In this document: positions 1 through 64,000 of the stretch, in pieces
Layout of the letters: the number at the start of each line of letters is the position of its first letter
How positions within the stretch are numbered: position 1 is the stretch's first letter
Origin: Verrucomicrobiota bacterium
GTDB taxonomy: Bacteria; Verrucomicrobiota; Verrucomicrobiia; Limisphaerales; SIBE01
NCBI GenBank assembly: GCA_046346765.1
Contig: JAXMHN010000006.1
Coordinates: forward strand, 88,799 to 152,798
Length of the DNA stretch: 64,000 bases
Reading direction: 5' to 3'
Program-made: the position numbers and the translations under genes
Notes under the pieces: model-generated
The model's database searches: none
What the model saw: only the letters and a program-made list of their open reading frames with translations
What the model was told of the DNA's origin: nothing

Positions 1-1
1 G

Positions 2-2293
2 CTCACCGAGAAGACGTTTTGGTTTCCGGAACTCGATCTGTTTGTTTCGGCGGGCGACCCATCGATGGACTTCGAGGTGAATCAGGAGCGGCTGCGTGGC
101 AGCGCTGGCCGCCGCGTCCTTGACCGCGTGCGAGAAGGAGCCGAAGCGACCTATGCCGAATTTACCAACCGGTGGGAGGACATGGGCAGCCCCCACTACC
201 ACAATCCGCGCTCGGTGGCGCCGGGCCATATCGTCGGACTGACCTGGGACAGCTCCATCTATAAGTTCGGGGCGGATCGGTGGGGGGAGGTTCGGAATGA
301 TTACGGAAAGGAAGATGTCTTTCACTTTCGTTTCGCCATTCCCGACCCGCAGGCATCCTGGCGACACCAACGTCTGGTCGACGGCTTGCCCGTCATGATC
401 ACCACCTTCGAGCGCGACGGCGTCGAATATGAAATCGAACAATTTGCCTTCCCGCTGCTTGGTCTCCCGACGGAACGTCGTGGCGACGTGCCAATGGTCT
501 TGCTTCAGAAGCTGACCTTGTCCGAACTGCAGGGTAAAGGGCGGGATCTTTCGATTGGAGTGGAACTGACCCGACCCGGTTTCGGCGACGCGATCCTCCA
601 GGAGGAAGACGGCGTCTTTGCCTGGGAGACTTCGGCGGGCACCGCCCTGACCCTGCGCGGAACCGATTGGCGTGTGACTTTGGCCCCGGGCGCGGGCGAC
701 AAAAAATTGGCTATGGCGGCGGTGACGTTGCCAGCGAATGGACGGCGGGAGCTGACAGTGGGCCTGCCATCGCCGCTGGTTCCGCCGGACCGGCGTCCGC
801 ACTTGCTCGCGTTGGAGTATGGGGCTAGTCGAGCTGCCACGATCCGGTTCTGGGAAGATTATCTGGCGGCGGGCGCTTTCTTTCAGGTGCCCGAAGAAGC
901 GGTCAACACATTGTTCCGGGCTAACCTGTGGCATGCGCTGCGGCTGCCGCGGCGGCACGGCGTGGCGGGAGACGGATTGAAGATTGATTTGCCCTACTCG
1001 AATTTCGCTTATGACCAGCACGGCACGCCGTGGCCGGTGAACGAGGCGGTTTATGTGGATTACATGCTCTACGATTTGCGCGGCTACCACCGCCTGTCGG
1101 CGGAAGAATTGGAGACGATGTATCGGAACAATCAGGAGGCGAACGGACACGTCGGCGGCTTCGCCAACTGGGGCGTTTACACACCTTCGATGCTTTATTC
1201 CGTCGCGCAGCATTACTTGCTGTCAGCGGACCGCAACTCGTTCGACCGATTGCTTCCCTTCACCTTGCGCGCTGTGGATTGGTGCTTGAGCGAACTCCAC
1301 GCGACTGGCGACCGGGAAAAGGCCGCACCGGGCTTGATGCTGGCGCCGTTGAACGACCTGACGCATGAGCCGCGCGCCTGGGCTTTCAACCAGGCCTACT
1401 TCGTGGGCGGCCTTGCCTTGCTCGGGCAGGCCCTCGCTCTGGTGGGGCATCCCCGTGCCGCTGAATGCCAGCAAGCGGCCCAACGCCTCCGGGAAGCGGT
1501 CGAGCGCGAGTTTGCCCGGGCGAGTGTGCGATCGCCGGCGGTGGCCTTGGCTGATGGGTCGTGGTCCGTCTACGTGCCGACGGATGCGCAGGCTTCGGGT
1601 CGGTTGTTGGAGACGTGGTACCCTACAGATGTGGACGTGGGTCCCCTTCATCTGCCGCGTTTGAAGGCGGTCGATCCGCGTGGCTGGTTGACAACCGCCA
1701 TGCTCCACGATCACGAAGACAATTTGCTCCTGCGGCAGTGGGGGGCCATCAACGAACCGGTGTATAACCCGCAAGGAACGGTTTACCTGTGGCGCGATGA
1801 ACCGAAAGCGGCGATCCGGACGTTCTACAGCACGATGGCCTGCGCCTTCAGCCATTCAGTCTTCGAACCGGTAGAACATCGGTGGGGTTGGGGACAGTAC
1901 TTTGGGCCGCCAAGCACCGACGGCGCCTGGTTCGAACTCTATCGCCAAATGCTCATTCGCGAGCAGGAGGACGATTCGTTGTTGCTCGGCCAGGCTTCGC
2001 CAAGAGCCTGGTTGGAGGACGGCAAGCGAATCGAAGTGCGTCGGGCCCCGACTTATTTCGGGCCGGTCAGTTTGACGATCGAAGGCGGCACTCAGCGGAT
2101 CACTGCTACGGTTGACCTGTCGGACCGCAAACGGCCGAAGGCTTTGCTGTTTCGTTTGCGCCATCCGGCCCGTGCCGCCATTCAATCGGTAACAGTCAAC
2201 GGAGAACGTTGGACCGACTTTGATGTCGACAAAGAATGGGTTCGGATTGCCGCGCCGACCGGCTCGCGCTACGCGATTGTCGCTCGATATTGA
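2..2293 (+). CDS. large hypothetical protein, 5' end probably outside the window (fold unassigned, possibly glycosidase-like)
   Basis: The track gives a 742-aa ORF at 65..2293. The same frame stays open back to nt 2, so the true start is probably upstream of the window. Amino-acid composition is balanced, unlike the Arg/Pro-rich antisense shadow ORFs. Confidence 0.55.
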   Translation, partial: LTEKTFWFPELDLFVSAGDPSMDFEVNQERLRGSAGRRVLDRVREGAEATYAEFTNRWEDMGSPHYHNPRSVAPGHIVGLTWDSSIYKFGADRWGEVRNDYGKEDVFHFRFAIPDPQASWRHQRLVDGLPVMITTFERDGVEYEIEQFAFPLLGLPTERRGDVPMVLLQKLTLSELQGKGRDLSIGVELTRPGFGDAILQEEDGVFAWETSAGTALTLRGTDWRVTLAPGAGDKKLAMAAVTLPANGRRELTVGLPSPLVPPDRRPHLLALEYGASRAATIRFWEDYLAAGAFFQVPEEAVNTLFRANLWHALRLPRRHGVAGDGLKIDLPYSNFAYDQHGTPWPVNEAVYVDYMLYDLRGYHRLSAEELETMYRNNQEANGHVGGFANWGVYTPSMLYSVAQHYLLSADRNSFDRLLPFTLRAVDWCLSELHATGDREKAAPGLMLAPLNDLTHEPRAWAFNQAYFVGGLALLGQALALVGHPRAAECQQAAQRLREAVEREFARASVRSPAVALADGSWSVYVPTDAQASGRLLETWYPTDVDVGPLHLPRLKAVDPRGWLTTAMLHDHEDNLLLRQWGAINEPVYNPQGTVYLWRDEPKAAIRTFYSTMACAFSHSVFEPVEHRWGWGQYFGPPSTDGAWFELYRQMLIREQEDDSLLLGQASPRAWLEDGKRIEVRRAPTYFGPVSLTIEGGTQRITATVDLSDRKRPKALLFRLRHPARAAIQSVTVNGERWTDFDVDKEWVRIAAPTGSRYAIVARY

Positions 2294-2296
2294 AGT

Positions 2297-3094
2297 ATGA
2301 AATGCGCTGGCTGGATGAGAGTGAGAGACGGTGGCCCGGTCGCCTTGCTCCCGAATCGGCCGTCGCGGCGGCGCGGCTTCACTTTGATCGAGTTGCTGGT
2401 CGTGATTGCGATTATCGCGATTTTGGCCGGGATGCTCTTGCCGGCGTTGGCCAAAGCGAAGGAGAAGGCGCAACGGGCCAAGTGCGTCTCCAATCTGCGG
2501 CAGCAAGCTCTGGCGTGTGTGATGTATTTGGACGACAACAAGGACAGGTTTCCGAGCCACAATGGAGGCATCGACTACACCTACTATTCCTGGGGGGGCA
2601 AAGTTGGATTGGAAGGGCAGGTGACCGGCAATCAATTCCGGATGCTCAATCCTTACATCGTGAAATCGACCGCCGTCACCACCAACGAGGCCGGGGCGGC
2701 GCTGACTTTTTTGTGCCCGTCCGATAACGGCGCGCGCAAAGCCAGTTGGCCGAAAGACCTGAAGCCGACCGTGTTTGACCAGGACGGGAGCAGCTATTTC
2801 TATAACTGCAGCGCGAACAACAACGATGGAGTCAAAGGGCTCTACGATAAGAAGACCTCGGACGTTAAGAATCCGGCCAAAACAGTGCTGGCCAATGATT
2901 TCGCTTTCAATTGCTACTTCGAATACGCCACCCGCCGGCGCGTGTTCCAATATATGTATTGGCACGATAGGAAGCGACTTGGAGCCGGCAACATCCTGTT
3001 TGTCGACTCTCATATCGGGTACAACCTCGCCACCACTGACAAGCCCGACTTCCAACGCGGTCCGTCCTGGACCTTCATCTACAACGATGAGTAG
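2297..3094 (+). CDS. prepilin-type N-terminal cleavage/methylation domain protein (DUF1559 / H-X9-DG pseudopilin-like)
   Basis: N-terminus [45 protein letters not shown] is the type IV/T2SS pseudopilin leader plus hydrophobic helix. C-terminal [12 protein letters not shown] resembles the family's conserved end. ATG start at 2297. Confidence 0.85.
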
Positions 3095-3119
3095 ACTCGC
3101 GTGAACTCCTCCAATCCAG

Positions 3120-5201
3120 ATGAACGCCGTTTCTGTTGTGCTTACTTTGGCTGTGCTGGGGAAATTGTCGCTGTCTGCCGGGGACGCGGAAACCGCTCGC
3201 TTGGCTGACGAGGTGCGGCCCCGTGGCTGGATTGCCTTTGCCGCTCGCTCCAACGCCGGCGATTGGGATCTCTTTTTGATGCGACCGGACGGATCGGAGC
3301 GACGGCCGCTGACCGAGACGCCGGCATGGAACGAGGGCGCTCCTCAATTCTCCCGGGATGGGAAGCGGTTGCTCTATCGCCGGCTCAAGCGGGTTGAGAC
3401 CATCGAAGGGAATCGCTATGGGGAGCAAGGGGCGCTGGTTCTGGCTAACAGCGACGGCTCGGCCGCGCGCGTCATTGCTGAGGAAGGCAAACTTCCCTGG
3501 GCAAGCTGGAGTCCAGACGGGCGAGAGCTGGCGATCCTGGAGCTGAAGGGCATCTCCTTCATCGATGCTGAGACCGGTCAGGTCCGCCGATCTCTCCCGC
3601 GACGCGGCTTCTTTCAACAGCTGACTTGGTCGCCGGACGGGAAGTGGCTGGTTGGGGTGGCTAACTCGTTTGGGACTGGCTGGAGCGTGGCCCGCATGCT
3701 GGTGCAGTCAGGCGAAGCGAGCGCGGTGAATACGGTGGATTGCTGCACGCCAGACTGGTTCCCCGACACAGGCGCGGTCATCTTCTCGTGGCGGCCTCCC
3801 GGGCAAAGGGCCAATCGCGGCAATGGCTGGACCCAGCTTTGGCGAGCTGATGCAGAGGGAAAAAGCCGGCAACTAGTCTACGGCGAAGATGGCCGGCACA
3901 TTTATGGTGGGCATGTCTCGCCGGATGGCCACTACGCCATCTTTTCGGGCAACCCCCAGGAAGACGGCGACCCCCAGCATGCCGGCGCGCCCATGGGCCT
4001 GGTTCGCCTTCGCGACGCTCCCATCATCACGGGCGCGAGCGCGGAACTGCGTGCGGTGCACCCCGATGCCAGAAGCGGGCCGGTTCTGATTTTGCCGACC
4101 GGTTGGGAGCCGTGCTGGACATTGAGCGAAGCACCGGTCAAGGCGGCCATACGCACGACGGCGCTTTCATCCGACCCAAACCTGGTCGCCGAGGCTAAGC
4201 CGACGGCAGCTGCTCCTCAGGCCGACCTCGATCAACCCGGCCGCTCCGAACTGGCCGCCGAACTTCGGGGCCGGGGTTGGGTCGTCTTTAGCGCCCAAAC
4301 CGCCGCTGGGGACTGGGACCTTTTCCTGACACGCCCGGACGGGTCGGAGCGGCATTCCATCACGAGGACGCGAGAGTCTAATGAAGCGGGCGCCCGCTTC
4401 TCCCCCGATGGCAAGCGGTTGCTTTATTATCGAATGCCGGCGCGGGAGGCGGTGGACAACAACACCTACGGAACGTTTGAGCTGATATTGGCTGATGCCG
4501 ATGGCCGGAACGCCGCCAGCTTCGGGCGCGACTTTCCCTGGGCTTCCTGGAGTCCGGACGGGCGGAAGATTGCCTGTCTCGTTCCGGGCGGCATTCGAAT
4601 CGTGGATGTGGGGAATCGGCAGGTGATGCGAACCGTTGCCCGCCAAGGCATCGTCCAGCAACTGGTTTGGTCGCCGGACGGCAAAGCCTTTACCGGAACC
4701 GCCAACGGATTGGGACCTTTTTGGAATATCGGCTGTCTGGCGGATGCCGGCGGCAAGATGAGCGCCGTAAGCGAAACCGAACGGTATAACTGCACTCCCG
4801 ACTGGTGTCCGGACAGCCGCCGGATTGTTTATGCTCGCGGCATCATCCCGAAGCAGGACGGCCGGGCCGAGTTGTGGGTGGGCAATGCGGCCGGGACCGA
4901 GCAACAGTTTCTTTATGGCGAGGAGCACCGGCACATTTACGGCGGCTGCCCTTCGCCCGATTCGAAGTACCTGCTCTTCACGCGGAGCGTCGAGGATCTC
5001 GGCGCCGTCGGCCGGTCGCAGACGACGATGGCCATTATCCGGTGGGCTGATACGCCCATGAATGGCGATGACAGCGCCGCGCTCCGAACCCGCTTTCCCA
5101 TGGCCAAACGCGGTCCGCGCCTTGACCTTGGCCCGGGCTGGGAGCCGCACTGGACCTATAGCGAAACCGCCGGGGCGCGTGGCGCAAGCGAAGGAAAATG
5201 A
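3120..5201 (+). CDS. secreted TolB-like (PD40/WD40-like) beta-propeller protein with two paralogous halves
   Basis: Signal-peptide-like N-terminus. PD40-type motifs occur twice: GDWDLFLMRPDGSERRPLTETPAWNEGAPQFSRDGKRLLYRR and GDWDLFLTRPDGSERHSITRTRESNEAGARFSPDGKRLLYYR. SWSPDG repeats are present. Confidence 0.8.
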   Translation: MNAVSVVLTLAVLGKLSLSAGDAETARLADEVRPRGWIAFAARSNAGDWDLFLMRPDGSERRPLTETPAWNEGAPQFSRDGKRLLYRRLKRVETIEGNRYGEQGALVLANSDGSAARVIAEEGKLPWASWSPDGRELAILELKGISFIDAETGQVRRSLPRRGFFQQLTWSPDGKWLVGVANSFGTGWSVARMLVQSGEASAVNTVDCCTPDWFPDTGAVIFSWRPPGQRANRGNGWTQLWRADAEGKSRQLVYGEDGRHIYGGHVSPDGHYAIFSGNPQEDGDPQHAGAPMGLVRLRDAPIITGASAELRAVHPDARSGPVLILPTGWEPCWTLSEAPVKAAIRTTALSSDPNLVAEAKPTAAAPQADLDQPGRSELAAELRGRGWVVFSAQTAAGDWDLFLTRPDGSERHSITRTRESNEAGARFSPDGKRLLYYRMPAREAVDNNTYGTFELILADADGRNAASFGRDFPWASWSPDGRKIACLVPGGIRIVDVGNRQVMRTVARQGIVQQLVWSPDGKAFTGTANGLGPFWNIGCLADAGGKMSAVSETERYNCTPDWCPDSRRIVYARGIIPKQDGRAELWVGNAAGTEQQFLYGEEHRHIYGGCPSPDSKYLLFTRSVEDLGAVGRSQTTMAIIRWADTPMNGDDSAALRTRFPMAKRGPRLDLGPGWEPHWTYSETAGARGASEGK

Positions 5202-5687
5202 ATATGGACTCGCCGCGAACATGGTTGGGGTGCGGGATGCTGCTGGCGCTGGTCGTAGGCTGGACGGCGTGCGGGAAATCACCGGCTCCCCCGTCATCGG
5301 GAATTTCACAGGCTCAATCCCGCGGCTCGATTGAAGTGGTGGCGAGGCTGGTTGAAATTCCGGAGGGGGCGATCTTCCAACGCGATCTCTACGACTATGC
5401 CACGGTGCTAGGTATGAAGTTGTCGCGGTGATGCGTGGGCCCTTGGCGAAGGGCACCACGATCTATGTTGGTCAGTACAATCCTGGAAGCCGCGCGCCGA
5501 AGCCGCGGACAATCGAGGAATCAAGAACATCGGCGGAACTTTGCGCCAATTCCGCGCCGGCGAGAAGCACCACTTGGCGTTGGAGCCGTCCATGGAAGAC
5601 CAATTCATGGGCGGAGTCGTCGACAAGTATAACGGCCAGCATTCAGGCCCGACGTATTGGGCTGTTTGGACGGAAGCGGGCGAGTAG
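5198..5687 (+). pseudogene. small lipoprotein-like gene upstream of MBOAT, with reading frame broken twice (or consensus errors)
   Basis: ORF 5198..5431 has a lipobox-like LVVGWTAC. Protein-like sequence continues in a second frame (RYEVVAVMRGPLAKGTTIYVGQYNPG, from about 5410). It continues in a third frame (AEAADNRGIKNIGGTLRQFRAGEKHHLALEPSMEDQFMGGVVDKYNGQHSGPTYWAVWTEAGE, stop at 5685-5687). The alternative frames are Arg/Ser/Pro junk. Confidence 0.45.
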
Positions 5688-7090
5688 GGCGCCATGGTTT
5701 TTTCACTTCTTATATTTTCGTGTTCTACTTTCTGCCGCTGGTCCTGGCGGGCTACTACGCGCTGCCAGTTCGTTCTTCGGCGCGGAATGGATGGTTGCTC
5801 CTGACGAGCTACCTCTTTTATGGTTGGTGGAATCCTTGGTTCGTCCTGTTGATGCTGGCGATTACGGTCGTGAACTACGTCTGCGGCCGACTCATCGCCC
5901 GGCCTGGAGCCAGTCCGCGCGCGCGGCGCCGAAGCCTGACAGTCGCGGTGGTGGCGAGCCTTGGCCTGCTTGGTTACTTCAAATACTTCGGGTTTCTCCA
6001 GGCCAACGGCAACGCGGTAATCGCCTGGTTTGGAGGACGGCCACTGCCGGTCTGGGAGGTGATTCTCCCTATTGGCATATCCTTCTACACGTTTCACGCC
6101 CTCAGTTACGCGGTGGATGTGTTTCGCGGGACGGCGCCGGTGGCGCGTTCTTTCAACGACTTCGCCTGCTACATCGCCTTGTTCCCGCAATCGATTGCCG
6201 GCCCGATTATTCGCTACAATACGGTGGCGCATGACCTGCGGGAACGGCATCACTCGATGGGCAGGTTTGGTTCCGGGGTGGCCTTGTTTGTCCTGGGGTT
6301 CAGCAAGAAGACCCTGCTGGCCAACCCGATCGGCACGGTGGCGGACGTGGCCTTCAACGCTCAATCGCTGGACGCGGCCGCCGCCTGGTTTGGGGTCCTG
6401 GCTTACGCCCTTCAGATTTATTTCGACTTCTGTGGCTACTCCGACATGGCGGTCGGGCTCGAGTTCATGAAGAACTTCGATGATCCTTACCACGCCGAAA
6501 GCATCACGGATTTTTGGCGCCGGTGGCACATCTCCCTCAGCACCTTCCTGCGTGACTATCTGTATATTCCACTCGGTGGAAATCGGTTTGGGACGCGGCG
6601 GACCTACCTCAATCTCGCCACGGTTATGCTCCTGGGCGGGCTGTGGCACGGCGCCAATTGGACGTTCGTCATTTGGGGCGCTTACCATGGAACCTGGCTG
6701 ATTCTGGAGCGCTGGGCGGGGCGGCGCCCGGCCTATGAGCGATTGCCTCGGCCAGTCCGGGTTGGATTGACCTTTGTGCTCGTGCTCGGGTCATGGGTCT
6801 GGTTCCGGGCTGCGTCCCTGCCGGAAGCCCTGGGCTACTTTCAAGCAATGCTGGGCGTATCCACCGGGTCTGCTGAGACGGCCGGTTTGCTCGCCGCGCA
6901 ACTTTACGCACCAGCAAAACTGCTGGTTATGGCTATTGCCATCCTGCTCCTCCTCATGCCCCAGCAGGCACACGAATGGAGCAGTTCGCTGACCTGGAGG
7001 AAGGTCTTGATTCTGCCGCCGGCATTTGCGACCGGGCTCCTGGCCATGTTTTCGCAAGCTTCCAATCCGTTCCTTTACTTTCAATTCTGA
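5657..7090 (+). CDS. MBOAT-family membrane O-acyltransferase (AlgI/DltB/PatA-like)
   Basis: Polytopic hydrophobic protein with the family signature FWRRWHISLSTFLRDYLYIPLGGNR (catalytic His). The N-terminus FFTSYIFVFYFLPLVL is typical. The start is ambiguous: TTG at 5657, or ATG at 5694 if the T6 run at 5698-5703 is really T7. Confidence 0.9.
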   Translation: MGCLDGSGRVGRHGFFTSYIFVFYFLPLVLAGYYALPVRSSARNGWLLLTSYLFYGWWNPWFVLLMLAITVVNYVCGRLIARPGASPRARRRSLTVAVVASLGLLGYFKYFGFLQANGNAVIAWFGGRPLPVWEVILPIGISFYTFHALSYAVDVFRGTAPVARSFNDFACYIALFPQSIAGPIIRYNTVAHDLRERHHSMGRFGSGVALFVLGFSKKTLLANPIGTVADVAFNAQSLDAAAAWFGVLAYALQIYFDFCGYSDMAVGLEFMKNFDDPYHAESITDFWRRWHISLSTFLRDYLYIPLGGNRFGTRRTYLNLATVMLLGGLWHGANWTFVIWGAYHGTWLILERWAGRRPAYERLPRPVRVGLTFVLVLGSWVWFRAASLPEALGYFQAMLGVSTGSAETAGLLAAQLYAPAKLLVMAIAILLLLMPQQAHEWSSSLTWRKVLILPPAFATGLLAMFSQASNPFLYFQF

Positions 7091-8271
7091 TGCAGCGGAT
7101 AACGCCATCACAGCTCTTGATCGTGATTTTCCTGACGATGCTGCTGATCCCGGCATCGCGGCAGACGATCCGGGAAGCCCGTCAAGGGGGGGTGCCTCGC
7201 GTCTTTGAAGTATTTCGGCAACGGCCGACGCCCCAGAATCTCCGGGCGTTTGAGAAGGCATTGCAGGATGAGAGCGTGACCGCGGGCGAGTTGCGTCCAT
7301 GGGTGCAGGCGGCCCAATTGCTTCTCTTGCGCGATGCCGGCGAAAAGGCCTTAGTGGGACGCGACGGCTGGCTCTTCTACCAGCCGGGCGTGAGTTTCCT
7401 CACCCAGCGGCCGAGTCGGCAGGATGCGACGGTGGCGCAAGCTCTATCCGCTGTGAATCAATTCCGTGACCTGCTGGCCGCGCGAGGCATCCGGCTCTTG
7501 CTGCTGCCGGTCCCAAACAAAGAGAGCATTTACCCGGAGAAGCTTAGTTCGGTCGCCAGGACCGGAGCACCGATCATCGGACGAGATACACGCCAGTTTT
7601 TGTCCGGCTGCCAGGCAGCCCGGATCGAGTATATCGATCTGTTCGACCTGTTCGATCGCGGGCGCCGGTTATCGACCGTGCCTCTTTACCTCGTCCAAGA
7701 TAGTCATTGGTCACCGGCCGGATTGCTGCTGGCGGCGGCGGCCGTTGCGGAACGCGTCAATGCGCTTAGTCCCAACGCCGGGGGAGAGGGCGAAACAACA
7801 GCCGCGTCGGCCGGATTTGACCGTCGGCCGACGCCAGTCCAGCGGTTCGGCGACCTCGTGCGAATGCTGCGATCTCCTCCGCTAGAGCGGCGGCTGCCCG
7901 CGGAACGGTCCCTTTGCTCAAAGGTCTTTCATCATGGAACGGAGCGCGCCTATGCTGATATGCCGGAGGCCGACGTCGTGGTCATCGGCGACAGTTTCCT
8001 GCGGATTTACGAACGAGATGAGCCGGGGAGCGCCGGGTTCATTGCCCATTTGGCGGCAGCCCTTGGGCGGCCGGTCGCCAGCATCGTCAATGACGGCGGG
8101 GCGTCGACTCTCGTCCGCCAGGATTTGGCGCGCCGCGCTCACTTGCTCAACCGCGCCAAAGTGGTGGTGTGGGAGTTCACCGAACGCGATCTCCGCTTGG
8201 GCACCGAGGGTTGGCAATCGGTGACGTTGCCCCCGGTGAGGCGCGAGCGGGCCAGCATTTCATCGCTTTGA
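7090..8271 (+). CDS. AlgJ/AlgX-like SGNH-type polysaccharide O-acetyltransferase partner
   Basis: ATG at 7090 overlaps the MBOAT stop (TGATG). It has an N-terminal TM anchor (LLIVIFLTMLLIPAS), a DSHW motif (YLVQDSHWSPAGL) and a GDS motif (VVVIGDSFLRIY). The longer track ORF from 6976 overlaps the MBOAT gene and was rejected. Confidence 0.75.
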   Translation: MQRITPSQLLIVIFLTMLLIPASRQTIREARQGGVPRVFEVFRQRPTPQNLRAFEKALQDESVTAGELRPWVQAAQLLLLRDAGEKALVGRDGWLFYQPGVSFLTQRPSRQDATVAQALSAVNQFRDLLAARGIRLLLLPVPNKESIYPEKLSSVARTGAPIIGRDTRQFLSGCQAARIEYIDLFDLFDRGRRLSTVPLYLVQDSHWSPAGLLLAAAAVAERVNALSPNAGGEGETTAASAGFDRRPTPVQRFGDLVRMLRSPPLERRLPAERSLCSKVFHHGTERAYADMPEADVVVIGDSFLRIYERDEPGSAGFIAHLAAALGRPVASIVNDGGASTLVRQDLARRAHLLNRAKVVVWEFTERDLRLGTEGWQSVTLPPVRRERASISSL

Positions 8272-8282
8272 CGACTTAACCT

Positions 8283-11146
8283 ATGCGAACATTGTTCTTG
8301 TCCTTGACGGCTGCCTTGACAGCCCTCGGCGCTTTGCCTAGCCTGGCCGAAGGCCCTCTGCCGAGTTCGGTCGGGCCTGTCTCGGGCGACCGGCCGCGAC
8401 TGGATCTTTCGGGCGAGTGGGAGTTCAAGCTCGATCCGGACGACGTTGGCCGCGCCGAGAGATATTTCGAGGCATCGGTTGCCTACGACCGAAAGATCGC
8501 CGTCCCGGGCGCTTGGAATGCGCAGGGTGTGGCTTATCCGTCCGAGCCTTCCCTGCGGGCCTATGAAAAGGCCGCAGCCGAGGAACATCAGCACCTTTAC
8601 GGGCTGGGCACCCTCGGGAAACAAAGCGAGTCGGCCAAGCTCGACAGCGTCTATCCCGGGCCGGCGTGGTATCGGAAACGAGTGACGATTCCATTGGAGT
8701 GGAAGGACAAAGTGCCGTGGCTGGTCTTCGGCGGCGTTCATCGTGAGGCCGAAGTCTGGGTTAACGGCCAGTCTGTTGGCAGCCACAACTCCTACCTGAC
8801 ACCCTTCCGGATTGACCTATCCAACAGAGCCAAGGCCGATGACACGATCACCGTCGCAGTCCGAGTCGATGCCAGACGCAATCGCGCCCGTGACCCGCTC
8901 ATGGGCTGCTTCGACACCCTGGATTTTCTCTACATCACGTGGGGTGGCCTTTATCGCCCGGTGACGCTCGAGGCGACGGAGCGAGACCGGTTCGGCGATA
9001 TTTTCATTCTCCCGCGACTGGCCGATAGCACCGCCGAGATGCGCATCCACTTGGAAGGTCCGCGCCCAGGCGCTGTGACAATTCTAGCCGACGCTGCCGA
9101 CGCGGAAGGCTCACCCGCTGCCTCCGCCAAGACAAAGCTGGTGGCGGGGGAGGCTGACGCCGTGCTGCAACTTCCAATCGTTCGGCCGCGCCTGTGGTCG
9201 CCGACGAGTCCTCATTTGTACACCGCTCGACTCAGCTTGCTGGACGGCGAAAGAACTGTGGATGCGCGCTCGATTCGTTTTGGGATGCGCGAGTTCCAAG
9301 TGGCCGGAGGAAAGTTCCTTCTCAACGGGCAGCCGATTTTTTTGCGAGGCTATGGTGACGACTGCATTTTCCCCACGACGATCTGCCCACCGGCGGATAA
9401 GGCTCTCCTCAAGCAACGGTTGGCTGCGGCCCGGTCGTATGGCTTCAATTACGTCCGACATCACAGCTGGATTCCGCCGGAGGAGTATCTGGAAGCGGCT
9501 GACGAGTTAGGCATGATGCTGCAGCCCGAGTTTCCCTTCGCTTATCGCTGGGATCTGCCGACGACGCCGGAGGCAAAGCAGGCGGCCCTTGACCAATGGC
9601 AGGCAATCATCCGCCTGCATCGGAACCATCCATCCATCGTGACCTGGTGCATGGGGAACGAACTCTACGACTCATTCGATCTCGCCCCCGAGATGTACCG
9701 TCTGGCCAAGCAGCTCGACCCAACGCGGCCGGTCGTTGATTCGGATGGGTGCAACTTCTCCCACCAGACGCGGAACACGCTCGATTTCATGGTGGTGCAG
9801 TTCGGGGAAGGCCACTCGATCGGCTTTAACGATGGCAAGTATGATTTCGGCCAGGAGATCCGGAAACCCGTCATTGCGCACGAAATGGGCTACTTTGTGA
9901 CTTTGCCGGATCTGGCCCAGTTCGATCAGTTCGGCAGCGGTCTGAGGCCATATTGGCTGACGCAGGCCCGCGACCTGGCCGCCCATAACGGAATGGCGAG
10001 TGAGTATCCGGCGTGGCTGGCCTCCTCCTATCGTCTCCAAGCGACCTGCTTTAAAAGCAACATGGAAGCGGCCCGCCGTCTGCGCTGAAGCGGAACGTCC
10101 GTTTGGCTCTTCCAGGATTATCCTAACTGTGCCGAGGGGGTGGTCGATATGTTCTTTCAGCCAAAAGGGCTCAGCCCGGAGCAGTTTCGCCGCTTCAATG
10201 GGCCGACTTCAAAAGCTCCTGCTCGAGATCAGAGACCAAGCGGCGGCAATCGGTGCGCGAGACCGTCGCACTGCAGCTATCCAGTTCGCGCTTCGAAGAT
10301 CCTGCATCGGTGGCGAAGGTCCGTTGGACATTGACCCTGGACGGTCAAACGCTCAAGACGGGAATACGCGACCCGTCCAAGTCAGCAATGACGGAATCAC
10401 GGAGTTGTGCGCGCCCGAACTCCACGTCCCGCCGTTGGTTCAAGCGAGAAGGCTGGCCCTTGCAAGCGGACCTGACCGATGCGAAACGGGGTCGTGTCCA
10501 ATGCCTGGGACGTCTGGGTTTTTCCCACCAACCGGCTCGCTGATCAGGCTTCGAGCATGAGTGCACCATTTTGACGCAGCGCGGCAGGCCTACGCCTCCA
10601 GCGTCGATCAAGGCCGGGCTCCGAAAATCCTCCGCTGCTCGTGACGTCGCCTGGACCCAGACGCATTCATATCTCGCCGGCGGGCGCGTGTTCCTGTTGG
10701 ATCCTGAAGCTGCCTTCCCAGTCGAGAAAACAAACTTCCGTTTGTCTTCGTGGGATGGTGGCGGGCCATCCGGAACGATCCTGCAGCCTGGTCACCCCGC
10801 CCTCCGCGCCATGCCGAACGACGGCTGGTGCGATTTGCAGTTCTATGAACTGATTCAAGGATCGAAGACAGTTTTTCTGGATCGCTTGCCAGTGAAGATT
10901 GCGCCGATGGTGCGCTGCATCGATCGTCCAACTCGCTTGGCCAATCGTGCTTATCTTTTCGAAGCGTCGATTGGGCGAGGCAAACTGCTGGTGAGCGGCT
11001 TCAACTTTCAACGGGGCCTGTCGTCCCGCGATCCGGCGTCCGTTTACTTTTTCGACCAATTGGCGCGCTACGCGCTCAGCGACGCGTTCCAGCCGCCGCA
11101 TGCGTTGCCGGCCGAGGCCGTGCCGGCCAAGGGAGGCTCCCAATGA
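8283..11146 (+). pseudogene. glycoside hydrolase family 2-like gene, interrupted (in-frame TGA plus several frame changes between 10086 and 10574)
   Basis: GH2-type motifs: GVHREAEVWVNGQSVGSHNSYLTPF, FLLNGQPIFLRGYGDD, NYVRHHSW, NHPSIVTWCMGNELY. TGA at 10086-10088 is in frame with the continuing WLFQDYPNCAEGVVDMFFQPKGLSPEQF. Further protein-like segments (VRWTLTLDGQTLKTG; VQVSNDGITELCAPELHVPP; NAWDVWVFP) lie in different frames. The intact C-terminal ORF is 10571..11146. Confidence 0.7.
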
Positions 11147-12009
11147 TCGTTGATGTCCATACGCACTTCTTCCAGCCCGAAACTGATTTCGGCGAACAGT
11201 TGCGCGCGGACCTGAGGCGTGCTGGAGTGGACACGGCTGTTTGGGGTAACGTGGGCGAGCGCCATCTGGAAACCACCAAGGCGGCGGATGTGGCGATTGT
11301 GTTCGGCCTGCAAGCGCAGGCGACCGGATGGGGTACGCCGAACGACGCCGTTGCGGCGCACGTGCGCCGCGCGCCGGAACGATTGTTGCTTTTCGCGGCG
11401 ATTGATCCAGCCCACCCTGCCTATTTCGAGGAGTTGGAGCGTTGCCACACTGGGTTGGGCGCCGTGGGAGTGAAGCTGGCGCCGCTCTATCAGGGAGTGC
11501 ATCCGCTCGACCCGCGCTGCCGCCAAATCTATCGCTATTGTGAACGGGAGCACCTCCCCATTCTCTTTCATGTCGGCACTTCTTTTGTCGGCGGCACTCC
11601 TTTGGACTATTCGCGGCCGGTCCATTTCGATGCGGTGGCAGTGGAGTACCCGGAACTGCGGATGGTGCTGGCGCACTTAGGGCATCCGTGGGAAGGAGAA
11701 ACCATTGCGGTGATCCGTCGCCACCCGCATGTTTTCGCTGATTTGTCCGCGCTCTACTATCGTCCCTGGCAGTTCTACAACTCCATGCGCCTCCTGGTGG
11801 AATACCGCACCGAAGGCAAGGTCCTCTTCGGCTCCGATTTTCCCTTCACCACCACCGGCAGTTCATTGGCCGGAGTGCGGGATGTCAATGCCATCCTGGC
11901 CCAAAGCGGTCTTCCGGCAGTGCCGAAGGAAGTGCTCGATGGCATCATTCACCGCGACTCGCTTCGTTTGCTCGGGCTGAGCCGGCCCAGGCCAACCGCA
12001 GCGCCATGA
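11143..12009 (+). CDS. amidohydrolase_2-family metal-dependent hydrolase (lactonase/decarboxylase type)
   Basis: MIVDVHTHFF N-terminal metal-binding motif and TIM-barrel amidohydrolase-like length. There are 4-nt overlaps with both the upstream and downstream genes. Confidence 0.8.
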   Translation: MIVDVHTHFFQPETDFGEQLRADLRRAGVDTAVWGNVGERHLETTKAADVAIVFGLQAQATGWGTPNDAVAAHVRRAPERLLLFAAIDPAHPAYFEELERCHTGLGAVGVKLAPLYQGVHPLDPRCRQIYRYCEREHLPILFHVGTSFVGGTPLDYSRPVHFDAVAVEYPELRMVLAHLGHPWEGETIAVIRRHPHVFADLSALYYRPWQFYNSMRLLVEYRTEGKVLFGSDFPFTTTGSSLAGVRDVNAILAQSGLPAVPKEVLDGIIHRDSLRLLGLSRPRPTAAP

Positions 12010-13010
12010 CCACGGAACCAACCACGATGCGAGCGCTGCAAATGCAGGCGCCGGGCCAGTTGGTCTGCACCCGGCTGCCGGTGCCACGTCCGGGACCGCG
12101 CGAAGTTCTGATCCGCACGGCCGCCGCGACCATCTGCACTTCGGACCTGCACGACCTGGCTCGAAACCCTTTCGGAATTGTTTTGCCTCGTGTCCTTGGC
12201 CACGAAGCGGCTGGCGTGATCGCGGCGCGTGGGAGCGAGGCGAAGGAACTGGATCTGGGCAGCCGAGTGGCCGTGCATCCGGTGGTGCCGTGCGGGATCT
12301 GCGCGGAGTGTCAGCGCGGCTTCGGCCATCTCTGTCTCCGGATGGGACATCTCGGCCTCGACCGCGACGGAGCTTTTGCGGAGTACTTCCTCCAGCGCAT
12401 CGATCGGGTGCGGCCCATCCCGCCGGACGTGCCGATTCAGTTGGGCTCATTGCTCGAACCGGTTTCGGTTTGCTTGCAAGCCATCGCCCGCGCCGGCCAG
12501 GTGCAGGGCCGAGAGGTGCTGATCGCCGGCGACGGGCCCTTCGGCAACATCATCGCGCGGTTGGCGGTCAAGGAGGGAGCGCGGCGTGTCGTTGTCGCAG
12601 GCCGCCAGCCGTTTCGCCTAAACCGAATTCCCGGGGTGGAAGCGACCCAATCCACTCCGCTGGGTCCATTCGATGTCGCTATTTTAGCCGTCAGTTCCGC
12701 TGGCGCCGCCAGCGCCTGTCTGGCCGCATTGCGGGCGCGGGGCCGTTTGGTCGTTTTCAGCGCCCTGGCGGAAGCGCCAACGGTTGACTGGTTTTCGCTC
12801 CACACGCGCGAACTGGAGATTGTGGGTGCCTGCAATGACGAGGAGCGCCTCGACCAGGCGCTGCTCTGTTTGGCCGATCCGGCCTTGGCCCTGGAGGAAG
12901 TCATCACCCATGCGCTGCCTTTTGAACGCTGGCCGGAAGCTTTCTCCTTGGCCCGGGATGGCCACGATCGAGCCTTGAAGGTCGCGCTCACTTTTCCGGA
13001 GATTGCATGA
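12006..13010 (+). CDS. zinc-dependent MDR-family alcohol/sugar dehydrogenase
   Basis: GHEAAGVI catalytic-zinc motif, structural-zinc CGICAECQRGFGHLC, and Rossmann motif AGDGPFG. Confidence 0.85.
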   Translation: MTTEPTTMRALQMQAPGQLVCTRLPVPRPGPREVLIRTAAATICTSDLHDLARNPFGIVLPRVLGHEAAGVIAARGSEAKELDLGSRVAVHPVVPCGICAECQRGFGHLCLRMGHLGLDRDGAFAEYFLQRIDRVRPIPPDVPIQLGSLLEPVSVCLQAIARAGQVQGREVLIAGDGPFGNIIARLAVKEGARRVVVAGRQPFRLNRIPGVEATQSTPLGPFDVAILAVSSAGAASACLAALRARGRLVVFSALAEAPTVDWFSLHTRELEIVGACNDEERLDQALLCLADPALALEEVITHALPFERWPEAFSLARDGHDRALKVALTFPEIA

Positions 13011-14161
13011 AGATCACCAACGTGGAGGCGTTCATCCTCCAATCGCCATACGAGAATCGACCTCCCGAAGGGAGCGACGAAGCGCACGGCGTGAAACACT
13101 GCCTTCTTTTGAAAGTCACAACGGATGACGGCCTGATCGGCTGGGCGGACGTCGAGACGGCTCCGCATGTCGCCGCTTCCGTCATCAGCGCGCCCGAAAG
13201 CGGCGTCGGGATGTTCGAGGGGCTCGCGGCCTTGGTCGTGGGAGAAGATCCATTCGACGTCGAGCGACTGTGGGACAAAGTGTATCGCGGCACGATTTAC
13301 TACGGGCGCCGGGGCGTTGCCATGCAGGTCCTTTCCGGCTTGGATATCGCCTGTCACGATCTCATGGGCAAAGCCACCGGCCGGCCGGTCCATCAGCTCC
13401 TCGGCGGCGCCCGGCGAGCTCGGATTCGAGCCTACGCTTCCACCCTGTTCCGTTCGACTCCCGAAGCTATGCGCCGCGCCTGCCAGTTCTACGTGGAACG
13501 CGGCTTTACGGCCGTCAAGTTCGGCTGGGGCGTCTTTGGTCGGGACCTGAAACAGGATGTTGCCTTGGTCGCCGCGGCCCGCGAGGCGCTCGGACCCGAA
13601 CGGGTCTTGCTCGTCGATCCAGGTTGGATGGTGAACCGCAGCGCCAGCGACGCCATCGCGCTCTGCCGCGCCCTGGAGCCTTACGACATCTTCTGGCTGG
13701 AGGACTTTCTCCATCCCGAATGCTACGAAGGCTACGCCCGGGTCAAGGCTGCCGGAGTCAAAACCCGGCTCGCGGCCGGAGAACAGGAGGCGACCGCCTG
13801 GGGCTTTCGCGATCTCATCCACAAGGGCGGCATCGATGTCGTGCAGCCGGACTTGTCGCGCTGCGGCGGACTGTCCCAGGCGCGCAAGATTGCGTGGGAA
13901 GCAGAATATGCCGGTGTCGATGTTTGCCCCCACGCCTGGTTAACCGATCTCTTGACCGCCGCGAGTCTGCATTTCAACGCCGTCCTGCCGCGCGCCCTCT
14001 TCCTCGAGTACAACGTCTGTGACAATCCCATGCTGCGCGAGGTCATTCGCAATCCGGTGCGGATGGATGCCGACGGCTTCATGGCGGTGCCCGCTGGCCC
14101 CGGACTGGGAGTAGAAGTGGATGAAGAGGCCGTGCGTCGCTTTAGCGTCGGGCGCGTATGA
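13007..14161 (+). CDS. enolase-superfamily (mandelate racemase/muconate lactonizing enzyme family) acid-sugar dehydratase-like protein
   Basis: MKITNVEAFIL start. Family motifs: FWLEDFLHPE (metal ligand region), LAAGEQE, DVVQPDLSRCGGLS. Confidence 0.85.
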   Translation: MKITNVEAFILQSPYENRPPEGSDEAHGVKHCLLLKVTTDDGLIGWADVETAPHVAASVISAPESGVGMFEGLAALVVGEDPFDVERLWDKVYRGTIYYGRRGVAMQVLSGLDIACHDLMGKATGRPVHQLLGGARRARIRAYASTLFRSTPEAMRRACQFYVERGFTAVKFGWGVFGRDLKQDVALVAAAREALGPERVLLVDPGWMVNRSASDAIALCRALEPYDIFWLEDFLHPECYEGYARVKAAGVKTRLAAGEQEATAWGFRDLIHKGGIDVVQPDLSRCGGLSQARKIAWEAEYAGVDVCPHAWLTDLLTAASLHFNAVLPRALFLEYNVCDNPMLREVIRNPVRMDADGFMAVPAGPGLGVEVDEEAVRRFSVGRV

Positions 14162-14916
14162 AGCCAATCCTGCAACATCACCTCAAGGGGAACGAGGCGG
14201 CTTTTTGGTGGCTTGGCCAGGCTGGCTACATCGTCCGTTCGGCCGATTGCACGATCGCGATTGATCCCTATCTGTCCGATTCGGCCGCGGCCGGTTCGCC
14301 CGAATTCAGGCGGCTCTATCCGCCGCCCATCGAGCCAGAAGAGCTGCGCGTCGATATCTACGTTATCACGCACGACCACCTGGACCATCTCGATCCGGAG
14401 ACCATCCGACGCTACCCGGCCAAGGACCGCACTTGGTTTGTAGCTCCTCGCTTGGCCGCGCGGCGGCTGCCCGAATTGGGCATCAGCCCAGCCCAGATCG
14501 TCCGCCTGGATGCCGGCGAAGAACACACCCTGGGCACGGTGCAGCTGCAAGGGGTCTTTGCCCTCGCAACCGGAGCGGAGGTCTTAGATACGACCGGTTA
14601 CCTGGTTCGTTTTGGCAACGGCCGGACGTTCTACCACACGAGCGATACGGTGGTGCATCCGTTGGTCCTGGCCGCGGCGCCGCGTCGGCCGGACGTGATG
14701 GTCGTTCCGATTAACGGAAAGTGGGGCAACCCGGGTCCGGAACTGGCCGCGGCTTTTGCCGCCGAAGTCGACCCGCGCATCGTCGTGCCGAACCATTACG
14801 ATTTGATGGCCCTCAATGCCGAGAACCCGGAGACGTTTGGCTGGTTTTGCCGGCAACGGAGCTTGGGCGCACGCTGCCGGATAGTCCGGCGGATGGAGCC
14901 GCTTGTCTGGGCCTGA
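14158..14916 (+). CDS. MBL-fold metallo-hydrolase (UlaG-like)
   Basis: ITHDHLDHLD (HxHxDH) motif. Length and context are typical of COG2220-type lactonase-like proteins. Confidence 0.8.
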   Translation: MKPILQHHLKGNEAAFWWLGQAGYIVRSADCTIAIDPYLSDSAAAGSPEFRRLYPPPIEPEELRVDIYVITHDHLDHLDPETIRRYPAKDRTWFVAPRLAARRLPELGISPAQIVRLDAGEEHTLGTVQLQGVFALATGAEVLDTTGYLVRFGNGRTFYHTSDTVVHPLVLAAAPRRPDVMVVPINGKWGNPGPELAAAFAAEVDPRIVVPNHYDLMALNAENPETFGWFCRQRSLGARCRIVRRMEPLVWA

Positions 14917-14925
14917 ATTCCCTTT

Positions 14926-15609
14926 ATGAAAAGCATCCCCCAATTCGCCTCGGACGCCGAGCGGTTCGCCTGGATCCGGGAGCACCTCTATGTCCCGGTC
15001 GTGTGCGACGTCCTGGATACATTGGGCGCACGCGATCGCGCCATGCACCAACGGTTGCGGCCGCTCGACCCGAACAACGCCCTCATCGTCGGACGCGCCC
15101 GGACTTTCCGCTGGATGGATACCGATTACCTGCCGGACAAAGATCCCTACGGGCTCGAAATCACCGCGATGGATGCGCTCGGGTCCGGCGATGTGGCTGT
15201 TCACTCGACCGATCCAGCGGGCACGAACGCTCCCTGGGGTGAGTTAATGAGCACGGTCGCCAAACGCAACGGCGCCACGGGCTGCATTTGCGACAGCAAC
15301 ATTCGCGACTGTCGCAAGATTATCGCGATAGGCTTTCCTGTCTTCTATGCTGGCATACGCCCCCTGGACAGCCTCGGGCGCGGTCGGGTCATGGCCTACG
15401 ACGTGCCGGTACGCTGCGGCGATGTCCTGGTGCGCCCGGGGGAGTTGGTCTTTGCCGATTTCGACGGGGTGGTCGTGGTTCCCCGCGCTTTGGAGGACGA
15501 GACCCTGGCTGGTGCTTATGACAAAGTCACCAAGGAGAACCATTCCCGCCATGACCTTCTCCGAGGCGATACGCTTCGGGCGGTTTATGACCGTTACGGA
15601 GTCCTTTAA
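14926..15609 (+). CDS. RraA-family protein (HMG/CHA-aldolase / oxaloacetate decarboxylase-like)
   Basis: PWGELMSTVAKRNGATGCICDSNIRDCRKIIAIGFPVFYAGIRP matches the RraA-like core (wGe...G..G.v.DG.vRD...gfPvf). Confidence 0.8.
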   Translation: MKSIPQFASDAERFAWIREHLYVPVVCDVLDTLGARDRAMHQRLRPLDPNNALIVGRARTFRWMDTDYLPDKDPYGLEITAMDALGSGDVAVHSTDPAGTNAPWGELMSTVAKRNGATGCICDSNIRDCRKIIAIGFPVFYAGIRPLDSLGRGRVMAYDVPVRCGDVLVRPGELVFADFDGVVVVPRALEDETLAGAYDKVTKENHSRHDLLRGDTLRAVYDRYGVL

Positions 15610-15630
15610 GTCTGCCCTCACGCAAACATC

Positions 15631-16338
15631 ATGAATATTCTTGCTCTTGGAGCCCACCCGGATGACCTGGAGATATTGTGCGCCGGGACGCTGGCCCTTT
15701 ACGCTCAGCAAGGCCATCGCGTGTTTATGGGTGTGTTCACTTGCGGGGACATGGGCGATTTGGAAATCCCTCCCGAAAAGCTCGCGCGCATTCGGAAGGA
15801 GGAGAGCACCGAGGCGGCCGCTATTATCGGCGCGCACCTGCTTTGGCCCGGCGTGATGGATGAGCACGTCTTTCCGAACGAGGCCCAGCGCCGGGTAATG
15901 ATCGACCTCATGCGGGAGAGTGATCCCGACATCATCCTGACCCATAGTCCGAACGATTATCATCCGGATCATCGCTATCTGGCGCAGCTCGTCTTCGACT
16001 CTTATTTTCAGAAAGGACTGCCCCATATCCCGAACCAAACGCAGCCCGCTTGCCGCTTCGCCGGTGCCCAAATCTATTATATGGATACCATCGCCGGCCT
16101 AGGCTTCCTCCCTGCCGAATACGTCGACATCACCGGCGTCATCGAGATCAAGCGGCGGATGCTTCGATGCCACCGCAGCCAATTCAACGCCATCTCCCAA
16201 CTCGCCCACCGCAACCTGGAACAGTTGATCGAAACGCAATCCAGTTTCCGCGGCCTCGGGGGGGGCTGTGCCTACGCGGAAGGGTTCTGCCGGCTGGAGA
16301 CGTGGCAGCGTGGATCATCCCGACGGCTGTTGCCATGA
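15631..16338 (+). CDS. PIG-L/LmbE-family N-acetyl-sugar deacetylase
   Basis: ILALGAHPDDLEILCAGTL (AHPDDxE) and a downstream HPDH motif. Confidence 0.85.
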   Translation: MNILALGAHPDDLEILCAGTLALYAQQGHRVFMGVFTCGDMGDLEIPPEKLARIRKEESTEAAAIIGAHLLWPGVMDEHVFPNEAQRRVMIDLMRESDPDIILTHSPNDYHPDHRYLAQLVFDSYFQKGLPHIPNQTQPACRFAGAQIYYMDTIAGLGFLPAEYVDITGVIEIKRRMLRCHRSQFNAISQLAHRNLEQLIETQSSFRGLGGGCAYAEGFCRLETWQRGSSRRLLP

Positions 16339-16461
16339 ACAGAGCGGCAACGTCGCCACGCGGCCGGCTGATCACGCTCGGTGGGGAAACGGCAGCACCA
16401 GTTTCGTAGCCCATTCCATGCGACGATCACAACGATTGCGCCACCTGTGAGCACCGCCTCG

Positions 16462-17316
16462 ATGGAAATCGAGCCGATGGCCTACCGTCAGTGGCCGCAG
16501 GCCTACCGCTGCCGCGCTGGCGCGGCCGAAATGGTCGTCGTGGCCGATATTGGACCGCGAATCCTGGACCTGCGCTGGAAGGGCGGAGGCAATCTCCTCT
16601 ATGAGGACACGACCGGCTTCGGACGAAAGGATTGGCGGCTATATGGCGGCCATCGATTGACCGTAGCCCCGGAAGGGGAGGAGAGCTACCTGGCCGATAA
16701 CCAGCCTTGCGTTGTCACCGTCCGATCCGGGCGGCTGAGCCTGCAAACGACGGGAGGCGCATCCGAGATTCGCCGCGAATTGGTCATTATGGGGCCGAAC
16801 GACGGGGCTGGGTTTGAGCTGCTGCATGTCTTGACGAATGACGGAAAGCGGCCGTGGCGGGGCGCGGCTTGGGCGATCACCTGCGTGCCGCACAGTGAGT
16901 TGGCTGCTCCGTGCGGCCGCGTGCGCTGCTGGCCCGGCACAGAGCGCTCCGATTGGACGTTTGCGAGGGGCGGACTCGCAGGTGCGCCTCGGACCCGGCG
17001 CGGGAAGATCGGCTGGCACAGTCTAAACTCCTGGCTGGCGGCACTGCAACCGCAAGCGACTCTTGTCATTCATCACCCTGACCCGGCCGCGCTTGAGGAT
17101 TGCGTCGACGACGGATGCAATGTCGAAGTCTTTGCCTGTCCTGACTATATCGAACTTGAAACGCTCGGGTCCAATGCCTGGATTTCGCCTGGCCAGTCCG
17201 TCATCCATCGTCAGCGCTGGCGCTTGCTTGATCCCGGATTGACGCCGAGCGACTGCCCGACGATCGCGGCGCGAGCAGGTTGCTTCGCGCCGAAGTTACA
17301 TGCACATGAACGCTAA
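16462..17316 (+). CDS. hypothetical protein of the catabolic operon (beta-rich, possibly mutarotase-like)
   Basis: Start chosen at the in-frame ATG at 16462 (MEIEPMAYRQW). The track ORF from 16381 begins in low-complexity sequence. No diagnostic motif was recognised. Confidence 0.5.
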   Translation: MEIEPMAYRQWPQAYRCRAGAAEMVVVADIGPRILDLRWKGGGNLLYEDTTGFGRKDWRLYGGHRLTVAPEGEESYLADNQPCVVTVRSGRLSLQTTGGASEIRRELVIMGPNDGAGFELLHVLTNDGKRPWRGAAWAITCVPHSELAAPCGRVRCWPGTERSDWTFARGGLAGAPRTRRGKIGWHSLNSWLAALQPQATLVIHHPDPAALEDCVDDGCNVEVFACPDYIELETLGSNAWISPGQSVIHRQRWRLLDPGLTPSDCPTIAARAGCFAPKLHAHER

Positions 17317-18916
17317 TCCGTTTCATCTGACCGCGCTCGACGGCGTCATCATTATCGCGGAAACGCTGTTTGTGGTGCTGATCGGGCTGCTCGCCGCGCG
17401 CAAGGCCAAAAGGACCACGGAAGGTTATTTCTTGGCATCGGGAACGATGCCATGGTGGCTGATCGGGGCGGCGTTTGTCTCGACCAGCGTTTCAAGCGAG
17501 CAGATCGTGGGCACAGTCGGAGCCGTTTACAAAGGCGGCTTAGCCGTGGCGAATTGGGAGTGGTGGTGTTTGCCGACCTACCTGCTGGTGCTGGTCTTTT
17601 TTATACCGCTCTATTTGCGCAATCGCATCATGACCGTGCCCGAGTTGCTTAACCGCCGGTTTGGGCCTTGGTGTGGCGCGATCTACAGCTGGGTGATCCT
17701 GGTCGGTTACATCTTCATTTTTCTGCCCCCGGTCCTGTATGGAGGCAGCCTGACGCTGAGCCAGTTAACCGGTTGGCCGGAATGGGCCGTCCTGCTCGGC
17801 ACCTGTCTGCTGGTCGCCAGTTACACTTTGGCCGGCGGGTTGGGCTCGGTCATGTGGACGGATGCGGTCCAGTGCTTGATGCTGGTTGGAGGCGGGATTG
17901 TGCTTTTCTTCATGGCGCTCGGCCAAATCCCGGGCGGCTGGTCGGCCATGGTCGCAGCGGCGCCGGACCGTTTTCATCTCTACCGGCCGCCATTCGATCC
18001 AGAGGCGCCCTTCCTGGGGTTAATCGTCGCGTCGTTCGGGGTGTTTCTTTTTTACCAATCGTCCAACCAGGTGATGGTCCAACGAGTCTTATCGGCGCGG
18101 AGCACCTGGGACGGGATGATGGGGATCGTCTTTGCCGGCTTCATCAATCTGCTCCGGCCGCTGGTGACTTGTTTGCTTGGGTTGATTGTCTACCACTGGC
18201 TGGAGATCATGCATCGCGGACCGTCGCTGTTGCCCGACCGGCAGGATCAAACCTTTCCCTATGCCCTGGCAGTCTTTGCTCCCTCGGGTGTCCGGGGCGT
18301 CATTCTAGCGGGGTTCCTGGCCGCGGTTATGTCCACCGTGAGCGCTCTCGTCAATTCGGTTGCGACCATTTTCTCGCTGGATGTTTACCGCCGCTTCTGG
18401 CGAACGCAGGCAGACGACCGCGAGTTGATCACCGTGGGACGACTGGCTGCGGGGGCCGCTCTCGGGCTGGCAGCGTTCGTTGCCCCGGCCGTCGCTCGCG
18501 TCGGGTTATTTAAATATTTCCAGAGCGGAGTGACGTATATGGCGACTCCATTTATCTCGGTCGTTCTGCTCGGGCTTTTTTGGCGTCGCACCAACTATCC
18601 GGGGGCGATTGCCGGACTGGCCGGCGGTCTGGCCATTCAAATTGCTTTGCCGCTTGTCTTGTGGGCCAGTGGTGTGAAGCTTCATTGGCTGTATGTTGGC
18701 GCAATAGCCCAAGCGCTCACCCTGCTTTTAGTCGCGATCGTCTCTGCGTGCACTGCTCCACCGCCGCTCGAGCAGGTCGAACAGTTCACTTGGCAGCCGG
18801 GTTGGTTGCGAGCTTATGACGAAGGCGGCAAGCAGCGTCCCTGGTGGCAACAAGTGAAGCTGTGGCTGGCCCTATACGCTGTTGGATGGGCGTATATCTA
18901 CTGGCGATTCTGGTGA
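17300..18916 (+). CDS. sodium:solute symporter family (SSF/SGLT-like) transporter
   Basis: Protein with about 13 TM segments. GYFLASGTMPWWLIGAAFVSTSVSSEQIVGTVG is typical of SSS transporters. It overlaps the preceding gene's end. Confidence 0.9.
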   Translation: MHMNANPFHLTALDGVIIIAETLFVVLIGLLAARKAKRTTEGYFLASGTMPWWLIGAAFVSTSVSSEQIVGTVGAVYKGGLAVANWEWWCLPTYLLVLVFFIPLYLRNRIMTVPELLNRRFGPWCGAIYSWVILVGYIFIFLPPVLYGGSLTLSQLTGWPEWAVLLGTCLLVASYTLAGGLGSVMWTDAVQCLMLVGGGIVLFFMALGQIPGGWSAMVAAAPDRFHLYRPPFDPEAPFLGLIVASFGVFLFYQSSNQVMVQRVLSARSTWDGMMGIVFAGFINLLRPLVTCLLGLIVYHWLEIMHRGPSLLPDRQDQTFPYALAVFAPSGVRGVILAGFLAAVMSTVSALVNSVATIFSLDVYRRFWRTQADDRELITVGRLAAGAALGLAAFVAPAVARVGLFKYFQSGVTYMATPFISVVLLGLFWRRTNYPGAIAGLAGGLAIQIALPLVLWASGVKLHWLYVGAIAQALTLLLVAIVSACTAPPPLEQVEQFTWQPGWLRAYDEGGKQRPWWQQVKLWLALYAVGWAYIYWRFW

Positions 18917-18925
18917 CCGCCGGGC

Positions 18926-19438
18926 CTACCTGGTCTGATCGCAGGCGCGTGCGGCGACACCCTGGCTCAGGGCTTGGCTGAGTAAACGCCGGTCCCTCGA
19001 TATCAACGTGTAAAACTCCCACACCGGCCTGAGGATGTGTGGCTTAGTGACGACTTGGAGTTGAAGGGGAAGCTGGCTCATCAAGCGCTGCAACCGCAGA
19101 CGCACTGGCGTGTCGACGATCAGCCCTTTGGTGCTTAACTGCCGCAACACATCCGCCCCGGTAATCGCGTGGGCCCTGACATTGAGCGGCCGTTCATAGG
19201 TAAAGTCGCGCAGCTTCTTCGTGAAGTGCGCCTTCAGAAAGTCGTGCACCCCGTCGGGGGTCGAAAGGACTGCCTCGTGAAACTGGAGCAGGATGCCCGC
19301 AAACGGGACCACATGCAGGTTCTTCGGGTCCTGGACGAGCGCTGGATTATACGCCGCAACCTGTTCAGGAGAGACGAGGATAACTGGAGTGTAGCCGACG
19401 TATTCCTCCAGCAACTGCCGATATGAAGTCGCTTCCAT
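18926..19438 (-). CDS. hypothetical 170-aa protein (no family recognised)
   Basis: Clean ORF with balanced composition. ATG at 19438 is preceded on the minus strand by a TATAAT hexamer (19465-19470) and TGTCCT/AGGACA half-sites. Confidence 0.6.
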   Translation of the reverse strand: MEATSYRQLLEEYVGYTPVILVSPEQVAAYNPALVQDPKNLHVVPFAGILLQFHEAVLSTPDGVHDFLKAHFTKKLRDFTYERPLNVRAHAITGADVLRQLSTKGLIVDTPVRLRLQRLMSQLPLQLQVVTKPHILRPVWEFYTLISRDRRLLSQALSQGVAARACDQTR

Positions 19439-19602
19439 GTCCTGTTGTAGGACATTTCAGCACAATTATAGGACACTTGCAATGCTTTTCGCGCTCTCTT
19501 CCCTTCTTTAACCCTCTCGGGCGCCCGTTCCCCGTCTCCAGCCGCTTGCCGGCGTCAGCCCACCCTGATGTGCCGCAGCATGACTTTGCCCAGGCTCTTC
19601 CC

Positions 19603-22001
19603 CTATCGTAGGGCTGCTTGCCTGGTCCGCACCCGATATAGCCGCAGGGGCTGTCCGGTTGACGCTGGATCCACAAGGCGACTCACACCGCTCTCCGAAC
19701 TTACCGTTCCCAGACTCTCCCACGTCCTTAAGTCCGACGTTCCTTCCAGATCGTAGGATTGGCCCGGTTGGCCGCGCACCGTCAGAACCCATCGCCCGCC
19801 TGCGTCGCGCTCGCCTCCGAGCGTTAGGCCGTCGAGATTCGACTGCAGGTTGACGCTGTTGGCAGCTTTGGCGGCCGCCGCATCGGTCACGGTCACTGCT
19901 ACGATGCGGCTTCGGACGACGCCGGTGAAATTGTTGATCGCCAGTTGATAGGCGCCGCTGTGGTTGGCCTGGATGTTGTAAAACGTGAGAACCGGCTTGT
20001 TGCTGCCTGGAAGAGCGACGCCGTTTAGATACCACTGGTAGGTGCAAGGCACCTCGGTGCTGACGCTGACTTTCAGGACCAGTTGCTCGCCCGTCACCAA
20101 GGCCTGATCCGCGGGTTCCTCCGTAATGACGGGACGCGCAATCACCCGCAGTAACGCCGGTTGACTCGAGCGCACGCCGTCAGGATTAGTCACCGTCACC
20201 TGGTAACTGCCCGCATCGGCACTTTGCGCGTCCGAACGGTGAAGCTGTTGCCGATCGCGCCTGGAATCGTCTGGCCGTTCAGCGACCAGGCGAACGACAG
20301 TGGACCTCGACCCGTCGCCGCGGCGACGAATGTGGCGCTGGCGTCCTGGGCGATCGTCAGCGGCAACGGCTGCAGCGTGATGACGGGCGGGTAACTGACT
20401 CGCAAGCTCACACGCGGCGACGTGGCCGTGCCGAGTCGATTGCTGATAGTGAGGGAGTAGACGCCTTCGTGGGCCAGTTGCGCTCCGGGAATGGTCAGGC
20501 GCGGTGTCGTTGCTTTTGGAATGGCGGAACCTTCGAAGAACCACTGGTAACTCAGCGGGGCTCCTCCGCGGGCCGCCGCAGAAAAGACAATACTTTTGCC
20601 GTTGGTGACGACCTGGCTGACCGGAAGGGAGGTGAACCGAGGCGCAGTGAAGATTACCACGGAGCAGGCGGCGGAGCGGCCGGTCCCGTCCATGTTGGTC
20701 GCTTCAACTGTGTAGTAGCCACCGTCGCTCTCCTGGGCGTTGCTGACGTGCAGAACGGGGTTCGTTTCGTTCGGCAGCAGCCTGCCGTCTTTCAGCCAGC
20801 GAACCGTCATGGGCTGCCAACCTTGGAGAACCGGAGTGATGACGAAGGGTTGGCCCTCATCCACGGCTGGAACTGCCGGCAGAGTAATCACCGGCGGCGC
20901 TTTCACCCACAGCGAAATGTCCGAACTGGTCGCGATGCCCAGCCGGTTGCTGACCACAACCCGGTAGATCCCGGCCGCATTCGTTTGCACCGCGCCAAGC
21001 ACCAGGTCGCTGGAGTTGCTGCCGACCGGTCTGTCATTTTGGAACCACTGATAGGCGAGTGTTTCATCTCCATCGGCTCGGACGCGCAGGACCACTGGCG
21101 TCTTTTGCGGAACCGATAGATTTTGTGGCTGGGAAAGGATCCGGGGCGGCAGTCTGATGGCCAACGTGGCCAAACCGCTGACGGCCTTGCCGCTTAGATT
21201 CGTGACCGTCACGCGGTAAGCGCCGACATCGCCCGGCCCGACCGAAGGCAGCGTCAACGTCGCCTCGTTCGCTCCGAGCAGACGTGTTCCGGATCGCTCC
21301 CATTGATATCCAAATGGCCCCGTCCCGCCGACAGTCACGTTAAACACGGCCGGCGCCCACAAATCCGCGACGAGGCTTTGTGGCCCGCCCGTGATGACCG
21401 GCGCCTCCGCGACCGTGACGACGGCATCGGCGCTGCGGACGCTGCCGGCCGGATTCGAAACGACCACCGAATAGCGGCCCTGGCTGGCAGGTTGAAGCTG
21501 ACTGATCTGGCAGGTCCTCGCGCTCTGGCCGGGCAACGCCAGGTCATTAAAGAACCATTGATAACGCAACGGACTTGCGCCGGCCGCCGTCACTTCCAGT
21601 AGGATGCTTCCATTCCTTGCCGCGACCGCACTTTTGGGTTGGACCACGATTGCTGCCGCCTCGAGCTCCACGGGGCAGGAATAGGTCAGAGTATCACCCG
21701 GCTCACTCTCGATATCATCCGCGCCGACAGAGGTAGCCCGAATGGCATAGGTCCGGCCGGGGATCAATTCGACCGCTTTGGTGCACTCCATGCCGGCGGC
21801 CAGAGGTTCGCCTGGGTCTTTTCCCAATTCGGCGATGTAAATGCGATAACCGACGACGTCCGGAGAAGCGCTTGGGTCCCAGGCTAACTGATACGTTTTG
21901 GCTTGCAGATCTAAACCAAACATCAGTCCAAGAAGTGCGCTCCACACGCCCCAATGCGAGCGAGCGCAGATGGACGGACGCTTGAAAAAAATCGGCCACA
22001 T
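19603..22001 (-). pseudogene. secreted FN3 + 7x Ig-like (I-set type) repeat protein with C-terminal ...LYRV module; one frameshift near 20226-20243
   Basis: Signal peptide from M at 22001 (MWPIFFKRPSICARSHWGVWSALLGLMFG). An FN3-like segment (YQLAWDPSASPDVVGYRIYI) is followed by repeats of the form YQWF.NG..LPG......L.........G.Y.V.V.N..G. ORFs 20196..22112 and 19603..20544 are two frames of one gene (GNSFTVR | DAQSADAGSYQVTVTNPDG). Confidence 0.75.
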
Positions 22002-22247
22002 TAGCACCCTAGGTGCCACCGCCGCTCCCGTTCCAGAGCGCGCTCGACACCGCCACCGGCCAACTGCGCTGCGCCAAGGCCGTTCTTCCTCACGTCCCTC
22101 CGTTCCCCGCAACGGGCCGTTGCTTTCGCCGCCTTGGCACCGTCCTGATTTGGATCAATCGCTGCCTCCGGTGGCCAAGCGATAGACAGTGGCCGTTTGC
22201 CAGTCCCGGCCGAGCCAAAATGGCGCCCGGCCCTCCGTCCTCCGCCC

Positions 22248-23639
22248 CTACTTGGTCGAGACGTTGTATTCCAATTCGACCACGCCTCGTGTCAGGAGGG
22301 GAGCGTAGTCAAATTGGTGTTGCAGCTGCCACCAGGCAGTAATGCCTATGGCAGCGGTGCTGTGGTAAAACGAGTCGTCCGCCGCGCCAAACTCGCGCAA
22401 ATCGTCATCGTCCAATCCAAAGACATCATAGAGCGCGAACTTCAACTTGATCCGGTACTCCTCCGTGCACGAATGATACTCGTACTCCTCGACGTAAACG
22501 ACCACGTACTGAACCCCGTTAATCATCACGCCCAGCCCGTTCCCAAAATCGTCCGTGCCCCGCACTTTGCTGCCGATGTTGAAGGCAGGAACTCCCAGAT
22601 CGGTTATGGGCTTGACGGCATTCACATCCCAACCAGCAGCTTGCAGCGCTTGATGAATCCTCGTTTTACTCTTATCGGCGCCGGGTGTGCCAGGGGCAGA
22701 CACGGCTCGGTTCGCAAACGAGACGAAGTTAGTATGGGTGCTAATGGCCGCGTCGAGCGACGGGTCGCTAAACACCACGATGGAAGATTTCTTGGAGAGA
22801 AAGTCGTCGAGGAGGCGCTTGGCCATTCCGGTTTTGTCATTGGCAGCGAATTCGCCCAGCAGTCGGCGCATTTTGGCGTCCAGGGCGGAAGCAGTCGTGC
22901 CGACCGATTCGCCGCCCGGAGCGGTCCGGCCAGTGGCGTGAGTGATGTCCTGGCCGAAACCGAGCGGGGCGCCGTAAAGGATATCGTCGTTCACGGGTTG
23001 GCTTACCGTCGGGGAAAGGTACTTGTCCGTGGCCTGAGCGATGAGGAAAGGCTTTTTCAAATAGATCGATTTGCACGTTTGAACCAGCGTCAATCTCGCC
23101 AGCGTGGTGGTGCAACGCGGCACATCTTTGGTCGTCTCGGTGGGACCATGCACTTGTCCCGCGCCCGGCGAATGGTGGGCCTTCTCGGCTGTAATATGGT
23201 AACTCCCGGGGTTGACCTCGCCGAAATCAGCATAACCATCGGCGTTGGTCTCGAGTGAACCCAGGCCATCGACAACCACCGTCGCCCTTTCGACCGGACC
23301 GTCCTTGTCATCCGAAACACGCACCACCAGGTTGGCTTTCTCGCACGGCAGGACCGGGTCTTTGGGGTCGACCTTGGGTTTCGGCGGCTGCTTTTTCGAG
23401 GTCTTCCGGCGCGCCTCGATATAGGCATCCATCCAGACCCGGCGGCAGAAGGCATCATCCGCCTCCATGGTGAGTTGGCGCCGCGTGCCATCGGCGCTCG
23501 TCAGGCGCGGGCAATTGCTCCAGGTCGCTTCGTTCGCTGCCCGGGTGGCGTCGGGGTCGAGCGGCGTATCAGCGCGGCGATTGGCCGTGCCGACCCATTC
23601 TTTCCCGCAACCATAAGGGCAGACGATCCGTTCGGCCAT
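22248..23639 (-). CDS. multidomain cytoplasmic-looking protein: Cys-rich N-terminus, carboxypeptidase-regulatory-like beta-sandwich, C-terminal DUF3289-like putative toxin domain
   Basis: No signal peptide. MAERIVCPYGCGKEW at the N-terminus, then a K/P-rich linker. The beta-sandwich segment is NLVVRVSDDKDGPVERATVVVDGLGSLETNADGYADFGEVNPGSYHITAEK. C-terminal motifs YDVFGLDDDDL and ITAWWQLQHQFDYAPLLT resemble my recollection of the DUF3289 family. Confidence 0.5.
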   Translation of the reverse strand: MAERIVCPYGCGKEWVGTANRRADTPLDPDATRAANEATWSNCPRLTSADGTRRQLTMEADDAFCRRVWMDAYIEARRKTSKKQPPKPKVDPKDPVLPCEKANLVVRVSDDKDGPVERATVVVDGLGSLETNADGYADFGEVNPGSYHITAEKAHHSPGAGQVHGPTETTKDVPRCTTTLARLTLVQTCKSIYLKKPFLIAQATDKYLSPTVSQPVNDDILYGAPLGFGQDITHATGRTAPGGESVGTTASALDAKMRRLLGEFAANDKTGMAKRLLDDFLSKKSSIVVFSDPSLDAAISTHTNFVSFANRAVSAPGTPGADKSKTRIHQALQAAGWDVNAVKPITDLGVPAFNIGSKVRGTDDFGNGLGVMINGVQYVVVYVEEYEYHSCTEEYRIKLKFALYDVFGLDDDDLREFGAADDSFYHSTAAIGITAWWQLQHQFDYAPLLTRGVVELEYNVSTK

Positions 23640-23648
23640 GCGATCAGG

Positions 23649-24005
23649 TCATTGCTGGCTCCGGCCGCCGAAGATGACGTATTCGTTCAGCCGGTTCACC
23701 TTTTCGGTCTCACTCATGCCCGGATCTTCCAGGACACGCCGGGCACCGGAAAACGCGGGTGTATCGTAAAAGTCCAGCCCGTGCCGGACGGTATACTCGA
23801 GAAACGTCTCCAGATTGGCCTCGTCGCGGATGCCGAACTGATTGGCCTTTTCGACCCCAGTCCGAATGAGGCGGTCCAGTTGCTCGTCGGCCAGAGAGGC
23901 TGTTTCGGGGCGACAACGCCGGCGCAACCGGGCGGCCATACGCTCGACAAACCCCTTAAAGACATGGTCGCTCAAGGCCTTCATCTGGGCTTCGCGAATG
24001 ATCAT
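23649..24005 (-). CDS. small helical hypothetical protein (118 aa), 9 nt upstream of the DUF3289-like gene
   Basis: In-frame ATG at 24005 (MIIREAQMKALSDHVFKGFVERMAARLRR...). The upstream 171 codons of track ORF 23649..24518 are Arg/Pro/Ser-rich and span the intergenic repeat region, so they were rejected. Confidence 0.6.
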   Translation of the reverse strand: MIIREAQMKALSDHVFKGFVERMAARLRRRCRPETASLADEQLDRLIRTGVEKANQFGIRDEANLETFLEYTVRHGLDFYDTPAFSGARRVLEDPGMSETEKVNRLNEYVIFGGRSQQ

Positions 24006-24176
24006 TGTCGTTTCAAGGTGACAATGAGGTGAACCGTGCGGATTGGCAACCCTTGCGCAGCGGCGTTCCCATTCCGCAGCAGCCGCAATCAACGTTCCTG
24101 TTATTCGGAGTTCTCCTTTCGACAACCTGTCGGCGTTCGGGACGGCCGCCGGGATTGATGCGGCATCCCTGCGTCC

Positions 24177-24209
24177 TTTGTTCGACGTTTGTTCGACGTT
24201 TGTTCGACG
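24177..24209. repeat. three perfect tandem copies of TTTGTTCGACG (11-bp period)
   Basis: Read directly: tttgttcgacg tttgttcgacg tttgttcgacg ttt. The array lies in the divergent intergenic region between starts at 24005 (-) and 24398 (+). Confidence 0.95.
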
Positions 24210-24397
24210 TTTACCGATGGAAGGTCGAAGGAGGCTTGGATCTGGGCTGGACCTGTCTCGACTGGAGGCAGGGTCGGGCCAGCAGCCGCTTGGGGTGGAG
24301 AAGAGCTTTACTCGCAGGCGAACCAGCCGCAGATTCGAGAGCACTGCGGTTGGCTGGGGTTTGAGACAAAAAAGGTTCGAATGCCAGGTGCGGGCAT

Positions 24398-26152
24398 ATG
24401 CTGCAGGTGCGTCATTATCGTGAGGCGTTGTTGATCCATCTATTGGTCCCGAGCGGCCCAATCCCAACCGTTTTCGATCCCGATGGGGTGTATCCGTATC
24501 CGAGTTACGTGGAGACAAGCCGTCGGCCGGTGTTGCGCGAGTTGCGTTTTGTGCAGATGGAAAACGACCACTTGCGGGTGACGATCTGTCCGGACCTGGG
24601 CGGCAAGGTCCACTCGATCCTTCACAAGGCGTCCGGGCAGGAAGTGCTGTTTGTGCCGGAATCGGTGCACCCGGTCCGAATTCTGCCGCGGATGGCGTTT
24701 GTTCCCGGCGGCCTGGAAGTGAGTTTCCCTATCTCCCACACGCCGGTTCAGCTCGAAGCCGTGCGCTGCCAGTCCGATCGGAATCAGGACCGTGTCTATG
24801 TTTGCTGCGGCGAGCGTGAATTGCATTCGGGCATGCAATGGACGGTGGAATACTCCCTGGGAGAAGCTGATCCATTCCTGACCCAGCGCACTTGTTTTCG
24901 CAATCCGACCGCCGAGCCGCATGGGTGGATGTCGTGGTCAAACGCCGCTGTCCCGGCGCGCGCCGATTCTGAGTTTCATTTTCCGAATGGGCCGGTGCTG
25001 GTCCATGGGCGCGAAATGGAGACCATCGACTGGGCCACGCGCGGACCGCGACGGTTGTCGGATGTGGGGCGAATGACCGGGTATTTTTGGCTGGCGCCCG
25101 ACCGGGCAGCTTGCGGTGTTTTTACGCCCAGCCTCGGAATGGGTCTGTATCACTATGCCGATCCGGGCCTGACTCCGGGAATGAAGCTGTGGACTTATGG
25201 GCTGGGGAAGCATGAGGCGTGGGGGCGGGCCGCCTCACTGAGCGGGCAGAGTTACATTGAATTGCAGGGCGGCCCGGTCCGCGATCAATCCGTGCGAAGC
25301 GTGCTTTGCCCCGGGGCAACGCATACTCACGTCGAATTTTGGCTTCCAAGTGTGACCCGTTTGGACGAAGGCAGCTTGCGGTCGGCCCCGGCTTTGCGGG
25401 CGGCGTCGGAAGTGCCCTGGTTCGACTGGCCGGAACGTCCTGGTGTGCGGTATTGGCTTTCGGTTATCGACGCCTTTGCGCAGGGGGCCTTGACCGAGGC
25501 GCCGCCGCCTCCGGGCCCAGGCCAGGACTTATGGCCGCCGCGAGTTCTGGAAGGTTTGGGCGACGCTCTCGGCTGGCTAGCCGCCACAACGAACGGAGAA
25601 ACCCAGGACGGATGGCGCTCTCAATTGGGTTGTTGGCTGGCCGCGGCCGGACAGATCGAAACGGCCCTTCGCGAATTGGACGGGTGCGACAACGATTGGG
25701 CTCGCGCCGTGGCAGCCCGACTCTATCTCCGCGCTACGAAGGAGGCTTCGCGGGCGGCGGAGGCACTGCGCGCGATTAGAAATCCCGCGTTCGCGATGCA
25801 TCCGCAGGTGGTGGTGGAACGCGATTGTGCCCTGGCGGCGCTGGGCCCAGCGACGCTGCGGGAACGAGAGCGCTGGTTGCAGCAAGGTTGGAACACGCCG
25901 GATGAGTGGGTTCGCGAACGGATGGCAGCGTTGCGTTTGGATCAAGGCCGGGCTGCCGAAGCGAAAGCTATTCTCGAAGGCACCTCCTTCCAACTGGTGC
26001 ACCAACGCTATGCGCGCACCGAGTTGTGGAGCCGGATCTGCCAGAGCCTGGGCTGCGACGAGCCGGTCCCGGACGGCTTTGGCGAGGACGACCTGGCCGC
26101 CTTTGGGGCCTATCGACAGACGAGTTTTTCCTTTTCTTTGGGCGACTTTTAG
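24398..26152 (+). CDS. hypothetical protein, DUF5107-like N-terminal beta domain with helical (TPR-like) C-terminal region
   Basis: 584-aa ORF. LRVTICPDLGGKVHSILHKASGQEVLF resembles mutarotase-like/DUF5107 N-termini. The C-terminal third is Ala/Leu/Arg-rich and helical. The family call is tentative. Confidence 0.45.
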   Translation: MLQVRHYREALLIHLLVPSGPIPTVFDPDGVYPYPSYVETSRRPVLRELRFVQMENDHLRVTICPDLGGKVHSILHKASGQEVLFVPESVHPVRILPRMAFVPGGLEVSFPISHTPVQLEAVRCQSDRNQDRVYVCCGERELHSGMQWTVEYSLGEADPFLTQRTCFRNPTAEPHGWMSWSNAAVPARADSEFHFPNGPVLVHGREMETIDWATRGPRRLSDVGRMTGYFWLAPDRAACGVFTPSLGMGLYHYADPGLTPGMKLWTYGLGKHEAWGRAASLSGQSYIELQGGPVRDQSVRSVLCPGATHTHVEFWLPSVTRLDEGSLRSAPALRAASEVPWFDWPERPGVRYWLSVIDAFAQGALTEAPPPPGPGQDLWPPRVLEGLGDALGWLAATTNGETQDGWRSQLGCWLAAAGQIETALRELDGCDNDWARAVAARLYLRATKEASRAAEALRAIRNPAFAMHPQVVVERDCALAALGPATLRERERWLQQGWNTPDEWVRERMAALRLDQGRAAEAKAILEGTSFQLVHQRYARTELWSRICQSLGCDEPVPDGFGEDDLAAFGAYRQTSFSFSLGDF

Positions 26153-26295
26153 GTCTTCTATTCCCCTGGTTCTGTTATCTGCCGCCGCCGTGATGTGGAA
26201 AATTGTTCTTCGCGCTCTTTGGAGCGGTTCAATTTGAAACCCAAATCTGGGAACGATCACCAGCTGGAGACTGAAACAGCACGAGAAAGCTCCCC

Positions 26296-26640
26296 ATGGG
26301 CACCAAGCTATTCGTCGGGAATCTATCCTTCGACGTCATTGAAAACGAGCTGCAGGATTTGTTCGCACAAGCAGGAGCCGTCACTTCTGTCGACATCATG
26401 CAAGACCGGACGACCGGACGCTCCCGAGGTTTCGGCTTCGTGGAGATGGGCTCTGACGCCGATGCCGCCAAGGCCATCACCATGTTTAACGGGAAAGACT
26501 TCAAAGGACGCGCTTTGACAGTCAATGAAGCCCGGCCGCGCGAAGAGCGAGGCGGTGGCGGCGGCGGTTATCGCGGCGGCGGCGGCGGCGGTTCGCGCGG
26601 CGGTGGCGGCGGCGGGTACCGTGGTGGCGGCCGTCGTTAA
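26296..26640 (+). CDS. RRM-domain RNA-binding protein with glycine/arginine-rich (RGG) tail
   Basis: RNP2 KLFVGNL and RNP1 RGFGFVEM motifs. The C-terminus is GGGGGGYRGGGGGGSRGGGGGGYRGGGRR. Confidence 0.95.
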   Translation: MGTKLFVGNLSFDVIENELQDLFAQAGAVTSVDIMQDRTTGRSRGFGFVEMGSDADAAKAITMFNGKDFKGRALTVNEARPREERGGGGGGYRGGGGGGSRGGGGGGYRGGGRR

Positions 26641-26737
26641 GACGGTCAGTCCAGGGTTCATGCCCGGATGGCGCTGCTTTGCGCCCCAGCGCGGCGCCTC
26701 CTGCGAGGCGCCCCTGGACGAAAGAATTGCCGGCCCA

Positions 26738-26774
26738 GGCGCCTGAGCGTTAATGGCTCAGGTGCCTTTTTTTT
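26738..26774 (+). terminator. rho-independent terminator downstream of the RRM gene
   Basis: 11-bp stem GGCGCCUGAGC/GCUCAGGUGCC (one G-U pair), 7-nt loop, then a T8 run at 26767-26774. Confidence 0.8.
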
Positions 26775-26930
26775 AAAGGCTCCCTCCTAGCCGGCGCCTC
26801 TCCTCTCGCCTTTTTGGGGCCGGTGCGATAAGGTCCGAGGACGCACACCAGTCCTCCCTATTTTGTGCTTAATCTTGCCTTAATGCGGGTAGGAGTAAGG
26901 TGCTAACATGACACGACCCACAACCAACCT

Positions 26931-29150
26931 ATGAAGCACGTGCCCAATCCATTCCTGATTGCTCCTCGTTCTCGTGCATCGCTGACCTGGTCGGTAGCAG
27001 CCCTTTGCGCGATCGCTGCCGTGGCGGCCGCGATCGTGGCGCAGGACGGACCTCCTGACGGCCCGCCCCCGGGGGATTTTGGAGGGCCGCCTGGACCAGG
27101 CGGGCCAGGGCAGGGCCGGCCGATGTTCTTTGGTGGTCCGATGCAAGAGGAGACGAAACTGGTCAAAGGCTTTGATAAGGACGGCGATGGGCGTCTTAAT
27201 GCCGCTGAAAGGAAGGCGGCGCGGGCCTCTCTCCAGAAGGAGCGGGCAAACGGGCGAGGGCGCCGCATGGGTGGACCTCCTGGTGGTCCCGGCGGAGGAT
27301 TGGGAGAGGTGGAGAATGCGAAGCCCGGTCCGAAAGTGTCGCCGGAGGAAGTGAAGATTTTTTCAGGGGCTGGATTGTATGACCCCATGGTGTTGCGCAC
27401 GTTCTTTCTGGAGTTCGAGGAGGCGGATTGGGAAAAGGAGCTGTCCGATTTTCACGATACCGATGTGGAGGTGCCGGCGAAACTGACGGTGGACGGCAAG
27501 GTATATCCCGATGTGGGGGTGCACTTTCGGGGCATGTCGTCTTACATGGCCGTGAGTGAGGGGCGGAAGCGTTCGTTGAATTTGAGCCTGGATTTCGCCC
27601 ACAAGGAGCAGAACGTCGGCGGCTATCGCACGCTGAACCTGCTCAATTCGCACGAGGATCCCAGTTTCCTGCGATCGGTTCTGTCTTATCAGATTGATCG
27701 TTCCTATATACCTGCTCCGAAAGCCAACCTGGCGCGAGTGGTCATCAACGGAGAGAGTTGGGGCATCTACGTCAACGTCCAGCAGTTCAACAAAGACTTT
27801 GTCAAAGACTGGTTCGGGACGACCAAAGGCGCGCGTTGGAAGGTGCGCGGCAGCCCGGGAGGTCAGGGGAGTCTCGCTTATCTGGGCGAGGACGCGGCGG
27901 CTTACAAGCGGATCTACACGATCAAAACGAAGGACGAACCCAAGCGCTGGGCCGATCTCATTCGCCTCTGTAAAGTCCTGAATCAAACTCCCCCCGAGCG
28001 GCTGGAAGAAGCCTTGGCGCCTTTGCTCGACATCGATGGCGCCCTCAAGTTCCTCGCGCTCGACAATGCTTTGATCAATAACGACGGGTATTGGATTCGG
28101 ACCAGTGACTATGCCCTTTATCAAGATGAAAAGGGCCGGTTCCATCTCATCCCGCAGGACTCCAATGAGACCTTCGCCCAACCCGGAGGTCCAGGCTTTG
28201 GCGGCGGGCCCGGTGGCCCGAGGTTTTTCGGACCGGGAATGTTCCTGGCGCCGGCGATCATGAGCCAGGCTGACAAGGACGCCGATCAAACCCTGAACAA
28301 AGCGGAATTCACCGCCCTGGCGGACACGTGGTTTGACAAACTCGATTCGGAGAAGGCCGGCAAGCTATCCCAGGAGCAGTTCAACGAAAGGTTTGGCGAG
28401 CTCCTGCCCGCTCAACCAGTCTTTCAGAGAGGCCGCGGCGGACCAGGCGGTGGCCCTGGCGCCGGCGGCGGTGGCGGCCGCAATTTCGGTCCCGCCCGAT
28501 TCGCAGCCCAAGGCATCTTTGCGGCTGCTGATAAGGATAAAGACGGCCAACTCTCCCGGAGCGAACTGCGGTCGACTTTGGAAAAGTGGTTTGAGCAGTG
28601 GGATGCGGATCATGCAGGTTCCATTGACGGCGAGAAGCTGCGAACGGGACTGGCAGCCGCTCTCCCTCCGCCCAACGCCCGTTTCGGAGGCGGCCCGCCG
28701 GGCGGGGGGCAGGCCGGACCTGGACCAGCTGGGCGGCCTGGCTTTGGTGGAGGTGGAGCGCCAGGAGGCGCCGTCCAGACGAAAGGCGTGGAACTGGACC
28801 CGTTGGTCGCGGCCAACGACGCGAGCAAACCGCTGATTTCCAAATTGCTGGCTGTTCCAGCGCTGCGCGCCCGCTACCTGCAATACGTTCGCGACATCGC
28901 GGAGAATTGGCTGGATTGGCAAAAGCTCGGGCCGATCGCGGAACAGTACCAGGCCTTGATTACCGAAGACGTTAAAAGCGATACGCGCAAGCTGGATTCA
29001 ACCGAAGCATTCCTCGCTTCCATTACTCAGGATGTGCCAGGTAACGGCTTCGGGCCCTTTGGCCGCGGCACGATTGGGCTGAAAAACTTCGCCGCCCAAC
29101 GGCAGAAGTACCTTTTGGAAAAGACGGAAGTGAAAGCGGCTCCGCGTTAG
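26931..29150 (+). CDS. secreted CotH-family (atypical kinase fold) protein fused to EF-hand calcium-binding loops and Gly/Pro-rich tracts
   Basis: Signal peptide. CotH-like core (LNLLNSHEDPSFLRSVLSYQIDRSYIPAPKANLARVVINGESWGIYVNVQQFNKDF). EF-hand loops DKDGDGRLNAAE, DKDADQTLNKAE, DKDKDGQLSRSE, DADHAGSIDGEK. Confidence 0.8.
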   Translation: MKHVPNPFLIAPRSRASLTWSVAALCAIAAVAAAIVAQDGPPDGPPPGDFGGPPGPGGPGQGRPMFFGGPMQEETKLVKGFDKDGDGRLNAAERKAARASLQKERANGRGRRMGGPPGGPGGGLGEVENAKPGPKVSPEEVKIFSGAGLYDPMVLRTFFLEFEEADWEKELSDFHDTDVEVPAKLTVDGKVYPDVGVHFRGMSSYMAVSEGRKRSLNLSLDFAHKEQNVGGYRTLNLLNSHEDPSFLRSVLSYQIDRSYIPAPKANLARVVINGESWGIYVNVQQFNKDFVKDWFGTTKGARWKVRGSPGGQGSLAYLGEDAAAYKRIYTIKTKDEPKRWADLIRLCKVLNQTPPERLEEALAPLLDIDGALKFLALDNALINNDGYWIRTSDYALYQDEKGRFHLIPQDSNETFAQPGGPGFGGGPGGPRFFGPGMFLAPAIMSQADKDADQTLNKAEFTALADTWFDKLDSEKAGKLSQEQFNERFGELLPAQPVFQRGRGGPGGGPGAGGGGGRNFGPARFAAQGIFAAADKDKDGQLSRSELRSTLEKWFEQWDADHAGSIDGEKLRTGLAAALPPPNARFGGGPPGGGQAGPGPAGRPGFGGGGAPGGAVQTKGVELDPLVAANDASKPLISKLLAVPALRARYLQYVRDIAENWLDWQKLGPIAEQYQALITEDVKSDTRKLDSTEAFLASITQDVPGNGFGPFGRGTIGLKNFAAQRQKYLLEKTEVKAAPR

Positions 29151-29191
29151 TTCGTTAGTGCGGCGGCCTCAGCTTGGGCTGGACTCATCGG

Positions 29192-29237
29192 AACTCTTCC
29201 GTTGGCACGAACCGTGTCGACGGAAGAGTTTCTTTTT
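29192..29237 (+). terminator. rho-independent terminator after the CotH-EF-hand gene
   Basis: Perfect 11-bp stem AACTCTTCCGT/ACGGAAGAGTT with a 17-nt loop, followed by TCTTTTT. A second perfect 10-bp hairpin (GTCTGGCCGC/GCGGCCAGAC) lies at 29244-29269. Confidence 0.7.
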
Positions 29238-29304
29238 GCGGGAGTCTGGCCGCAAGGACGCGGCCAGACCTGCACACCTTTTCAGGCAGCTGGAATCGGG
29301 CTAA

Positions 29305-29994
29305 TTAATGAGAGCCGCGAATGACGTCATCGTTTTCCTCAGCAGCGGCTCGCCTGACGGCGTTGATTTCAGCGCGCGTGACGCTGCCATCATCGTTGAC
29401 GTCGTAGAGGTCGAGGAACGATTGAATCTCGGCGTCGACTACCTGCTTGCTCGCTGCCAGGCTCTCCTCCGAGGAGATAGCGCCGTCTTTGTTCGTGTCA
29501 TACTTGGCCAGGAAGGCCGCGTGCAAACGGTTGGTCAATGACGTGACGGCACTGGCCAATTCCCCCGCGGAAAGGGCGCCGTCGTTGTCCTGATCGTAGG
29601 CGTCCAGAAGGATGAAACCTTCCAAGCCACGGACGGCGTCGTGCAACTCCTCGCTGCTGAGGGCGTGATCATCGTTGCGGTCCGCTTCCAACAGACCCTC
29701 GAGCCATTGGTTGGCGGCGGCTTGATGCACCGCCGTGGATTCAACTGAACTGATGGTTCCGTCGGTGTTGGTGTCATAGCGCTTCAGAAGTTGCGCCTGG
29801 AGTTTTCCGGCAAGCGACTGGCTTGCGGCGGTCAGTTCGGCACTCGACACCGTTCCGTCACGATTGGTGTCATAGCGCATGAATGAGGCGAGGGTTTCGC
29901 CATGGCCTCCGCCCGGTCCCGGTCCAGCCAGGGTAACTCCGATTGAGCAAACGGTTGCCGTTGCGATCGTAATAGTGACTAGATGTTTGTTCAT
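29305..29994 (-). CDS. secreted protein with six EF-hand-like calcium-binding loops
   Basis: Start at ATG 29994 (MNKHLVTITIATATVCSIGVTLA signal peptide). Loops: YDTNRDGTVSSAE, YDTNTDGTISSVE, ADRNDDHALSSEE, YDQDNDGALSAGE, YDTNKDGAISSEE, YDVNDDGSVTRAE. The N-terminal 117 codons of the track ORF are the translated octamer repeat. Confidence 0.8.
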   Translation of the reverse strand: MNKHLVTITIATATVCSIGVTLAGPGPGGGHGETLASFMRYDTNRDGTVSSAELTAASQSLAGKLQAQLLKRYDTNTDGTISSVESTAVHQAAANQWLEGLLEADRNDDHALSSEELHDAVRGLEGFILLDAYDQDNDGALSAGELASAVTSLTNRLHAAFLAKYDTNKDGAISSEESLAASKQVVDAEIQSFLDLYDVNDDGSVTRAEINAVRRAAAEENDDVIRGSH

Positions 29995-30078
29995 AACACT
30001 GCAAAGCAGTTGACGGCGCCCTGACTCCTGCGCCGACAAGCTGCGGTGGATTTCTTTGTTGAGCCAGGCCAGAACGAG

Positions 30079-30354
30079 CCAAGAACCCAAGGAACCAAGA
30101 ACCCAAGGAACCAAGGAACCAAGGAACCAAGGAGCCAAGAACCCAAGGAACCAAGAACCAAGGAACCAAGGAGCCAAGAACCCAAGGAACCAAGGAACCA
30201 AGGAACCAAGGAGCCAAGAACCCAAGGAACCAAGAACCCAAGGAACCAAGAACCCAAGAACCCAAGAACCCAAGAACCCAAGGAACCAAGGACCCAAGGA
30301 GCCAAAGGACCAAGGAACCAAGGAACCAAGGAACCAAGGAACCAAGGAACCAAG
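30079..30354. repeat. about 34.5 tandem copies of an 8-nt unit (CCAAGGAA and variants), noncoding
   Basis: Hand segmentation: 17x CCAAGGAA, 10x CCAAGAAC, 4x CCAAGGAG, one each of CCAAGGAC, CCAAAGGA and the 7-nt CCAAGAA, plus a terminal CCAAG. The + strand has no T from 30061 to 30357. Confidence 0.95.
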
Positions 30355-30583
30355 CCATTCCTTTATGGCGCTGGAGAGCTCCGGCGGATCGGAGACACGT
30401 CATGGCGAAAAGCGGTCCTCCCTAGACAATGACTGAGACGGCTACAGCCGCGAGCTTCCTCACCGCGCCCGGACGCGCGTGCGCGTCTCGTGTGCGGCCT
30501 CAGCCAATCGTCCGGTCGGGAACTGCCCATCACGGCCGATTTGAATGCAGACTCACTGCCAGAACGGGCAGGCCCATGCCGTG

Positions 30584-31297
30584 TTAGTACGACAGTTTCA
30601 GCCCGTGGCCATCCGGAGCAGAGGCAAGTTTCAAACGAAGCCCAAATTCAATCAGGCCGGCCATCGTCCGAATCCCCAGTTTTCGCATCATCCGATAGCG
30701 GTAAGTCTCGACCGATCGCAACCTCAAGCCAAGTTGGCCGGCAATGGATCTGCTCGTGTGACCGCTGGCCACCAGACGCAAGACGTCCTGCTCGCGCGCA
30801 TTGAGGATTTTGTTGAACGCACCCGGGTCCGCGCGCAGGACAGCTTGGGTGCGAGCCCAAACGGCCGTGAAGTAATCCCGGCCTGACGCAACCTCCACCA
30901 CGGCTTCCTCGACAATCTCGAGTGGCTGATCCTTCTCGACGAAGCCGTGCACGCGAAGTTCCTTCAGCCGCTGGAGCGTGAGCGGATCTGCACTCTGCGA
31001 GAGCACCAGGATGCGCAACGTCGGCAGATGCTTGCCCAGCTGCGCCAGCGCCTGGAGCGCGTCTCCCCGAGGCAGGCAAACGTCCGCGATCAGCAGATCG
31101 GGGCGGGAGCGCAGACAAATATCCCGGGCTTGGGCAGCGTCATCCAGGTCCGCTGTCAGCTGAAAGCGACCGTCAGCTTCAAGCGCTTTCGCGAGCAGGC
31201 CGCGCAAGAGTGGCTGCCCTTCGAGCAGGACCGTCCGCCATGGGGGCGTCGACGCTGCGGACCTCCTCGGCGGAGTCAAGGGAGGGGCCGAGTTCAT
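30584..31297 (-). CDS. NarL/LuxR-family response regulator (receiver + HTH), atypical acidic pocket, no cognate kinase nearby
   Basis: Start at ATG 31297 (MNSAPPL...). The receiver has phospho-acceptor LLIADVCLP, Ser (ILVLSQS) and Lys (GFVEKD), but EG replaces the usual N-terminal DD (VLLEGQPLL). The C-terminal LuxR HTH is LNAREQDVLRLVASGHTSRSIAGQLGLRLRSVETYRYRMMRKLG. Confidence 0.85.
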   Translation of the reverse strand: MNSAPPLTPPRRSAASTPPWRTVLLEGQPLLRGLLAKALEADGRFQLTADLDDAAQARDICLRSRPDLLIADVCLPRGDALQALAQLGKHLPTLRILVLSQSADPLTLQRLKELRVHGFVEKDQPLEIVEEAVVEVASGRDYFTAVWARTQAVLRADPGAFNKILNAREQDVLRLVASGHTSRSIAGQLGLRLRSVETYRYRMMRKLGIRTMAGLIEFGLRLKLASAPDGHGLKLSY

Positions 31298-31317
31298 GCG
31301 TGATGCGGACAGCGGCG

Positions 31318-32418
31318 TCAGGGCAGTCGCGGCCCTCCTCCGCCGGCGCCCGCTCCGGGCGTTCCAGTGTCGGCGCCGGGAACCCGGAAGGAGACATAAT
31401 AAAAGCCTTTCTGCGCCTTTTCCTCGACGAACAGGTCCAAGTCCCCTTCGCTCGTCGCGGTGTAGATGTTGCGGTCGATGGCTGCCGCGGCGGAGAGGGC
31501 AAAGGGCAGGGCTGCCCAAGTGAGTTCGCCTAACGTCGGGTTGCTGTAGACTTCGTAACTGTAGCCAGCATAGGCCGGGATGCGTAAGCGAAATCGGGGA
31601 CTGCTGCTGGTCGGCCCGGCCACAGGCGTGCCCGCCACCAGCAAGCTGCCGCCAGGGTAAGTCGGCTCTACCGGCGTCACGCCCCGCACAATGTCCCAGG
31701 TGGTCTCCTCTTCGCCCAGAGTGGATCCGTTCACCGGAACGAAATCCTTCACGACCGAAGCGCGCTGCGCTGGATCGGAGATGCCGTTTAAGACCGAGTC
31801 ATTGGCGTTGGTTGTTCCCCAGGTGCTCCCGTTGGCCGCGGTCGCCACTTCGTTCCAATAGAGTTGGGTGGTGAATCGAGTCAATTCGCCGGGAAGCGTC
31901 ACGCCGAAGTGAGCGTGGCGGGTGCGACCTTGATACAATCCCGCCTTGATCGTGCGGAAGAGGTATTGCCCTGTCGACCCGGTCAAGAACTGGCCGAAGC
32001 CGGCGAAGTTCGGGTCGGCCGCGGGATTGCGTTGCGCCGTGGTGGAATAAATATACTCGCCGCTATCATCCGCATGCCATAGCTCGACGAGGGCGCCACG
32101 GACCGGGTTCCCTTCGCTATCAAGGACGCGGCCTGAGATGTAGGTGATGGTGCCCGTGGCCGGAGTGAGACTGTCGTTCAAGTAAAGGAGGTCATTATCC
32201 TTATCCAAAGGAATATTGTTGTAGGGCGAGACGCTCGGATAGTAAGGCCCCTGGGTTTGCTCGGGCGTTAAGGTCAAGGCTTCGGCCAAAGCGCCGCGAA
32301 CGGTAAACCCAGCGGTCGCCAAGGCCATGCTCTGAAAGAAGCGACGGCGATTGACCGGGATGTGGAATCGTTGTGGTAACCTATGAACTGGTTGCATGCC
32401 ACACCCTACGCGGTCCAC
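31318..32418 (-). CDS. Tat-signal intradiol-dioxygenase-like (protocatechuate dioxygenase beta-subunit-like) secreted protein with C-terminal beta module
   Basis: Twin-arginine motif NRRRFFQSMALATAGF. TPEQTQGPYYP, GRVLDSEGNPVRGALVELWHADDSGEYIY and RTRHAHFGV are typical of the intradiol dioxygenase fold. The start may be the internal M at 32397. Confidence 0.7.
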   Translation of the reverse strand: MDRVGCGMQPVHRLPQRFHIPVNRRRFFQSMALATAGFTVRGALAEALTLTPEQTQGPYYPSVSPYNNIPLDKDNDLLYLNDSLTPATGTITYISGRVLDSEGNPVRGALVELWHADDSGEYIYSTTAQRNPAADPNFAGFGQFLTGSTGQYLFRTIKAGLYQGRTRHAHFGVTLPGELTRFTTQLYWNEVATAANGSTWGTTNANDSVLNGISDPAQRASVVKDFVPVNGSTLGEEETTWDIVRGVTPVEPTYPGGSLLVAGTPVAGPTSSSPRFRLRIPAYAGYSYEVYSNPTLGELTWAALPFALSAAAAIDRNIYTATSEGDLDLFVEEKAQKGFYYVSFRVPGADTGTPGAGAGGGGPRLP

Positions 32419-32524
32419 CCTTAAGCCAGGATGAAGAGGAACGCTTTTTTGGCGAAAAATGGCGCCGCGCCGTCGAACTCACCGAAGGCACCCCTGTCGC
32501 GCCCGGCCAGGAACCGCGCGGAAG

Positions 32525-33055
32525 TCACATTGGGATCAGCCCGCTCCTGGCAATGAAGTAGAGACCCGCGTAGACCTTTGGCTCGATCAGCGCTCCGCCC
32601 GCGGCTTGCCCTTGCAGCCATTCGTGCACCTCTTGCAAGGCAATTTCATGGACGGTTATTTGTTCGTGGGCCACACCACCCCCGTCGCTCACGCGCCGGA
32701 GACCAGATGCCAGGAACAAAGTCACCACTTCCGAGGTCAGTCCGCTCGACGCCGGGCCGGTGGTTAGAGGCGTCATCTCGGCAGCAGCAAAGCCTGTTTC
32801 CTCGAGCAGTTCGCGGCGAGCGGCGTCAGCGTGAGCTTCCTCGGCCTGGCCGGGCTCGTCTCCGATAATCCCCGCGGGTAACTCGATCGTGCGCGCGTGG
32901 ACCGGAATTCGATATTGCTCGACCAACAACAGTTTCCTCTCCGCCGTCACCGCGACGATGATGGCGGCGCCCGTGGCGTTGAGGCGATCGGCGTACTCCC
33001 AATGACCTTCCTGGACCAGAGAAAGGAACTTGCCCGCGCAGAGTTGGGTCTTCAT
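32525..33055 (-). CDS. NUDIX hydrolase (ADP-ribose pyrophosphatase-like)
   Basis: Start at ATG 33055 (MKTQLCAGKF). Nudix box GIIGDEPGQAEEAHADAARRELLEETGF. The longer track ORF N-terminus is Arg/Pro-rich and overlaps pncA. Confidence 0.85.
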   Translation of the reverse strand: MKTQLCAGKFLSLVQEGHWEYADRLNATGAAIIVAVTAERKLLLVEQYRIPVHARTIELPAGIIGDEPGQAEEAHADAARRELLEETGFAAAEMTPLTTGPASSGLTSEVVTLFLASGLRRVSDGGGVAHEQITVHEIALQEVHEWLQGQAAGGALIEPKVYAGLYFIARSGLIPM

Positions 33056-33684
33056 GAGGAGCGATTCTGATTGAGACGGTCGCTTGGCACAACGCGAACT
33101 CCCGCGCGCTCCATTGTTTGCTCCGCTTCCTTCACATCCGTTGGCCGCAGGTTCACGCCGCGACAGGCATCTTGGATCAGGGTAGTTCGGAAGCCGAGCG
33201 AGATCGCATCGAGGGCAGTAAATTTCACGCAATAATCGGTCGCGAGGCCGCAGAGGGAGACGTCGGTTACGGCTCGACTTCGGAGCCATTCGGCCAGGCC
33301 GGTGCCACGGCGACGTCCATTGTCAAAGAAGCCGCTGTAGCTGTCGATCCCAGGGTCCGTGCCCTTGCGGAAGATGTGGGCGATCGATGCTTGATGAAGG
33401 CTAGGGGCGAGCTCGGCTCCCTCTGTCCCTTCAACACAATGAACCGGCCAGAGCGTTTGGGGCAACCCGTTCAGGTCGATTTGGTCGTAAAGCTTCTTGC
33501 CTGGATGATGGACAGCAAAACTGCCGTGATTTCGTGGGTGCCAATCCTGGGTCGCCACGACCAAGGAAAATCCCCCGACGAGGCGGTTGATCACTGGAAT
33601 GACCGCATCTCCTTCCGGGACGGCCAAAGCGCCGCCAGGCAAGAAGTCGCGTTGCGCGTCAACGATGATCAAACACGAGAGCAC
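33052..33684 (-). CDS. pncA: nicotinamidase/pyrazinamidase (isochorismatase family)
   Basis: LIIVDAQRDFLPGGALAVPEGD and ATQDWHPRNHGSF motifs, with catalytic Cys context SLCGLATDYCV. The start was placed at GTG 33684 just before LSCLIIVD. The stop overlaps the NUDIX start by 4 nt. Confidence 0.85.
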   Translation of the reverse strand: MLSCLIIVDAQRDFLPGGALAVPEGDAVIPVINRLVGGFSLVVATQDWHPRNHGSFAVHHPGKKLYDQIDLNGLPQTLWPVHCVEGTEGAELAPSLHQASIAHIFRKGTDPGIDSYSGFFDNGRRRGTGLAEWLRSRAVTDVSLCGLATDYCVKFTALDAISLGFRTTLIQDACRGVNLRPTDVKEAEQTMERAGVRVVPSDRLNQNRSS

Positions 33685-33764
33685 CCAGCTGCATAGCCGT
33701 TTTGGCCTCGCCGCGCAACTCCCGGTATGATTCGCGCGCGGCGAAGGGCCTGGGCCAATCCCGC

Positions 33765-35171
33765 CTAGATTTCCCAGCCCTTGCGGGCGAACCCTCGAAT
33801 CCAGGGCTCGGCTTCGGGCGCATTGGAAGCGCGCATGCCCGCGCCGTCCCAATGAATGGGACGGCCCGTCCGCAAAGCGACGATTCCGAGCAGCACAATT
33901 TCAGTCAGGCGCGCCGCATAGGAGAAATTGGCGCTGGCAGGAGGACCGCCCTTGCACGCTTCGATCCAGTCGCGATGATGGCCCCGGGACTTTGCCATCG
34001 CCGCGGCCGGTAACTGGTCCGGGTTTGTCTTCTCCTTTAAGAGCAAGCGCGGCGAACCGCTCCAGATGCCGGAAAGAACCGCGCCCTTATCGCCCACGAT
34101 CAGCGACCCGCCGGCATCAGGCAGTTCTTCATCCTGTGGCAGCCAAGCCGGGCGAGGCGGGCGCAATCCGCCATCGAACCAGAACAGCTCGACGGGGCCG
34201 CGGTTGGCATTGGGTGGAAAGAGGTAGTGGCAGGCCATGGCGAGCGGCGTTGTCTCATCATTGAGAGCCGTCGAGCTGGCCTCGACGACGGTTGGGTGCT
34301 CCAGTTCCAGCGCCCACACGGCCGTATCGAGAGTATGACAGCCATAATTGCCGAGCGTGCCGCTGCCGAAGTCCCACCAATAGTGAAACATCAGCGGCGC
34401 ATAGGCGGGGTGAAAGGGCCGCGGCTGAGCCGGACCGAGCCAAAGGTCCCAATCCAAACCGTTCGGGACGGCGGGCGTTTCCACGGGGCGGCTGGTCGGC
34501 ATGACACGGTTGGGACCGCCTTTCCAGGCGTGCACTTCGCGCACTGCGCCGATGGCGCCGGCTCGAATCCACGCCACGGCCCGTCGGATATCGTCGGACG
34601 AATGGCCTTGATTTCCCATCTGGGTGGCGACGCCGGTCTCCCGGGCGGCCCGGGCGAGTTCGCGAGTCTCGTAGACCGAATGCGCCAGGGGCTTTTCGCA
34701 GTAGACCCCTTTGCCCGCCCGCATCGCTGTCATCGAAATCACCGCATGGGTGTGATTGGGCGTCGCGATCAGGACGGCATCAACATCGCGACTCGATCGC
34801 TCGAGCATTACCCGGTAATCGGAAAAGAGCGCGGGAGTGCGGCGGGCTCGCCCGGGATTTTCTGGCGCGTGCTCCGCGATGGCCGCTTGGGCTGGGCCCC
34901 GACCGCCGTGGTGGCGATAGTAGAGCTGACTGTTGTCCCAAAATTCGGCGACATCGCAGAGGGCGGCGATATTGACGTCGGGATGACGCAAGAGCTCTTT
35001 GAGATTGGTGATGCCCTGGCCACCAGTTCCAATGACGGCAAGGTTGAGTTGCTGGCTGGGAGCAATCTGGCCTGCGCCGCCTAAGACATATCTCGGGACG
35101 AGACTGGCGGCAGCGAGTTGCCCCGCACAACGCAGGAATCGGCGGCGAGGGAATGATCGCGGGGTTTTCAC
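33765..35171 (-). CDS. Tat-signal Gfo/Idh/MocA-family NAD-binding oxidoreductase (GH109-like architecture)
   Basis: Twin-arginine signal FPRRRFLRCAGQLAAASL and Rossmann motif LAVIGTGGQGITNL. Length is 468 aa. Confidence 0.8.
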   Translation of the reverse strand: MKTPRSFPRRRFLRCAGQLAAASLVPRYVLGGAGQIAPSQQLNLAVIGTGGQGITNLKELLRHPDVNIAALCDVAEFWDNSQLYYRHHGGRGPAQAAIAEHAPENPGRARRTPALFSDYRVMLERSSRDVDAVLIATPNHTHAVISMTAMRAGKGVYCEKPLAHSVYETRELARAARETGVATQMGNQGHSSDDIRRAVAWIRAGAIGAVREVHAWKGGPNRVMPTSRPVETPAVPNGLDWDLWLGPAQPRPFHPAYAPLMFHYWWDFGSGTLGNYGCHTLDTAVWALELEHPTVVEASSTALNDETTPLAMACHYLFPPNANRGPVELFWFDGGLRPPRPAWLPQDEELPDAGGSLIVGDKGAVLSGIWSGSPRLLLKEKTNPDQLPAAAMAKSRGHHRDWIEACKGGPPASANFSYAARLTEIVLLGIVALRTGRPIHWDGAGMRASNAPEAEPWIRGFARKGWEI

Positions 35172-35177
35172 AAGAGT

Positions 35178-36776
35178 TTAGAGAGTCCTATAAAGCTGGA
35201 GAGCCTGCTCGGCGTCGCGGCGCGCTTGTTCCCGGTCTGTCTCCCGAACGAAAGGCGGATTGGTATCGAGCCAGTGGAGCAGACCTTGCACATACTTGCG
35301 CAGGTAAGCGATGGAAGCTTCTTCGCGCACCTTTCGGCCGTCGCGAAGGAAATAGATGGGACTGGTATGGGCAAAGACCGACACGCCGCGTGGCAGGATG
35401 CGATTGCGTAGATCGGGATGGTCGACGACCCGGGCGGCAAGCCAGCCGCTCCGCGCCATCGGCACGCGCGCTTCAATTTCCATCGAATAGAGGCCGCCCG
35501 GAGGTGGGTTCTGCGGAATCGGCACCGTCCGGTGCCCAACGACCTCGCCGTTCCAAACAATCTCGAGAGTGGTGAAGGGCAGAATCGAGCAGGCCTGCGC
35601 CCTGGCCTGGAGACAATTGGTCCCGCTAAACTCGACGATGTCGCCCGGTCGATGACGGCCGATGCTCAACTCCAGCATCGGCCCGTTGCTGACGAAGGTT
35701 TTGCCGGCCCGCACCCCCGCCAGCCAGGACGCGTAGCTGACCGGTTCCTCAACGCGCGCGTAGGTGCGATTGCTGCCCAGCGGGATCTCCTCGTAGAACT
35801 TATCGGTGCCGGCGGCGATCGGAACGCGAAAACCCGCATTGAGGAACTGGTAATAGAGATCGACTGCCCGCATGACGGGGAACTCTGCCTGGGACATGCC
35901 TGAATTTAGCCACGGGCTCCAATGATTAGGCAGTTGGACTGGATCGTTCCAGGTAAGCAACTCGATGCCATCGACCAGGCCGAGGGCGAGGCCGACCGGC
36001 AATTGGGCGCCGGGCAGCGAGCAAACATGCGCCCAGACGATAGTGGCGTTTTGGGAGCGCGCGGCCCGCATGGCGCGGCCGAGGTCCCAATGCGGTCGGC
36101 TCCGCCAATATTCCATCGTGCCGCCCATTTCGGGATAGTCAGCGACCAGATTGGTCAGGCCCATCAAATTGAGATGTCCCATCTGGAAGTCCTGCACCTC
36201 CTGCCCAACCAAGATCTCGCACCCACTGGTCGAATGCGCATCCAGCTTCCCGGTGAAACAATCGTTGACTGCAATCGGCTGTTCCTTCTCCGGAAGGTAC
36301 AGCAAGGTGACCGCATTCAGATCTTCCGCGCGCATTTGAAGATGGGCTTCCTGCGGAACGGGCAAGTGCGCATGAATGTCCCCTTCCCAGTAGCCCTTCG
36401 CCCGCATATCAGTCCAGCGATGGAGCCGAAAGGTCCTCTCGGTCAATGGTCCAAGACGGTTGGTGACCGTCCAGGAGAGCGGGAGCGTCTCCAGGCCGCG
36501 CCGTAGCTCAATCGTCATGCCGGATTCGGGCACGGTCAGGCTGAACGACGCGTCCACGTAGCACCACTTCTTCTCGAGGTATTGCACATGGGCGTGTTGA
36601 CCGTCGATCTCGACGAACTTGCCGGCCGAGTCGGTAATCGCGGCCCGCGCCGCGGCCGGCTGGCCGCTGGTGTCGTCGACCAGGAAAGCGCGAAACGTGG
36701 TGGCAGCCAGCGCGTCCGGCAACACGAGGCCGAGAATAGATCCAATGGCAGTCCCGATCAGGCTTCGTCGTTTCAT
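35178..36776 (-). CDS. secreted hypothetical protein with PHP/metallohydrolase-like His cluster
   Basis: Start at ATG 36776 (MKRRSLIGTAIGSILGLVLPDALA signal). A WEGDIHAHLP motif is present. The functional family is uncertain. Confidence 0.55.
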   Translation of the reverse strand: MKRRSLIGTAIGSILGLVLPDALAATTFRAFLVDDTSGQPAAARAAITDSAGKFVEIDGQHAHVQYLEKKWCYVDASFSLTVPESGMTIELRRGLETLPLSWTVTNRLGPLTERTFRLHRWTDMRAKGYWEGDIHAHLPVPQEAHLQMRAEDLNAVTLLYLPEKEQPIAVNDCFTGKLDAHSTSGCEILVGQEVQDFQMGHLNLMGLTNLVADYPEMGGTMEYWRSRPHWDLGRAMRAARSQNATIVWAHVCSLPGAQLPVGLALGLVDGIELLTWNDPVQLPNHWSPWLNSGMSQAEFPVMRAVDLYYQFLNAGFRVPIAAGTDKFYEEIPLGSNRTYARVEEPVSYASWLAGVRAGKTFVSNGPMLELSIGRHRPGDIVEFSGTNCLQARAQACSILPFTTLEIVWNGEVVGHRTVPIPQNPPPGGLYSMEIEARVPMARSGWLAARVVDHPDLRNRILPRGVSVFAHTSPIYFLRDGRKVREEASIAYLRKYVQGLLHWLDTNPPFVRETDREQARRDAEQALQLYRTL

Positions 36777-37175
36777 TTTCCATGACTCCCTCGCCTTCCG
36801 AGCATCGACAATCCTCGCAGAACGTCCGCCCCCGCCTCTCGCCATGGCCGGTCCTCTGCCCCGATCCCGACCTCTCACTCCGGCAGGAATGGCTCACCAA
36901 TCCGCGCCCGAAAGGCCAGCGTCAGTATAGAAGGAGAGGCGGTCTGTTCAAGTTTCTCCAAACATGGCCGTGCGATTGGGCGGTATGAACAACTCGACCC
37001 CGGAAGCCAGACGTGAAGAAGTGAAAATCCGGACCCCGGACTTGTCACCCTAGGTGTTGCCGAATCCCTCGAATTCGGAGAAGCTCCAATCAACCGTGGG
37101 CGGTTTGGGTTCGGATCGGAACCGGTTGGGCCTTTGGTCTAGCTGTGTCGAACGATCCTCCCGCAAAGGAAGACG

Positions 37176-38132
37176 ATGAATGAATCTCTGGCTCAAAAAG
37201 TGGCGCGATTCGACCGCGCTCTGGAACTGTTTCTGGACCGAGTCCGGGCCGATGCCAACCTGCTCGCGGCTATTCTGGTTGGGAGCCTGACGGAAGAAAC
37301 CATTTGGCGCCGGGATGCCATCCACCTCTGGCTCATCGAAAAGGATGGTGTCACCAAACGCTTGCGCGCGGACGGCGAGGACCCGCGCCTTTTCCGCACG
37401 TTGGTGGAGGAGGGCGTCAACGTGCACGTGGAACTGATTCCGCGCGGCCGGTTCAAACGGATGGTGGAGGGATCAGCTCGAACGGCTTTTCGTTACAGCT
37501 TCTTCGCCCGCCGCAAACTCGTTTATTGCCATGATCCCTCCCTGGCGAAGTGGTTTGAGGATGCGGACACACTGGCCCGGCGCGATCAGGAGCGCGAGCT
37601 TTGCATCGCGACGACCTGGCTGATTCACGCCCATCGCCACGCCGCCCGTCTGCTCGAACATGTGCCAGATCTCGAGTTGGTCTTTCAGGAGTTGATCGGC
37701 GCCGCCCACTGCATTGCGGCGGCGGAAGTGATCGCTGCGGGGGAGGTCCACGAGGGCTTGATGATTCACCGGGCCTTGTCCTTGGCGCCGGCGGTGATGC
37801 GCGATGTTTACTTGGACTTGCTCGCTGCCCCTCGCACTGCCGCCAATCTGCAGAGAACCCTTGCTGCCTGTGGCCAGTACCTGGAGAAGCATGCGCCCAT
37901 GCGCCTTCGTCCCGTCCTGCATTACCTTCGGAAGGAGAAGCGATTGGTCCCCCTGACCGAGTTGGCGGATCATTTCGCGCACTCTCAACTGTTTCCCTGG
38001 CATTTGGAGTCCGCTTGCGAGTGGCTCGAAGAGAAGAAGCAGTTGGCCAAGTTTTCGGCGCCTTTCGGCTTAACCAAAATGAGCCGGGTGGAAGTGGAAG
38101 AACCGGCTTATCTTTGCGAAGAGGAGGCATGA
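37176..38132 (+). CDS. hypothetical protein with degenerate nucleotidyltransferase-like N-terminus and helical/wHTH-like C-terminus, translationally coupled to uvrA
   Basis: 318-aa [23 protein letters not shown] resembles a minimal-NTase GS...D.D motif, with the second acidic residue replaced. The stop overlaps the uvrA ATG (ATGA at 38129-38132). Confidence 0.5.
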
Positions 38133-41034
38133 GTCACGAGACCATGCGATCGACGCTCCTGATCCAGGGAGCGCGTGAAAATAACCTGCGCAACATCACC
38201 GTCGAGCTGCCGCGGGGCAAGCTGGTGATTATCACCGGCGTCTCGGGCTCGGGCAAATCGTCCCTGGCCTTTGATACGCTTTATGCGGAAGGTCAACGAC
38301 GGCTGCTCGCTTCGATGTCGGCCTACGCGAAACGCTTTGTCAATCAACTGCGCAAGCCGGATGTCGACTTTGTCCAGGGCCTCTCCCCGGTGATCTCGAT
38401 TGACCAGAAGACCGTCGGCAGCAACCCGCGTTCGACCGTCGGGACGATGACCGACCTTTCGGATTATCTTCGGATGCTTTACGCCACCCTGGGAACACCT
38501 CATTGCCCTCGGTGCGACGAGCCGGTCGCAACCCGATCCCTCCAGCAGATGCTCGAACATCTGCTCCAACTGCCCCGAGGCGCCGAAGTGGAAGTGCGCG
38601 CGCCGGTTTTCGAAATCTTTGGCGAGGATTGGGAGCACGTCTTTGAACAGGTGCGCTTGCAAGGGTATCGGCGCGTCCGGATCGATGGAGCTCTTAAGGA
38701 CCTCGGCGGACCCTTGGAACTGGACGAAGAGGAACATCCGTGGGTCGAGGCAGTCATCGATCGCTTTGTTGTCGGCCCGGGAATCGATCGCCAGGTCCTG
38801 GCGTCGCTGAGCACGGCGAAAGTGGGTGACGGGTTTCTTTCTTTTCATCCCGAGGGCTTGTCACGCGGCTGCCAAAAGCTTCTGGAAGGGATTCGGGTGT
38901 GCCGAGCATCACTTTGCATCGCGCCACCCTGCATCATGCTCACTTCACCTTCAATGATCCGTCAGGCGCGTGTCGGACTTGTGCCGGCCTGGGCACTTCC
39001 AAGCGGGTCCACCCGACCCTGCTGGTTCCGGATCCGAGTCGGACTTTGAGTGACGGCGCGATCGTCAAAGAAGCGTTCAACCACGATAAGAACGCCTGGG
39101 GCGGACGTTGGCTCCATAGTCTATCGCGCCATTATGGCTTCCGCCTCGACGTCCCTTTCGCCAACCTTTCCCAGGACGCCCAAGACCTCATCTTCCACGG
39201 CAGCAAAGGCGAAAAAGTCGAAATTGTCCTGCCGGACGGCGCTCGGCAGGGAGAACAGCACGTGGGCAAAAAATTGCCTTTCCCAGGTGTGGTGACGCAA
39301 ATCGAACGCCATTACCACTGGTATCGCAAACAAGGCCGGAGCACCGATGGCATGGAAGCTTACCTCCAGAAGGTCATGGTCGATTATGATTGCCCGGACT
39401 GCGGCGGGGCCCGGCTCCGCAAGTCCCGCAGCCTCGTGCGCATCGAAGGAAAGAGCCTGCCTGATGTCGGTCAGTTGCATTTGCGCGACTTGAAAAAATG
39501 GCTCACCACCCTCGACCTGACCGCGGATAAGACGGCCGTTGCAGCCACGGTAGTGCGCGAAATCGAGGGCCGGATCGACCTGCTCGTCGGCATCGGATTG
39601 GATTACCTCAATCTCAGCCGTCGCTCGGGCACCTTGTCCGGGGGCGAATCGCAGCGCATCCGCTTGTCTACCCAGATCGGCTCCGGGCTGATGGGGATGC
39701 TCTACGTCCTCGACGAACCGAGCATCGGTCTGCACGCGAAGGACAATGTGAAAATGATCCGCACGCTGGAACGGCTGCGCGACCTCGGCAACACCGTCAT
39801 CGTGGTCGAACATGACGAGGAGACGATTCGCGCCGCCGACTGGCTGATCGAAATCGGCCCAGGCCCCGGCATTCACGGTGGCCAGGTCGTGGCTCAAGGT
39901 CCCCCCGCAACGGTCCTGGCCGATCCTCATTCCCTCACCGGCGCGTTCCTCCGCGGGGAGCGGCAGATCGTCACTCCTGCGCAGCGCCGTGCGGGTGGCA
40001 AAGGCCGTTTGCGGATTCACGGAGCCCGTCACAACAACCTCCAGAATCTGGATGTCGAGATACCCCTGGGCGTGTTGGTCTGTGTGACCGGCGCTTCCGG
40101 GTCGGGCAAGAGTTCGCTCGTGCACGAGATCGTCTTCAAGAAACTCGCCTCCCTGCGCTATGACAGCCGCATCCTCGCGGGCGAACATGACACATTCGAG
40201 GGCCACGGCGGCGTCGATGATGTCATCGACGTCGATCAGTCGCCGATCGGCCGATCGCCTCGTTCCAACCCCGCGACTTATGTCGGGGTTTACGATTCCA
40301 TCCGCCAGCTCTTCGCCGAAACGGAAGAAGCCAAGGCGCGGGGCTTTGGCCCGGCCCAATTCAGCTTCAATGTTAAAGGCGGCCGTTGCGAGGAGTGCGC
40401 CGGCGACGGCGTGATCGTGACTCAACTTTCCTTTATGCCCGACGTGGAAGTGACCTGCCCAGCCTGCAAAGGCCGCCGCTATCGCGAGGAAACACTCGAA
40501 GTTTCCTGGCACGGCCGGAACATCGCTGAGGTGCTGAAACTATCGATCGAAGAGAGCGTCGCCTTCTTTGCCAAGGAACGCCCCATCGCGCGCAAACTGG
40601 AAATCCTACACGAACTTGGTCTGGGTTATCTGGAGCTCGGCCATGCCGCCACCATTCGCTCCGGCGGCGAGGCCCAACGCGTCAAGCTCGCCGCTGAGCT
40701 TGGCAAAATCCGCCGCGGCCGGCACAACCTTTACATTCTTGACGAGCCGACCACCGGGCTTCATCTCGCCGATATCCAAAGGCTGCTCGATTGCCTGCAA
40801 CGGTTGGTGGATGCCGGTCATTCCGTCCTCGTGATTGAACACCACCTCGACGTCATCAAGTGCGCTGACTGGATCCTGGATCTCGGACCCGAAGGCGGAC
40901 ATCAAGGCGGTCGGCTGCTCGTCGCAGGCACACCCGAAACGGTCGCCGCTTCCGCCACTTCCCATACCGGCCGGGCGCTCAAAGCCCATCTCGAATCGTC
41001 CCAGACCCGCGCGCCGTCTCGCAAACGCCGGTAG
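38129..41034 (+). pseudogene. uvrA: excinuclease ABC subunit A, single frameshift near 38918-38921 (or consensus error)
   Basis: N-terminus [48 protein letters not shown]. Two ABC modules (LSGGESQRIRL, LSGGEAQRVKL) and Zn modules are present. The sequence aligns along its length with my recollection of E. coli UvrA. Frame A (38129 onward) and frame B (ORF 38899..41034) join as ...VCRASLC(I)[25 protein letters not shown]. Confidence 0.9.
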
Positions 41035-41064
41035 GTGGCCGTTTGCAGGCAAAGGCCCGGCTTG

Positions 41065-41935
41065 TCACCGTGGAAGATGAACCTGTGCCGCCGCGTCGTT
41101 CGCGCCTCGCCATGGGATCGTCCGCGGATGAAAAAGGTGCGCCAACAATTCCACTCCCTCGGCCAGTCGAAGAGACGGACGGCTGAACCGGGCCGCGTCC
41201 ACCGCATAGACCCGGTTCGAGTCAATCGCCGGCACACCAGCCCAGCCGGCATCGGACAGCTGCTTGGTCATTTGGGAGGCTGCGGCTGCCGTGGCGACAC
41301 CGCACGGTGATCCGATCATGATCTCGGGCGCAGCTGCGATAACCTCCTCCTGGCTCAACCGGACTGAATCCGCCCCCGGCCGTCCCAAGGGATCATGGCC
41401 TCCGGCCATCTGCACCATCTCCGGGATCCAGTGTCCGCCACAGAATATCGGGTCGACCCATTCCATAAAAAAGACCCGCGGCCGTTCGCGCGTTTGGCGG
41501 ACCTGCTGGGCGACGTGTGCCAGACGCGCGCGACAGCCCGTTGCCAGCCTTTCCGCCTCAGCCTGCCGACCGGTGCTCGCGCCAATCTGCTCGAGGTTGG
41601 CCCAAACATCCGTCAGGCAGTGGGGCGACACGGTGATTACTTGGGGGCGATAAGACAGCCAGCCCAGGGTCTCGCTCAGTTCGCCTTCGCCTGGAGCGCA
41701 CACATCGCACAGCCCCTGGGCGAGAATGATGCTCGGCGCCAATTCGCGGATCAGAGCTCGATCCAGTTGGTAGACGCTGCGCCCGGCACGCAAGCAAACG
41801 AAGCGGCGTTCTCGAGAAACGTTGCAGGGCAGCGTGTTGCAATTGTGGAAGTCGAAAACCTTAAAAATGGAGTAAAAAGGGCCAAAACTGTCTATGCCTG
41901 AGACAGCGCCGTCGAAAAACGAGACGACAGGGGTG
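41065..41935 (-). pseudogene. BtuF/FhuD-like periplasmic-binding-protein-fold protein (cobalamin/siderophore binding type); N-terminus out of frame at a homopolymer
   Basis: YQLDRALIRELAPSIILAQGLCDVCAP and FFMEWVDPIFCGGHWIPEMV are typical of this family. The coding frame is open upstream to about 41935 (VVSFFDGAV...FDFHNCNTLP) but has no start. A GTG at 41935 is one nt out of frame across the G4/C4 run at 41921-41924. Confidence 0.6.
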
Positions 41936-42124
41936 CCGTGAGCACCCTAAACCCGGCTTTTCCGCCCTCAAAACTGGCACGGAGTGTGCCTTCGCCCGCT
42001 TTGGTCGAAGAAGGTCAAACCGTCGCTCCGGATCTGCCAACCGGCGGTCAATACTCCCGCCCACGGCGGTCGATCGATTGGGTCCCGGATGAACCTCGCC
42101 ACCCAAGCCGGACAGCCGGTGAAG

Positions 42125-42439
42125 TCAGTCGGCCTCACCCGCGTTCGCCACTAGTTTCAACAGGCCGGGAAAGCGGTCATTCAACTCCTTGCGTCGGAGT
42201 GAAGTCATGCATTTGGTCCCTTCGGTCTCGGTATAAATGAGGCCGGCGGCGCGCAGGACTTCAAAATGATGGGAACGGGTCGCTTTGCAGACATCGAGGC
42301 GGACCTCATTGCAGGCGAGGGCTCGTCCGTTCGCCGCGAGCAATTCACGCACGATCGCCAGCCGGCCCGGATCGGCCAGGGCCTGCATCACCACGTGCAA
42401 AGGCACCTCGCGGAGCGAAGGGTGCGAATAGGCTTTCAT
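42125..42439 (-). CDS. ArsR/SmtB-family winged-helix transcriptional regulator
   Basis: 104 aa. ALADPGRLAIVRELL...CKATRSHHFEVLRAAGLI is the ArsR HTH core. Confidence 0.85.
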   Translation of the reverse strand: MKAYSHPSLREVPLHVVMQALADPGRLAIVRELLAANGRALACNEVRLDVCKATRSHHFEVLRAAGLIYTETEGTKCMTSLRRKELNDRFPGLLKLVANAGEAD

Positions 42440-42468
42440 GGCTCAGGCAGCATGCCACCGGGATCTTC

Positions 42469-42486
42469 GTTCGACAACTGTCGAAC
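42469..42486. promoter_or_regulatory. perfect inverted repeat GTTCGACA-AC-TGTCGAAC, putative operator 1 in the ArsR/OYE divergent region
   Basis: Read directly. It lies 30 nt upstream of the arsR-like ATG (42439) and about 100 nt upstream of the OYE start (42585). Confidence 0.6.
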
Positions 42487-42519
42487 TAAATTTTTGACAA
42501 GCTCGAAGCTCGCGTCTAA

Positions 42520-42537
42520 GTTCGATTCAGATCGAAC
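42520..42537. promoter_or_regulatory. inverted repeat GTTCGAT-TCAG-ATCGAAC, putative operator 2
   Basis: Read directly. It shares the GTTCGA half-site with operator 1. Confidence 0.5.
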
Positions 42538-42584
42538 AAGAGCCGGACTCAATTCCCAAAGGACTCATCCCTCATCGCCCGCCC

Positions 42585-43645
42585 ATGCTTACCCTTTTTG
42601 ATCCTGTTAAGATCGGCGCCTGGAACTTGCCCAACCGCATTTTCATGGCGCCTTTGACCCGCGCTCGCGCCGGCGCGGAGCGCATCCCCAACCGGCTGAT
42701 GGCCGAATACTATGCCCAGCGCGCTTCGGCCGGATTGATCATTTCCGAAGCGACCTCGGTTAGCCCAATGGGGGTTGGCTATGCCGACACGCCTGGCATC
42801 TGGTCGGACGAACAGGTGAATGGCTGGAAGCAGGTCACCGACGCGGTCCACCAGGCGGGCGGACGGATCTTGCTGCAATTGTGGCATGTCGGGCGCGTCT
42901 CCGATCCGATGTTTCTGAATGGCGCCTTGCCGGTGGCTCCGAGCGCAGTCGGGCCGGCGGGCCATGTCAGCCTCGTGCGCCCCTTGAAGGCCTTTGTCAC
43001 GCCGCGAGCATTGGAGTTGAAAGAGATCCCAGGTATTGTCGCGGAGTATCGCTTGGGAGCCGCGAATGCCCTGCGGGCTGGGTTTGATGGCGTCGAGGTC
43101 CACGGCGCCAACGGGTATTTGCTCGATCAATTCCTCCAGGACAAGACAAACCGCCGCACGGACGCCTATGGCGGCTCGGTGGAGAACCGCGCGCGTTTGA
43201 TCCTGGAAGTGGCTGACGCGGCCATTTCGGTCTGGGGCCATGACCGTGTCGGGATGCATTTGGCCCCGCGCGGGGACGCGCACGACATGGGCGACTCGAA
43301 TCCACTGGCGACCTTTGGTTACGTCGCCCGTGAATTGGGCAAACGCCGCCTTGCTTTCATTTGGCTCGCGAAGCGCTGGGCGAGAATCGCATTGGGCCGC
43401 AACTGAAAGCGGCCTTCGGCGGACGCTACATCGCCAACGAACAGTTCACATTAGCCACCGGCAACCAGGTGCTCGCTGATGGCGAGGCCGATGCGGTCGC
43501 GTTCGGAGTTCCTTTCCTGGCGAATCCTGACTTGCCGGAGCGATTTCGCCAGAAAGCCGGACTCAATACGCCTGATCAAACGACCTTCTATTCAGCCGGG
43601 CCAAAGGGCTACACGGACTACCCTTTTCTTCCGCAAGCCGCCTGA
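42585..43645 (+). pseudogene. Old Yellow Enzyme family NADH:flavin oxidoreductase (NemA-like), frameshift near 43355-43362
   Basis: LFDPVKIGAWNLPNRIFMAPLTRARA, ISEATSVSPMGVGY and LLQLWHVGRVS are OYE motifs. ORF 42585..43406 and ORF 43361..43645 (GEADAVAFGVPFLANPDLPERF) are one gene. One extra T in the TTT run at 43355-43357 would give ...LAFHLAREALGENR. Confidence 0.85.
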
Positions 43646-43686
43646 CTTGTCGGCAGGCAGGACCTCGGGTTAGGCTGGTCCACGTT

Positions 43687-45450
43687 ATGCAACGACGACC
43701 AGCCCGTGGCGACCTACATTCCTTCAAGACGGCCCGATCCTGTTTTGCCCTGGCACTGTTTCTGGCTTCGGCCTGGGCAGGCGCGCTTCACGCCCGCGGC
43801 GCGGACCCTGGCCGTGAGGCCTCAGCCGCGCCCGCTCTTCCGTCGGTGGTCAAAGAGGCATTCGGCCGGTTCCGTCCGGCCGCGATGGCGGCTCATGACA
43901 AGTTTCTCGCCAGTGACTTGCTCGAAGGCAGAGGTCCGGGCACGCGGGGAGGCTCGCTCGCGATCGAGTATATCGCGGCGCAGTTGGCCGCGGCTGGGCT
44001 TGAACCTGGAGGCGACCAAGGAACTTTCTTTCAGAAAATCGCGTTGATCGGTTCAACTCTCGATGCCCCCAAGAGTTCCTTGAGCCTGGTGCCGCAGACC
44101 GGGTCAAGCACCGGTCCTCTCAAGTATTTGGACGAGTTTGTCGCGACCAACCCGTCCCAAACCGACACCAGCACGCTGGACTCCGAGATTATTTTCGTTG
44201 GCCACGGCGCGATCGCGCCCGAGTACCAGTGGGATGACTACAAAGGCGTCGATGTCCGCAACAAAACCCTGCTCATGTTGGTGGACGATCCTCCAGCCAC
44301 CTCGCAGGAGCCTGATTTGTTCAAAGGCAAAGCCCGCACCTACTACGGACGCTGGACCTACAAATTTGAAATGGGCACCGGTATGGCCGCCCAGGCCGTT
44401 TTACTGATCCACACCGACGCCGCCGCTGGCTACCCATGGTCTGTCGTTCGCAATTCCTGGGGTGGAGAGAGTGCGGCCGTGCGGCGCACTGAGGGAACGC
44501 CTGCCTTGGCCTGCGCCGGCTGGATCACGGAGCGTGTCGCCGCCGAGCTTTGCCGCAAGGCAGGGCTGGATTTAGGAGAGCTGACCAAGGCCGCTGCCTC
44601 CCGCCAGTTTCGGCCGGTCGCCCTGCCCGTCCGGCTCCGCGGCCACCTTCATTCGAACCTGCGGACCTTTGAGACCGCCAATGTCATTGGCCGTCTGCCT
44701 GGGGCTGACTCGTCGCTGGCGCGCGAGGCCGTCCTGTATACGGCGCACCACGATCATCTGGGTGTGGGAGAGCCGGACGAAACGGGCGATCGCATCTATC
44801 ACGGAGCGATCGACAATGCGAGTGGCTGCGCGATTCTGCTCGAAATGGCCCGGGTCTGGGCTGAAACGAAGCCCGCCCCCAAACGCAGCCTCATCTTCAA
44901 CGCCGTCGCGGCGGAGGAGCAGGGGCTGCTTGGTTCGGCCTACTTCGGCCAACATCCGACGCTGCCTGCCGGCCGGATCGCCCTGGCGTTGAATTACGAT
45001 GCCATCCCGCAGCTCGGCCGGGTTCGTGACGTGACCCTCTTGGGCGTGGAGCGAACGACCTTCCTGGCCACTGCGCAACGCATCACGCAGTCGCTCCAGT
45101 TGGCGATCGTTCCCGATCCGCAGCCGGAACAAGGCCACTACTACCGCTCAGACCATTTCAGCCTGGCCAAAGTGGGTATCCCTGCCTTCTCCATCGATCC
45201 CGGACTCGATGTCATTGGCAAACCGGCAGGGTGGGGCCAAACGCAAAGCGATGCTTACCGCGAACGTCAGTACCATCAGCCCGGCGATCGCTTTGATCCA
45301 AAGTGGGACTGGAGCGAAGGCGTTCAAATGGCCGAGTTGGGCTTCTGGCTCGGCTGGGACGCAGCCAATGCTTCGGAGATGCCGATGTGGCTGCCAGGCG
45401 ATGAATTCCGTCCCGCTCGCGAGAAGTCGTTGGAGGCGCTGGGGCGGTAG
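43687..45450 (+). CDS. secreted M28-family aminopeptidase with PA domain
   Basis: Signal peptide. NVIGRLPG, YTAHHDHLG, GAIDNASGCAILLEMARVWA and AEEQGLLGSAYF are M28 metal-ligand motifs. Confidence 0.85.
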   Translation: MQRRPARGDLHSFKTARSCFALALFLASAWAGALHARGADPGREASAAPALPSVVKEAFGRFRPAAMAAHDKFLASDLLEGRGPGTRGGSLAIEYIAAQLAAAGLEPGGDQGTFFQKIALIGSTLDAPKSSLSLVPQTGSSTGPLKYLDEFVATNPSQTDTSTLDSEIIFVGHGAIAPEYQWDDYKGVDVRNKTLLMLVDDPPATSQEPDLFKGKARTYYGRWTYKFEMGTGMAAQAVLLIHTDAAAGYPWSVVRNSWGGESAAVRRTEGTPALACAGWITERVAAELCRKAGLDLGELTKAAASRQFRPVALPVRLRGHLHSNLRTFETANVIGRLPGADSSLAREAVLYTAHHDHLGVGEPDETGDRIYHGAIDNASGCAILLEMARVWAETKPAPKRSLIFNAVAAEEQGLLGSAYFGQHPTLPAGRIALALNYDAIPQLGRVRDVTLLGVERTTFLATAQRITQSLQLAIVPDPQPEQGHYYRSDHFSLAKVGIPAFSIDPGLDVIGKPAGWGQTQSDAYRERQYHQPGDRFDPKWDWSEGVQMAELGFWLGWDAANASEMPMWLPGDEFRPAREKSLEALGR

Positions 45451-45755
45451 CTAGTTCGGAGTGAGCCAGCCGCGGGCGCGCGGCCGGCGACGCGCCTATC
45501 GACCGGCCACATCACTGTCCGGCGGCAGGTCGGTTCGCTCAAGTGGCCTTCGATGACGTCGTTGGTCATCATCGGAGATCTGCGGATCAATGAAGACGAA
45601 CACAAGGATGGTCGCCAGCCCATACCATCGAGGAGAGGTAGCTCGCGGTGATGGGACCTCGACCAGACTCGGTCGTCACGCCCAGCCGCTTTTTTCCTGA
45701 CGGCTGCTCTTCGATATCCTAAGCTGGACCGTCTTTCCCGTTCCCGAAGGGCTGG

Positions 45756-46313
45756 TTGTCAGATCAGGCCATGGACAGCACGCATCAGAACCAGAATGCC
45801 GGGTCGAACTCCGACGAGCTCTTGGTCGCGCTGTACCAGGAACTCCGGAAGCTGGCGACCCATAAACTCGCCCAGGAAGGAGCGGCCCAAACGTTGCAGC
45901 CGACCGCCTTGGTCCACGAAGCCTGGTTGCGCCTCGGTGGTGACCTGCAGCCTTCCTGGCACAACCGCGCCCACTTCTTCGCGGCTGCGGCCGAAGCCAT
46001 GCGCCGTATCCTGATCGATCGGGCGCGCAAACGCGCCGTCCGCCAGCCGTCCGGGTTGGCGGCTCCGGAAGAGCTTGACGAATCGCAGGTGCAATGGGCG
46101 GCGCCGCCCGAGGAACTGCTCGCGGTGCATGAAGCGCTCGATCGGCTTGCAGACGTGGACGCGGCGGCGGCCGATTTGGTCAAGCTGCGCTACTTTGTCG
46201 GCCTGACCCTGCCGGAAGCGGCTGCCGCCCTCGAACTTTCGCAACGGACGGCTGAGCGCCTTTGGACCTTCAGCCGCGCCTGGCTCCGGGATGCGCTCCG
46301 CCCGCGTGCTTGA
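45756..46313 (+). CDS. ECF-type sigma-70 factor (planctomycete/verrucomicrobial ECF family)
   Basis: LYQELRKLATHKLAQE...TLQPTALVHEAWLRL...WHNRAHFFAAAAEAMRRILIDRARKR and a C-terminal region-4 HTH (LVKLRYFVGLTLPEAAAALELSQRTAERLW). The true start may be the ATG at 45771. Confidence 0.85.
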   Translation: MSDQAMDSTHQNQNAGSNSDELLVALYQELRKLATHKLAQEGAAQTLQPTALVHEAWLRLGGDLQPSWHNRAHFFAAAAEAMRRILIDRARKRAVRQPSGLAAPEELDESQVQWAAPPEELLAVHEALDRLADVDAAAADLVKLRYFVGLTLPEAAAALELSQRTAERLWTFSRAWLRDALRPRA

Positions 46314-46368
46314 GTTCTTTCAAAGGGTTGGCGGGGTTGACGCAGGCCAGCCGCATTGACTGACTGGA

Positions 46369-48067
46369 ATGGGCACACCTGTGACACCGGAAGGCCAGGA
46401 CCGTAAAGCCTTGGCTGTTTTCGCCGAAGCCGTCGAAATCGCGGATCCCGCCGCGCAGCACCGCTATCTCGATGCGGCCTGCAACGGCGACGTGTCGCTC
46501 CGCCAACGCGTGCAGGTGCTCCTTGCCGGGCACTTGAACGATACTTTCCTCGAGCAGCCGGCCGCGAGTTGCGGAGATCGCGGCCCGCTTGCGCAAGCAA
46601 AACTACGTCGCCGACATCGGTCTGGCGCACACAGCCGTTGAGGAAGGCGACCTCGGTCGCGCCCGGTCTCTTCTCGCGCAACATCTGCCTTCCCCCGGCG
46701 AATCCGACTTGCGCGGCTTCGAATGGCGCTGGCTCGCTTCTCGATGCCAAGGACAGGCCCTCGCCGATCTCGGGACGTATCATGGCTTTCTCGGCGGCCT
46801 GGCCATCTCGCCTGGCGGTCAGTTCGTCGCCTTGAATCGGGAGAATCCTGCTCGGGTGGAGGTGATGCATCTGGCTTCCAAGACCGTCGCCAAGTCCATT
46901 CCAATGGATGCCGCGGTCGTTCCGCTCAAGTTCTCGCCGAGCGGTCATTGGCTGGTGGGTGAGCAGCGCGGCACGGTCCTGGCCTGGGATACTCGCACCT
47001 GGCAACAGCATGGCCCGTTCCCTCTCACCTTTCCCCTCGCGTTCGGGCATCGCTCCGATCCGGAATGCTTCGCCGCCTGCAAACCGGATCATCTCGAATG
47101 GTGGAGCACCGAAACCTGGAGCAAGCTCGCCGACCTGACCAACCGCACCGCCCCAGCGCGCATTCTCGAACCCGCTCTTTGGACGACCGAGCACATGCAG
47201 AATGCCTTGGCCGTCTCGGCCGATGACCGCATCGTCTCCCTGGCCAATGCCACCCAGGTCAGACGCTGGCAATTGCCGCTTGGAGCTGAGTTGGCCGGAT
47301 GGCCCATCGAAGGCCTGAGCTGCCTCGCGACCAGTCCCGATGGCCAATTCGCCGCCTCCGATTACAGCGGCGCAATTCACCTCCTCGATTCCGCCACCGG
47401 CCGCATCGTCCAAAGCTTCCGTTCCCACCTCGGCTGGGGGACCGGTCTCAGGTTTAGCCACGACGGCGCGCGGTTGGTCTCGGCAAGCGCCGATCGCAAA
47501 TTGGTCTTGATCGATCCTCGGCGCCAAACGGTCCTGCGCACCCTCTTGGGCCATGAAACGGAGATTTGGGCCTTGGACATGTCCGACGACGCTTTGGCGG
47601 CTGCGGATCATCAGGTGCGTGTTTTCGAAGTGCGGGCCGAACCGCAGGAACTCGTTTTGCAGGATCGTTATCTGAGCGGCGAATCCTTCGCCGTCACGCT
47701 GTCGCCGGATGGACGCTGGCTCGCGGCTAGTGGACAGGACAACGCCATTCGCATTTGGGACCTGCTCACCGGCAAACGCGCCGCCACTCTACGGGGGCAC
47801 ATTCAAGGGGTCTTCTCCTTATGTTTTTCTCCGGACGGGCAAACGCTGGTCAGCTCAAGCCACAACCGCCTTGTCTTCTGGAATGTGTCGACCTGGCAAC
47901 TGCTCCTGAGCCTGAACGAGCAGGTTGAAATGGTGCAATTCGCTCGCGACGGAACCTACCTCGCTGGCTTCAAACCTCCCAGCCGCACGCGCGCGGGGCG
48001 GCTACGCATTTGGCCAACGCAGCCTTTGGCCGAGCTCGACCATTCCATCACGGCGCCGCGTAGATAA
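46369..48067 (+). pseudogene. ECF-associated partner protein: conserved N-terminal region + WD40 beta-propeller, no kinase domain; frameshift near 46555-46590
   Basis: ORF 46369..46641 (ALAVFAEAVEIADPAAQHRYLDAACNGDVSLRQRVQVLLAGH) and ORF 46589..48067 (WD40-like repeats: SPDG...A.S.D..I.LWD) are adjacent frames of one gene. Confidence 0.65.
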
Positions 48068-48093
48068 GGCACACTCCCTTCGCTCTTGGGCAG

Positions 48094-48114
48094 GGCGCGT
48101 TCTCTGAACGCGCC
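48094..48114. terminator. bidirectional terminator-like hairpin between convergent genes
   Basis: Perfect 9-bp stem GGCGCGTTC/GAACGCGCC with a 3-nt loop. There is no clear U-run. Confidence 0.4.
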
Positions 48115-48155
48115 GCCTCGGCTTGGTTCGCGGGAGTTCGACCGTATCTCTGACC

Positions 48156-49190
48156 TTACCTGTTCGACAAGGGTAGCGCTTCGACTCCTTCCTTGGTGAT
48201 CTTAACTGGTTGGATGCGCCCCGCGGCATCGAAGTGCATTTCATCAATGCATGTCACCCGATGATTAGCGGCCGTCTCGCCCAAGGGCCGCCGGTGATAA
48301 ACAATATACCAACGGTCCTTGTCCGCGACATGCAGCACCGAATGGTGACCAGCGCCGGTCGCGATGCCCGGATCCTGTTCGAGCACCTTGCCAATCCGTT
48401 CAAACGGGCCCAGCGGCGAGATGCCAATCGCGTAAGCCACCGAATAGTCCGGGCCAGTCCAGCCGCCTTCCGACCACATGAAATAATATTTGCCGTCGCG
48501 TCGAAACATGAAAGGGCCCTCCACATAGCGTTCGGGCGTGATTTCTTTGAAGGTGGTCCCGTCCGGAAAGTTGAGCAGGCCGGTAAAGTCCGGTTTCAGC
48601 CGGGCCATATTGCAGTGCCGCCAGCCGCCGTAGATCAGATAATCCTGGCCGTCCTGATCGCGAAAGACAAACTGGTCGATCGGTTGCGCGCCATTGCGAA
48701 TCTCGTTGACCAAAGGCTTGCCCAGGAGATCCTGAAAAGGGCCTTCCGGTCGATCGGCCACGGCCACGCCAATGCCGCCGGCTTCCTTCTTCTCGTCGTG
48801 AATGTCGTTGGCTCCGAAAAATAGGTAAAACTTGCCGTTTCGCTCGACCACCGCCGGGGCCCACATCGCCCGCCATGCCCACGTCACCCGGTTGGTGTCC
48901 AGGATCCGGCTGTGCTTCGTCCATTGCACCAGGTCCGGAGAGGAAAAAGCATCCAGAAATACCTGCTCCGTATAAGGCGCCGAATAGGTCGGATAGATCC
49001 AGTAGCGATTCCCGAAAATCACCGCCTCCGGATCCGCATACCAGCCCGGGAAGAGGGGGTTGCCCGAGCGCGCTGGGTGAGCGCTAGCCGCTGAGGTGTC
49101 TGACTGAAGGTCGGCGGCGGTGCCGGCCTGGACGGCCAGGACGAGTATCATAACCCGACCGAGTTGTATCGGACCAAATTTGCGCGTCAT
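48156..49190 (-). CDS. glycoside hydrolase family 43 (beta-xylosidase/alpha-L-arabinofuranosidase type)
   Basis: Signal peptide. NPLFPGWYADPEAVIFGNRYWIYPTYS and WAPAVVERNGKFYLFF are GH43 five-bladed propeller motifs. Confidence 0.9.
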   Translation of the reverse strand: MTRKFGPIQLGRVMILVLAVQAGTAADLQSDTSAASAHPARSGNPLFPGWYADPEAVIFGNRYWIYPTYSAPYTEQVFLDAFSSPDLVQWTKHSRILDTNRVTWAWRAMWAPAVVERNGKFYLFFGANDIHDEKKEAGGIGVAVADRPEGPFQDLLGKPLVNEIRNGAQPIDQFVFRDQDGQDYLIYGGWRHCNMARLKPDFTGLLNFPDGTTFKEITPERYVEGPFMFRRDGKYYFMWSEGGWTGPDYSVAYAIGISPLGPFERIGKVLEQDPGIATGAGHHSVLHVADKDRWYIVYHRRPLGETAANHRVTCIDEMHFDAAGRIQPVKITKEGVEALPLSNR

Positions 49191-49283
49191 AGATATCGAC
49201 CCAGCTGCATCAGCTATTGGATGCGCCAGTCTATGCCTGGACGTTCCCGCATGGGAAGCGGTTTCCCTCGGCGGCTCCCGCGG

Positions 49284-49796
49284 TCACTCATACTCAATCG
49301 CCAGGATCTCTAATTCCTCTGCGCCGGATGGTTTTCGGTAATGGACCTTGGCGCCGATGACTGCGTTGAGCAGCGCTTTGGCGATGGGCGATGTCCAACT
49401 TATCCAGTTTCGCTCTAAATCGACTTCGTCCACTCCTACAATCCGGTAGCGGGTCACTTCCGCGCCCCGGTCCCGCACAGTCACCGTGGCGCCAAAGCGC
49501 ACCTGGCCATCTGGCAAGGACGGTTTCGCCACGATCACAGCCGTCTGCAAGCTGCTCTCGATTTGCGCCATCCGGGCGTCGAGGACGCGGAGTTGGCGTT
49601 TGGTGTCCGGATCATCGCGCCCGCTGGCCAATGCCGGTCGATCGACCTCTCGCAGGCGTGCCAGTCTCTGGGCGAGATCGTCCGCTCCACGTTGGGTGAG
49701 GTAGTTTTTGGCGCCCGGCGGCAAGGTCGAGGCCGTCGGGAGCCGGATCGATCGATCCTCGCCATCGTCCGATTCGCGTGTGAACGCCTTGCTCAT
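49284..49796 (-). CDS. GreA/GreB-family transcription elongation factor-like protein
   Basis: Start at ATG 49796 (MSKAFTRESDD). The C-terminal domain is VRFGATVTVRD...YRIVGVDEVDLERNWISWTSPIAKALLNAVIGAKV. Confidence 0.8.
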   Translation of the reverse strand: MSKAFTRESDDGEDRSIRLPTASTLPPGAKNYLTQRGADDLAQRLARLREVDRPALASGRDDPDTKRQLRVLDARMAQIESSLQTAVIVAKPSLPDGQVRFGATVTVRDRGAEVTRYRIVGVDEVDLERNWISWTSPIAKALLNAVIGAKVHYRKPSGAEELEILAIEYE

Positions 49797-49928
49797 GTCC
49801 TTAGCTATCTCTCCTGCTGAGCCAATATAACCCTCTCCCCGGCAAAGGGCGATCACGGGACGAAGGCGATGCACCGGGCTTCCGATGCGTCATCCAGCGC
49901 CGGAGCCGGCCGAGCGACCAAAATAACG

Positions 49929-50387
49929 TCAGAGGGTCGGCATCTGCAACGGCTTGAACTTGGCCACCCATTCGGACGGTTGCCGCCGTGGGCGGCCGTT
50001 CGGCGAAAGGAAGGCGACGGTGACGCTCGCTTCGACCAGCAGTTCCGCAGCGCGCCTGATCTCCTGTCGAAGGACCGAAGTGGCGCCGCGAATCTCGGTC
50101 ATATCTGTCTTCACCACTAAATCGTCCTCGAGACGGGCAGGGCGGCAGTATTTGATCTGGATTTCGGTAACGGCATAAATGCCTTGTCCCGCCTCGAAGG
50201 CAGCTCTGGGGTGGATGCCAAGGCAACGGAGCATTTCAGAACGGGCGCGTTCCAGGAAGCGCAGATAGTTCGCGTGGTACACCACTCCACCCAGATCGGT
50301 ATCCTCGGTATAGACTCGCACCGCATAGTAATGGCTGTGTCCGACAAATCCATTTTGCTCGCTCAAGGCCGGTTCGGTGCTCATCAC
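49929..50387 (-). CDS. ybgC: YbgC/4-hydroxybenzoyl-CoA thioesterase family hotdog-fold acyl-CoA thioesterase
   Basis: YYAVRVYTEDTDLGGVVYHANYLRFLERARSEMLR is the family N-terminal catalytic motif. Confidence 0.85.
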   Translation of the reverse strand: MMSTEPALSEQNGFVGHSHYYAVRVYTEDTDLGGVVYHANYLRFLERARSEMLRCLGIHPRAAFEAGQGIYAVTEIQIKYCRPARLEDDLVVKTDMTEIRGATSVLRQEIRRAAELLVEASVTVAFLSPNGRPRRQPSEWVAKFKPLQMPTL

Positions 50388-50536
50388 ACCCCACGAAAGA
50401 TGTAAAAGGTTCGCAAGTCAACGGAAAGACTGACGAGGGATCGTTTGATTTAGGCCTGTTGCCCAGTCGATAGGTTCAACCTTTTCTGTTGGTAGGTGAT
50501 CAATAACCAGCGGGTTCAGCCCCACCCGACCGGGGG

Positions 50537-50580
50537 TTTGTTCGCCCTTGGTTCGTCCTTTGTTCGACTCTGCTTCGACC
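50537..50580. repeat. four degenerate tandem 11-bp units related to TTTGTTCGACG
   Basis: tttgttcgccc ttggttcgtcc tttgttcgact ctgcttcgacc, read directly. The array lies in the 582-bp intergenic region. Confidence 0.75.
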
Positions 50581-50969
50581 GGAGACGAAGAAAGGACGGC
50601 TAAATTCGAACCTGCCTGGGATCAAATTCGGAGCACCTCAAGCGTCGGCGCGGGCTCACCCCCGCGGTGTGCAAAAGTCAGTGTGATTGCAACGTGGCTT
50701 TGAAGTGAGGTCCCGCGCCAGGTCGCGCCTCACGAGCGGCCTTAAAGCCGTTGACATCCAGCGGCTGGGGGGGCAAGCTATCCGCCGTCCTTTCAAGGTG
50801 ATGGTTATGAGTGCGGACGGCCGTTGCAACCCCCCTCCGTGTCTCCCGACACCGCGCTGGTTGATCATCCCATGGAGATGGACGCTTCCGGCAGCTGCGG
50901 TTGTTCCCGGCCAGCTGCTTTCAACGGACGCAACATCAGTGCAGTAACAACCTAAAAGAGGATGTAACC

Positions 50970-53516
50970 ATGCCAACTCGCAGTCCGACCTTATTAATCC
51001 AAAGCCTATTGGCCGCAGCGGCCCTGTCTTGGGCCGCCCATGTCTCAGCCGCAACAGGGCTGGTCGATTTCGCCTTCGACGAGGGAAGTGGCACGAAAGT
51101 GACCGACAGTATCAATAGCCTGGTGGGGGTGCCGGGCAATCCAGCTAATCCGCCTACTTTTGTGACCGATGCACCGTCCGGCCGCGCCGGCGATACGGCC
51201 ATTCACTTCGAAACTGGGCAGTATCTCACCGTCGAGGATCCTGACACACGCATTCGCTTCGACACCAACAATCCTTCCTTCACCTTGCAGGCCTGGGTGA
51301 AGTTTGAGGGCAATCCTGCAGGACGAATGGTGTTCTTTTACAGCGGCGGACCAGGTGGAGCGGTTTCCTTCTCCGTCAATACAGATCGGACCGTGTTCGT
51401 GACGACGCTCGCGATTGCGGATGTGTCGTCCGGCGCGGCTATTCCAGATGACGGCAAGTGGCATCACATCGCGGTCGTGCATGAAAACGGCAAGGAACTG
51501 CGGTTCTATGTCGATGGCGTGCTGGGAGACACCAAAGAGTATACCAGCGGCCTGTTCTTTAACCGCACCCAGAAGCTCTTCAGTATCGGCGCGGAATGGA
51601 ATGGCGCGCTGCAATTCACCGGCTCGGTGGATCGTTTGAAGATCACCAGCGGGATCCTCGCGCCTGAGCAGCTCGATTTCAATGCCGCTCCCGCAGTGGG
51701 GTTGGCTGATTTCGAGTTCGACGAGGGCAGCGGCACCAAGACGACCGACAGCATTAACAGCCTCGTGGGCGTCCCGGGAAGTGCGGCTAATCCTCCCACG
51801 TTCATTACTGATACTCCGTCGGCCGCCACCGGCGATACCGCCGTCCAATTTGAGACCGGTCAATACTTCACGGTGGAAGATCCCGACACCCGGATCAAAT
51901 TCGATACGAACAATCCTTCCTTCACCTTGCAGGCCTGGGTGAAGTTTGATGGCAATCCTGCCGGTCGAATGGTCTTCTTTTACAGTGGCGGGCCGGGCGG
52001 AGCGGTGTCGTTTTCGGTCAATACAGATCGAACCGTGTTTGTGACCACGTTGGCGATCGCGGATGTGTCCTCCGCCGCAGCCATACCAGACGATGGCAAG
52101 TGGCATCACATCGCGGTCGTGCATGAAAATGGCAAGGAACTGAGGTTCTATGTCGACGGGACGTTGGGGGACACCAAGGAATATACCAGCGGCGTCTTCT
52201 TCAACCGCACGCAGAAGCTATTCAGTATTGGGGCCGAGTGGAATGGGGCGCTGCAGTATACCGGCGCGGTTGATCGGTTGAAGATCTCGAGCGGCGTATT
52301 GACGCCGGATCAACTCGATTATCGGAACGTGCCGCCGGCCGGTTCGGCCGCGTTGACAATTGGCCGGGCGAGCGTTTCGCCGTTCGGATTTAGCATGGGA
52401 GTGACGGGGGTAGGTGGGAGCATCGCTGATACCAACACGATCGCGCTGACGTTCAACGGAGCCTCCGTGACGCCAACCTCGGTGACCAAGAGCGGCGTCA
52501 ACACCGTCATTAAGTATGATGTCCCCAATCCCCCGTTGCCTTCCGGTTCGACCAACACAGCCAGCTTGACCATCAAAGACAACAAGGGCGTCGCTTACTC
52601 CAGCACGGCCTCCTTCGTGGTCGCGACCTATGGCACTCTGCCTGCCGGGATTGCCTTGCCGGCCAGCGCGGTGGACAAAACCAAGAAGGGTTTCAAGATC
52701 AAAACTTACCAGATCGATGTGGGCGACCAGAGCGGCACGATTGCCTATAACGAGGACCTCCTCGCGGGCAAACTGGGCGACAATATCGCCAACCTCGTCG
52801 ACCTGACCGGCGTCGATACAAACGGTTTCTTCACCTGGCCAGGGGTGATCAACCTGGATACCGACACCTTGGGCCAGAATGGCTTCTTCAACGATCCCGA
52901 TTACACAGCCAGTCTCTTCCCGGGCATTCCCGGGAACACGGGCTCGCAAGAGAACTTTGCCGAAGAGATTGTCGCTGCCCTCGAATTCGCTACGCCCGGC
53001 ATGTACACGATGGTGGTGAATACCGATTGGACTGGATTCCCGAACGAAAGCGACGGTTTCCAGGTTCGGAGCGGCGCCGATCCTCGCAGTCCGACGGGCA
53101 ATGTCGTCCTCGGCTATTTTGACGCCCTCGCTCCGGCAGGCCCAGCCCGGGGCATCGCCAATTCCCCCTTCCTGGTTTACGTGCCCAAAGCAGGCATTTA
53201 CCCGTTCCGGCTGCTCTACTGGCAGACCACCGGCACGGCCAACCTGGAGTGGTTTACGGTCGACGCCGACGGGGTCCGGGCCTTGATCAATGATCCCGTC
53301 GCGCCCAAAGCTATTCCAGCGTATTACCAGTGGACGGCATCGCCACCGGCTCCCGCTCTCAGCCTGACGCGGACTGCAGCTGGGTTCACCCTCACCTTTG
53401 AGGGATCGTTGGAAGCGGCGGATGCCATCACCGGACCCTGGTCCAATCTGGCCGGGACAAGTCCCTTGACGGTCACGGCTTCCGGGCCGATGAAATTCTA
53501 TCGCGCGAAGCGGTAG
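50970..53516 (+). CDS. secreted protein with two tandem LamG/concanavalin-A-like lectin domains and C-terminal ...FYR module
   Basis: Start at ATG 50970 (MPTRSPTLLIQSLLAAAALSWAAHVSA signal). Two copies of about 214 aa carry LamG-like motifs (FTLQAWVKF, DGKWHHIAVVHENGKELRFYVDG, DRLKI). The protein ends ...GPMKFYRAKR. Confidence 0.8.
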   Translation: MPTRSPTLLIQSLLAAAALSWAAHVSAATGLVDFAFDEGSGTKVTDSINSLVGVPGNPANPPTFVTDAPSGRAGDTAIHFETGQYLTVEDPDTRIRFDTNNPSFTLQAWVKFEGNPAGRMVFFYSGGPGGAVSFSVNTDRTVFVTTLAIADVSSGAAIPDDGKWHHIAVVHENGKELRFYVDGVLGDTKEYTSGLFFNRTQKLFSIGAEWNGALQFTGSVDRLKITSGILAPEQLDFNAAPAVGLADFEFDEGSGTKTTDSINSLVGVPGSAANPPTFITDTPSAATGDTAVQFETGQYFTVEDPDTRIKFDTNNPSFTLQAWVKFDGNPAGRMVFFYSGGPGGAVSFSVNTDRTVFVTTLAIADVSSAAAIPDDGKWHHIAVVHENGKELRFYVDGTLGDTKEYTSGVFFNRTQKLFSIGAEWNGALQYTGAVDRLKISSGVLTPDQLDYRNVPPAGSAALTIGRASVSPFGFSMGVTGVGGSIADTNTIALTFNGASVTPTSVTKSGVNTVIKYDVPNPPLPSGSTNTASLTIKDNKGVAYSSTASFVVATYGTLPAGIALPASAVDKTKKGFKIKTYQIDVGDQSGTIAYNEDLLAGKLGDNIANLVDLTGVDTNGFFTWPGVINLDTDTLGQNGFFNDPDYTASLFPGIPGNTGSQENFAEEIVAALEFATPGMYTMVVNTDWTGFPNESDGFQVRSGADPRSPTGNVVLGYFDALAPAGPARGIANSPFLVYVPKAGIYPFRLLYWQTTGTANLEWFTVDADGVRALINDPVAPKAIPAYYQWTASPPAPALSLTRTAAGFTLTFEGSLEAADAITGPWSNLAGTSPLTVTASGPMKFYRAKR
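51057..52340 (+). repeat. intragenic tandem duplication, 2 x 642 bp (LamG module)
   Basis: Copy 1 is 51057-51698 and copy 2 is 51699-52340. By eye they are about 90% identical in protein and about 80% in DNA. Perfect blocks include AACAATCCTTCCTTCACCTTGCAGGCCTGGGTGAAGTTTGA and GGCAAGTGGCATCACATCGCGGTCGTGCATGAAAA. Confidence 0.9.
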
Positions 53517-53531
53517 TTGAGAATTAGCGCA

Positions 53532-53562
53532 GTGGGACGCGCCCGTTGGGGGTGCGTCCCAC
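53532..53562. terminator. terminator-like hairpin between the convergent LamG and GH127 genes
   Basis: Perfect 9-bp stem GTGGGACGC/GCGTCCCAC with a 13-nt loop. There is no U-run. Confidence 0.4.
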
Positions 53563-53670
53563 CTTGTGAAACTGACTTTGGAGGCAGGGTCGAGGGACCG
53601 GGTAGTCGGACGGTTGGTCCGTTACACGGTTCCGGCGGAACCTCTTCTTCTTGGTTGAACGCTCCCCTTA

Positions 53671-55575
53671 TTATGGCAGCACTCGGTAGAGAGCGCTTTG
53701 CCACCAGACATCGTTCGTTTTCAATCCGGCCTGCTCGATCCAGACTTCCTGGGTGCTTTTGCCGCGATTGGCCAGCGCATAAAAGGGGACGGCTTGCAGC
53801 TCCTCGCCCTTGGTGTTGGCCATTCGAAGAAGGGTGACACCGCCCAGCAGATCCGCCTGATAGGACGTTTGGAAGGCCGCGTCGGCCGGCAAAACGACGG
53901 CACGATCGCGATTATCTATACCCTCGAAGGCATAGACCAGGGGTCCCCTCTGCAAGGCGACTTTGCCGCGGTTGCCAGAGATGTTGGGATGCGCCACCCG
54001 TCGTTGAACTTCCAGCTTGAAGTCGACGTCCAGGCAATCGCCGGTGCGCCATTCGCGATCGAAAACCCAATAGCCGGCATCGTCCGGGCGCGCCTGGAAT
54101 GGCGCGCCATTTAGCTGCCAAGCCGCGCCCTCACACCAGTCTGGTTTGCGGACATGCAACGCGAACCGCACAGGATTCGTCGTCTGGGCACGGAATTGGA
54201 CCCGGCCGTTCCAAGGCAGGCTGGATTCGATGGCCCAAGCAACGTCGCCGGCCGGGAACGGCACCCGGGCGGTGCCTCCGACGAAAAGATTCACATAGAA
54301 GTCCCGTGGGGACCACGCGTAGGCGTACTGACCCACCTGCAGGAGCGTTCGAGAGAGGTTGGGGGGACAGCAGACCCAGCAATTGTCGCGCAAATGGTCG
54401 CAATCCGAGAGTGGATTGCAGTAGTAGCTGTGGGTGCCGTCCAGAGAGATGCCGTGCAGGACCGCATTATATAGCACTCGTTCGAGCACGTCAGCCGCTT
54501 CGGCGCGCCGCTCCAATCGGAACATGCGTTGCGCGAAGTTCGCCAGCCCACAGGCCGCACAGGATTCGTAGTAGCCGTCGTTGGGAAGTTCATAGTCTTC
54601 GCCAAAGGCTTCATGTTCCTTGCGCGGGCCGACGCCGCCGGTGATCGTCATGCGGCGCAAGGTGGTGCTGTCCCAAAAACGATTCGCGGCTAGGCGATAG
54701 TCCGGTTCAGCCGTTTCCAGGGCGAGATCCGCGACGCCCGTGGCGAAGAAAACCGCCCGGACGGCATGTCCATCCAGCGTGCGTTGGGCCCGGAACGGAA
54801 CGGCGTCCTGGAAGTAAGCCCGAGGGGTTTCGCTGAACGGCCTCACTTTGCCTCGACCACGCCATTCGACGAAGGCGCGCGACAGATCCAGGTATCGGGT
54901 GTCGCCGGTGGCTCGGTAGAGAGCTGCCAGGGCCATTTCCAATTCGGCGTGGCCGCAGAAACCCGGTTGGCCATTGGGACCGAGAAAATGCCGCCAGGCT
55001 TGGTCGGCCGCGCGGCGGGCGATGTCAAGAAAGCTGCGTTCGCCGGTGGCGGCGTGGTGAGCGAGCGCAGCTTCGATCATGTGACCGAGGACATAGCCGT
55101 CGTGGGAACCGTCGAGGAAGGCAGGATCCCAAGGCTCCTTCCTGCTATTGGTTACATAGGCATGGAGATAGCCATCGGGTTGCTGCGCTCCCGCCAGCAG
55201 CGCGATGACGCCCTCGACGCGCTTTTTCAGTTCGTCGTCGGGAAACTGGGCCAGCGAGTAAGCTGCGGTTTCCAGGAACTTGTAAAGATTGGCTTCACCC
55301 CAGGTGCCATTCAATTCACCTTCGATGGGCTCGCCGCCAGCTTTCCGTAAGGCACGCAGCTCGCTCGCGAGATATTGCCATGACCACGGAATAGTCCGAG
55401 TTCGGTAGATTTCGAGCTTAGGTGACCAAAATGGATCGTGGACTTGAATATGACGGAGGGGCAATTCCTGCAGGTGGTTCGTGACTCCTGCCAGTCCGAC
55501 TGGCCCGGGCGGGGTCAGGAGGGCGCAAGCGATGAACCAGCGTTTCAAGGATGATTGAGGGCTCATAGGCAGCAA
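53671..55575 (-). CDS. glycoside hydrolase family 127 (DUF1680, beta-L-arabinofuranosidase-like)
   Basis: GHAVRAVFFATG and YYESCAACGLANFAQRMF (E-x-C-A nucleophile context) are present. The length and (alpha/alpha)6-type N-terminal half are as in HypBA1-like enzymes. Confidence 0.85.
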   Translation of the reverse strand: MLPMSPQSSLKRWFIACALLTPPGPVGLAGVTNHLQELPLRHIQVHDPFWSPKLEIYRTRTIPWSWQYLASELRALRKAGGEPIEGELNGTWGEANLYKFLETAAYSLAQFPDDELKKRVEGVIALLAGAQQPDGYLHAYVTNSRKEPWDPAFLDGSHDGYVLGHMIEAALAHHAATGERSFLDIARRAADQAWRHFLGPNGQPGFCGHAELEMALAALYRATGDTRYLDLSRAFVEWRGRGKVRPFSETPRAYFQDAVPFRAQRTLDGHAVRAVFFATGVADLALETAEPDYRLAANRFWDSTTLRRMTITGGVGPRKEHEAFGEDYELPNDGYYESCAACGLANFAQRMFRLERRAEAADVLERVLYNAVLHGISLDGTHSYYCNPLSDCDHLRDNCWVCCPPNLSRTLLQVGQYAYAWSPRDFYVNLFVGGTARVPFPAGDVAWAIESSLPWNGRVQFRAQTTNPVRFALHVRKPDWCEGAAWQLNGAPFQARPDDAGYWVFDREWRTGDCLDVDFKLEVQRRVAHPNISGNRGKVALQRGPLVYAFEGIDNRDRAVVLPADAAFQTSYQADLLGGVTLLRMANTKGEELQAVPFYALANRGKSTQEVWIEQAGLKTNDVWWQSALYRVLP

Positions 55576-55599
55576 TGATCTCGACGTGCCACTGGGAAG

Positions 55600-57183
55600 T
55601 TACGGTCGCGATTCGTGGGGCATCAAGGTAAGCAGCACGACAGACGGTCCGGTCATTTCGGGCAAGCGAAGGCGCCCATCCGGCGGAAGCATTTCGTGGC
55701 GGACCAGGTCAAAGTCGCAGTGTTCGTCGACCATATGCCACGCGCAGGCCGTCGCTCCCTTCCAGGGCAAGCCAGCGATGACGAGTTCGGTCAGCGGCCC
55801 AGGCGCCTCGAACTGACTGAGAAGAACTCCAGCTCGATTTTGATCCTGATTGAGGCCGGCGCATACCGCGGTTTGGCCGGAGCGGCAGAGAGGCGTGATC
55901 ACTCGGTTGGGCGTATTCAGCAGTCCCCGGAATGCGCGGAAGGCTTGATATGTTTTCCGAGGCACTCCGTTTCGGCTGAACATGCCGAAAGCTTGCACCT
56001 CAGCGGTATAGAAATTAGCCATGTCGAGGGGCGCATCCTGGAGAGCGAGCAAGGCCCAAGCGGCGAACGCGGCGGCTTTGGCGCCGCCCATTTCTGTCTC
56101 CCATCGTTCTCTCTCCTGGCCCTGGCCGGCCGGGGTGATCGGATGCCAATCCTCCTTAGGCAGGTAGTTCCATTCGTTCAGATGGCTCTCCGTGGCGGCG
56201 AAACCGTACGCATCCAGCAATTGGCGGAGGGCCTTGGCGCGTCGGCCGAGTTCAGCAGGATCCTTGGTGTAACGATGCCAGGAAAAGAAATCGAGCGGGA
56301 GTCGGCGATCACGGCAACGACTTAGAAAAGCCAGGAGAAACGCCCCAGGCTTGAGCTGTTCGCCGGACAGCTCTCCGGTGTAGCCGAAGGAGGGACCGCC
56401 CACTTTCAAGTCCGGCCAGCGCGCCTTGATTGCTTTGGCGGTGACTTCATAGAGCTGAAGGAATTGTTCGTCGGTGCCCGTCCACATGGCCGGCTGATTC
56501 TCGGGTTCGTTCCAGATTTCCCAATAGCGAATGTTGTGATGGAAACCGCTGGCCCATCCTTCGTTGTAGTGCCGGATGATGGCGCAACAGATCTCGGCCC
56601 ACTTGATGGGGTCTGAGGGCGGGTGCACCCGGTATTTACGAGGCGTATGCTCAATACTTTCCCCGAGCCGATAGAGAATAGGAGAGCCTGCCTTTACGAT
56701 GGCGGCGATGTAATCATCGGTCGCCTCGAACTGGTAATTGGCCGCGTCCGTCGGATCATTGCGAAAGTCACGAAAGATTGTGCTGATGTCGACCGCGTCA
56801 TAGTTCAACCAGACCACGTCATGCAGGCGGGTCAAGGGCAGTCGAAGTTCCTGATGATAACGGGATAGATCAACCATCCCCCGATAGCAGAGCGGTCCAA
56901 GATTCACTCCATGCAAGGCGCGAATAAGACCATTGGGGCGGGCGAAATCCACCCCCAAACTGGCGCGCGTCGCAGCGTCGGGGAGTGGTCGCGAGGCGCC
57001 CTTCCCGCGCGCTTCGACGACGGCCCGAGCAGTCGCATCCGCCTGTCCAACTGCCTCCGAAGGGAAAAAGGTGCTCGGAGCTAAGGTGAGGGCGGCAGTT
57101 GAAATCAGCCTGCTCACCATCAAGAGCGCGATGTTTCGCGTCGAAGTAGGATTCATTGCATTGTTGCCGAGTGCCGCATCCAT
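55600..57183 (-). CDS. clan GH-A glycoside hydrolase (GH39-like)
   Basis: IRYWEIWNEPEN (acid/base NEP motif) within a TIM-barrel-sized domain, and a signal-like N-terminus. The start may be the internal M (MNPTSTRNIALLMV). Confidence 0.6.
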   Translation of the reverse strand: MDAALGNNAMNPTSTRNIALLMVSRLISTAALTLAPSTFFPSEAVGQADATARAVVEARGKGASRPLPDAATRASLGVDFARPNGLIRALHGVNLGPLCYRGMVDLSRYHQELRLPLTRLHDVVWLNYDAVDISTIFRDFRNDPTDAANYQFEATDDYIAAIVKAGSPILYRLGESIEHTPRKYRVHPPSDPIKWAEICCAIIRHYNEGWASGFHHNIRYWEIWNEPENQPAMWTGTDEQFLQLYEVTAKAIKARWPDLKVGGPSFGYTGELSGEQLKPGAFLLAFLSRCRDRRLPLDFFSWHRYTKDPAELGRRAKALRQLLDAYGFAATESHLNEWNYLPKEDWHPITPAGQGQERERWETEMGGAKAAAFAAWALLALQDAPLDMANFYTAEVQAFGMFSRNGVPRKTYQAFRAFRGLLNTPNRVITPLCRSGQTAVCAGLNQDQNRAGVLLSQFEAPGPLTELVIAGLPWKGATACAWHMVDEHCDFDLVRHEMLPPDGRLRLPEMTGPSVVLLTLMPHESRP

Positions 57184-57237
57184 CGGTGCGTTCTGGCGAA
57201 AAGAGCCACCTTGGGCCAGATGAGTCAGGCCAGGTGA

Positions 57238-58538
57238 CTATGGGACCTTGGCCAAGTCGACGAAGACAACGCTGGAAGGATTGCCGATAGGAGTGTACCG
57301 GCCCGTAAAGGCCAAGCGGCCATTCGCCTTGTCGACGCGGAAACCCGCGATGTTATCCGCTCGCTGGTTGCATACGTAGAGAAACTGACCCGACGGGTCG
57401 AACGCGAAGCTGCGGGGATAATTGCCGCGAGTCCATTCTTCGGCGGCAAAGGCAAGTTCGCCGCGCTCATCGATCGAGAAGATGCTGATGCTGTCATGCA
57501 ATCGATTGCCGGCATAGACGAACCGGCCGTCACTCGAGACCAGAATCTCTGAGCAGAAGTTGCTACCGGCAAAACCCGGCGGCAGACTGGAAATGGTTTG
57601 GCGCGATTGGAGTTGGCCGTGAATGTGGTCGTAATCGAACAAGACGATATTAGAACCTTCCTCCTGGAGGGAGTAGAGCCATCGTCCATTGGGATGGAAG
57701 GCGAAATGCCGCGGGCCATCGCCTGCGGGGAGTGAAACGGACGGCGGCTCATTTGGAGTCAGGGCGCCGGAAAGCTGGTCGAAGTTCCAGATGAAGATAC
57801 GGTCGAGTCCCAGGTCAACATGCAGGACGAAACGCCCGGCTGGGTCTGCCTGGATCATGTGCGCGTGGGTCCGATCGTGGCCACTGAAGGCAAAGCTGCC
57901 GGGCGGAGCGTTGGCCGCTTTTCGTGGACCGATCGTGCCACTGTCCAGTTTGACGTCTGGCTGGTGCCCCAAGCTGCCCGTCTTCCAAAATGGGTAGAAC
58001 GGCGACCGAGCCGCCAGTAGTTTGCCACCAGAAGAAATCGGCCAGACGGATGAATGCTCACATAGGTGGGACCCGCCCCGCCCGACCGGACGGTGTTCAA
58101 CCGCGTCAGTTGCCCGCTTTTCCGCTGGATGGCATAGGCGCTGACTGAGCCTTCTTTTCCTCCACCGACTCGATCGGTCTCGTTGGCCGAGTAGAGGTGG
58201 GTGGCAGCGGCGTTTGAAACGAGACAGCTTGGACTGGTGCCTGCTTCGAAAACCGACGTATGGGTCAGGGCGCCCGTGGCCCGGTCGACCTCGAAGAGGT
58301 GGATGCCCCGACCATTGCCCGGCGGCAAATCCACCTGGGTGGGCAGGACATCGTGCAGCGGCGAACTGAAAGTCCCGACATAGGCAATCAGCGGCGGCGC
58401 ACCCAATGCTGATGGCGCCGCACGGGATCGGAGCAACAGCGGGGCAGTGCCCGCGAGCCAAACTGCAGACCGGAGAAAACGGCGGCGTGTGATAGCTGAA
58501 GACATGGCAAGGTGAGACGAACGCATAGCTAATCTCAT
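57238..58538 (-). pseudogene. Tat-signal lactonase, 7-bladed beta-propeller family (6-phosphogluconolactonase/3-carboxymuconate cyclase-like), two frame changes at 58012-58022 and 57973-57982
   Basis: N-terminal ORF 57855..58538 (TRRRFLRSAVW; LYSANE; SIHPSGRFLLVANY), then a third frame (GGSVAVLPILEDG), then ORF 57238..58461 (SLGHQPDV...HPNGRWLYSLQEEGSNIVLFDYD...DGRFVYAGNR). Confidence 0.75.
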
Positions 58539-61168
58539 TTTGGTGGCGCTACGGAGGTGTCGGTTTCGCGCCAGGCAAAGTCTCCCGATCCGACTTGCCA
58601 GTCCTGGCCGAAGAAGCCGGCGGCGCGGAGTCCATGGCTGCCTTCGGTGGGCAATTCGGCGCCGACAACCAAACAGTCGGGAAAGCCCGCCCCGGACACG
58701 AAGTAAGGCATGCGATCCGCGACACGCATGCCTGGCAGGCCGGAGGCAGCCACCACGCCGACCAGCGTAGCGGCGTCACGCGGATTTGGCTGCAAAAACA
58801 AACAAGCGACGTCGTCTCCGCGCCAGGTGTGCTCGCCCAATCGAACGCTTCCACGGCGCACCTGGACGGGGCTATTGGCCAACAGGGGTTCCCAAGCGGC
58901 GTTGCAGTCGGCATGCCCATACAGGACCAAGTTGCGCGAAGCCGTGGGGCTCTGCCGTCGCCCGAACGGTTTTTCGAAGTGTCGCACCACGTCCACATCC
59001 GCGATCAATTCGATGGAGGCGTTGCCTCGGTAATAGAACGTCTCGGCATCGTAGCGAGCCTTGGCCAACGACCAGGCGTTCTCTTCGGCTGAGCCTTGGG
59101 TGGCATAGACCAGCGCCATGTGCCGGCGGAATGCTTCGCGAAACGGACCGGACCTGTCGGCGCTCTTGTGATCAGGCGACGGAGGATGGCTCACCTGCCA
59201 TCTCTCTCCCGTCCGAAGAAGATACAGTGCCTGGTCGAGACTAGCCGCGGCCCGACCAGCGGCGGGAGGCAGTTGGCGAATGCCCTCCACCTTTTGTCCG
59301 TCCAGTTCCACCAGCAGATCACCCGCGCCCATCGGTGGCAGATCCAGCCGAAGAACGGCGACATTTGTGGTTGTGCCAAAAACCCTCCTCTTGACCGGAT
59401 CGCGCTGCAGATCGACCGCGCTCAGTTCCAGCGACCGTTGCTGGGCGATGATCGTGGCCCAGTGCGCCCGTGCGGACACCGCTGGGTTGACGGTCGCGAA
59501 TCGAATGCGGCGAACCTCCGCGGGTTTTGGGATGCGATGGTGGCTGAAGAAGTCAAAAAGCGGAGCCCAATCGACGCAATCGGCTCCCGGTTCATCGGAA
59601 GCGTCCCACCAGTGACCAGCGCCAGGCTGTTCGTGAAAATCGAGATCGCGATGGAAAGCTCCCAGAACCCGACGCATCTCACGCGCCTGTCCCACCGGGA
59701 CGTTGTCATCAGCATCCCCGTGCAGGACATAGATGCCTTCTTGCAGGTAATTGGTGACCATGAGCAGCGTATCGCTCGACGCGGCGGCCCGGGCCAACAT
59801 CTTTTGCATTTCGTTGGTCGCCGGCGGCCGGTTCGGACTTGCATAGGAGGTAAAACTGATCCAGCCAGCACTTGGACCGACAGCCGCAAATTGGTCGGGA
59901 AATAGCGCGCCGAGTTGCCAGGTGCCGTGGCCACCCATCGAATGGCCGGTTAGATAGATACGCTGTGGATCCGGGTTATATCTGGCCTTGGCCACGTTGA
60001 GGACTTCCAGCGCGTCCCAGCGTCCCCATTCTTCCCAATCGAAGCCATAAGGGCGTCGATTGGTTGGACAAACGATCGGTCCGGAGCTCTTTGGCGAATA
60101 AGCGTCGGCCTGGCCTCGAGCCTCTACCCCAGCGCCATGAAGCGAGAAAAACAAGGCCGGCCGGGCTCCGGCGGCCAGGGAGCCGGAAGCCGGATTGACC
60201 GCGTAATACTGCACGCTGTCGTCGACTTCGCTTCGGAACGTCCGCTGGCACGTCTGCTCGGGACGGCGAACTCGCAGCTCAATCTGACCGCGGGTTGGTG
60301 TGCGATCGACACCTGACAATGGGACGGCCTCCAAGATAACGGAGTAGCTATTCGTCGGCATCTTGCGGGGTGGACGTAACAAGAAAGGCGCTTTGAAAAT
60401 ACCCAAAGGGGGAATGGAGACCACTTGAGGTTCGCTGCCGCGCTCAACCGCTCGGAGCGAAGCACGCATCGCATTGGTGGTCGCGTTCAGCAATACCGTC
60501 GCGCCCCAGAGCGGCTCTCTTTCACCCTGAATAAGATCAGGCAGCGTGCTGTCCGCGGTGTGAATGCTCAATGGACCAGTTGCCGGCATCAACTTGACGC
60601 GCAGGTCTCCTCGCCCTGAATGAAATAAAAAATGGTTCGTTCCGGCTTGCAGAAAGACGGGAATGCGCAAGTAACCGAGTCCGTAGTTGTCGCCACCGCG
60701 GATCTCCCCGTTCACGTAGACGCAGCTGTGGCCAGACGCCTGGAGCAGCATCACCTGCGCACGGTCGCTGCGGACGGGCCAATAGACATATCCCCCTCGA
60801 GCCAGGGAACCCTGAAGCACGCCTGGCTCTGCGCTGGTGGCCGTTTCCCAGCGTTGCTCGCCGGTGGCGCCCGTTGCTCCGGTCTGCGCCGAAGCCGGTG
60901 GCTGCCAGGTTCCCTTGACGATTTGAGCTTCGACCGAATCCTGGTGGATAACGGAACGGCCGGAACGCGCTACGGAACGAATCACGAACACCTCTTTCAA
61001 GGGGATTTCGGAAGAATCAACCGGCTGCTCCGCAGCGAAGCCACGCCATATTAGAAGCCCTTGTCCCAAGGCGACAAGGATAGGAAAAGATCGCCGATGC
61101 ACGGCGGCACAGTGTCGCAGGGTGCTCCAGGGCGTCAATCGCGGATTCATGGCCAGCTGGAGGGCCAA
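58535..61168 (-). CDS. large secreted protein with central alpha/beta-hydrolase (S9/esterase-like) domain
   Basis: Nucleophile elbow RIYLTGHSMGGHGTWQLGALFPDQF, with a downstream YVLHGDADDNVPV. The N-terminal (about 330 aa) and C-terminal (about 350 aa) regions are unassigned. The stop overlaps the lactonase ATG (ATGA). Confidence 0.7.
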   Translation of the reverse strand: MALQLAMNPRLTPWSTLRHCAAVHRRSFPILVALGQGLLIWRGFAAEQPVDSSEIPLKEVFVIRSVARSGRSVIHQDSVEAQIVKGTWQPPASAQTGATGATGEQRWETATSAEPGVLQGSLARGGYVYWPVRSDRAQVMLLQASGHSCVYVNGEIRGGDNYGLGYLRIPVFLQAGTNHFLFHSGRGDLRVKLMPATGPLSIHTADSTLPDLIQGEREPLWGATVLLNATTNAMRASLRAVERGSEPQVVSIPPLGIFKAPFLLRPPRKMPTNSYSVILEAVPLSGVDRTPTRGQIELRVRRPEQTCQRTFRSEVDDSVQYYAVNPASGSLAAGARPALFFSLHGAGVEARGQADAYSPKSSGPIVCPTNRRPYGFDWEEWGRWDALEVLNVAKARYNPDPQRIYLTGHSMGGHGTWQLGALFPDQFAAVGPSAGWISFTSYASPNRPPATNEMQKMLARAAASSDTLLMVTNYLQEGIYVLHGDADDNVPVGQAREMRRVLGAFHRDLDFHEQPGAGHWWDASDEPGADCVDWAPLFDFFSHHRIPKPAEVRRIRFATVNPAVSARAHWATIIAQQRSLELSAVDLQRDPVKRRVFGTTTNVAVLRLDLPPMGAGDLLVELDGQKVEGIRQLPPAAGRAAASLDQALYLLRTGERWQVSHPPSPDHKSADRSGPFREAFRRHMALVYATQGSAEENAWSLAKARYDAETFYYRGNASIELIADVDVVRHFEKPFGRRQSPTASRNLVLYGHADCNAAWEPLLANSPVQVRRGSVRLGEHTWRGDDVACLFLQPNPRDAATLVGVVAASGLPGMRVADRMPYFVSGAGFPDCLVVGAELPTEGSHGLRAAGFFGQDWQVGSGDFAWRETDTSVAPPK

Positions 61169-61397
61169 GCGCAGAAACGCTGGAAGCGAGGAAGCACAGG
61201 GACGAGCGGGGGAGAAGCCCAGAACGCGAAGTAAGGCGCGTGGTTCTCTTTGTCGTTGAGCCAGTTAAAAACCACAAAGTGCCTGGGTAAGCACGGCCGT
61301 GCTGAGGACGAAATTCGCAAGGTTGACGTCGCTAGATCGGCGGGCAACGTCTCTTGTGCGCCGCTTTAGTTCGTGCTGAGTCGATCAGTCCATCCGG

Positions 61398-63698
61398 TCA
61401 TTTGGAAATGACTTCGATCCTGGCGCTCACCGGCCCTGACCAGGGCGTCGAGATACGAGGACCGCCTGTCTGACGCTTGGAAGGATTCCGCGCTCGCGTC
61501 ACCAAGTGGATATTGGTGCTCAGTTGGATGGGTTGAGAGTAGATTTTGGCGTTGGCGGACAGCTCACCTTGGGCCGCGCGAGGGTCTGAGCCATCCAGCG
61601 TGTAGAAAACGGTCGAGCCAGGGGGGATGATAAGCTGTAACAAATCTCCTGCTCTTGACGGCTCGGCCGGCATCGTCAGGGCCGGCCGAGGAGTGAGTTG
61701 CTCATCGATGAAGTCGATGCGATTGGACAGCCACTCCTTCATCCAGTTGACCTCGCTTTGGTAGCTGCCACCGCGCGGTTGCAGGTCCCACCGCTCCACC
61801 TCGCGTGGCTGGGCTTCGCGAACCTCGTCGCTCAGCTGATCGATGAGGCGATTGAGATGACTCAAAGAAAACTGCGCCTGGCGCAACTCTTGCCAGCGAT
61901 CGACCCACCGTTGCCAGAAATCCGGATCGCGGAAGAGCTGGGCCCACCAGGGGCCGCTGAAGAACCGGCCGGTATTCCAGCGACGAGGATCGTCGTCACG
62001 TCCATCGTTGGATCCGAGGGCGCGATCAAAGTCCCAGTGCGGGCCGAAGGCGAGCTTACCATTGCGTGGTTTGTAGAAGTAGGTGCTGAAATACAGGGCA
62101 TCGACATTGCCGCTGAGCACCTCCAGGACGTGATAATCGATCCAGGAATCGACCTCGATATAGGCCGGATAACCGTGGGTGGGATCGCGCCAATTGGGTC
62201 CGTGCAGCGCTCGCTGGAAATCGGTGAAGAACTTCGCCAAGTAGCGCTTTTGTGGGGCGCGTTCCGGCAACGTAATGACCCGTTCTTTCGGCTCAACGTA
62301 AACCACGGAGGCGTCTCCAGCCCAGAACCCGGATTCATTCGGCCCAAGGCGATCGATTTTCAGAATATAGCCGCCGGTGACTTCTGGCGGGTTGACGTCA
62401 GCCGGCCCGAGTCGGTCGATGTTGATACGGTGTTTGCCGATTTTGATCCGTTCTTCGAGCACATAGACCCCCATGTATTGCCGTCGCGCCATCGGGCTGG
62501 AACTCTTCACCACGAAAAGTTCGAGGAAACGGGTGCGAGGCGAGTAGCGGCCCATCTCCCGGCTCAACTGATGCACGAAGGGGTTATGGATCATGACCGG
62601 TTCGTAGAAATTAGGGGCGTACAGCACCCAATCTGAATCGGCCGGCAACCCCAGGACCGACCGGTCGTGCTCGGCGTTGAATTCGTCCAGCAAATGCAGG
62701 ACAAAGCTGCTTTTCGGCATGCTAATGGTGCTCGAGCCGCGCTCGTGATAACCGGCTTTGGTCGTTAGCGCGGGTTTGTTGGTCAAAGACGTTCGACCCT
62801 TGACCGGTTCAAATAGCGTCAAATGCGACGGTTCGTCCAAGGAACTGCCACCTCTATCGGGCCCCACCGTGTCCAACACCAGGACGGGCAGGTTGGAAGT
62901 GAATTTCTGCAGGTTCGGATTCACGAAGAGGTAAGTCTCGGTGTGGGGAGGGCCGGGTAGGAAGCCTTCCGGGTAAGCTCGCGCGCGCAGGTGCGTCGTC
63001 TGATTGATCTCGATTGGCTCACGATAAGCCGGCGAAGAGGCGGTTGGCATCGTCCCGTCGAGAGTATAGCGAATGACGGTGCGGACCGAAGGGCAGGACA
63101 GTTGCACTTTGACAGACTCGCTCAGAGGTCCCCCAGCCGGGGAGAAAAGCACGACTGGTCCGAATCCGGGCCCTTCCGAGCTATTGGGCTTGCCCGGCGT
63201 CGGACTCGGGAACGAGCCTACGGCGAGGGGATCGCCCGGCGCCCGGCCGAAGGAGGTGCCTGGCAATTGTCCCGGGTACGGGTCGAATTCAGAAACGACA
63301 TTGGTCGCACGGTTGACCAGGGCCAAATAGCCGCCCTGCTGGTCCAAAGTAAAATTGGCGTGGAGGTAGGTCGAATTGCGGGTTCGATCCTTGCCGGACG
63401 CGAAAACTACCACGCACTTCGACGGCGCCAGGGATACGCTCGGAAACCGCCACTTGGTCAAACTGGTCCGAGTGTCGGTCAGGTACCAGCCCGACAGATT
63501 GACCACCATGCCGCCGGCATTCTGAATTTCGATCCACCCGGACAATTCTCCGTCTTCATCTTTGGGGCCGCTTACGGGCACGGCCATGACCTCTGAAATC
63601 CTGACCGGCGCGGCATTGTCTGCGGCCCGCAGGCCGCTCCCTCCAATGGAGAAGAGCAGGATGGACGCGAGCCAGGGACAGCGTTGAATGGCGTTCAT
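61398..63698 (-). CDS. secreted lamin-tail-domain (LTD) + CotH-family protein
   Basis: Start at ATG 63698 (MNAIQRCPWLASILLFSIGGSGLRA signal). LTD: VRISEVMAV...GWIEIQNAGGMVVNLSGWYLTD. CotH core: DWVLYAPNFYEPVMIHNPFVHQLSREMGRYSPRTRFLELFV and GPHWDFDRALGS. Confidence 0.8.
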   Translation of the reverse strand: MNAIQRCPWLASILLFSIGGSGLRAADNAAPVRISEVMAVPVSGPKDEDGELSGWIEIQNAGGMVVNLSGWYLTDTRTSLTKWRFPSVSLAPSKCVVVFASGKDRTRNSTYLHANFTLDQQGGYLALVNRATNVVSEFDPYPGQLPGTSFGRAPGDPLAVGSFPSPTPGKPNSSEGPGFGPVVLFSPAGGPLSESVKVQLSCPSVRTVIRYTLDGTMPTASSPAYREPIEINQTTHLRARAYPEGFLPGPPHTETYLFVNPNLQKFTSNLPVLVLDTVGPDRGGSSLDEPSHLTLFEPVKGRTSLTNKPALTTKAGYHERGSSTISMPKSSFVLHLLDEFNAEHDRSVLGLPADSDWVLYAPNFYEPVMIHNPFVHQLSREMGRYSPRTRFLELFVVKSSSPMARRQYMGVYVLEERIKIGKHRINIDRLGPADVNPPEVTGGYILKIDRLGPNESGFWAGDASVVYVEPKERVITLPERAPQKRYLAKFFTDFQRALHGPNWRDPTHGYPAYIEVDSWIDYHVLEVLSGNVDALYFSTYFYKPRNGKLAFGPHWDFDRALGSNDGRDDDPRRWNTGRFFSGPWWAQLFRDPDFWQRWVDRWQELRQAQFSLSHLNRLIDQLSDEVREAQPREVERWDLQPRGGSYQSEVNWMKEWLSNRIDFIDEQLTPRPALTMPAEPSRAGDLLQLIIPPGSTVFYTLDGSDPRAAQGELSANAKIYSQPIQLSTNIHLVTRARNPSKRQTGGPRISTPWSGPVSARIEVISK

Positions 63699-64000
63699 AG
63701 ATATCCCGAAGCCGTCTTCGGCAACTGATCTCAACCCCAATACGACCATTGCCGGCACTTGGCAAGAGGCGCCTTGCGGAGGCGTGCTCCACTGATGAAG
63801 TCCGGTGGAGAGGAAACCGGCCGCGCAATGGTGACGCTCAACCACCAAATGAAAATCGGCTCGCCGCCTGGTCCAGATTTTGCGAGGCTGACAAGATGCG
63901 CGCTTGCCAGGCCCGATACCTCCTTGGATTGCTTCTCTTCTTCGTTCCCAACAGTTGGTCACAACCGACGAACAACGGCGGCGTCGTCAAAGCAGGAGAG

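Follow-up and report, generated by a model that had tools for sequence, protein, structure and literature searches.

A probable orphan T6SS cargo-effector module with a distant DUF3289-superfamily toxin in a Verrucomicrobiota genome

In a 64-kb stretch of Verrucomicrobiota DNA (hereafter the window), two adjacent genes probably form an orphan T6SS cargo-effector module, in which an envelope-directed toxin is encoded together with a small loading adaptor. This reading is built on domain homologies, gene fusions, a conserved gene order and a missing downstream gene. The kind of system is already known, but neither of the two protein families has an annotation and the locus lacks the gene that usually confers self-protection. 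A previous interpretation of the same DNA, made from its letters and open reading frames (the sequence-only reading), had suggested that the effector and its partner might be an undescribed pair. That description has been overtaken: a colicin M-like T6SS toxin role for DUF3289 was published in 2024, a crystal structure followed in 2025, and split DUF4123 adaptors (TecT/co-TecT) are known as well.

Results

Organisation of the cassette and its surroundings

The gene for the 118-aa all-helical protein (23649..24005, minus strand, ORF call) is followed after 9 nt by that for the 463-aa effector (22248..23639, minus strand, ORF call), the two ORFs being in-frame with each other and located where the sequence-only reading had placed them. 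Homologues share the same first residues and thereby confirm the start codons of both ORFs. For the small gene, a TTG start that would give a longer ORF of 289 aa was rejected, because the ATG at 24005 is where homologues begin and the extra stretch overlaps the divergent promoter region. A Kyte-Doolittle scan detected no hydrophobic segment in either protein and so gives no sign of a signal peptide or TM helix, in keeping with the earlier claim that the 463-aa protein lacks a signal peptide. An independent Logan contig (L015) is 100% identical to positions 20366-24204 of the window, including the gap without a downstream gene, and identical proteins are present in an NCBI Verrucomicrobiota MAG (locus tags U1G07_*, reads SRR26348421), confirming a Verrucomicrobiota origin where the sequence-only reading had supposed a Verrucomicrobia/Planctomycetes-like genome. 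Upstream of the small gene lies a divergent intergenic region (24006..24397, no strand assigned, delimited from the sequence and TRF), within which TRF detected three perfect tandem copies of an 11-nt unit (24177-24212). A search of the same interval for sigma-70-like promoters, which is uninformative for this phylum, found none.

The neighbouring genes scanned with Pfam encode proteins of metabolism and transport as well as Ig-repeat, CotH and EF-hand proteins, with no T6SS gene among them; the Ig-repeat gene that adjoins the cassette is frameshifted. Likewise, tblastn searches of the 64-kb window revealed no homologues of VgrG, PAAR, DUF4123 or immunity proteins, matching the previous observation that no secretion apparatus, Rhs/PAAR/VgrG gene or obvious immunity gene is visible. 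Neither protein matched a PADLOC defence model, tblastn searches of PLSDB plasmids with both proteins gave no match, and a literature search for T6SS in Verrucomicrobia gave nothing usable. The C-terminal half of the effector had been singled out as AT-richer, but dips similar to its GC content (0.545-0.575) are seen elsewhere and GC3 (0.72) is typical for the genome; recent horizontal transfer, considered on account of the 'AT-richer' half, is rejected on these grounds.

A divergent toxin domain of the DUF3289 superfamily

The C-terminal 275 residues of the effector (aa 189-463; 22251..23075, minus strand, delimited by homologues, profile and Foldseek) constitute a toxin domain of a divergent clade that is a distant relative of DUF3289 at the superfamily/fold level and not a Pfam-level member. 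Pfam DUF3289 (PF11692) reached only a sub-threshold 19.9 bits (gathering cut-off 25) over 89 residues (aa 362-450), the N-terminal half of the domain being unrecognised by this model, and NCBIfam TIGR03034 (YPO3983) scored 16.1 bits against a cut-off of 156.45; among the 120 homologues listed a single one (P0087) carries PF11692. That DUF3289 and TIGR03034 score below their thresholds counts against our reading. By contrast, the family profile (A1) matched PDB entries annotated as 'DUF3289 family protein' (9jdi_A, E 3.4e-11; 9jg8_B, E 1.2e-10), and a Foldseek search with the AlphaFold model, in which the domain has an AF2 pLDDT >90, returned 9jdi_A, the BtpeA CTD-BtpiA complex of a T6SS effector with its immunity protein, as top match (E 3.2e-10, prob 1.00, 236 columns). 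The DUF3289-like C-terminus announced by the sequence-only reading therefore stands at the superfamily level and fails at the Pfam level, at which that reading had named the lack of a significant hit as its refutation. Colicin M did not appear among the top 50 Foldseek matches of the effector model, and the ColM motif, DxYDx5HR, is absent from the effector.

We retrieved 294 homologues of the toxin domain, with 50-57% identity over the domain. Their invariant residues include D364, D405, F407, G408, D410, D411, W436, W437 and Q440, and H441 is conserved in at least 90% of them; all family-invariant residues are retained in the two full-length ORFs of the window. Several homologues are fused to spike components, namely PAAR (P0005) and VgrG/Phage_base_V (P0018, P0058), others to LysM, SH3_3, OmpA or Amidase_2+PG_binding_1, and a stand-alone homologue (P0111) is encoded at most 10 kb from vgrG and hcp. 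The PAAR-fused protein P0005 has a PAAR-TTR-toxin architecture and is 66% identical over 79% of the query. The same toxin is thus found with various N-termini and the same N-terminal domain with differing toxins, the pattern by which polymorphic toxins are recognised, and the polymorphic-toxin and T6SS-effector context that had been associated with DUF3289 is borne out by the PAAR and VgrG fusions. In the literature, DUF3289 is reported to be a colicin M-like T6SS toxin with a periplasmic site of action that is neutralised by DUF943, a colicin M-like mechanism having been proposed from fold similarity to PDB 4G76 (PMC11148199), and a DUF3289 protein of Aeromonas jandaei is a bona fide T6SS effector (PMC12135965).

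The N-terminal half of the effector

Three segments precede the toxin domain. The first, which we term N-dom and propose as adaptor-recognition region (aa 1-80; 23400..23639, minus strand), contains the CPYGCGKEW motif (aa 7-15) within a subgroup-specific four-Cys stretch (C7, C11, C43, C65) and a conserved helix with the pattern P-L-D...R..WM..Y; P26, L46, L56, R66, W69 and Y73 are invariant in 13 full-length homologues. Its AF2 model is of low confidence (pLDDT 38-65), with helices at aa 29-37 and 63-79. N-dom also heads an unrelated metalloprotease effector at another locus (L007). It is followed by a Lys/Pro-rich linker (aa 81-98; 23346..23399, minus strand, low-moderate pLDDT) that contains KKQPPKPKVDPKDP at aa 82-95; both the Cys motif and the linker had been picked out before and are in the sequence.

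The third segment is a transthyretin-like (TTR-like), carboxypeptidase-regulatory-like beta-sandwich (aa 99-188; 23076..23345, minus strand). The sequence-only reading had already named this fold, which is upheld by the AF2 model (sandwich at aa 102-185, strands within 102-184, pLDDT >90) and by Foldseek, where carboxypeptidases D, N and M match through their transthyretin-like domains with E-values between about 5e-6 and 2e-3, but not at the Pfam threshold, as CarboxypepD_reg (PF13620) scored 26.8 versus 32.3 bits (E 6.8e-6). Two cysteines, C99 before the sandwich and C189, with which the toxin domain begins, are invariant in the 13 full-length homologues. P0005 carries the same sandwich between its PAAR and toxin domains.

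The 118-aa partner resembles an adaptor lobe

The 118-aa protein is predicted to fold into six helices (AF2 pLDDT 88.9). A word-indexed search recovered only the protein itself, while an exhaustive HMMER search (E<=1e-3) uncovered a family whose members fall into at least 1157 clusters when grouped at 50% identity; the family profile (A2) gave noise only and no match against Pfam, NCBIfam and PDB sequences. Using phmmer, we found members of this family C-terminal to DUF4123 in two proteins, P0152 (aa 184-294, 4e-24) and P0259 (aa 322-431, 4e-33). Foldseek paired the 118-aa model with a single structure, that of Tap3 in 9r8g_B (TMq 0.72, rmsd 2.7 A), at a marginal E-value of 0.057; we infer that the match falls on the Tap3 C-lobe, and P0152 showed no sequence-level link to Tap3 when compared with PDB sequences. 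The C-terminal domain of Tap3, a bundle of five helices, makes contact with the effector (PMC12909789), and adaptors split into an N- and a C-lobe are documented for TecT/co-TecT (PMC11582642). No DUF4123 N-terminal alpha/beta lobe is present in the 118-aa protein, which is all-helical and has no Pfam match.

The genomic distribution of the family points in the same direction. In L007 the gene order is vgrG, DUF4123, a member of the 118-aa family, the metalloprotease effector headed by N-dom and a signal-peptide protein. Family members are also encoded 5' of toxins of unrelated types, namely a metalloprotease and a PAD arginine deiminase, and none is encoded beside the PAAR-fused homologue of the window toxin. 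Across loci, the similarity of the small protein tracks that of N-dom with r=0.91, a value obtained from non-independent pairs: between the window and L007a, the small proteins are 37% and the N-doms 53% identical and the toxins are unrelated, whereas between the window and L004 the corresponding values are 24% and 36% and the toxins are 57% identical. We read the 118-aa protein as a free-standing homologue of the effector-binding C-lobe of Tap/DUF4123 adaptors, akin to co-TecT. Since its family is fused to DUF4123, its model resembles Tap3, its gene neighbours vgrG elsewhere and its similarity follows N-dom rather than toxin type, it is probably not an immunity protein.

These associations also bear on how the effector leaves the producer. 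That no T6SS gene turned up in the 64-kb window, by tblastn for vgrG, PAAR and DUF4123 or among the neighbours scanned with Pfam, counts against a T6SS, homologous modules at several other loci (L004, L014) are likewise orphan, many toxin homologues begin with cell-wall-binding parts of the LysM, SH3 or OmpA kind that are not T6SS parts, and colicin M is released and imported without a T6SS. Extracellular contractile injection, bacteriocin-like lysis release or an unknown Verrucomicrobiota pathway could accordingly serve as exit route, the small protein then being a cytoplasmic chaperone for the disordered N-terminus. We consider such a route unlikely, as the same toxin is fused to PAAR and VgrG, the 118-aa family is fused to DUF4123 and occurs in a vgrG-DUF4123 context, hcp/vgrG or tagH (the latter as a TagH-like T6SS gene near the L010 module) lie near homologues, and T6SS effectors encoded as orphans are common (PMC12135965).

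The gene that follows the toxin in related loci is missing from the window

The small gene lies directly 5' of the toxin gene in the window and in seven other loci with the same N-dom toxins (P0002, P0004, L004, L005/6, L010, L014 and L008), so that the proposed co-conservation of the pair is confirmed within a small context sample of about 10 loci; pattern-based scans for the 118-aa family contributed one locus each from genome and metagenome contigs. In seven of seven related loci, a gene of 170-194 aa lies 3' of the toxin. The four downstream proteins that were translated are all multi-pass membrane proteins with 4-6 TM segments, one multi-TM homologue being the 192-aa protein of L001, and they are likely the immunity proteins; scanned against Pfam, they matched no family, DUF943 included. 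The window is the only one of the eight loci without such a gene: the non-coding gap after the toxin stop, at the site of the downstream gene in relatives (21924..22247, minus strand, from the list of ORFs >=25 aa), spans 324 nt and contains no ORF of at least 25 aa, and tblastn with the four multi-TM proteins found no homologue in the window. Active antibacterial effectors usually come with an immunity gene, and its absence here counts against our reading.

The cassette might, then, be a decaying or silent remnant in which the immunity gene was lost in a rearrangement and both ORFs are non-functional. The exceptional position of the window among the eight loci, the frameshift in the adjoining Ig-repeat gene and the lack of a promoter-like site are compatible with such a history, but both ORFs are full length and keep the family-invariant residues, their codon-position GC is genome-typical, immunity could be encoded elsewhere and the promoter scan says little in this phylum, so that we judge decay to be quite unlikely. 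That the 118-aa protein binds and neutralises the DUF3289-like domain as its immunity partner, an idea implied by the toxicity test that the sequence-only reading had proposed and suggested by their tight linkage (9 nt, same strand), their co-conservation and the lack of another immunity candidate in the window, is very improbable, because the protein has no signal peptide or TM segment whereas characterised DUF3289 toxins act in the periplasm and their immunity proteins are membrane-bound or periplasmic, because its family precedes unrelated toxins, is absent beside the PAAR-fused toxin, follows N-dom and not the toxin domain and is fused to DUF4123 adaptors, behaving as an adaptor lobe instead, and because a separate gene of ~170-194 aa, multi-TM in the four translated cases, follows the toxin in the related loci.

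Discussion

Under the favoured interpretation as an orphan T6SS cargo-effector module, the effector would comprise an N-terminal adaptor-recognition region, a TTR-like sandwich and a C-terminal toxin domain of the DUF3289 superfamily. We infer a physical interaction between the two proteins, T6SS dependence in this organism and the chemical target from these relationships. The 118-aa protein may bind the N-terminal region of the effector in the cytoplasm of the producer and then pass the effector to the VgrG/PAAR spike, either via a separate DUF4123 N-lobe or directly. Once injected, the toxin domain would, by analogy, attack a Gram-negative neighbour at its peptidoglycan layer or at the precursor of its cell wall, an envelope target being suggested because characterised DUF3289 relatives are colicin M-like and active in the periplasm; lipid II would be the putative target at two inferential steps' remove. 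The likely active site is formed by the Asp-rich, invariant or near-invariant motifs YDVFGLDDDDL and WWQLQH.

The findings offer a likely function for two unannotated families, a divergent DUF3289-type clade, of which ~300 members were detected, and a helical family that exceeds 1000 clusters. They also bring free-standing C-lobes, possible markers for new effectors, into the 'bilobed adaptor' model of T6SS loading, and suggest that T6SS-type interbacterial toxins occur as portable three-gene modules in Verrucomicrobiota, Acidobacteriota-like and Myxococcota genomes. Tentatively, we raise the possibility, which we hold to be rather doubtful, that the 118-aa family, N-dom and the TTR sandwich make up a widespread, undescribed T6SS loading module, a Tap C-lobe without adjacent N-lobe, that reaches phyla whose T6SS biology has hardly been explored, such as Verrucomicrobiota, where an intact cell-wall toxin is kept here without its cognate immunity gene. 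If so, a free Tap C-lobe would dock directly on the spike or several effectors would share one trans-encoded N-lobe, and the producer would be intrinsically resistant or its immunity provided in trans. With its immunity gene missing, the locus presents a natural test of whether a toxin of this type can be kept without protection in cis.

Relation to characterised toxins and adaptors

The DUF3289 (PF11692) T6SS toxins to which we compared the effector are Yersinia T6EC1/DUF943, the Aeromonas jandaei effector and Bacteroides fragilis BtpeA (Bfe5; PDB 9jdi, 9jg8, 9jg9). BtpeA and the window toxin have the fold in common, and D405, FGLD 407-410, D413, W436 and LQH 439-441 align. As in these toxins, a signal peptide is lacking and the family includes fusions to PAAR and VgrG; for published DUF3289 members, toxicity in the periplasm and effects on the cell wall are described. 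Unlike them, the window domain, at only about 17% identity, belongs to a well-conserved clade of its own, the immunity candidates of this clade are 4-6-TM proteins and not DUF943, and the delivery module of N-dom, TTR sandwich and small helical partner differs from the described PAAR/BtapC arrangements. Colicin M, of a family of lipid II-cleaving bacteriocins, would share the mechanism proposed for DUF3289, periplasmic action on a peptidoglycan precursor, but the window effector has no translocation or receptor domains and is presumably delivered by injection.

Among adaptors, we considered DUF4123/Tap proteins (Tap-1, Tap3, Tap6, Tap14) together with TecT/co-TecT, a split pair from Pseudomonas aeruginosa. 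Like a Tap C-lobe, the 118-aa protein is helical, of similar size, occupies the C-lobe position in DUF4123 fusions and has a Tap3-like predicted structure, and as for Tap adaptors its gene lies immediately 5' of the effector gene and varies with the N-terminal region of the effector. It differs from Tap in having no VgrG-binding DUF4123 N-lobe, with none encoded nearby, and from Tap3 in showing no sequence similarity. The effector region that it is proposed to recognise is a short, poorly ordered domain and not a MIX domain or an Rhs cage. The likeness to TecT/co-TecT, whose lobes are in separate ORFs, would be one of arrangement, with the 118-aa protein in the place of co-TecT. Finally, a transthyretin-like sandwich precedes the toxin as it does in specialised PAAR-TTR-toxin effectors such as P0005, but PAAR is replaced by N-dom and a separate small partner, which makes the 463-aa protein a cargo effector and not a specialised spike protein.

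Domains and relatives of the 463-aa protein

The ORF for the putative toxin (463 aa, 22248..23639, minus strand) follows, with a spacing of 9 nt and in the same frame, a small upstream ORF of 118 aa (23649..24005, minus strand, ATG at 24005). The start codons of both agree with the first residues of their homologues, and a scan of both products revealed no hydrophobic segment in either. Proteins identical to the two products have been deposited from a Verrucomicrobiota MAG (U1G07_05125 for the 118-aa protein), and a Logan contig that was assembled independently (run SRR26348421) matches window 20366-24204 at 100% identity. Every feature listed by the sequence-only reading was found in the window sequence; the AT-richness that it ascribed to the C-terminal half of the toxin gene is not meaningful, as the drop in GC to 0.545-0.575 at 22200-22800 is accompanied by comparable dips elsewhere and the GC3 of the gene (0.72) is the usual value for this genome.

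Pfam returned only sub-threshold matches for the 463-aa protein, namely CarboxypepD_reg at aa 105-161 (26.8 bits, cut-off 32.3) and DUF3289 at aa 362-450 (19.9 bits, cut-off 25), and TIGR03034 scored far under its cut-off. A search of 5.8 billion proteins unearthed 294 relatives, in which the C-terminal ~275 aa form the conserved unit (50-57% identity). This toxin domain also exists by itself (proteins of 275-281 aa), in some relatives with the same N-terminus as the window protein, and fused behind PAAR (P0005), VgrG (P0018 and P0058), Amidase_2 plus PG_binding_1 (P0079) or, in other relatives, LysM, SH3_3 or OmpA. Invariant residues among 120 sequences include D364, D405, F407, G408, D410, D411, W436, W437 and Q440, while H329 and H441 are at least 90% conserved. 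The AlphaFold model (mean pLDDT 86.8) is poorly ordered over aa 1-100 (helices at 29-37 and 63-79) and predicts with confidence a beta-sandwich at aa 102-185 and an alpha/beta domain at aa 190-463. When compared with PDB, the toxin family profile matched 9jdi and 9jg8/9jg9 ("DUF3289 family protein", E 3e-11), placing YDVFGLDDDDL opposite WDHFGLDAPDL and AWWQLQH opposite AWFILQH. The top Foldseek match of the model was likewise 9jdi_A (E 3.2e-10, 236 columns), from the T6SS effector-immunity complex BtpeA CTD-BtpiA of Bacteroides fragilis; the other top matches were carboxypeptidases, through their transthyretin-like domains, and sandwiches of a similar kind.

A Yersinia PAAR-DUF3289 protein studied in 2024 structurally resembles colicin M, is toxic to E. 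coli only in the periplasm, where it causes cells to become round, and is neutralised by a membrane-anchored DUF943 protein (PMC11148199). An orphan DUF3289 protein of Aeromonas jandaei is a genuine T6SS effector, with a small signal-peptide/three-TM immunity protein encoded downstream of it (PMC12135965), and the structure of a spike complex that contains BtpeA (Bfe5) together with its adaptor, BtapC, has been defined (PMC13402684). Because of this published work, we infer that the toxin domain may target lipid II by cleavage; judged from domain architecture, its frequent fusion to LysM, SH3, OmpA, PG_binding and amidase modules is a separate pointer to the cell wall.

The 118-aa protein and T6SS adaptors

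A word-indexed search with the 118-aa protein matched nothing besides itself, and exhaustive HMMER against 1.84 billion cluster representatives yielded 1157 relatives (E<=1e-3), typically of 112-125 aa. Some members are tandem duplications: about 10 of the 150 best relatives, including P0123, P0153, P0171, P0197 and P0216, have 220-259 aa and two matched stretches. Neither a Pfam/NCBIfam scan of 100 members nor a comparison of the family profile with PDB sequences gave, respectively, a consistent family or any match. Two relatives carry the domain behind DUF4123: P0152 (309 aa; DUF4123 at aa 21-142, E 4e-24, then the 118-aa-type domain at aa 184-294) and P0259 (FHA and DUF4123, E 4e-33, then the domain at aa 322-431). 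The AlphaFold model (six helices, pLDDT 88.9) had a sole outstanding Foldseek match, the adaptor Tap3 bound to toxin Tke5 (9r8g chain B; TMq 0.72, rmsd 2.7 A, 109 columns, prob 1.00, E 0.057), the runner-up reaching TMq 0.23. In Tap3, aa 1-198 make up the alpha/beta DUF4123 domain, and the five helices of aa 199-302 form a C-terminal bundle in contact with the effector (PMC12909789). More generally, the N-lobe of such adaptors binds VgrG and the variable C-lobe the effector, and the lobes may be separate ORFs, as in TecT/co-TecT (Colautti et al., PMC11582642). Since the 118-aa model is all-helical and the domain lies behind DUF4123 in the fusions, the match presumably covers the Tap3 C-lobe. 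The DUF4123 fusions, the Tap3 match and the published adaptor architecture thus tie the family to the adaptors of the T6SS.

Similarity of the small proteins correlated with that of the effector N-termini (aa 1-80 in the window protein) across seven loci (Pearson 0.91, Spearman 0.76, 21 non-independent pairs), while no significant correlation with toxin-domain similarity was detected (Spearman 0.41, n=10), indicating by sequence comparison that the small protein belongs with the effector's delivery end rather than with its toxin.

Gene neighbourhoods

A small gene, the toxin gene and a downstream gene occur in this order, with products of 113, 466 and 189 aa for P0002, 114, 405 (as called) and 192 aa for P0004, 118, 467 and 171 aa in L004, 155/147, 443 and 184/194 aa in L005/L006, 118, 485 and 170 aa in L010 (Ca. 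Thiosymbion) and 118, 475 and 181 aa in L014. A TagH-like FHA+T6SS_FHA_C gene lies ~4 kb off in L010, and the PAAR-fused P0005 has a 192-aa gene downstream without a small gene upstream. In L008, a 120-aa small gene precedes a toxin starting MSKKTVCPHGCGKEW; the contig then ends and shows no downstream gene. Upstream of this pair (24-1533) lies the end of another effector-like ORF, whose C-terminal domain was not recognised, and after it a 174-aa single-TM protein, a layout that suggests effector-immunity modules in tandem arrays.

The 118-aa family is also found ahead of other toxins. In a deltaproteobacterial MAG (L007, CAVSVC010000030.1), vgrG (Phage_GPD, E 7e-97) is followed by a DUF4123 ORF, a family member, a 510-aa effector with the same N-terminal domain as the window toxin and a C-terminal HExxH metalloprotease, and a signal-peptide protein; farther on, a second member precedes a 780-aa PG_binding_1/C39-like protein, so that 4137-12958 forms a T6SS auxiliary module with two small-protein/effector pairs in succession. 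Frameshifts, probably sequencing errors, break vgrG and the DUF4123 gene, and because the contig is visibly frameshifted a single bilobed gene may underlie the DUF4123 ORF and the first member. In a Nannocystales MAG (L009, JBFPDY010000787.1, 9001-12056), a member overlaps by 4 nt the gene for a protein of 898 aa in which a protein-arginine deiminase (PAD) domain was recognised (E 2.8e-54), possibly a deiminase toxin that is delivered by T6SS.

The translated downstream proteins of L001, L004, L005 and L010 have 4-6 predicted TM helices, align end to end with one another and found no match in Pfam; that of L014 resembles them as judged by eye, and those of P0002 and P0004 are known by size alone. 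Of the eight loci, that of the window alone lacks this gene: no ORF of this multi-TM type occurs in the ~324 nt between the toxin stop and the next gene, which encodes an Ig-repeat protein, and tblastn with the four proteins found no match in the whole 64-kb window. The Ig-repeat gene (19603-22112, minus strand; six Ig_3 repeats, E 2e-51) looks frameshifted, with ORF 20196..22112 and further repeats in another frame (ORF 19603..20544), so that either the gene is a pseudogene or the assembly is wrong here.

Other elements of the window include a perfect 11-nt tandem repeat (AACGTCGAACA, minus strand, 3.3 copies, 24177-24212), a possible binding site for a regulator. It sits ~175-210 nt ahead of the ATG of the small gene, within the intergenic stretch from which this gene and the DUF5107 gene diverge. 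In the intergenic region upstream of an EF-hand/dockerin-like protein gene, a satellite of octanucleotides (CCAAGGAA/CCAAGAAC, ~35 copies, 276 bp, 30079-30354) gives rise to an AT-skew spike of 0.725; since its period is not divisible by 3, it is presumably non-coding. At 26296-26640 (plus strand), the translation looks like a small RNA-binding protein of the RRM type whose long Gly/Arg tail is RGG-like, and the GGC-rich repeats show up in TRF.

Discussion

We consider it probable that the module comprises an orphan T6SS cargo effector and a free-standing, co-TecT-like adaptor C-lobe, the 118-aa protein. The effector would combine the N-terminal domain, a transthyretin-like sandwich and a DUF3289-superfamily toxin that works in the periplasm against the envelope of the target cell, and the in-cis immunity gene would have been lost from the window locus. 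The scanned neighbours (an amidohydrolase/ADH/enolase-superfamily cluster, a sodium:solute symporter, a DUF5107 protein, CotH/EF-hand proteins and a dioxygenase) include no mobile-element or secretion genes, and tblastn found no VgrG, PAAR or DUF4123 similarity in the 64-kb window; delivery of the toxin by a non-T6SS route is nonetheless unlikely in our estimate, and we also doubt that the module is a silent remnant. That the 118-aa protein is the immunity protein is highly improbable: its localisation contradicts this role, its family is also paired with unrelated toxins, its fusions speak against it and a separate downstream gene family exists.

The proposed pairing of cargo effector and adaptor lobe is built from already known kinds of parts: a T6SS effector, a split Tap adaptor and a DUF3289/colicin M-like toxin. 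New are the configuration without an immunity gene, a divergent toxin clade not captured by Pfam, a large adaptor-lobe family without annotation, a short predicted N-terminal recognition region common to different toxins, and Verrucomicrobiota as host of such a module.

Follow-up and report, generated by a model that had tools for sequence, protein, structure and literature searches.

A lineage-specific octanucleotide tandem array, probably a VNTR, between a response regulator gene and an EF-hand protein gene in a Verrucomicrobiota bacterium

The spacer between a NarL-type response regulator gene and an EF-hand protein gene of a Verrucomicrobiota bacterium harbours a tract entirely devoid of T on one strand and built of tandem octamers. 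This tract is probably a slippage-generated octanucleotide VNTR, i.e. a long simple-sequence repeat that has recently expanded between the two genes. As judged from comparisons of sequences, the array appears to have no conserved sequence-specific role. The features of the locus are collected in Table 1; their coordinates refer to the window, by which we mean the whole 64-kb stretch of DNA that was analysed.

Anatomy of the octamer array

Tandem Repeats Finder reported an array of period 8 with 34.6 copies, 85% matches and no scored indels (score 356; consensus CCAAGGAA on the + strand). It is by far the strongest tandem array of the 64-kb window. The T-free tract in which it lies extends over 297 nt, as compared with 50 nt for the runner-up T-free run in this window of 61% GC. 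On the - strand, which is the sense strand for both flanking genes, the array reads (TTCCTTGG)n.

We cut the array at each CCAA to establish a census of its units. It comprises 17 copies of CCAAGGAA, 10 of CCAAGAAC and 4 of CCAAGGAG, one copy each of CCAAGGAC and CCAAAGGA, a single 7-nt CCAAGAA unit and a terminal CCAAG. The same census yields 23 GGA motifs in 276 nt on the + strand. A preliminary description of this DNA had reported the T-free + strand, the 34 tandem units followed by a partial one and the 23 GGA motifs. The limits of the tract proved correct to the exact base, our census of units is identical, and the count of motifs was reproduced.

The 13-mer CCAAGGAACCAAG, which spans a unit junction, has 21 matches with at most one mismatch in the window, all of them within the array, for a shuffle expectation of 0.11. 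With the Tandem Repeats Finder score, this identifies a head-to-tail repeat of a short unit beyond chance. Neither Tandem Repeats Finder nor the 13-mer scan detected another array of this octamer in the 64-kb window. There is no Chi-like dispersal of the octamer in the window either, where only three extra copies of CCAAGGAAC are present, all in coding DNA. We found no match for the octamer sequence itself in the literature.

When the units are written as letters, their order is BABAAACBAbACBAAACBABABBBBADCEAAAAA-. The triplet C-B-A (GGAG-GAAC-GGAA) forms a higher-order repeat with three occurrences at a spacing of 5 units (~40 bp), which reproduces an observation of the preliminary description. 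Such a higher-order unit structure is typical of slippage or unequal exchange. The two ends of the array are unlike, as the regulator-proximal end consists of five identical units and the EF-hand-proximal end is decayed. The array is imperfect, its longest pure run being 5 units, and its slippage rate is therefore expected to be lower.

Table 1. Features of the regulator/EF-hand locus (positions in the 64-kb window)
Feature	Position	Strand	Description
CotH + EF-hand protein	26931-29150	+	Domain match
EF-hand protein, 229 aa	29305..29994	-	Pfam EF-hand_1/5/6/7, E ~1e-22; six DxDxDG loops
Whole T-free tract	30061..30357	+	297 nt: A 140, C 88, G 69, T 0
T-free tract edges			EF-hand-proximal: ~2 decayed units GAGCCAGG CCAGAACG AG; other edge: CCA
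Octanucleotide tandem array	30079..30354	+	34 units + partial unit; CCAAGGAA on +, TTCCTTGG on -
Lineage-specific unique spacer	30358..30540	.	183 nt, GC-rich, between conserved segment and array
Conserved segment over regulator stop codon	30541..30594	-	Homologous to L108, core TGGCAGNGAGTNTGCATTCAA
REC + GerE (NarL/LuxR-type) response regulator	30584..31297	-	Pfam Response_reg, GerE; upstream of array on - strand
Dioxygenase_C-like gene	31318-32418	-	Domain match

Flanking genes and coding potential

Pfam analyses confirmed the identity of the flanking genes as first described, namely those of a REC + GerE regulator and of a six-loop EF-hand protein with a signal-peptide-like N-terminus. On the - strand, the EF-hand gene follows the array, and 66 nt separate its ATG from the tract. 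The T-free strand is antisense to both genes. The tract had been described as filling the gap between them. Its position between the two genes is correct, but it occupies only 297 of the 589 nt.

In the databases, the regulator is called as a 207-aa version (P0001), the ORF of the window coding for 237 aa. This shorter call gave an exact match that led to contig L107 (see below). No record was retrieved with the exact sequences of UvrA, of the 237-aa regulator or of the EF-hand protein. Comparison of UvrA gave 100% identity with one NCBI entry, and its nearest relatives (~87% identity) are found in Verrucomicrobiales.

Five ORFs overlap the T-free tract. A tract without T on the + strand, and hence without A on the - strand, cannot contain a stop codon in any frame, which gives rise to these overlapping ORFs. 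The tract thus accounts for five spurious ORF calls, in line with the earlier statement that they lack independent coding support. The cyclic octapeptides that had been given for the two strands, PRNQGTKE on + and FLGSLVPW on -, are correct. No conserved + strand ORF was found at the array, and the sole small + strand ORF past it (ATG at 30367) is lost in strain L107.

One might nevertheless envisage a coding repeat, in which the tract would be translated, for instance as an upstream ORF of FLGSLVPW repeats, with the gain or loss of units switching frames. Between the array and the EF-hand start, all three - strand frames are indeed free of stops; one of them is in frame with the EF-hand gene (ORF 29305-30345), and another one ends with a TGA at 29991-29993 that overlaps the EF-hand ATG (ATGA). 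However, this openness is forced by base composition, and a period of 8 nt is incompatible with keeping a reading frame. In addition, the EF-hand protein begins with a signal peptide of its own, and this aligns with the start of its counterpart in the relative L108. The latter is devoid of any such extension, and the homologues of the EF-hand protein have no such N-terminal repeat. The tract is thus almost certainly not a coding repeat.

The same locus in relatives

The Logan short-read contig L107 (SRR26348421), from a near-identical strain, codes for a regulator 100% identical to that of the window, with the same upstream genes. The two sequences are identical over 255 nt downstream of the regulator and then diverge in a patch of ~25-30 nt beside the array. 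L107 re-joins the window sequence at GGAATGGCTTGG, and the contig ends 3.8 units into the array. L107 independently confirms the array and its junction. That it breaks inside the array is explained by the fact that short-read assemblies stop at long repeats, and the array accounts in this manner for short-read assembly breaks just downstream of the regulator gene in this lineage.

In the relative L108/L109, the regulator and the EF-hand protein (68% and 61% identity, respectively) are encoded directly adjacent to each other on one strand. They are separated by 31 nt to the annotated ATG, or by 61 nt to an MKK start that aligns with the MNK start of the window, and this spacer is devoid of tandem repeats. 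Between the genes, the homology of the window with L108 is restricted to ~50 nt around and just past the regulator stop codon. No significant counterpart exists in L108 for the array, for the 183-nt spacer or for the final 66 nt. As the gene pair is present in L108/L109 without the repeat, the array is a lineage-specific expansion and not a conserved operator.

The segment homologous to L108 contains two blocks with 23/29 and 12/15 identical positions in a pairwise alignment, and 22 nt at 91% by BLAST. It is part of a predicted hairpin that is kept in the centroid fold. The segment marks the ancestral short spacer. The 183-nt unique spacer has no significant similarity to the EF-hand 5' end, and we found none to the flanks of other arrays. 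We rejected an origin of this spacer as a remnant of the EF-hand 5' end or signal-peptide sequence, the similarity not being significant relative to shuffles.

Four other contigs carry regulator orthologues (62-71% identity; P0002, and P0004, P0005 and P0006 on JGI contigs), and the dioxygenase-like/regulator gene order is kept wherever an upstream domain match exists. These contigs end 19-181 nt past the regulator stop codon, which is suggestive of repeat-induced assembly breaks; in the only one of the four that was read as DNA, the last 19 nt contain no repeat. Regulators at 56% identity or less are found in other gene contexts, with no arrays. A metagenome scan with the regulator only yielded paralogues or distant relatives (53% identity or less), none of them with arrays. 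Similarly, the search for homologues of the EF-hand protein gave matches at 51% identity or less, with no near-identical contig, and did not yield the junction of the sister strain on the EF-hand side.

These data bear on the proposal of the preliminary description that the tract is a protein-binding array, for example for the adjacent regulator. In that case, the octamers would form an iterated operator that binds the NarL-type regulator or another protein, titrating or polymerising it to control the EF-hand gene. The array does adjoin the gene of a GerE-HTH regulator, and the regulator and EF-hand pairing is conserved. However, the conserved pair of L108 has a spacer of 31-61 nt without the repeat, and sites conserved together with the regulator are thus absent from the orthologous locus. 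Dimers of GerE-type HTH proteins are expected on dyad-symmetric sites, whereas the units of the array are direct 8-bp repeats without dyad symmetry. In B-DNA, moreover, a period of 8 bp places successive sites on different helix faces. The same octamer arrays are also present beside unrelated genes in many phyla, as described below. The operator proposal is not supported by these observations, and we regard it as very unlikely.

The comparison with L107 and L108 also helps evaluate the quality of the assembly. The long-read assembly of low-complexity DNA might have exaggerated or scrambled the length and the irregular units of an array that is itself real. The uvrA gene is split by a frameshift in the same assembly, the array includes the lone 7-nt unit and one CCAAAGGA unit, and the window and the short-read contig L107 disagree over 25 nt next to the array. 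Given the uvrA frameshift (at least one in the assembly), small indel errors are possible, which makes both the copy number and the lone 7-nt unit uncertain. In contrast, L107 was assembled independently and runs through the same junction into the array, and an ordered higher-order pattern that occurs three times is unlike random error. The synteny with L108 speaks for a genuine, non-chimeric join across the array. Altogether, an assembly artefact appears quite improbable.

Transcription signals and RNA folding

No promoter-like site was located at the array locus by consensus scan. The same type of scan found no - strand terminator-like site between the regulator and EF-hand genes. On the + strand, the sole terminator-like site (30031-30048) is upstream of the array, and there is none past it. 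The - strand RNA of the tract is predicted to fold with an MFE of -99 kcal/mol (z -5.7) and an empty centroid. The + strand RNA is predicted to be unstructured (z -0.4), its centroid also being empty. An Rfam search gave no match in 29000-31500, even at E<=10; across the window, no family passed the gathering threshold.

A CsrA sponge RNA had been put forward on account of the GGA motifs of the + strand. A + strand ncRNA with 23 single-stranded GGA/AAGGA(G) motifs would then sequester CsrA/RsmA or, as an SD mimic, soak up 30S subunits. The likeness to CsrB, RsmY and RsmZ lies in the dense GGA motifs on one strand. The predicted lack of structure of the + strand RNA would make these motifs accessible, and the AAGGAG units correspond to a canonical SD core. 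In other genomes, some sense-oriented arrays stop only a few nt short of a start codon (L037, L038, L039 and L070).

The remaining evidence goes against this proposal. RNAs of the CsrB/RsmZ type present GGA in hairpin loops. In contrast, no such stem-loops are predicted here, and there is no covariance-model match. The GGA strand lacks a promoter-like site as well as a downstream terminator, and transcription of the + strand would continue into the regulator gene in antisense. The loss in L107 of the only small + strand ORF past the array also argues against the proposal, as does the lack of orientation bias of the arrays found elsewhere. Furthermore, the array is not conserved in L108, and no CsrA signature was found in the six-frame translations of the 64-kb window. 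We consequently dropped the sponge RNA, and its SD-mimic variant with it, as extremely unlikely.

Returning to the VNTR that we favour, its formation and possible effects can be tentatively sketched as follows. Replication slippage and multi-unit unequal exchange would have taken place inside the short spacer of the co-oriented regulator/EF-hand pair. The growth of the array, together with the 183 nt of unique sequence, would have placed the EF-hand start ~590 nt from the regulator. Since there is no - strand terminator-like site between the genes, the EF-hand mRNA most likely carries the array as (UUCCUUGG)n, either intercistronically or in its 5' leader. The (UUCCUUGG)n RNA is predicted to self-pair in many registers through G-C and G-U pairs. 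The array ends 66 nt upstream of the EF-hand ATG. Its effect would be at most a rheostat-type tuning of EF-hand expression, dependent on copy number and heritable but reversible. The array may equally be neutral.

Among the hypotheses of the preliminary description, our data are compatible only with that of a slipped-strand repeat altering the geometry of the leader. The lineage specificity of the array, its higher-order units and the break in the sister-strain assembly agree with it. No variation in copy number was seen, the only independent assembly (L107) ending inside the array.

Octamer arrays in other genomes

We scanned genomes, one per species, for the pattern (CCAAGRAN)x3+CCAAG. Such arrays of 3.6 units were found at no fewer than 106 loci across many phyla. 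The matches listed include Proteobacteria, Actinomycetota, Bacillota, Chloroflexota, Acidobacteriota, Spirochaetota, Bacteroidota and Verrucomicrobiota/PVC, among others. Most of the arrays among these matches have 4-7 units, and a few reach 20 units or more. In the isolate Treponema sp. TIM-1, 23 near-perfect CCAAGGAA units lie in sense orientation, 214 nt upstream of a gene for a lipoprotein-like repeat protein, and several arrays in one Chloroflexales MAG are 150-300 nt long. Scattering of the repeat genome-wide had been named beforehand as the mark of a generic microsatellite; the wide scattering that we observed is one across genomes.

No orientation preference of the CCAAGRAN arrays toward downstream genes was apparent. 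Among the 74 loci with enough flanking sequence, 26 arrays are sense and 23 antisense relative to a downstream ORF of at least 150 aa starting at most 120 nt away, a crude ORF heuristic that is noisy in GC-rich genomes. In viral contigs, searched with a 4.6-unit pattern, CCAAGRAN gave 6 matches and the composition-matched control octamers gave 8, 1 and 9; a fourth control, GCCAARAN, was dropped because it overlaps the target class by rotation. Thus, at least in viral contigs, CCAAGRAN is not specially favoured among octamer arrays.

The contexts of the arrays are diverse. In L036, the array is in frame within a xanthine-dehydrogenase-like ORF. Two inverted arrays bracket divergent gene starts in some PVC-group genomes (L018 and L073); such inverted pairs are also included in the class-wide reading of CCAAGRAN arrays discussed below.

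Some genomes contain several arrays. Among the matches listed, 27 of the 106 loci are found in 9 genomes, with five in one Chloroflexales MAG and four in a Duganella MAG, the array loci of the latter having conserved flanks. In L027 and L093, the octamers are inside an element of ~330 nt with 22-nt terminal inverted repeats, and one Chthoniobacterales MAG has two loci with the same alternating 16-nt pattern. These multi-locus genomes, shared flanks and terminal inverted repeats indicate that arrays spread or arise repeatedly in some genomes. That a single unit type should form arrays at several places in a genome is not predicted by pure neutral slippage, and this recurrence hints at spreading or unit-specific processes.

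It could then be supposed that the present array belongs to a genome-wide, unit-specific repeat family, similar to STRR heptamers or MITEs, and that it did not arise locally but was disseminated by a mobile element or some dedicated process. The concentration of loci in a few genomes, the element with terminal inverted repeats and the pattern common to the two Chthoniobacterales loci would be in keeping with this. In contrast, the 64-kb window has a single array, its insertion shows neither terminal inverted repeats nor a target-site duplication, and its spacer has no similarity to the flanks of other arrays. We consider this origin unlikely for the present locus. A MITE-like insertion was examined separately and rejected: no flanking inverted or direct repeats exceed shuffle expectation, and the flanks are unlike those of the other loci.

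Distinctly unlikely, in our view, is a further possibility, namely that A/C/G-only CCAAGRAN arrays form a widespread, unrecognised class, present at several loci per genome and acting in cis on gene expression, which at this locus would amount to copy-number-dependent control of the EF-hand gene. Arrays of this class could provide SD-like AAGGAG leaders in one orientation and anti-SD-like or self-pairing (UUCCUUGG)n leaders in the other.

Comparison with known repeat systems

The closest characterised system is the hmw repeat of Haemophilus influenzae. Its (ATCTTTC)n array, of 9-28 copies, is located in the transcribed 5'-UTR of hmw1A/hmw2A, and expression falls as copy number rises (PMC2424069, PMC12721329). 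The hmw repeat is part of a long RNA hairpin processed by RNase III (PMC2424069, PMC12721329). By analogy, the present array might work likewise. Both are long tandem arrays with units of 7-8 nt, the ~34 copies found here comparing with the 9-28 of hmw, and both precede the start codon of a gene for a secreted or surface protein. As in hmw, the sense RNA, here (UUCCUUGG)n, contains few purines, and long imperfect duplexes are predicted for it. In contrast, copy-number variation and an effect on expression have been shown for hmw, whereas the present array is known from sequence alone. The unit sequences are unrelated, and the present array is imperfect. It also lies between two co-oriented genes that are adjacent in the relative L108, and it belongs to the MAG of an environmental Verrucomicrobiota bacterium rather than to a host-adapted pathogen.

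Bacterial VNTR/MLVA loci are intergenic arrays with units of 6-12 bp that are used for typing, among others, Burkholderia, Francisella and Xylella. The array shares with them its short unit, its tens of copies, its intergenic location, its lineage specificity and its unit variants with a higher-order structure; a VNTR is defined by strain polymorphism, however, and the present array is known at full length from one assembly. Cyanobacterial STRR sequences are short tandemly repeated repetitive heptamer arrays. They too are short-unit tandem arrays of intergenic DNA, and the CCAAGRAN arrays of other genomes similarly recur at several loci per genome. However, the unit has 8 nt here and 7 in STRR, the sequences differ, and the 64-kb window contains one array.

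Significance

As it stands, the array is a well-documented but ordinary VNTR, with no evidence for exotic functions. To our knowledge, SSR-based rheostat regulation has so far been characterised almost only in host-adapted pathogens. If the number of repeats varies and tunes the production of the EF-hand protein, SSR rheostats would extend to free-living, uncultured Verrucomicrobiota and to an operon-internal spacer.

The regulator and the sequences flanking the array

The contigs of four orthologues of the regulator (P0002, P0004, P0005 and P0006; L146 and three JGI contigs) all stop 19-181 nt past the regulator stop codon. For contigs of 1.1-3.5 kb, ends so close to this codon are unlikely to be due to chance. 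Because all four end within this short distance 3' of the regulator, they suggest that an assembly-breaking repeat is present at the equivalent position in several relatives.

A short segment encompassing the regulator stop codon and the sequence just 3' of it is conserved between the window and L108, a relative whose regulator is 68% identical; the core of this segment is TGGCAGNGAGTNTGCATTCAA. The segment is contained within a stable predicted hairpin, and it could act as a terminator or attenuator, or else as the operator of the EF-hand gene that follows.

A patch of ~25 nt directly adjoins the array. Numerous substitutions, and indels totalling 3 nt, distinguish it from its counterpart in L107, the contig of a near-identical strain, while window and contig are 100% identical over 255 nt outside the patch. 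Its version in L107 abolishes a + strand ATG (30367) and a - strand TAA (30363-30365). Variation between strains, local conversion or a mistake in assembly could each explain this patch. Farther away in the window, a frameshift splits uvrA, the N-terminal 250 residues being encoded in frame 2 and the remainder in frame 1, and the database record for UvrA is a truncated protein of 711 residues. The split reflects either an indel in the assembly or the decay of this core repair gene to a pseudogene.

The receiver domain of the regulator has an LLEGQ motif in place of the LIDDH of NarL and is missing the acidic Mg-binding pair; it seems to have kept the Asp that accepts the phosphoryl group, as well as the Ser/Thr and Lys positions. 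This type of receiver is common to all close orthologues (P0001-P0006, P0001 being the database version of the window protein). No histidine kinase gene is found next to that of the regulator. The regulator is possibly atypical and phosphorylation-independent. As for the EF-hand gene, it is one of two convergent, adjoining genes for secreted EF-hand-bearing proteins, which suggests a calcium-related extracellular module.

Positions of the features in the window and in loci of other genomes
Feature	Location	Strand
CotH-kinase-like protein, EF-hand-bearing, Gly/Pro-rich linkers	26931-29150	+
6xEF-hand protein	29305-29994	-
Divergent patch, window	30358-30385	
Divergent patch, L107	6815-6856	
Conserved segment, window	30541-30594	-
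Conserved segment, L108	6640-6692	
Regulator	30584-31297	-
uvrA	38144-41004	+
uvrA frameshift	near 38842-38896	
Inverted array pair, L018	4907-5050	-
Inverted array pair, L073	2302-2515	
MITE-like element, L027	about 2790-3120	-
MITE-like element, L093	about 700-1030	
Xanthine-dehydrogenase-like ORF with in-frame array, L036	60-3239	-
Array, L097	4496-4685	+

CCAAGRAN arrays in other genomes

Among the matches listed (at least 106 loci, L001-L106), 27 cluster in just nine genomes, a sign that one octamer type has been amplified within individual genomes. These include Chloroflexales La3_concoct.174 (five loci), Duganella NGEE_A_bin19 (four, with shared flanks), Actinomycetota FK_Sedi_B_Bin.58 (four) and Caulobacteraceae Ki1-2-2m_bin-386 (three, with a conserved TTCACCG-like junction).

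In L018 and L073, both of the PVC group, two inverted arrays lie on either side of the central part of an intergenic region between divergent genes, and therefore (TTCCTTGG)n is found on the sense strand upstream of the start of each gene. A partial inverted copy follows the array in L034. One Verrucomicrobia MAG harbours at least two copies (L027 and L093) of a MITE-like element of ~330 nt with 22-nt terminal inverted repeats, CCTTAGCCGTATCCATGCAGTA, and (CCAAGAAT)x3.6 as octamer cargo. In L036, an array of alternating CCAAGAAG and CCAAGGAA units lies in frame within a xanthine-dehydrogenase-like ORF, where it contributes a charged insert of ~60 residues (GTKKPRNQEAKEPRSQ...) between the conserved motifs TVEG and LHPVQ.

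Finally, the genome of an isolate, Treponema sp. TIM-1 (L097), contains 23 near-perfect CCAAGGAA units within a 685-nt intergenic region, 214 nt upstream of, and in sense orientation to, a gene whose product is lipoprotein-like and carries GGGV/GNTA repeats. Such an octamer array could be studied in this bacterium, which is cultivable.
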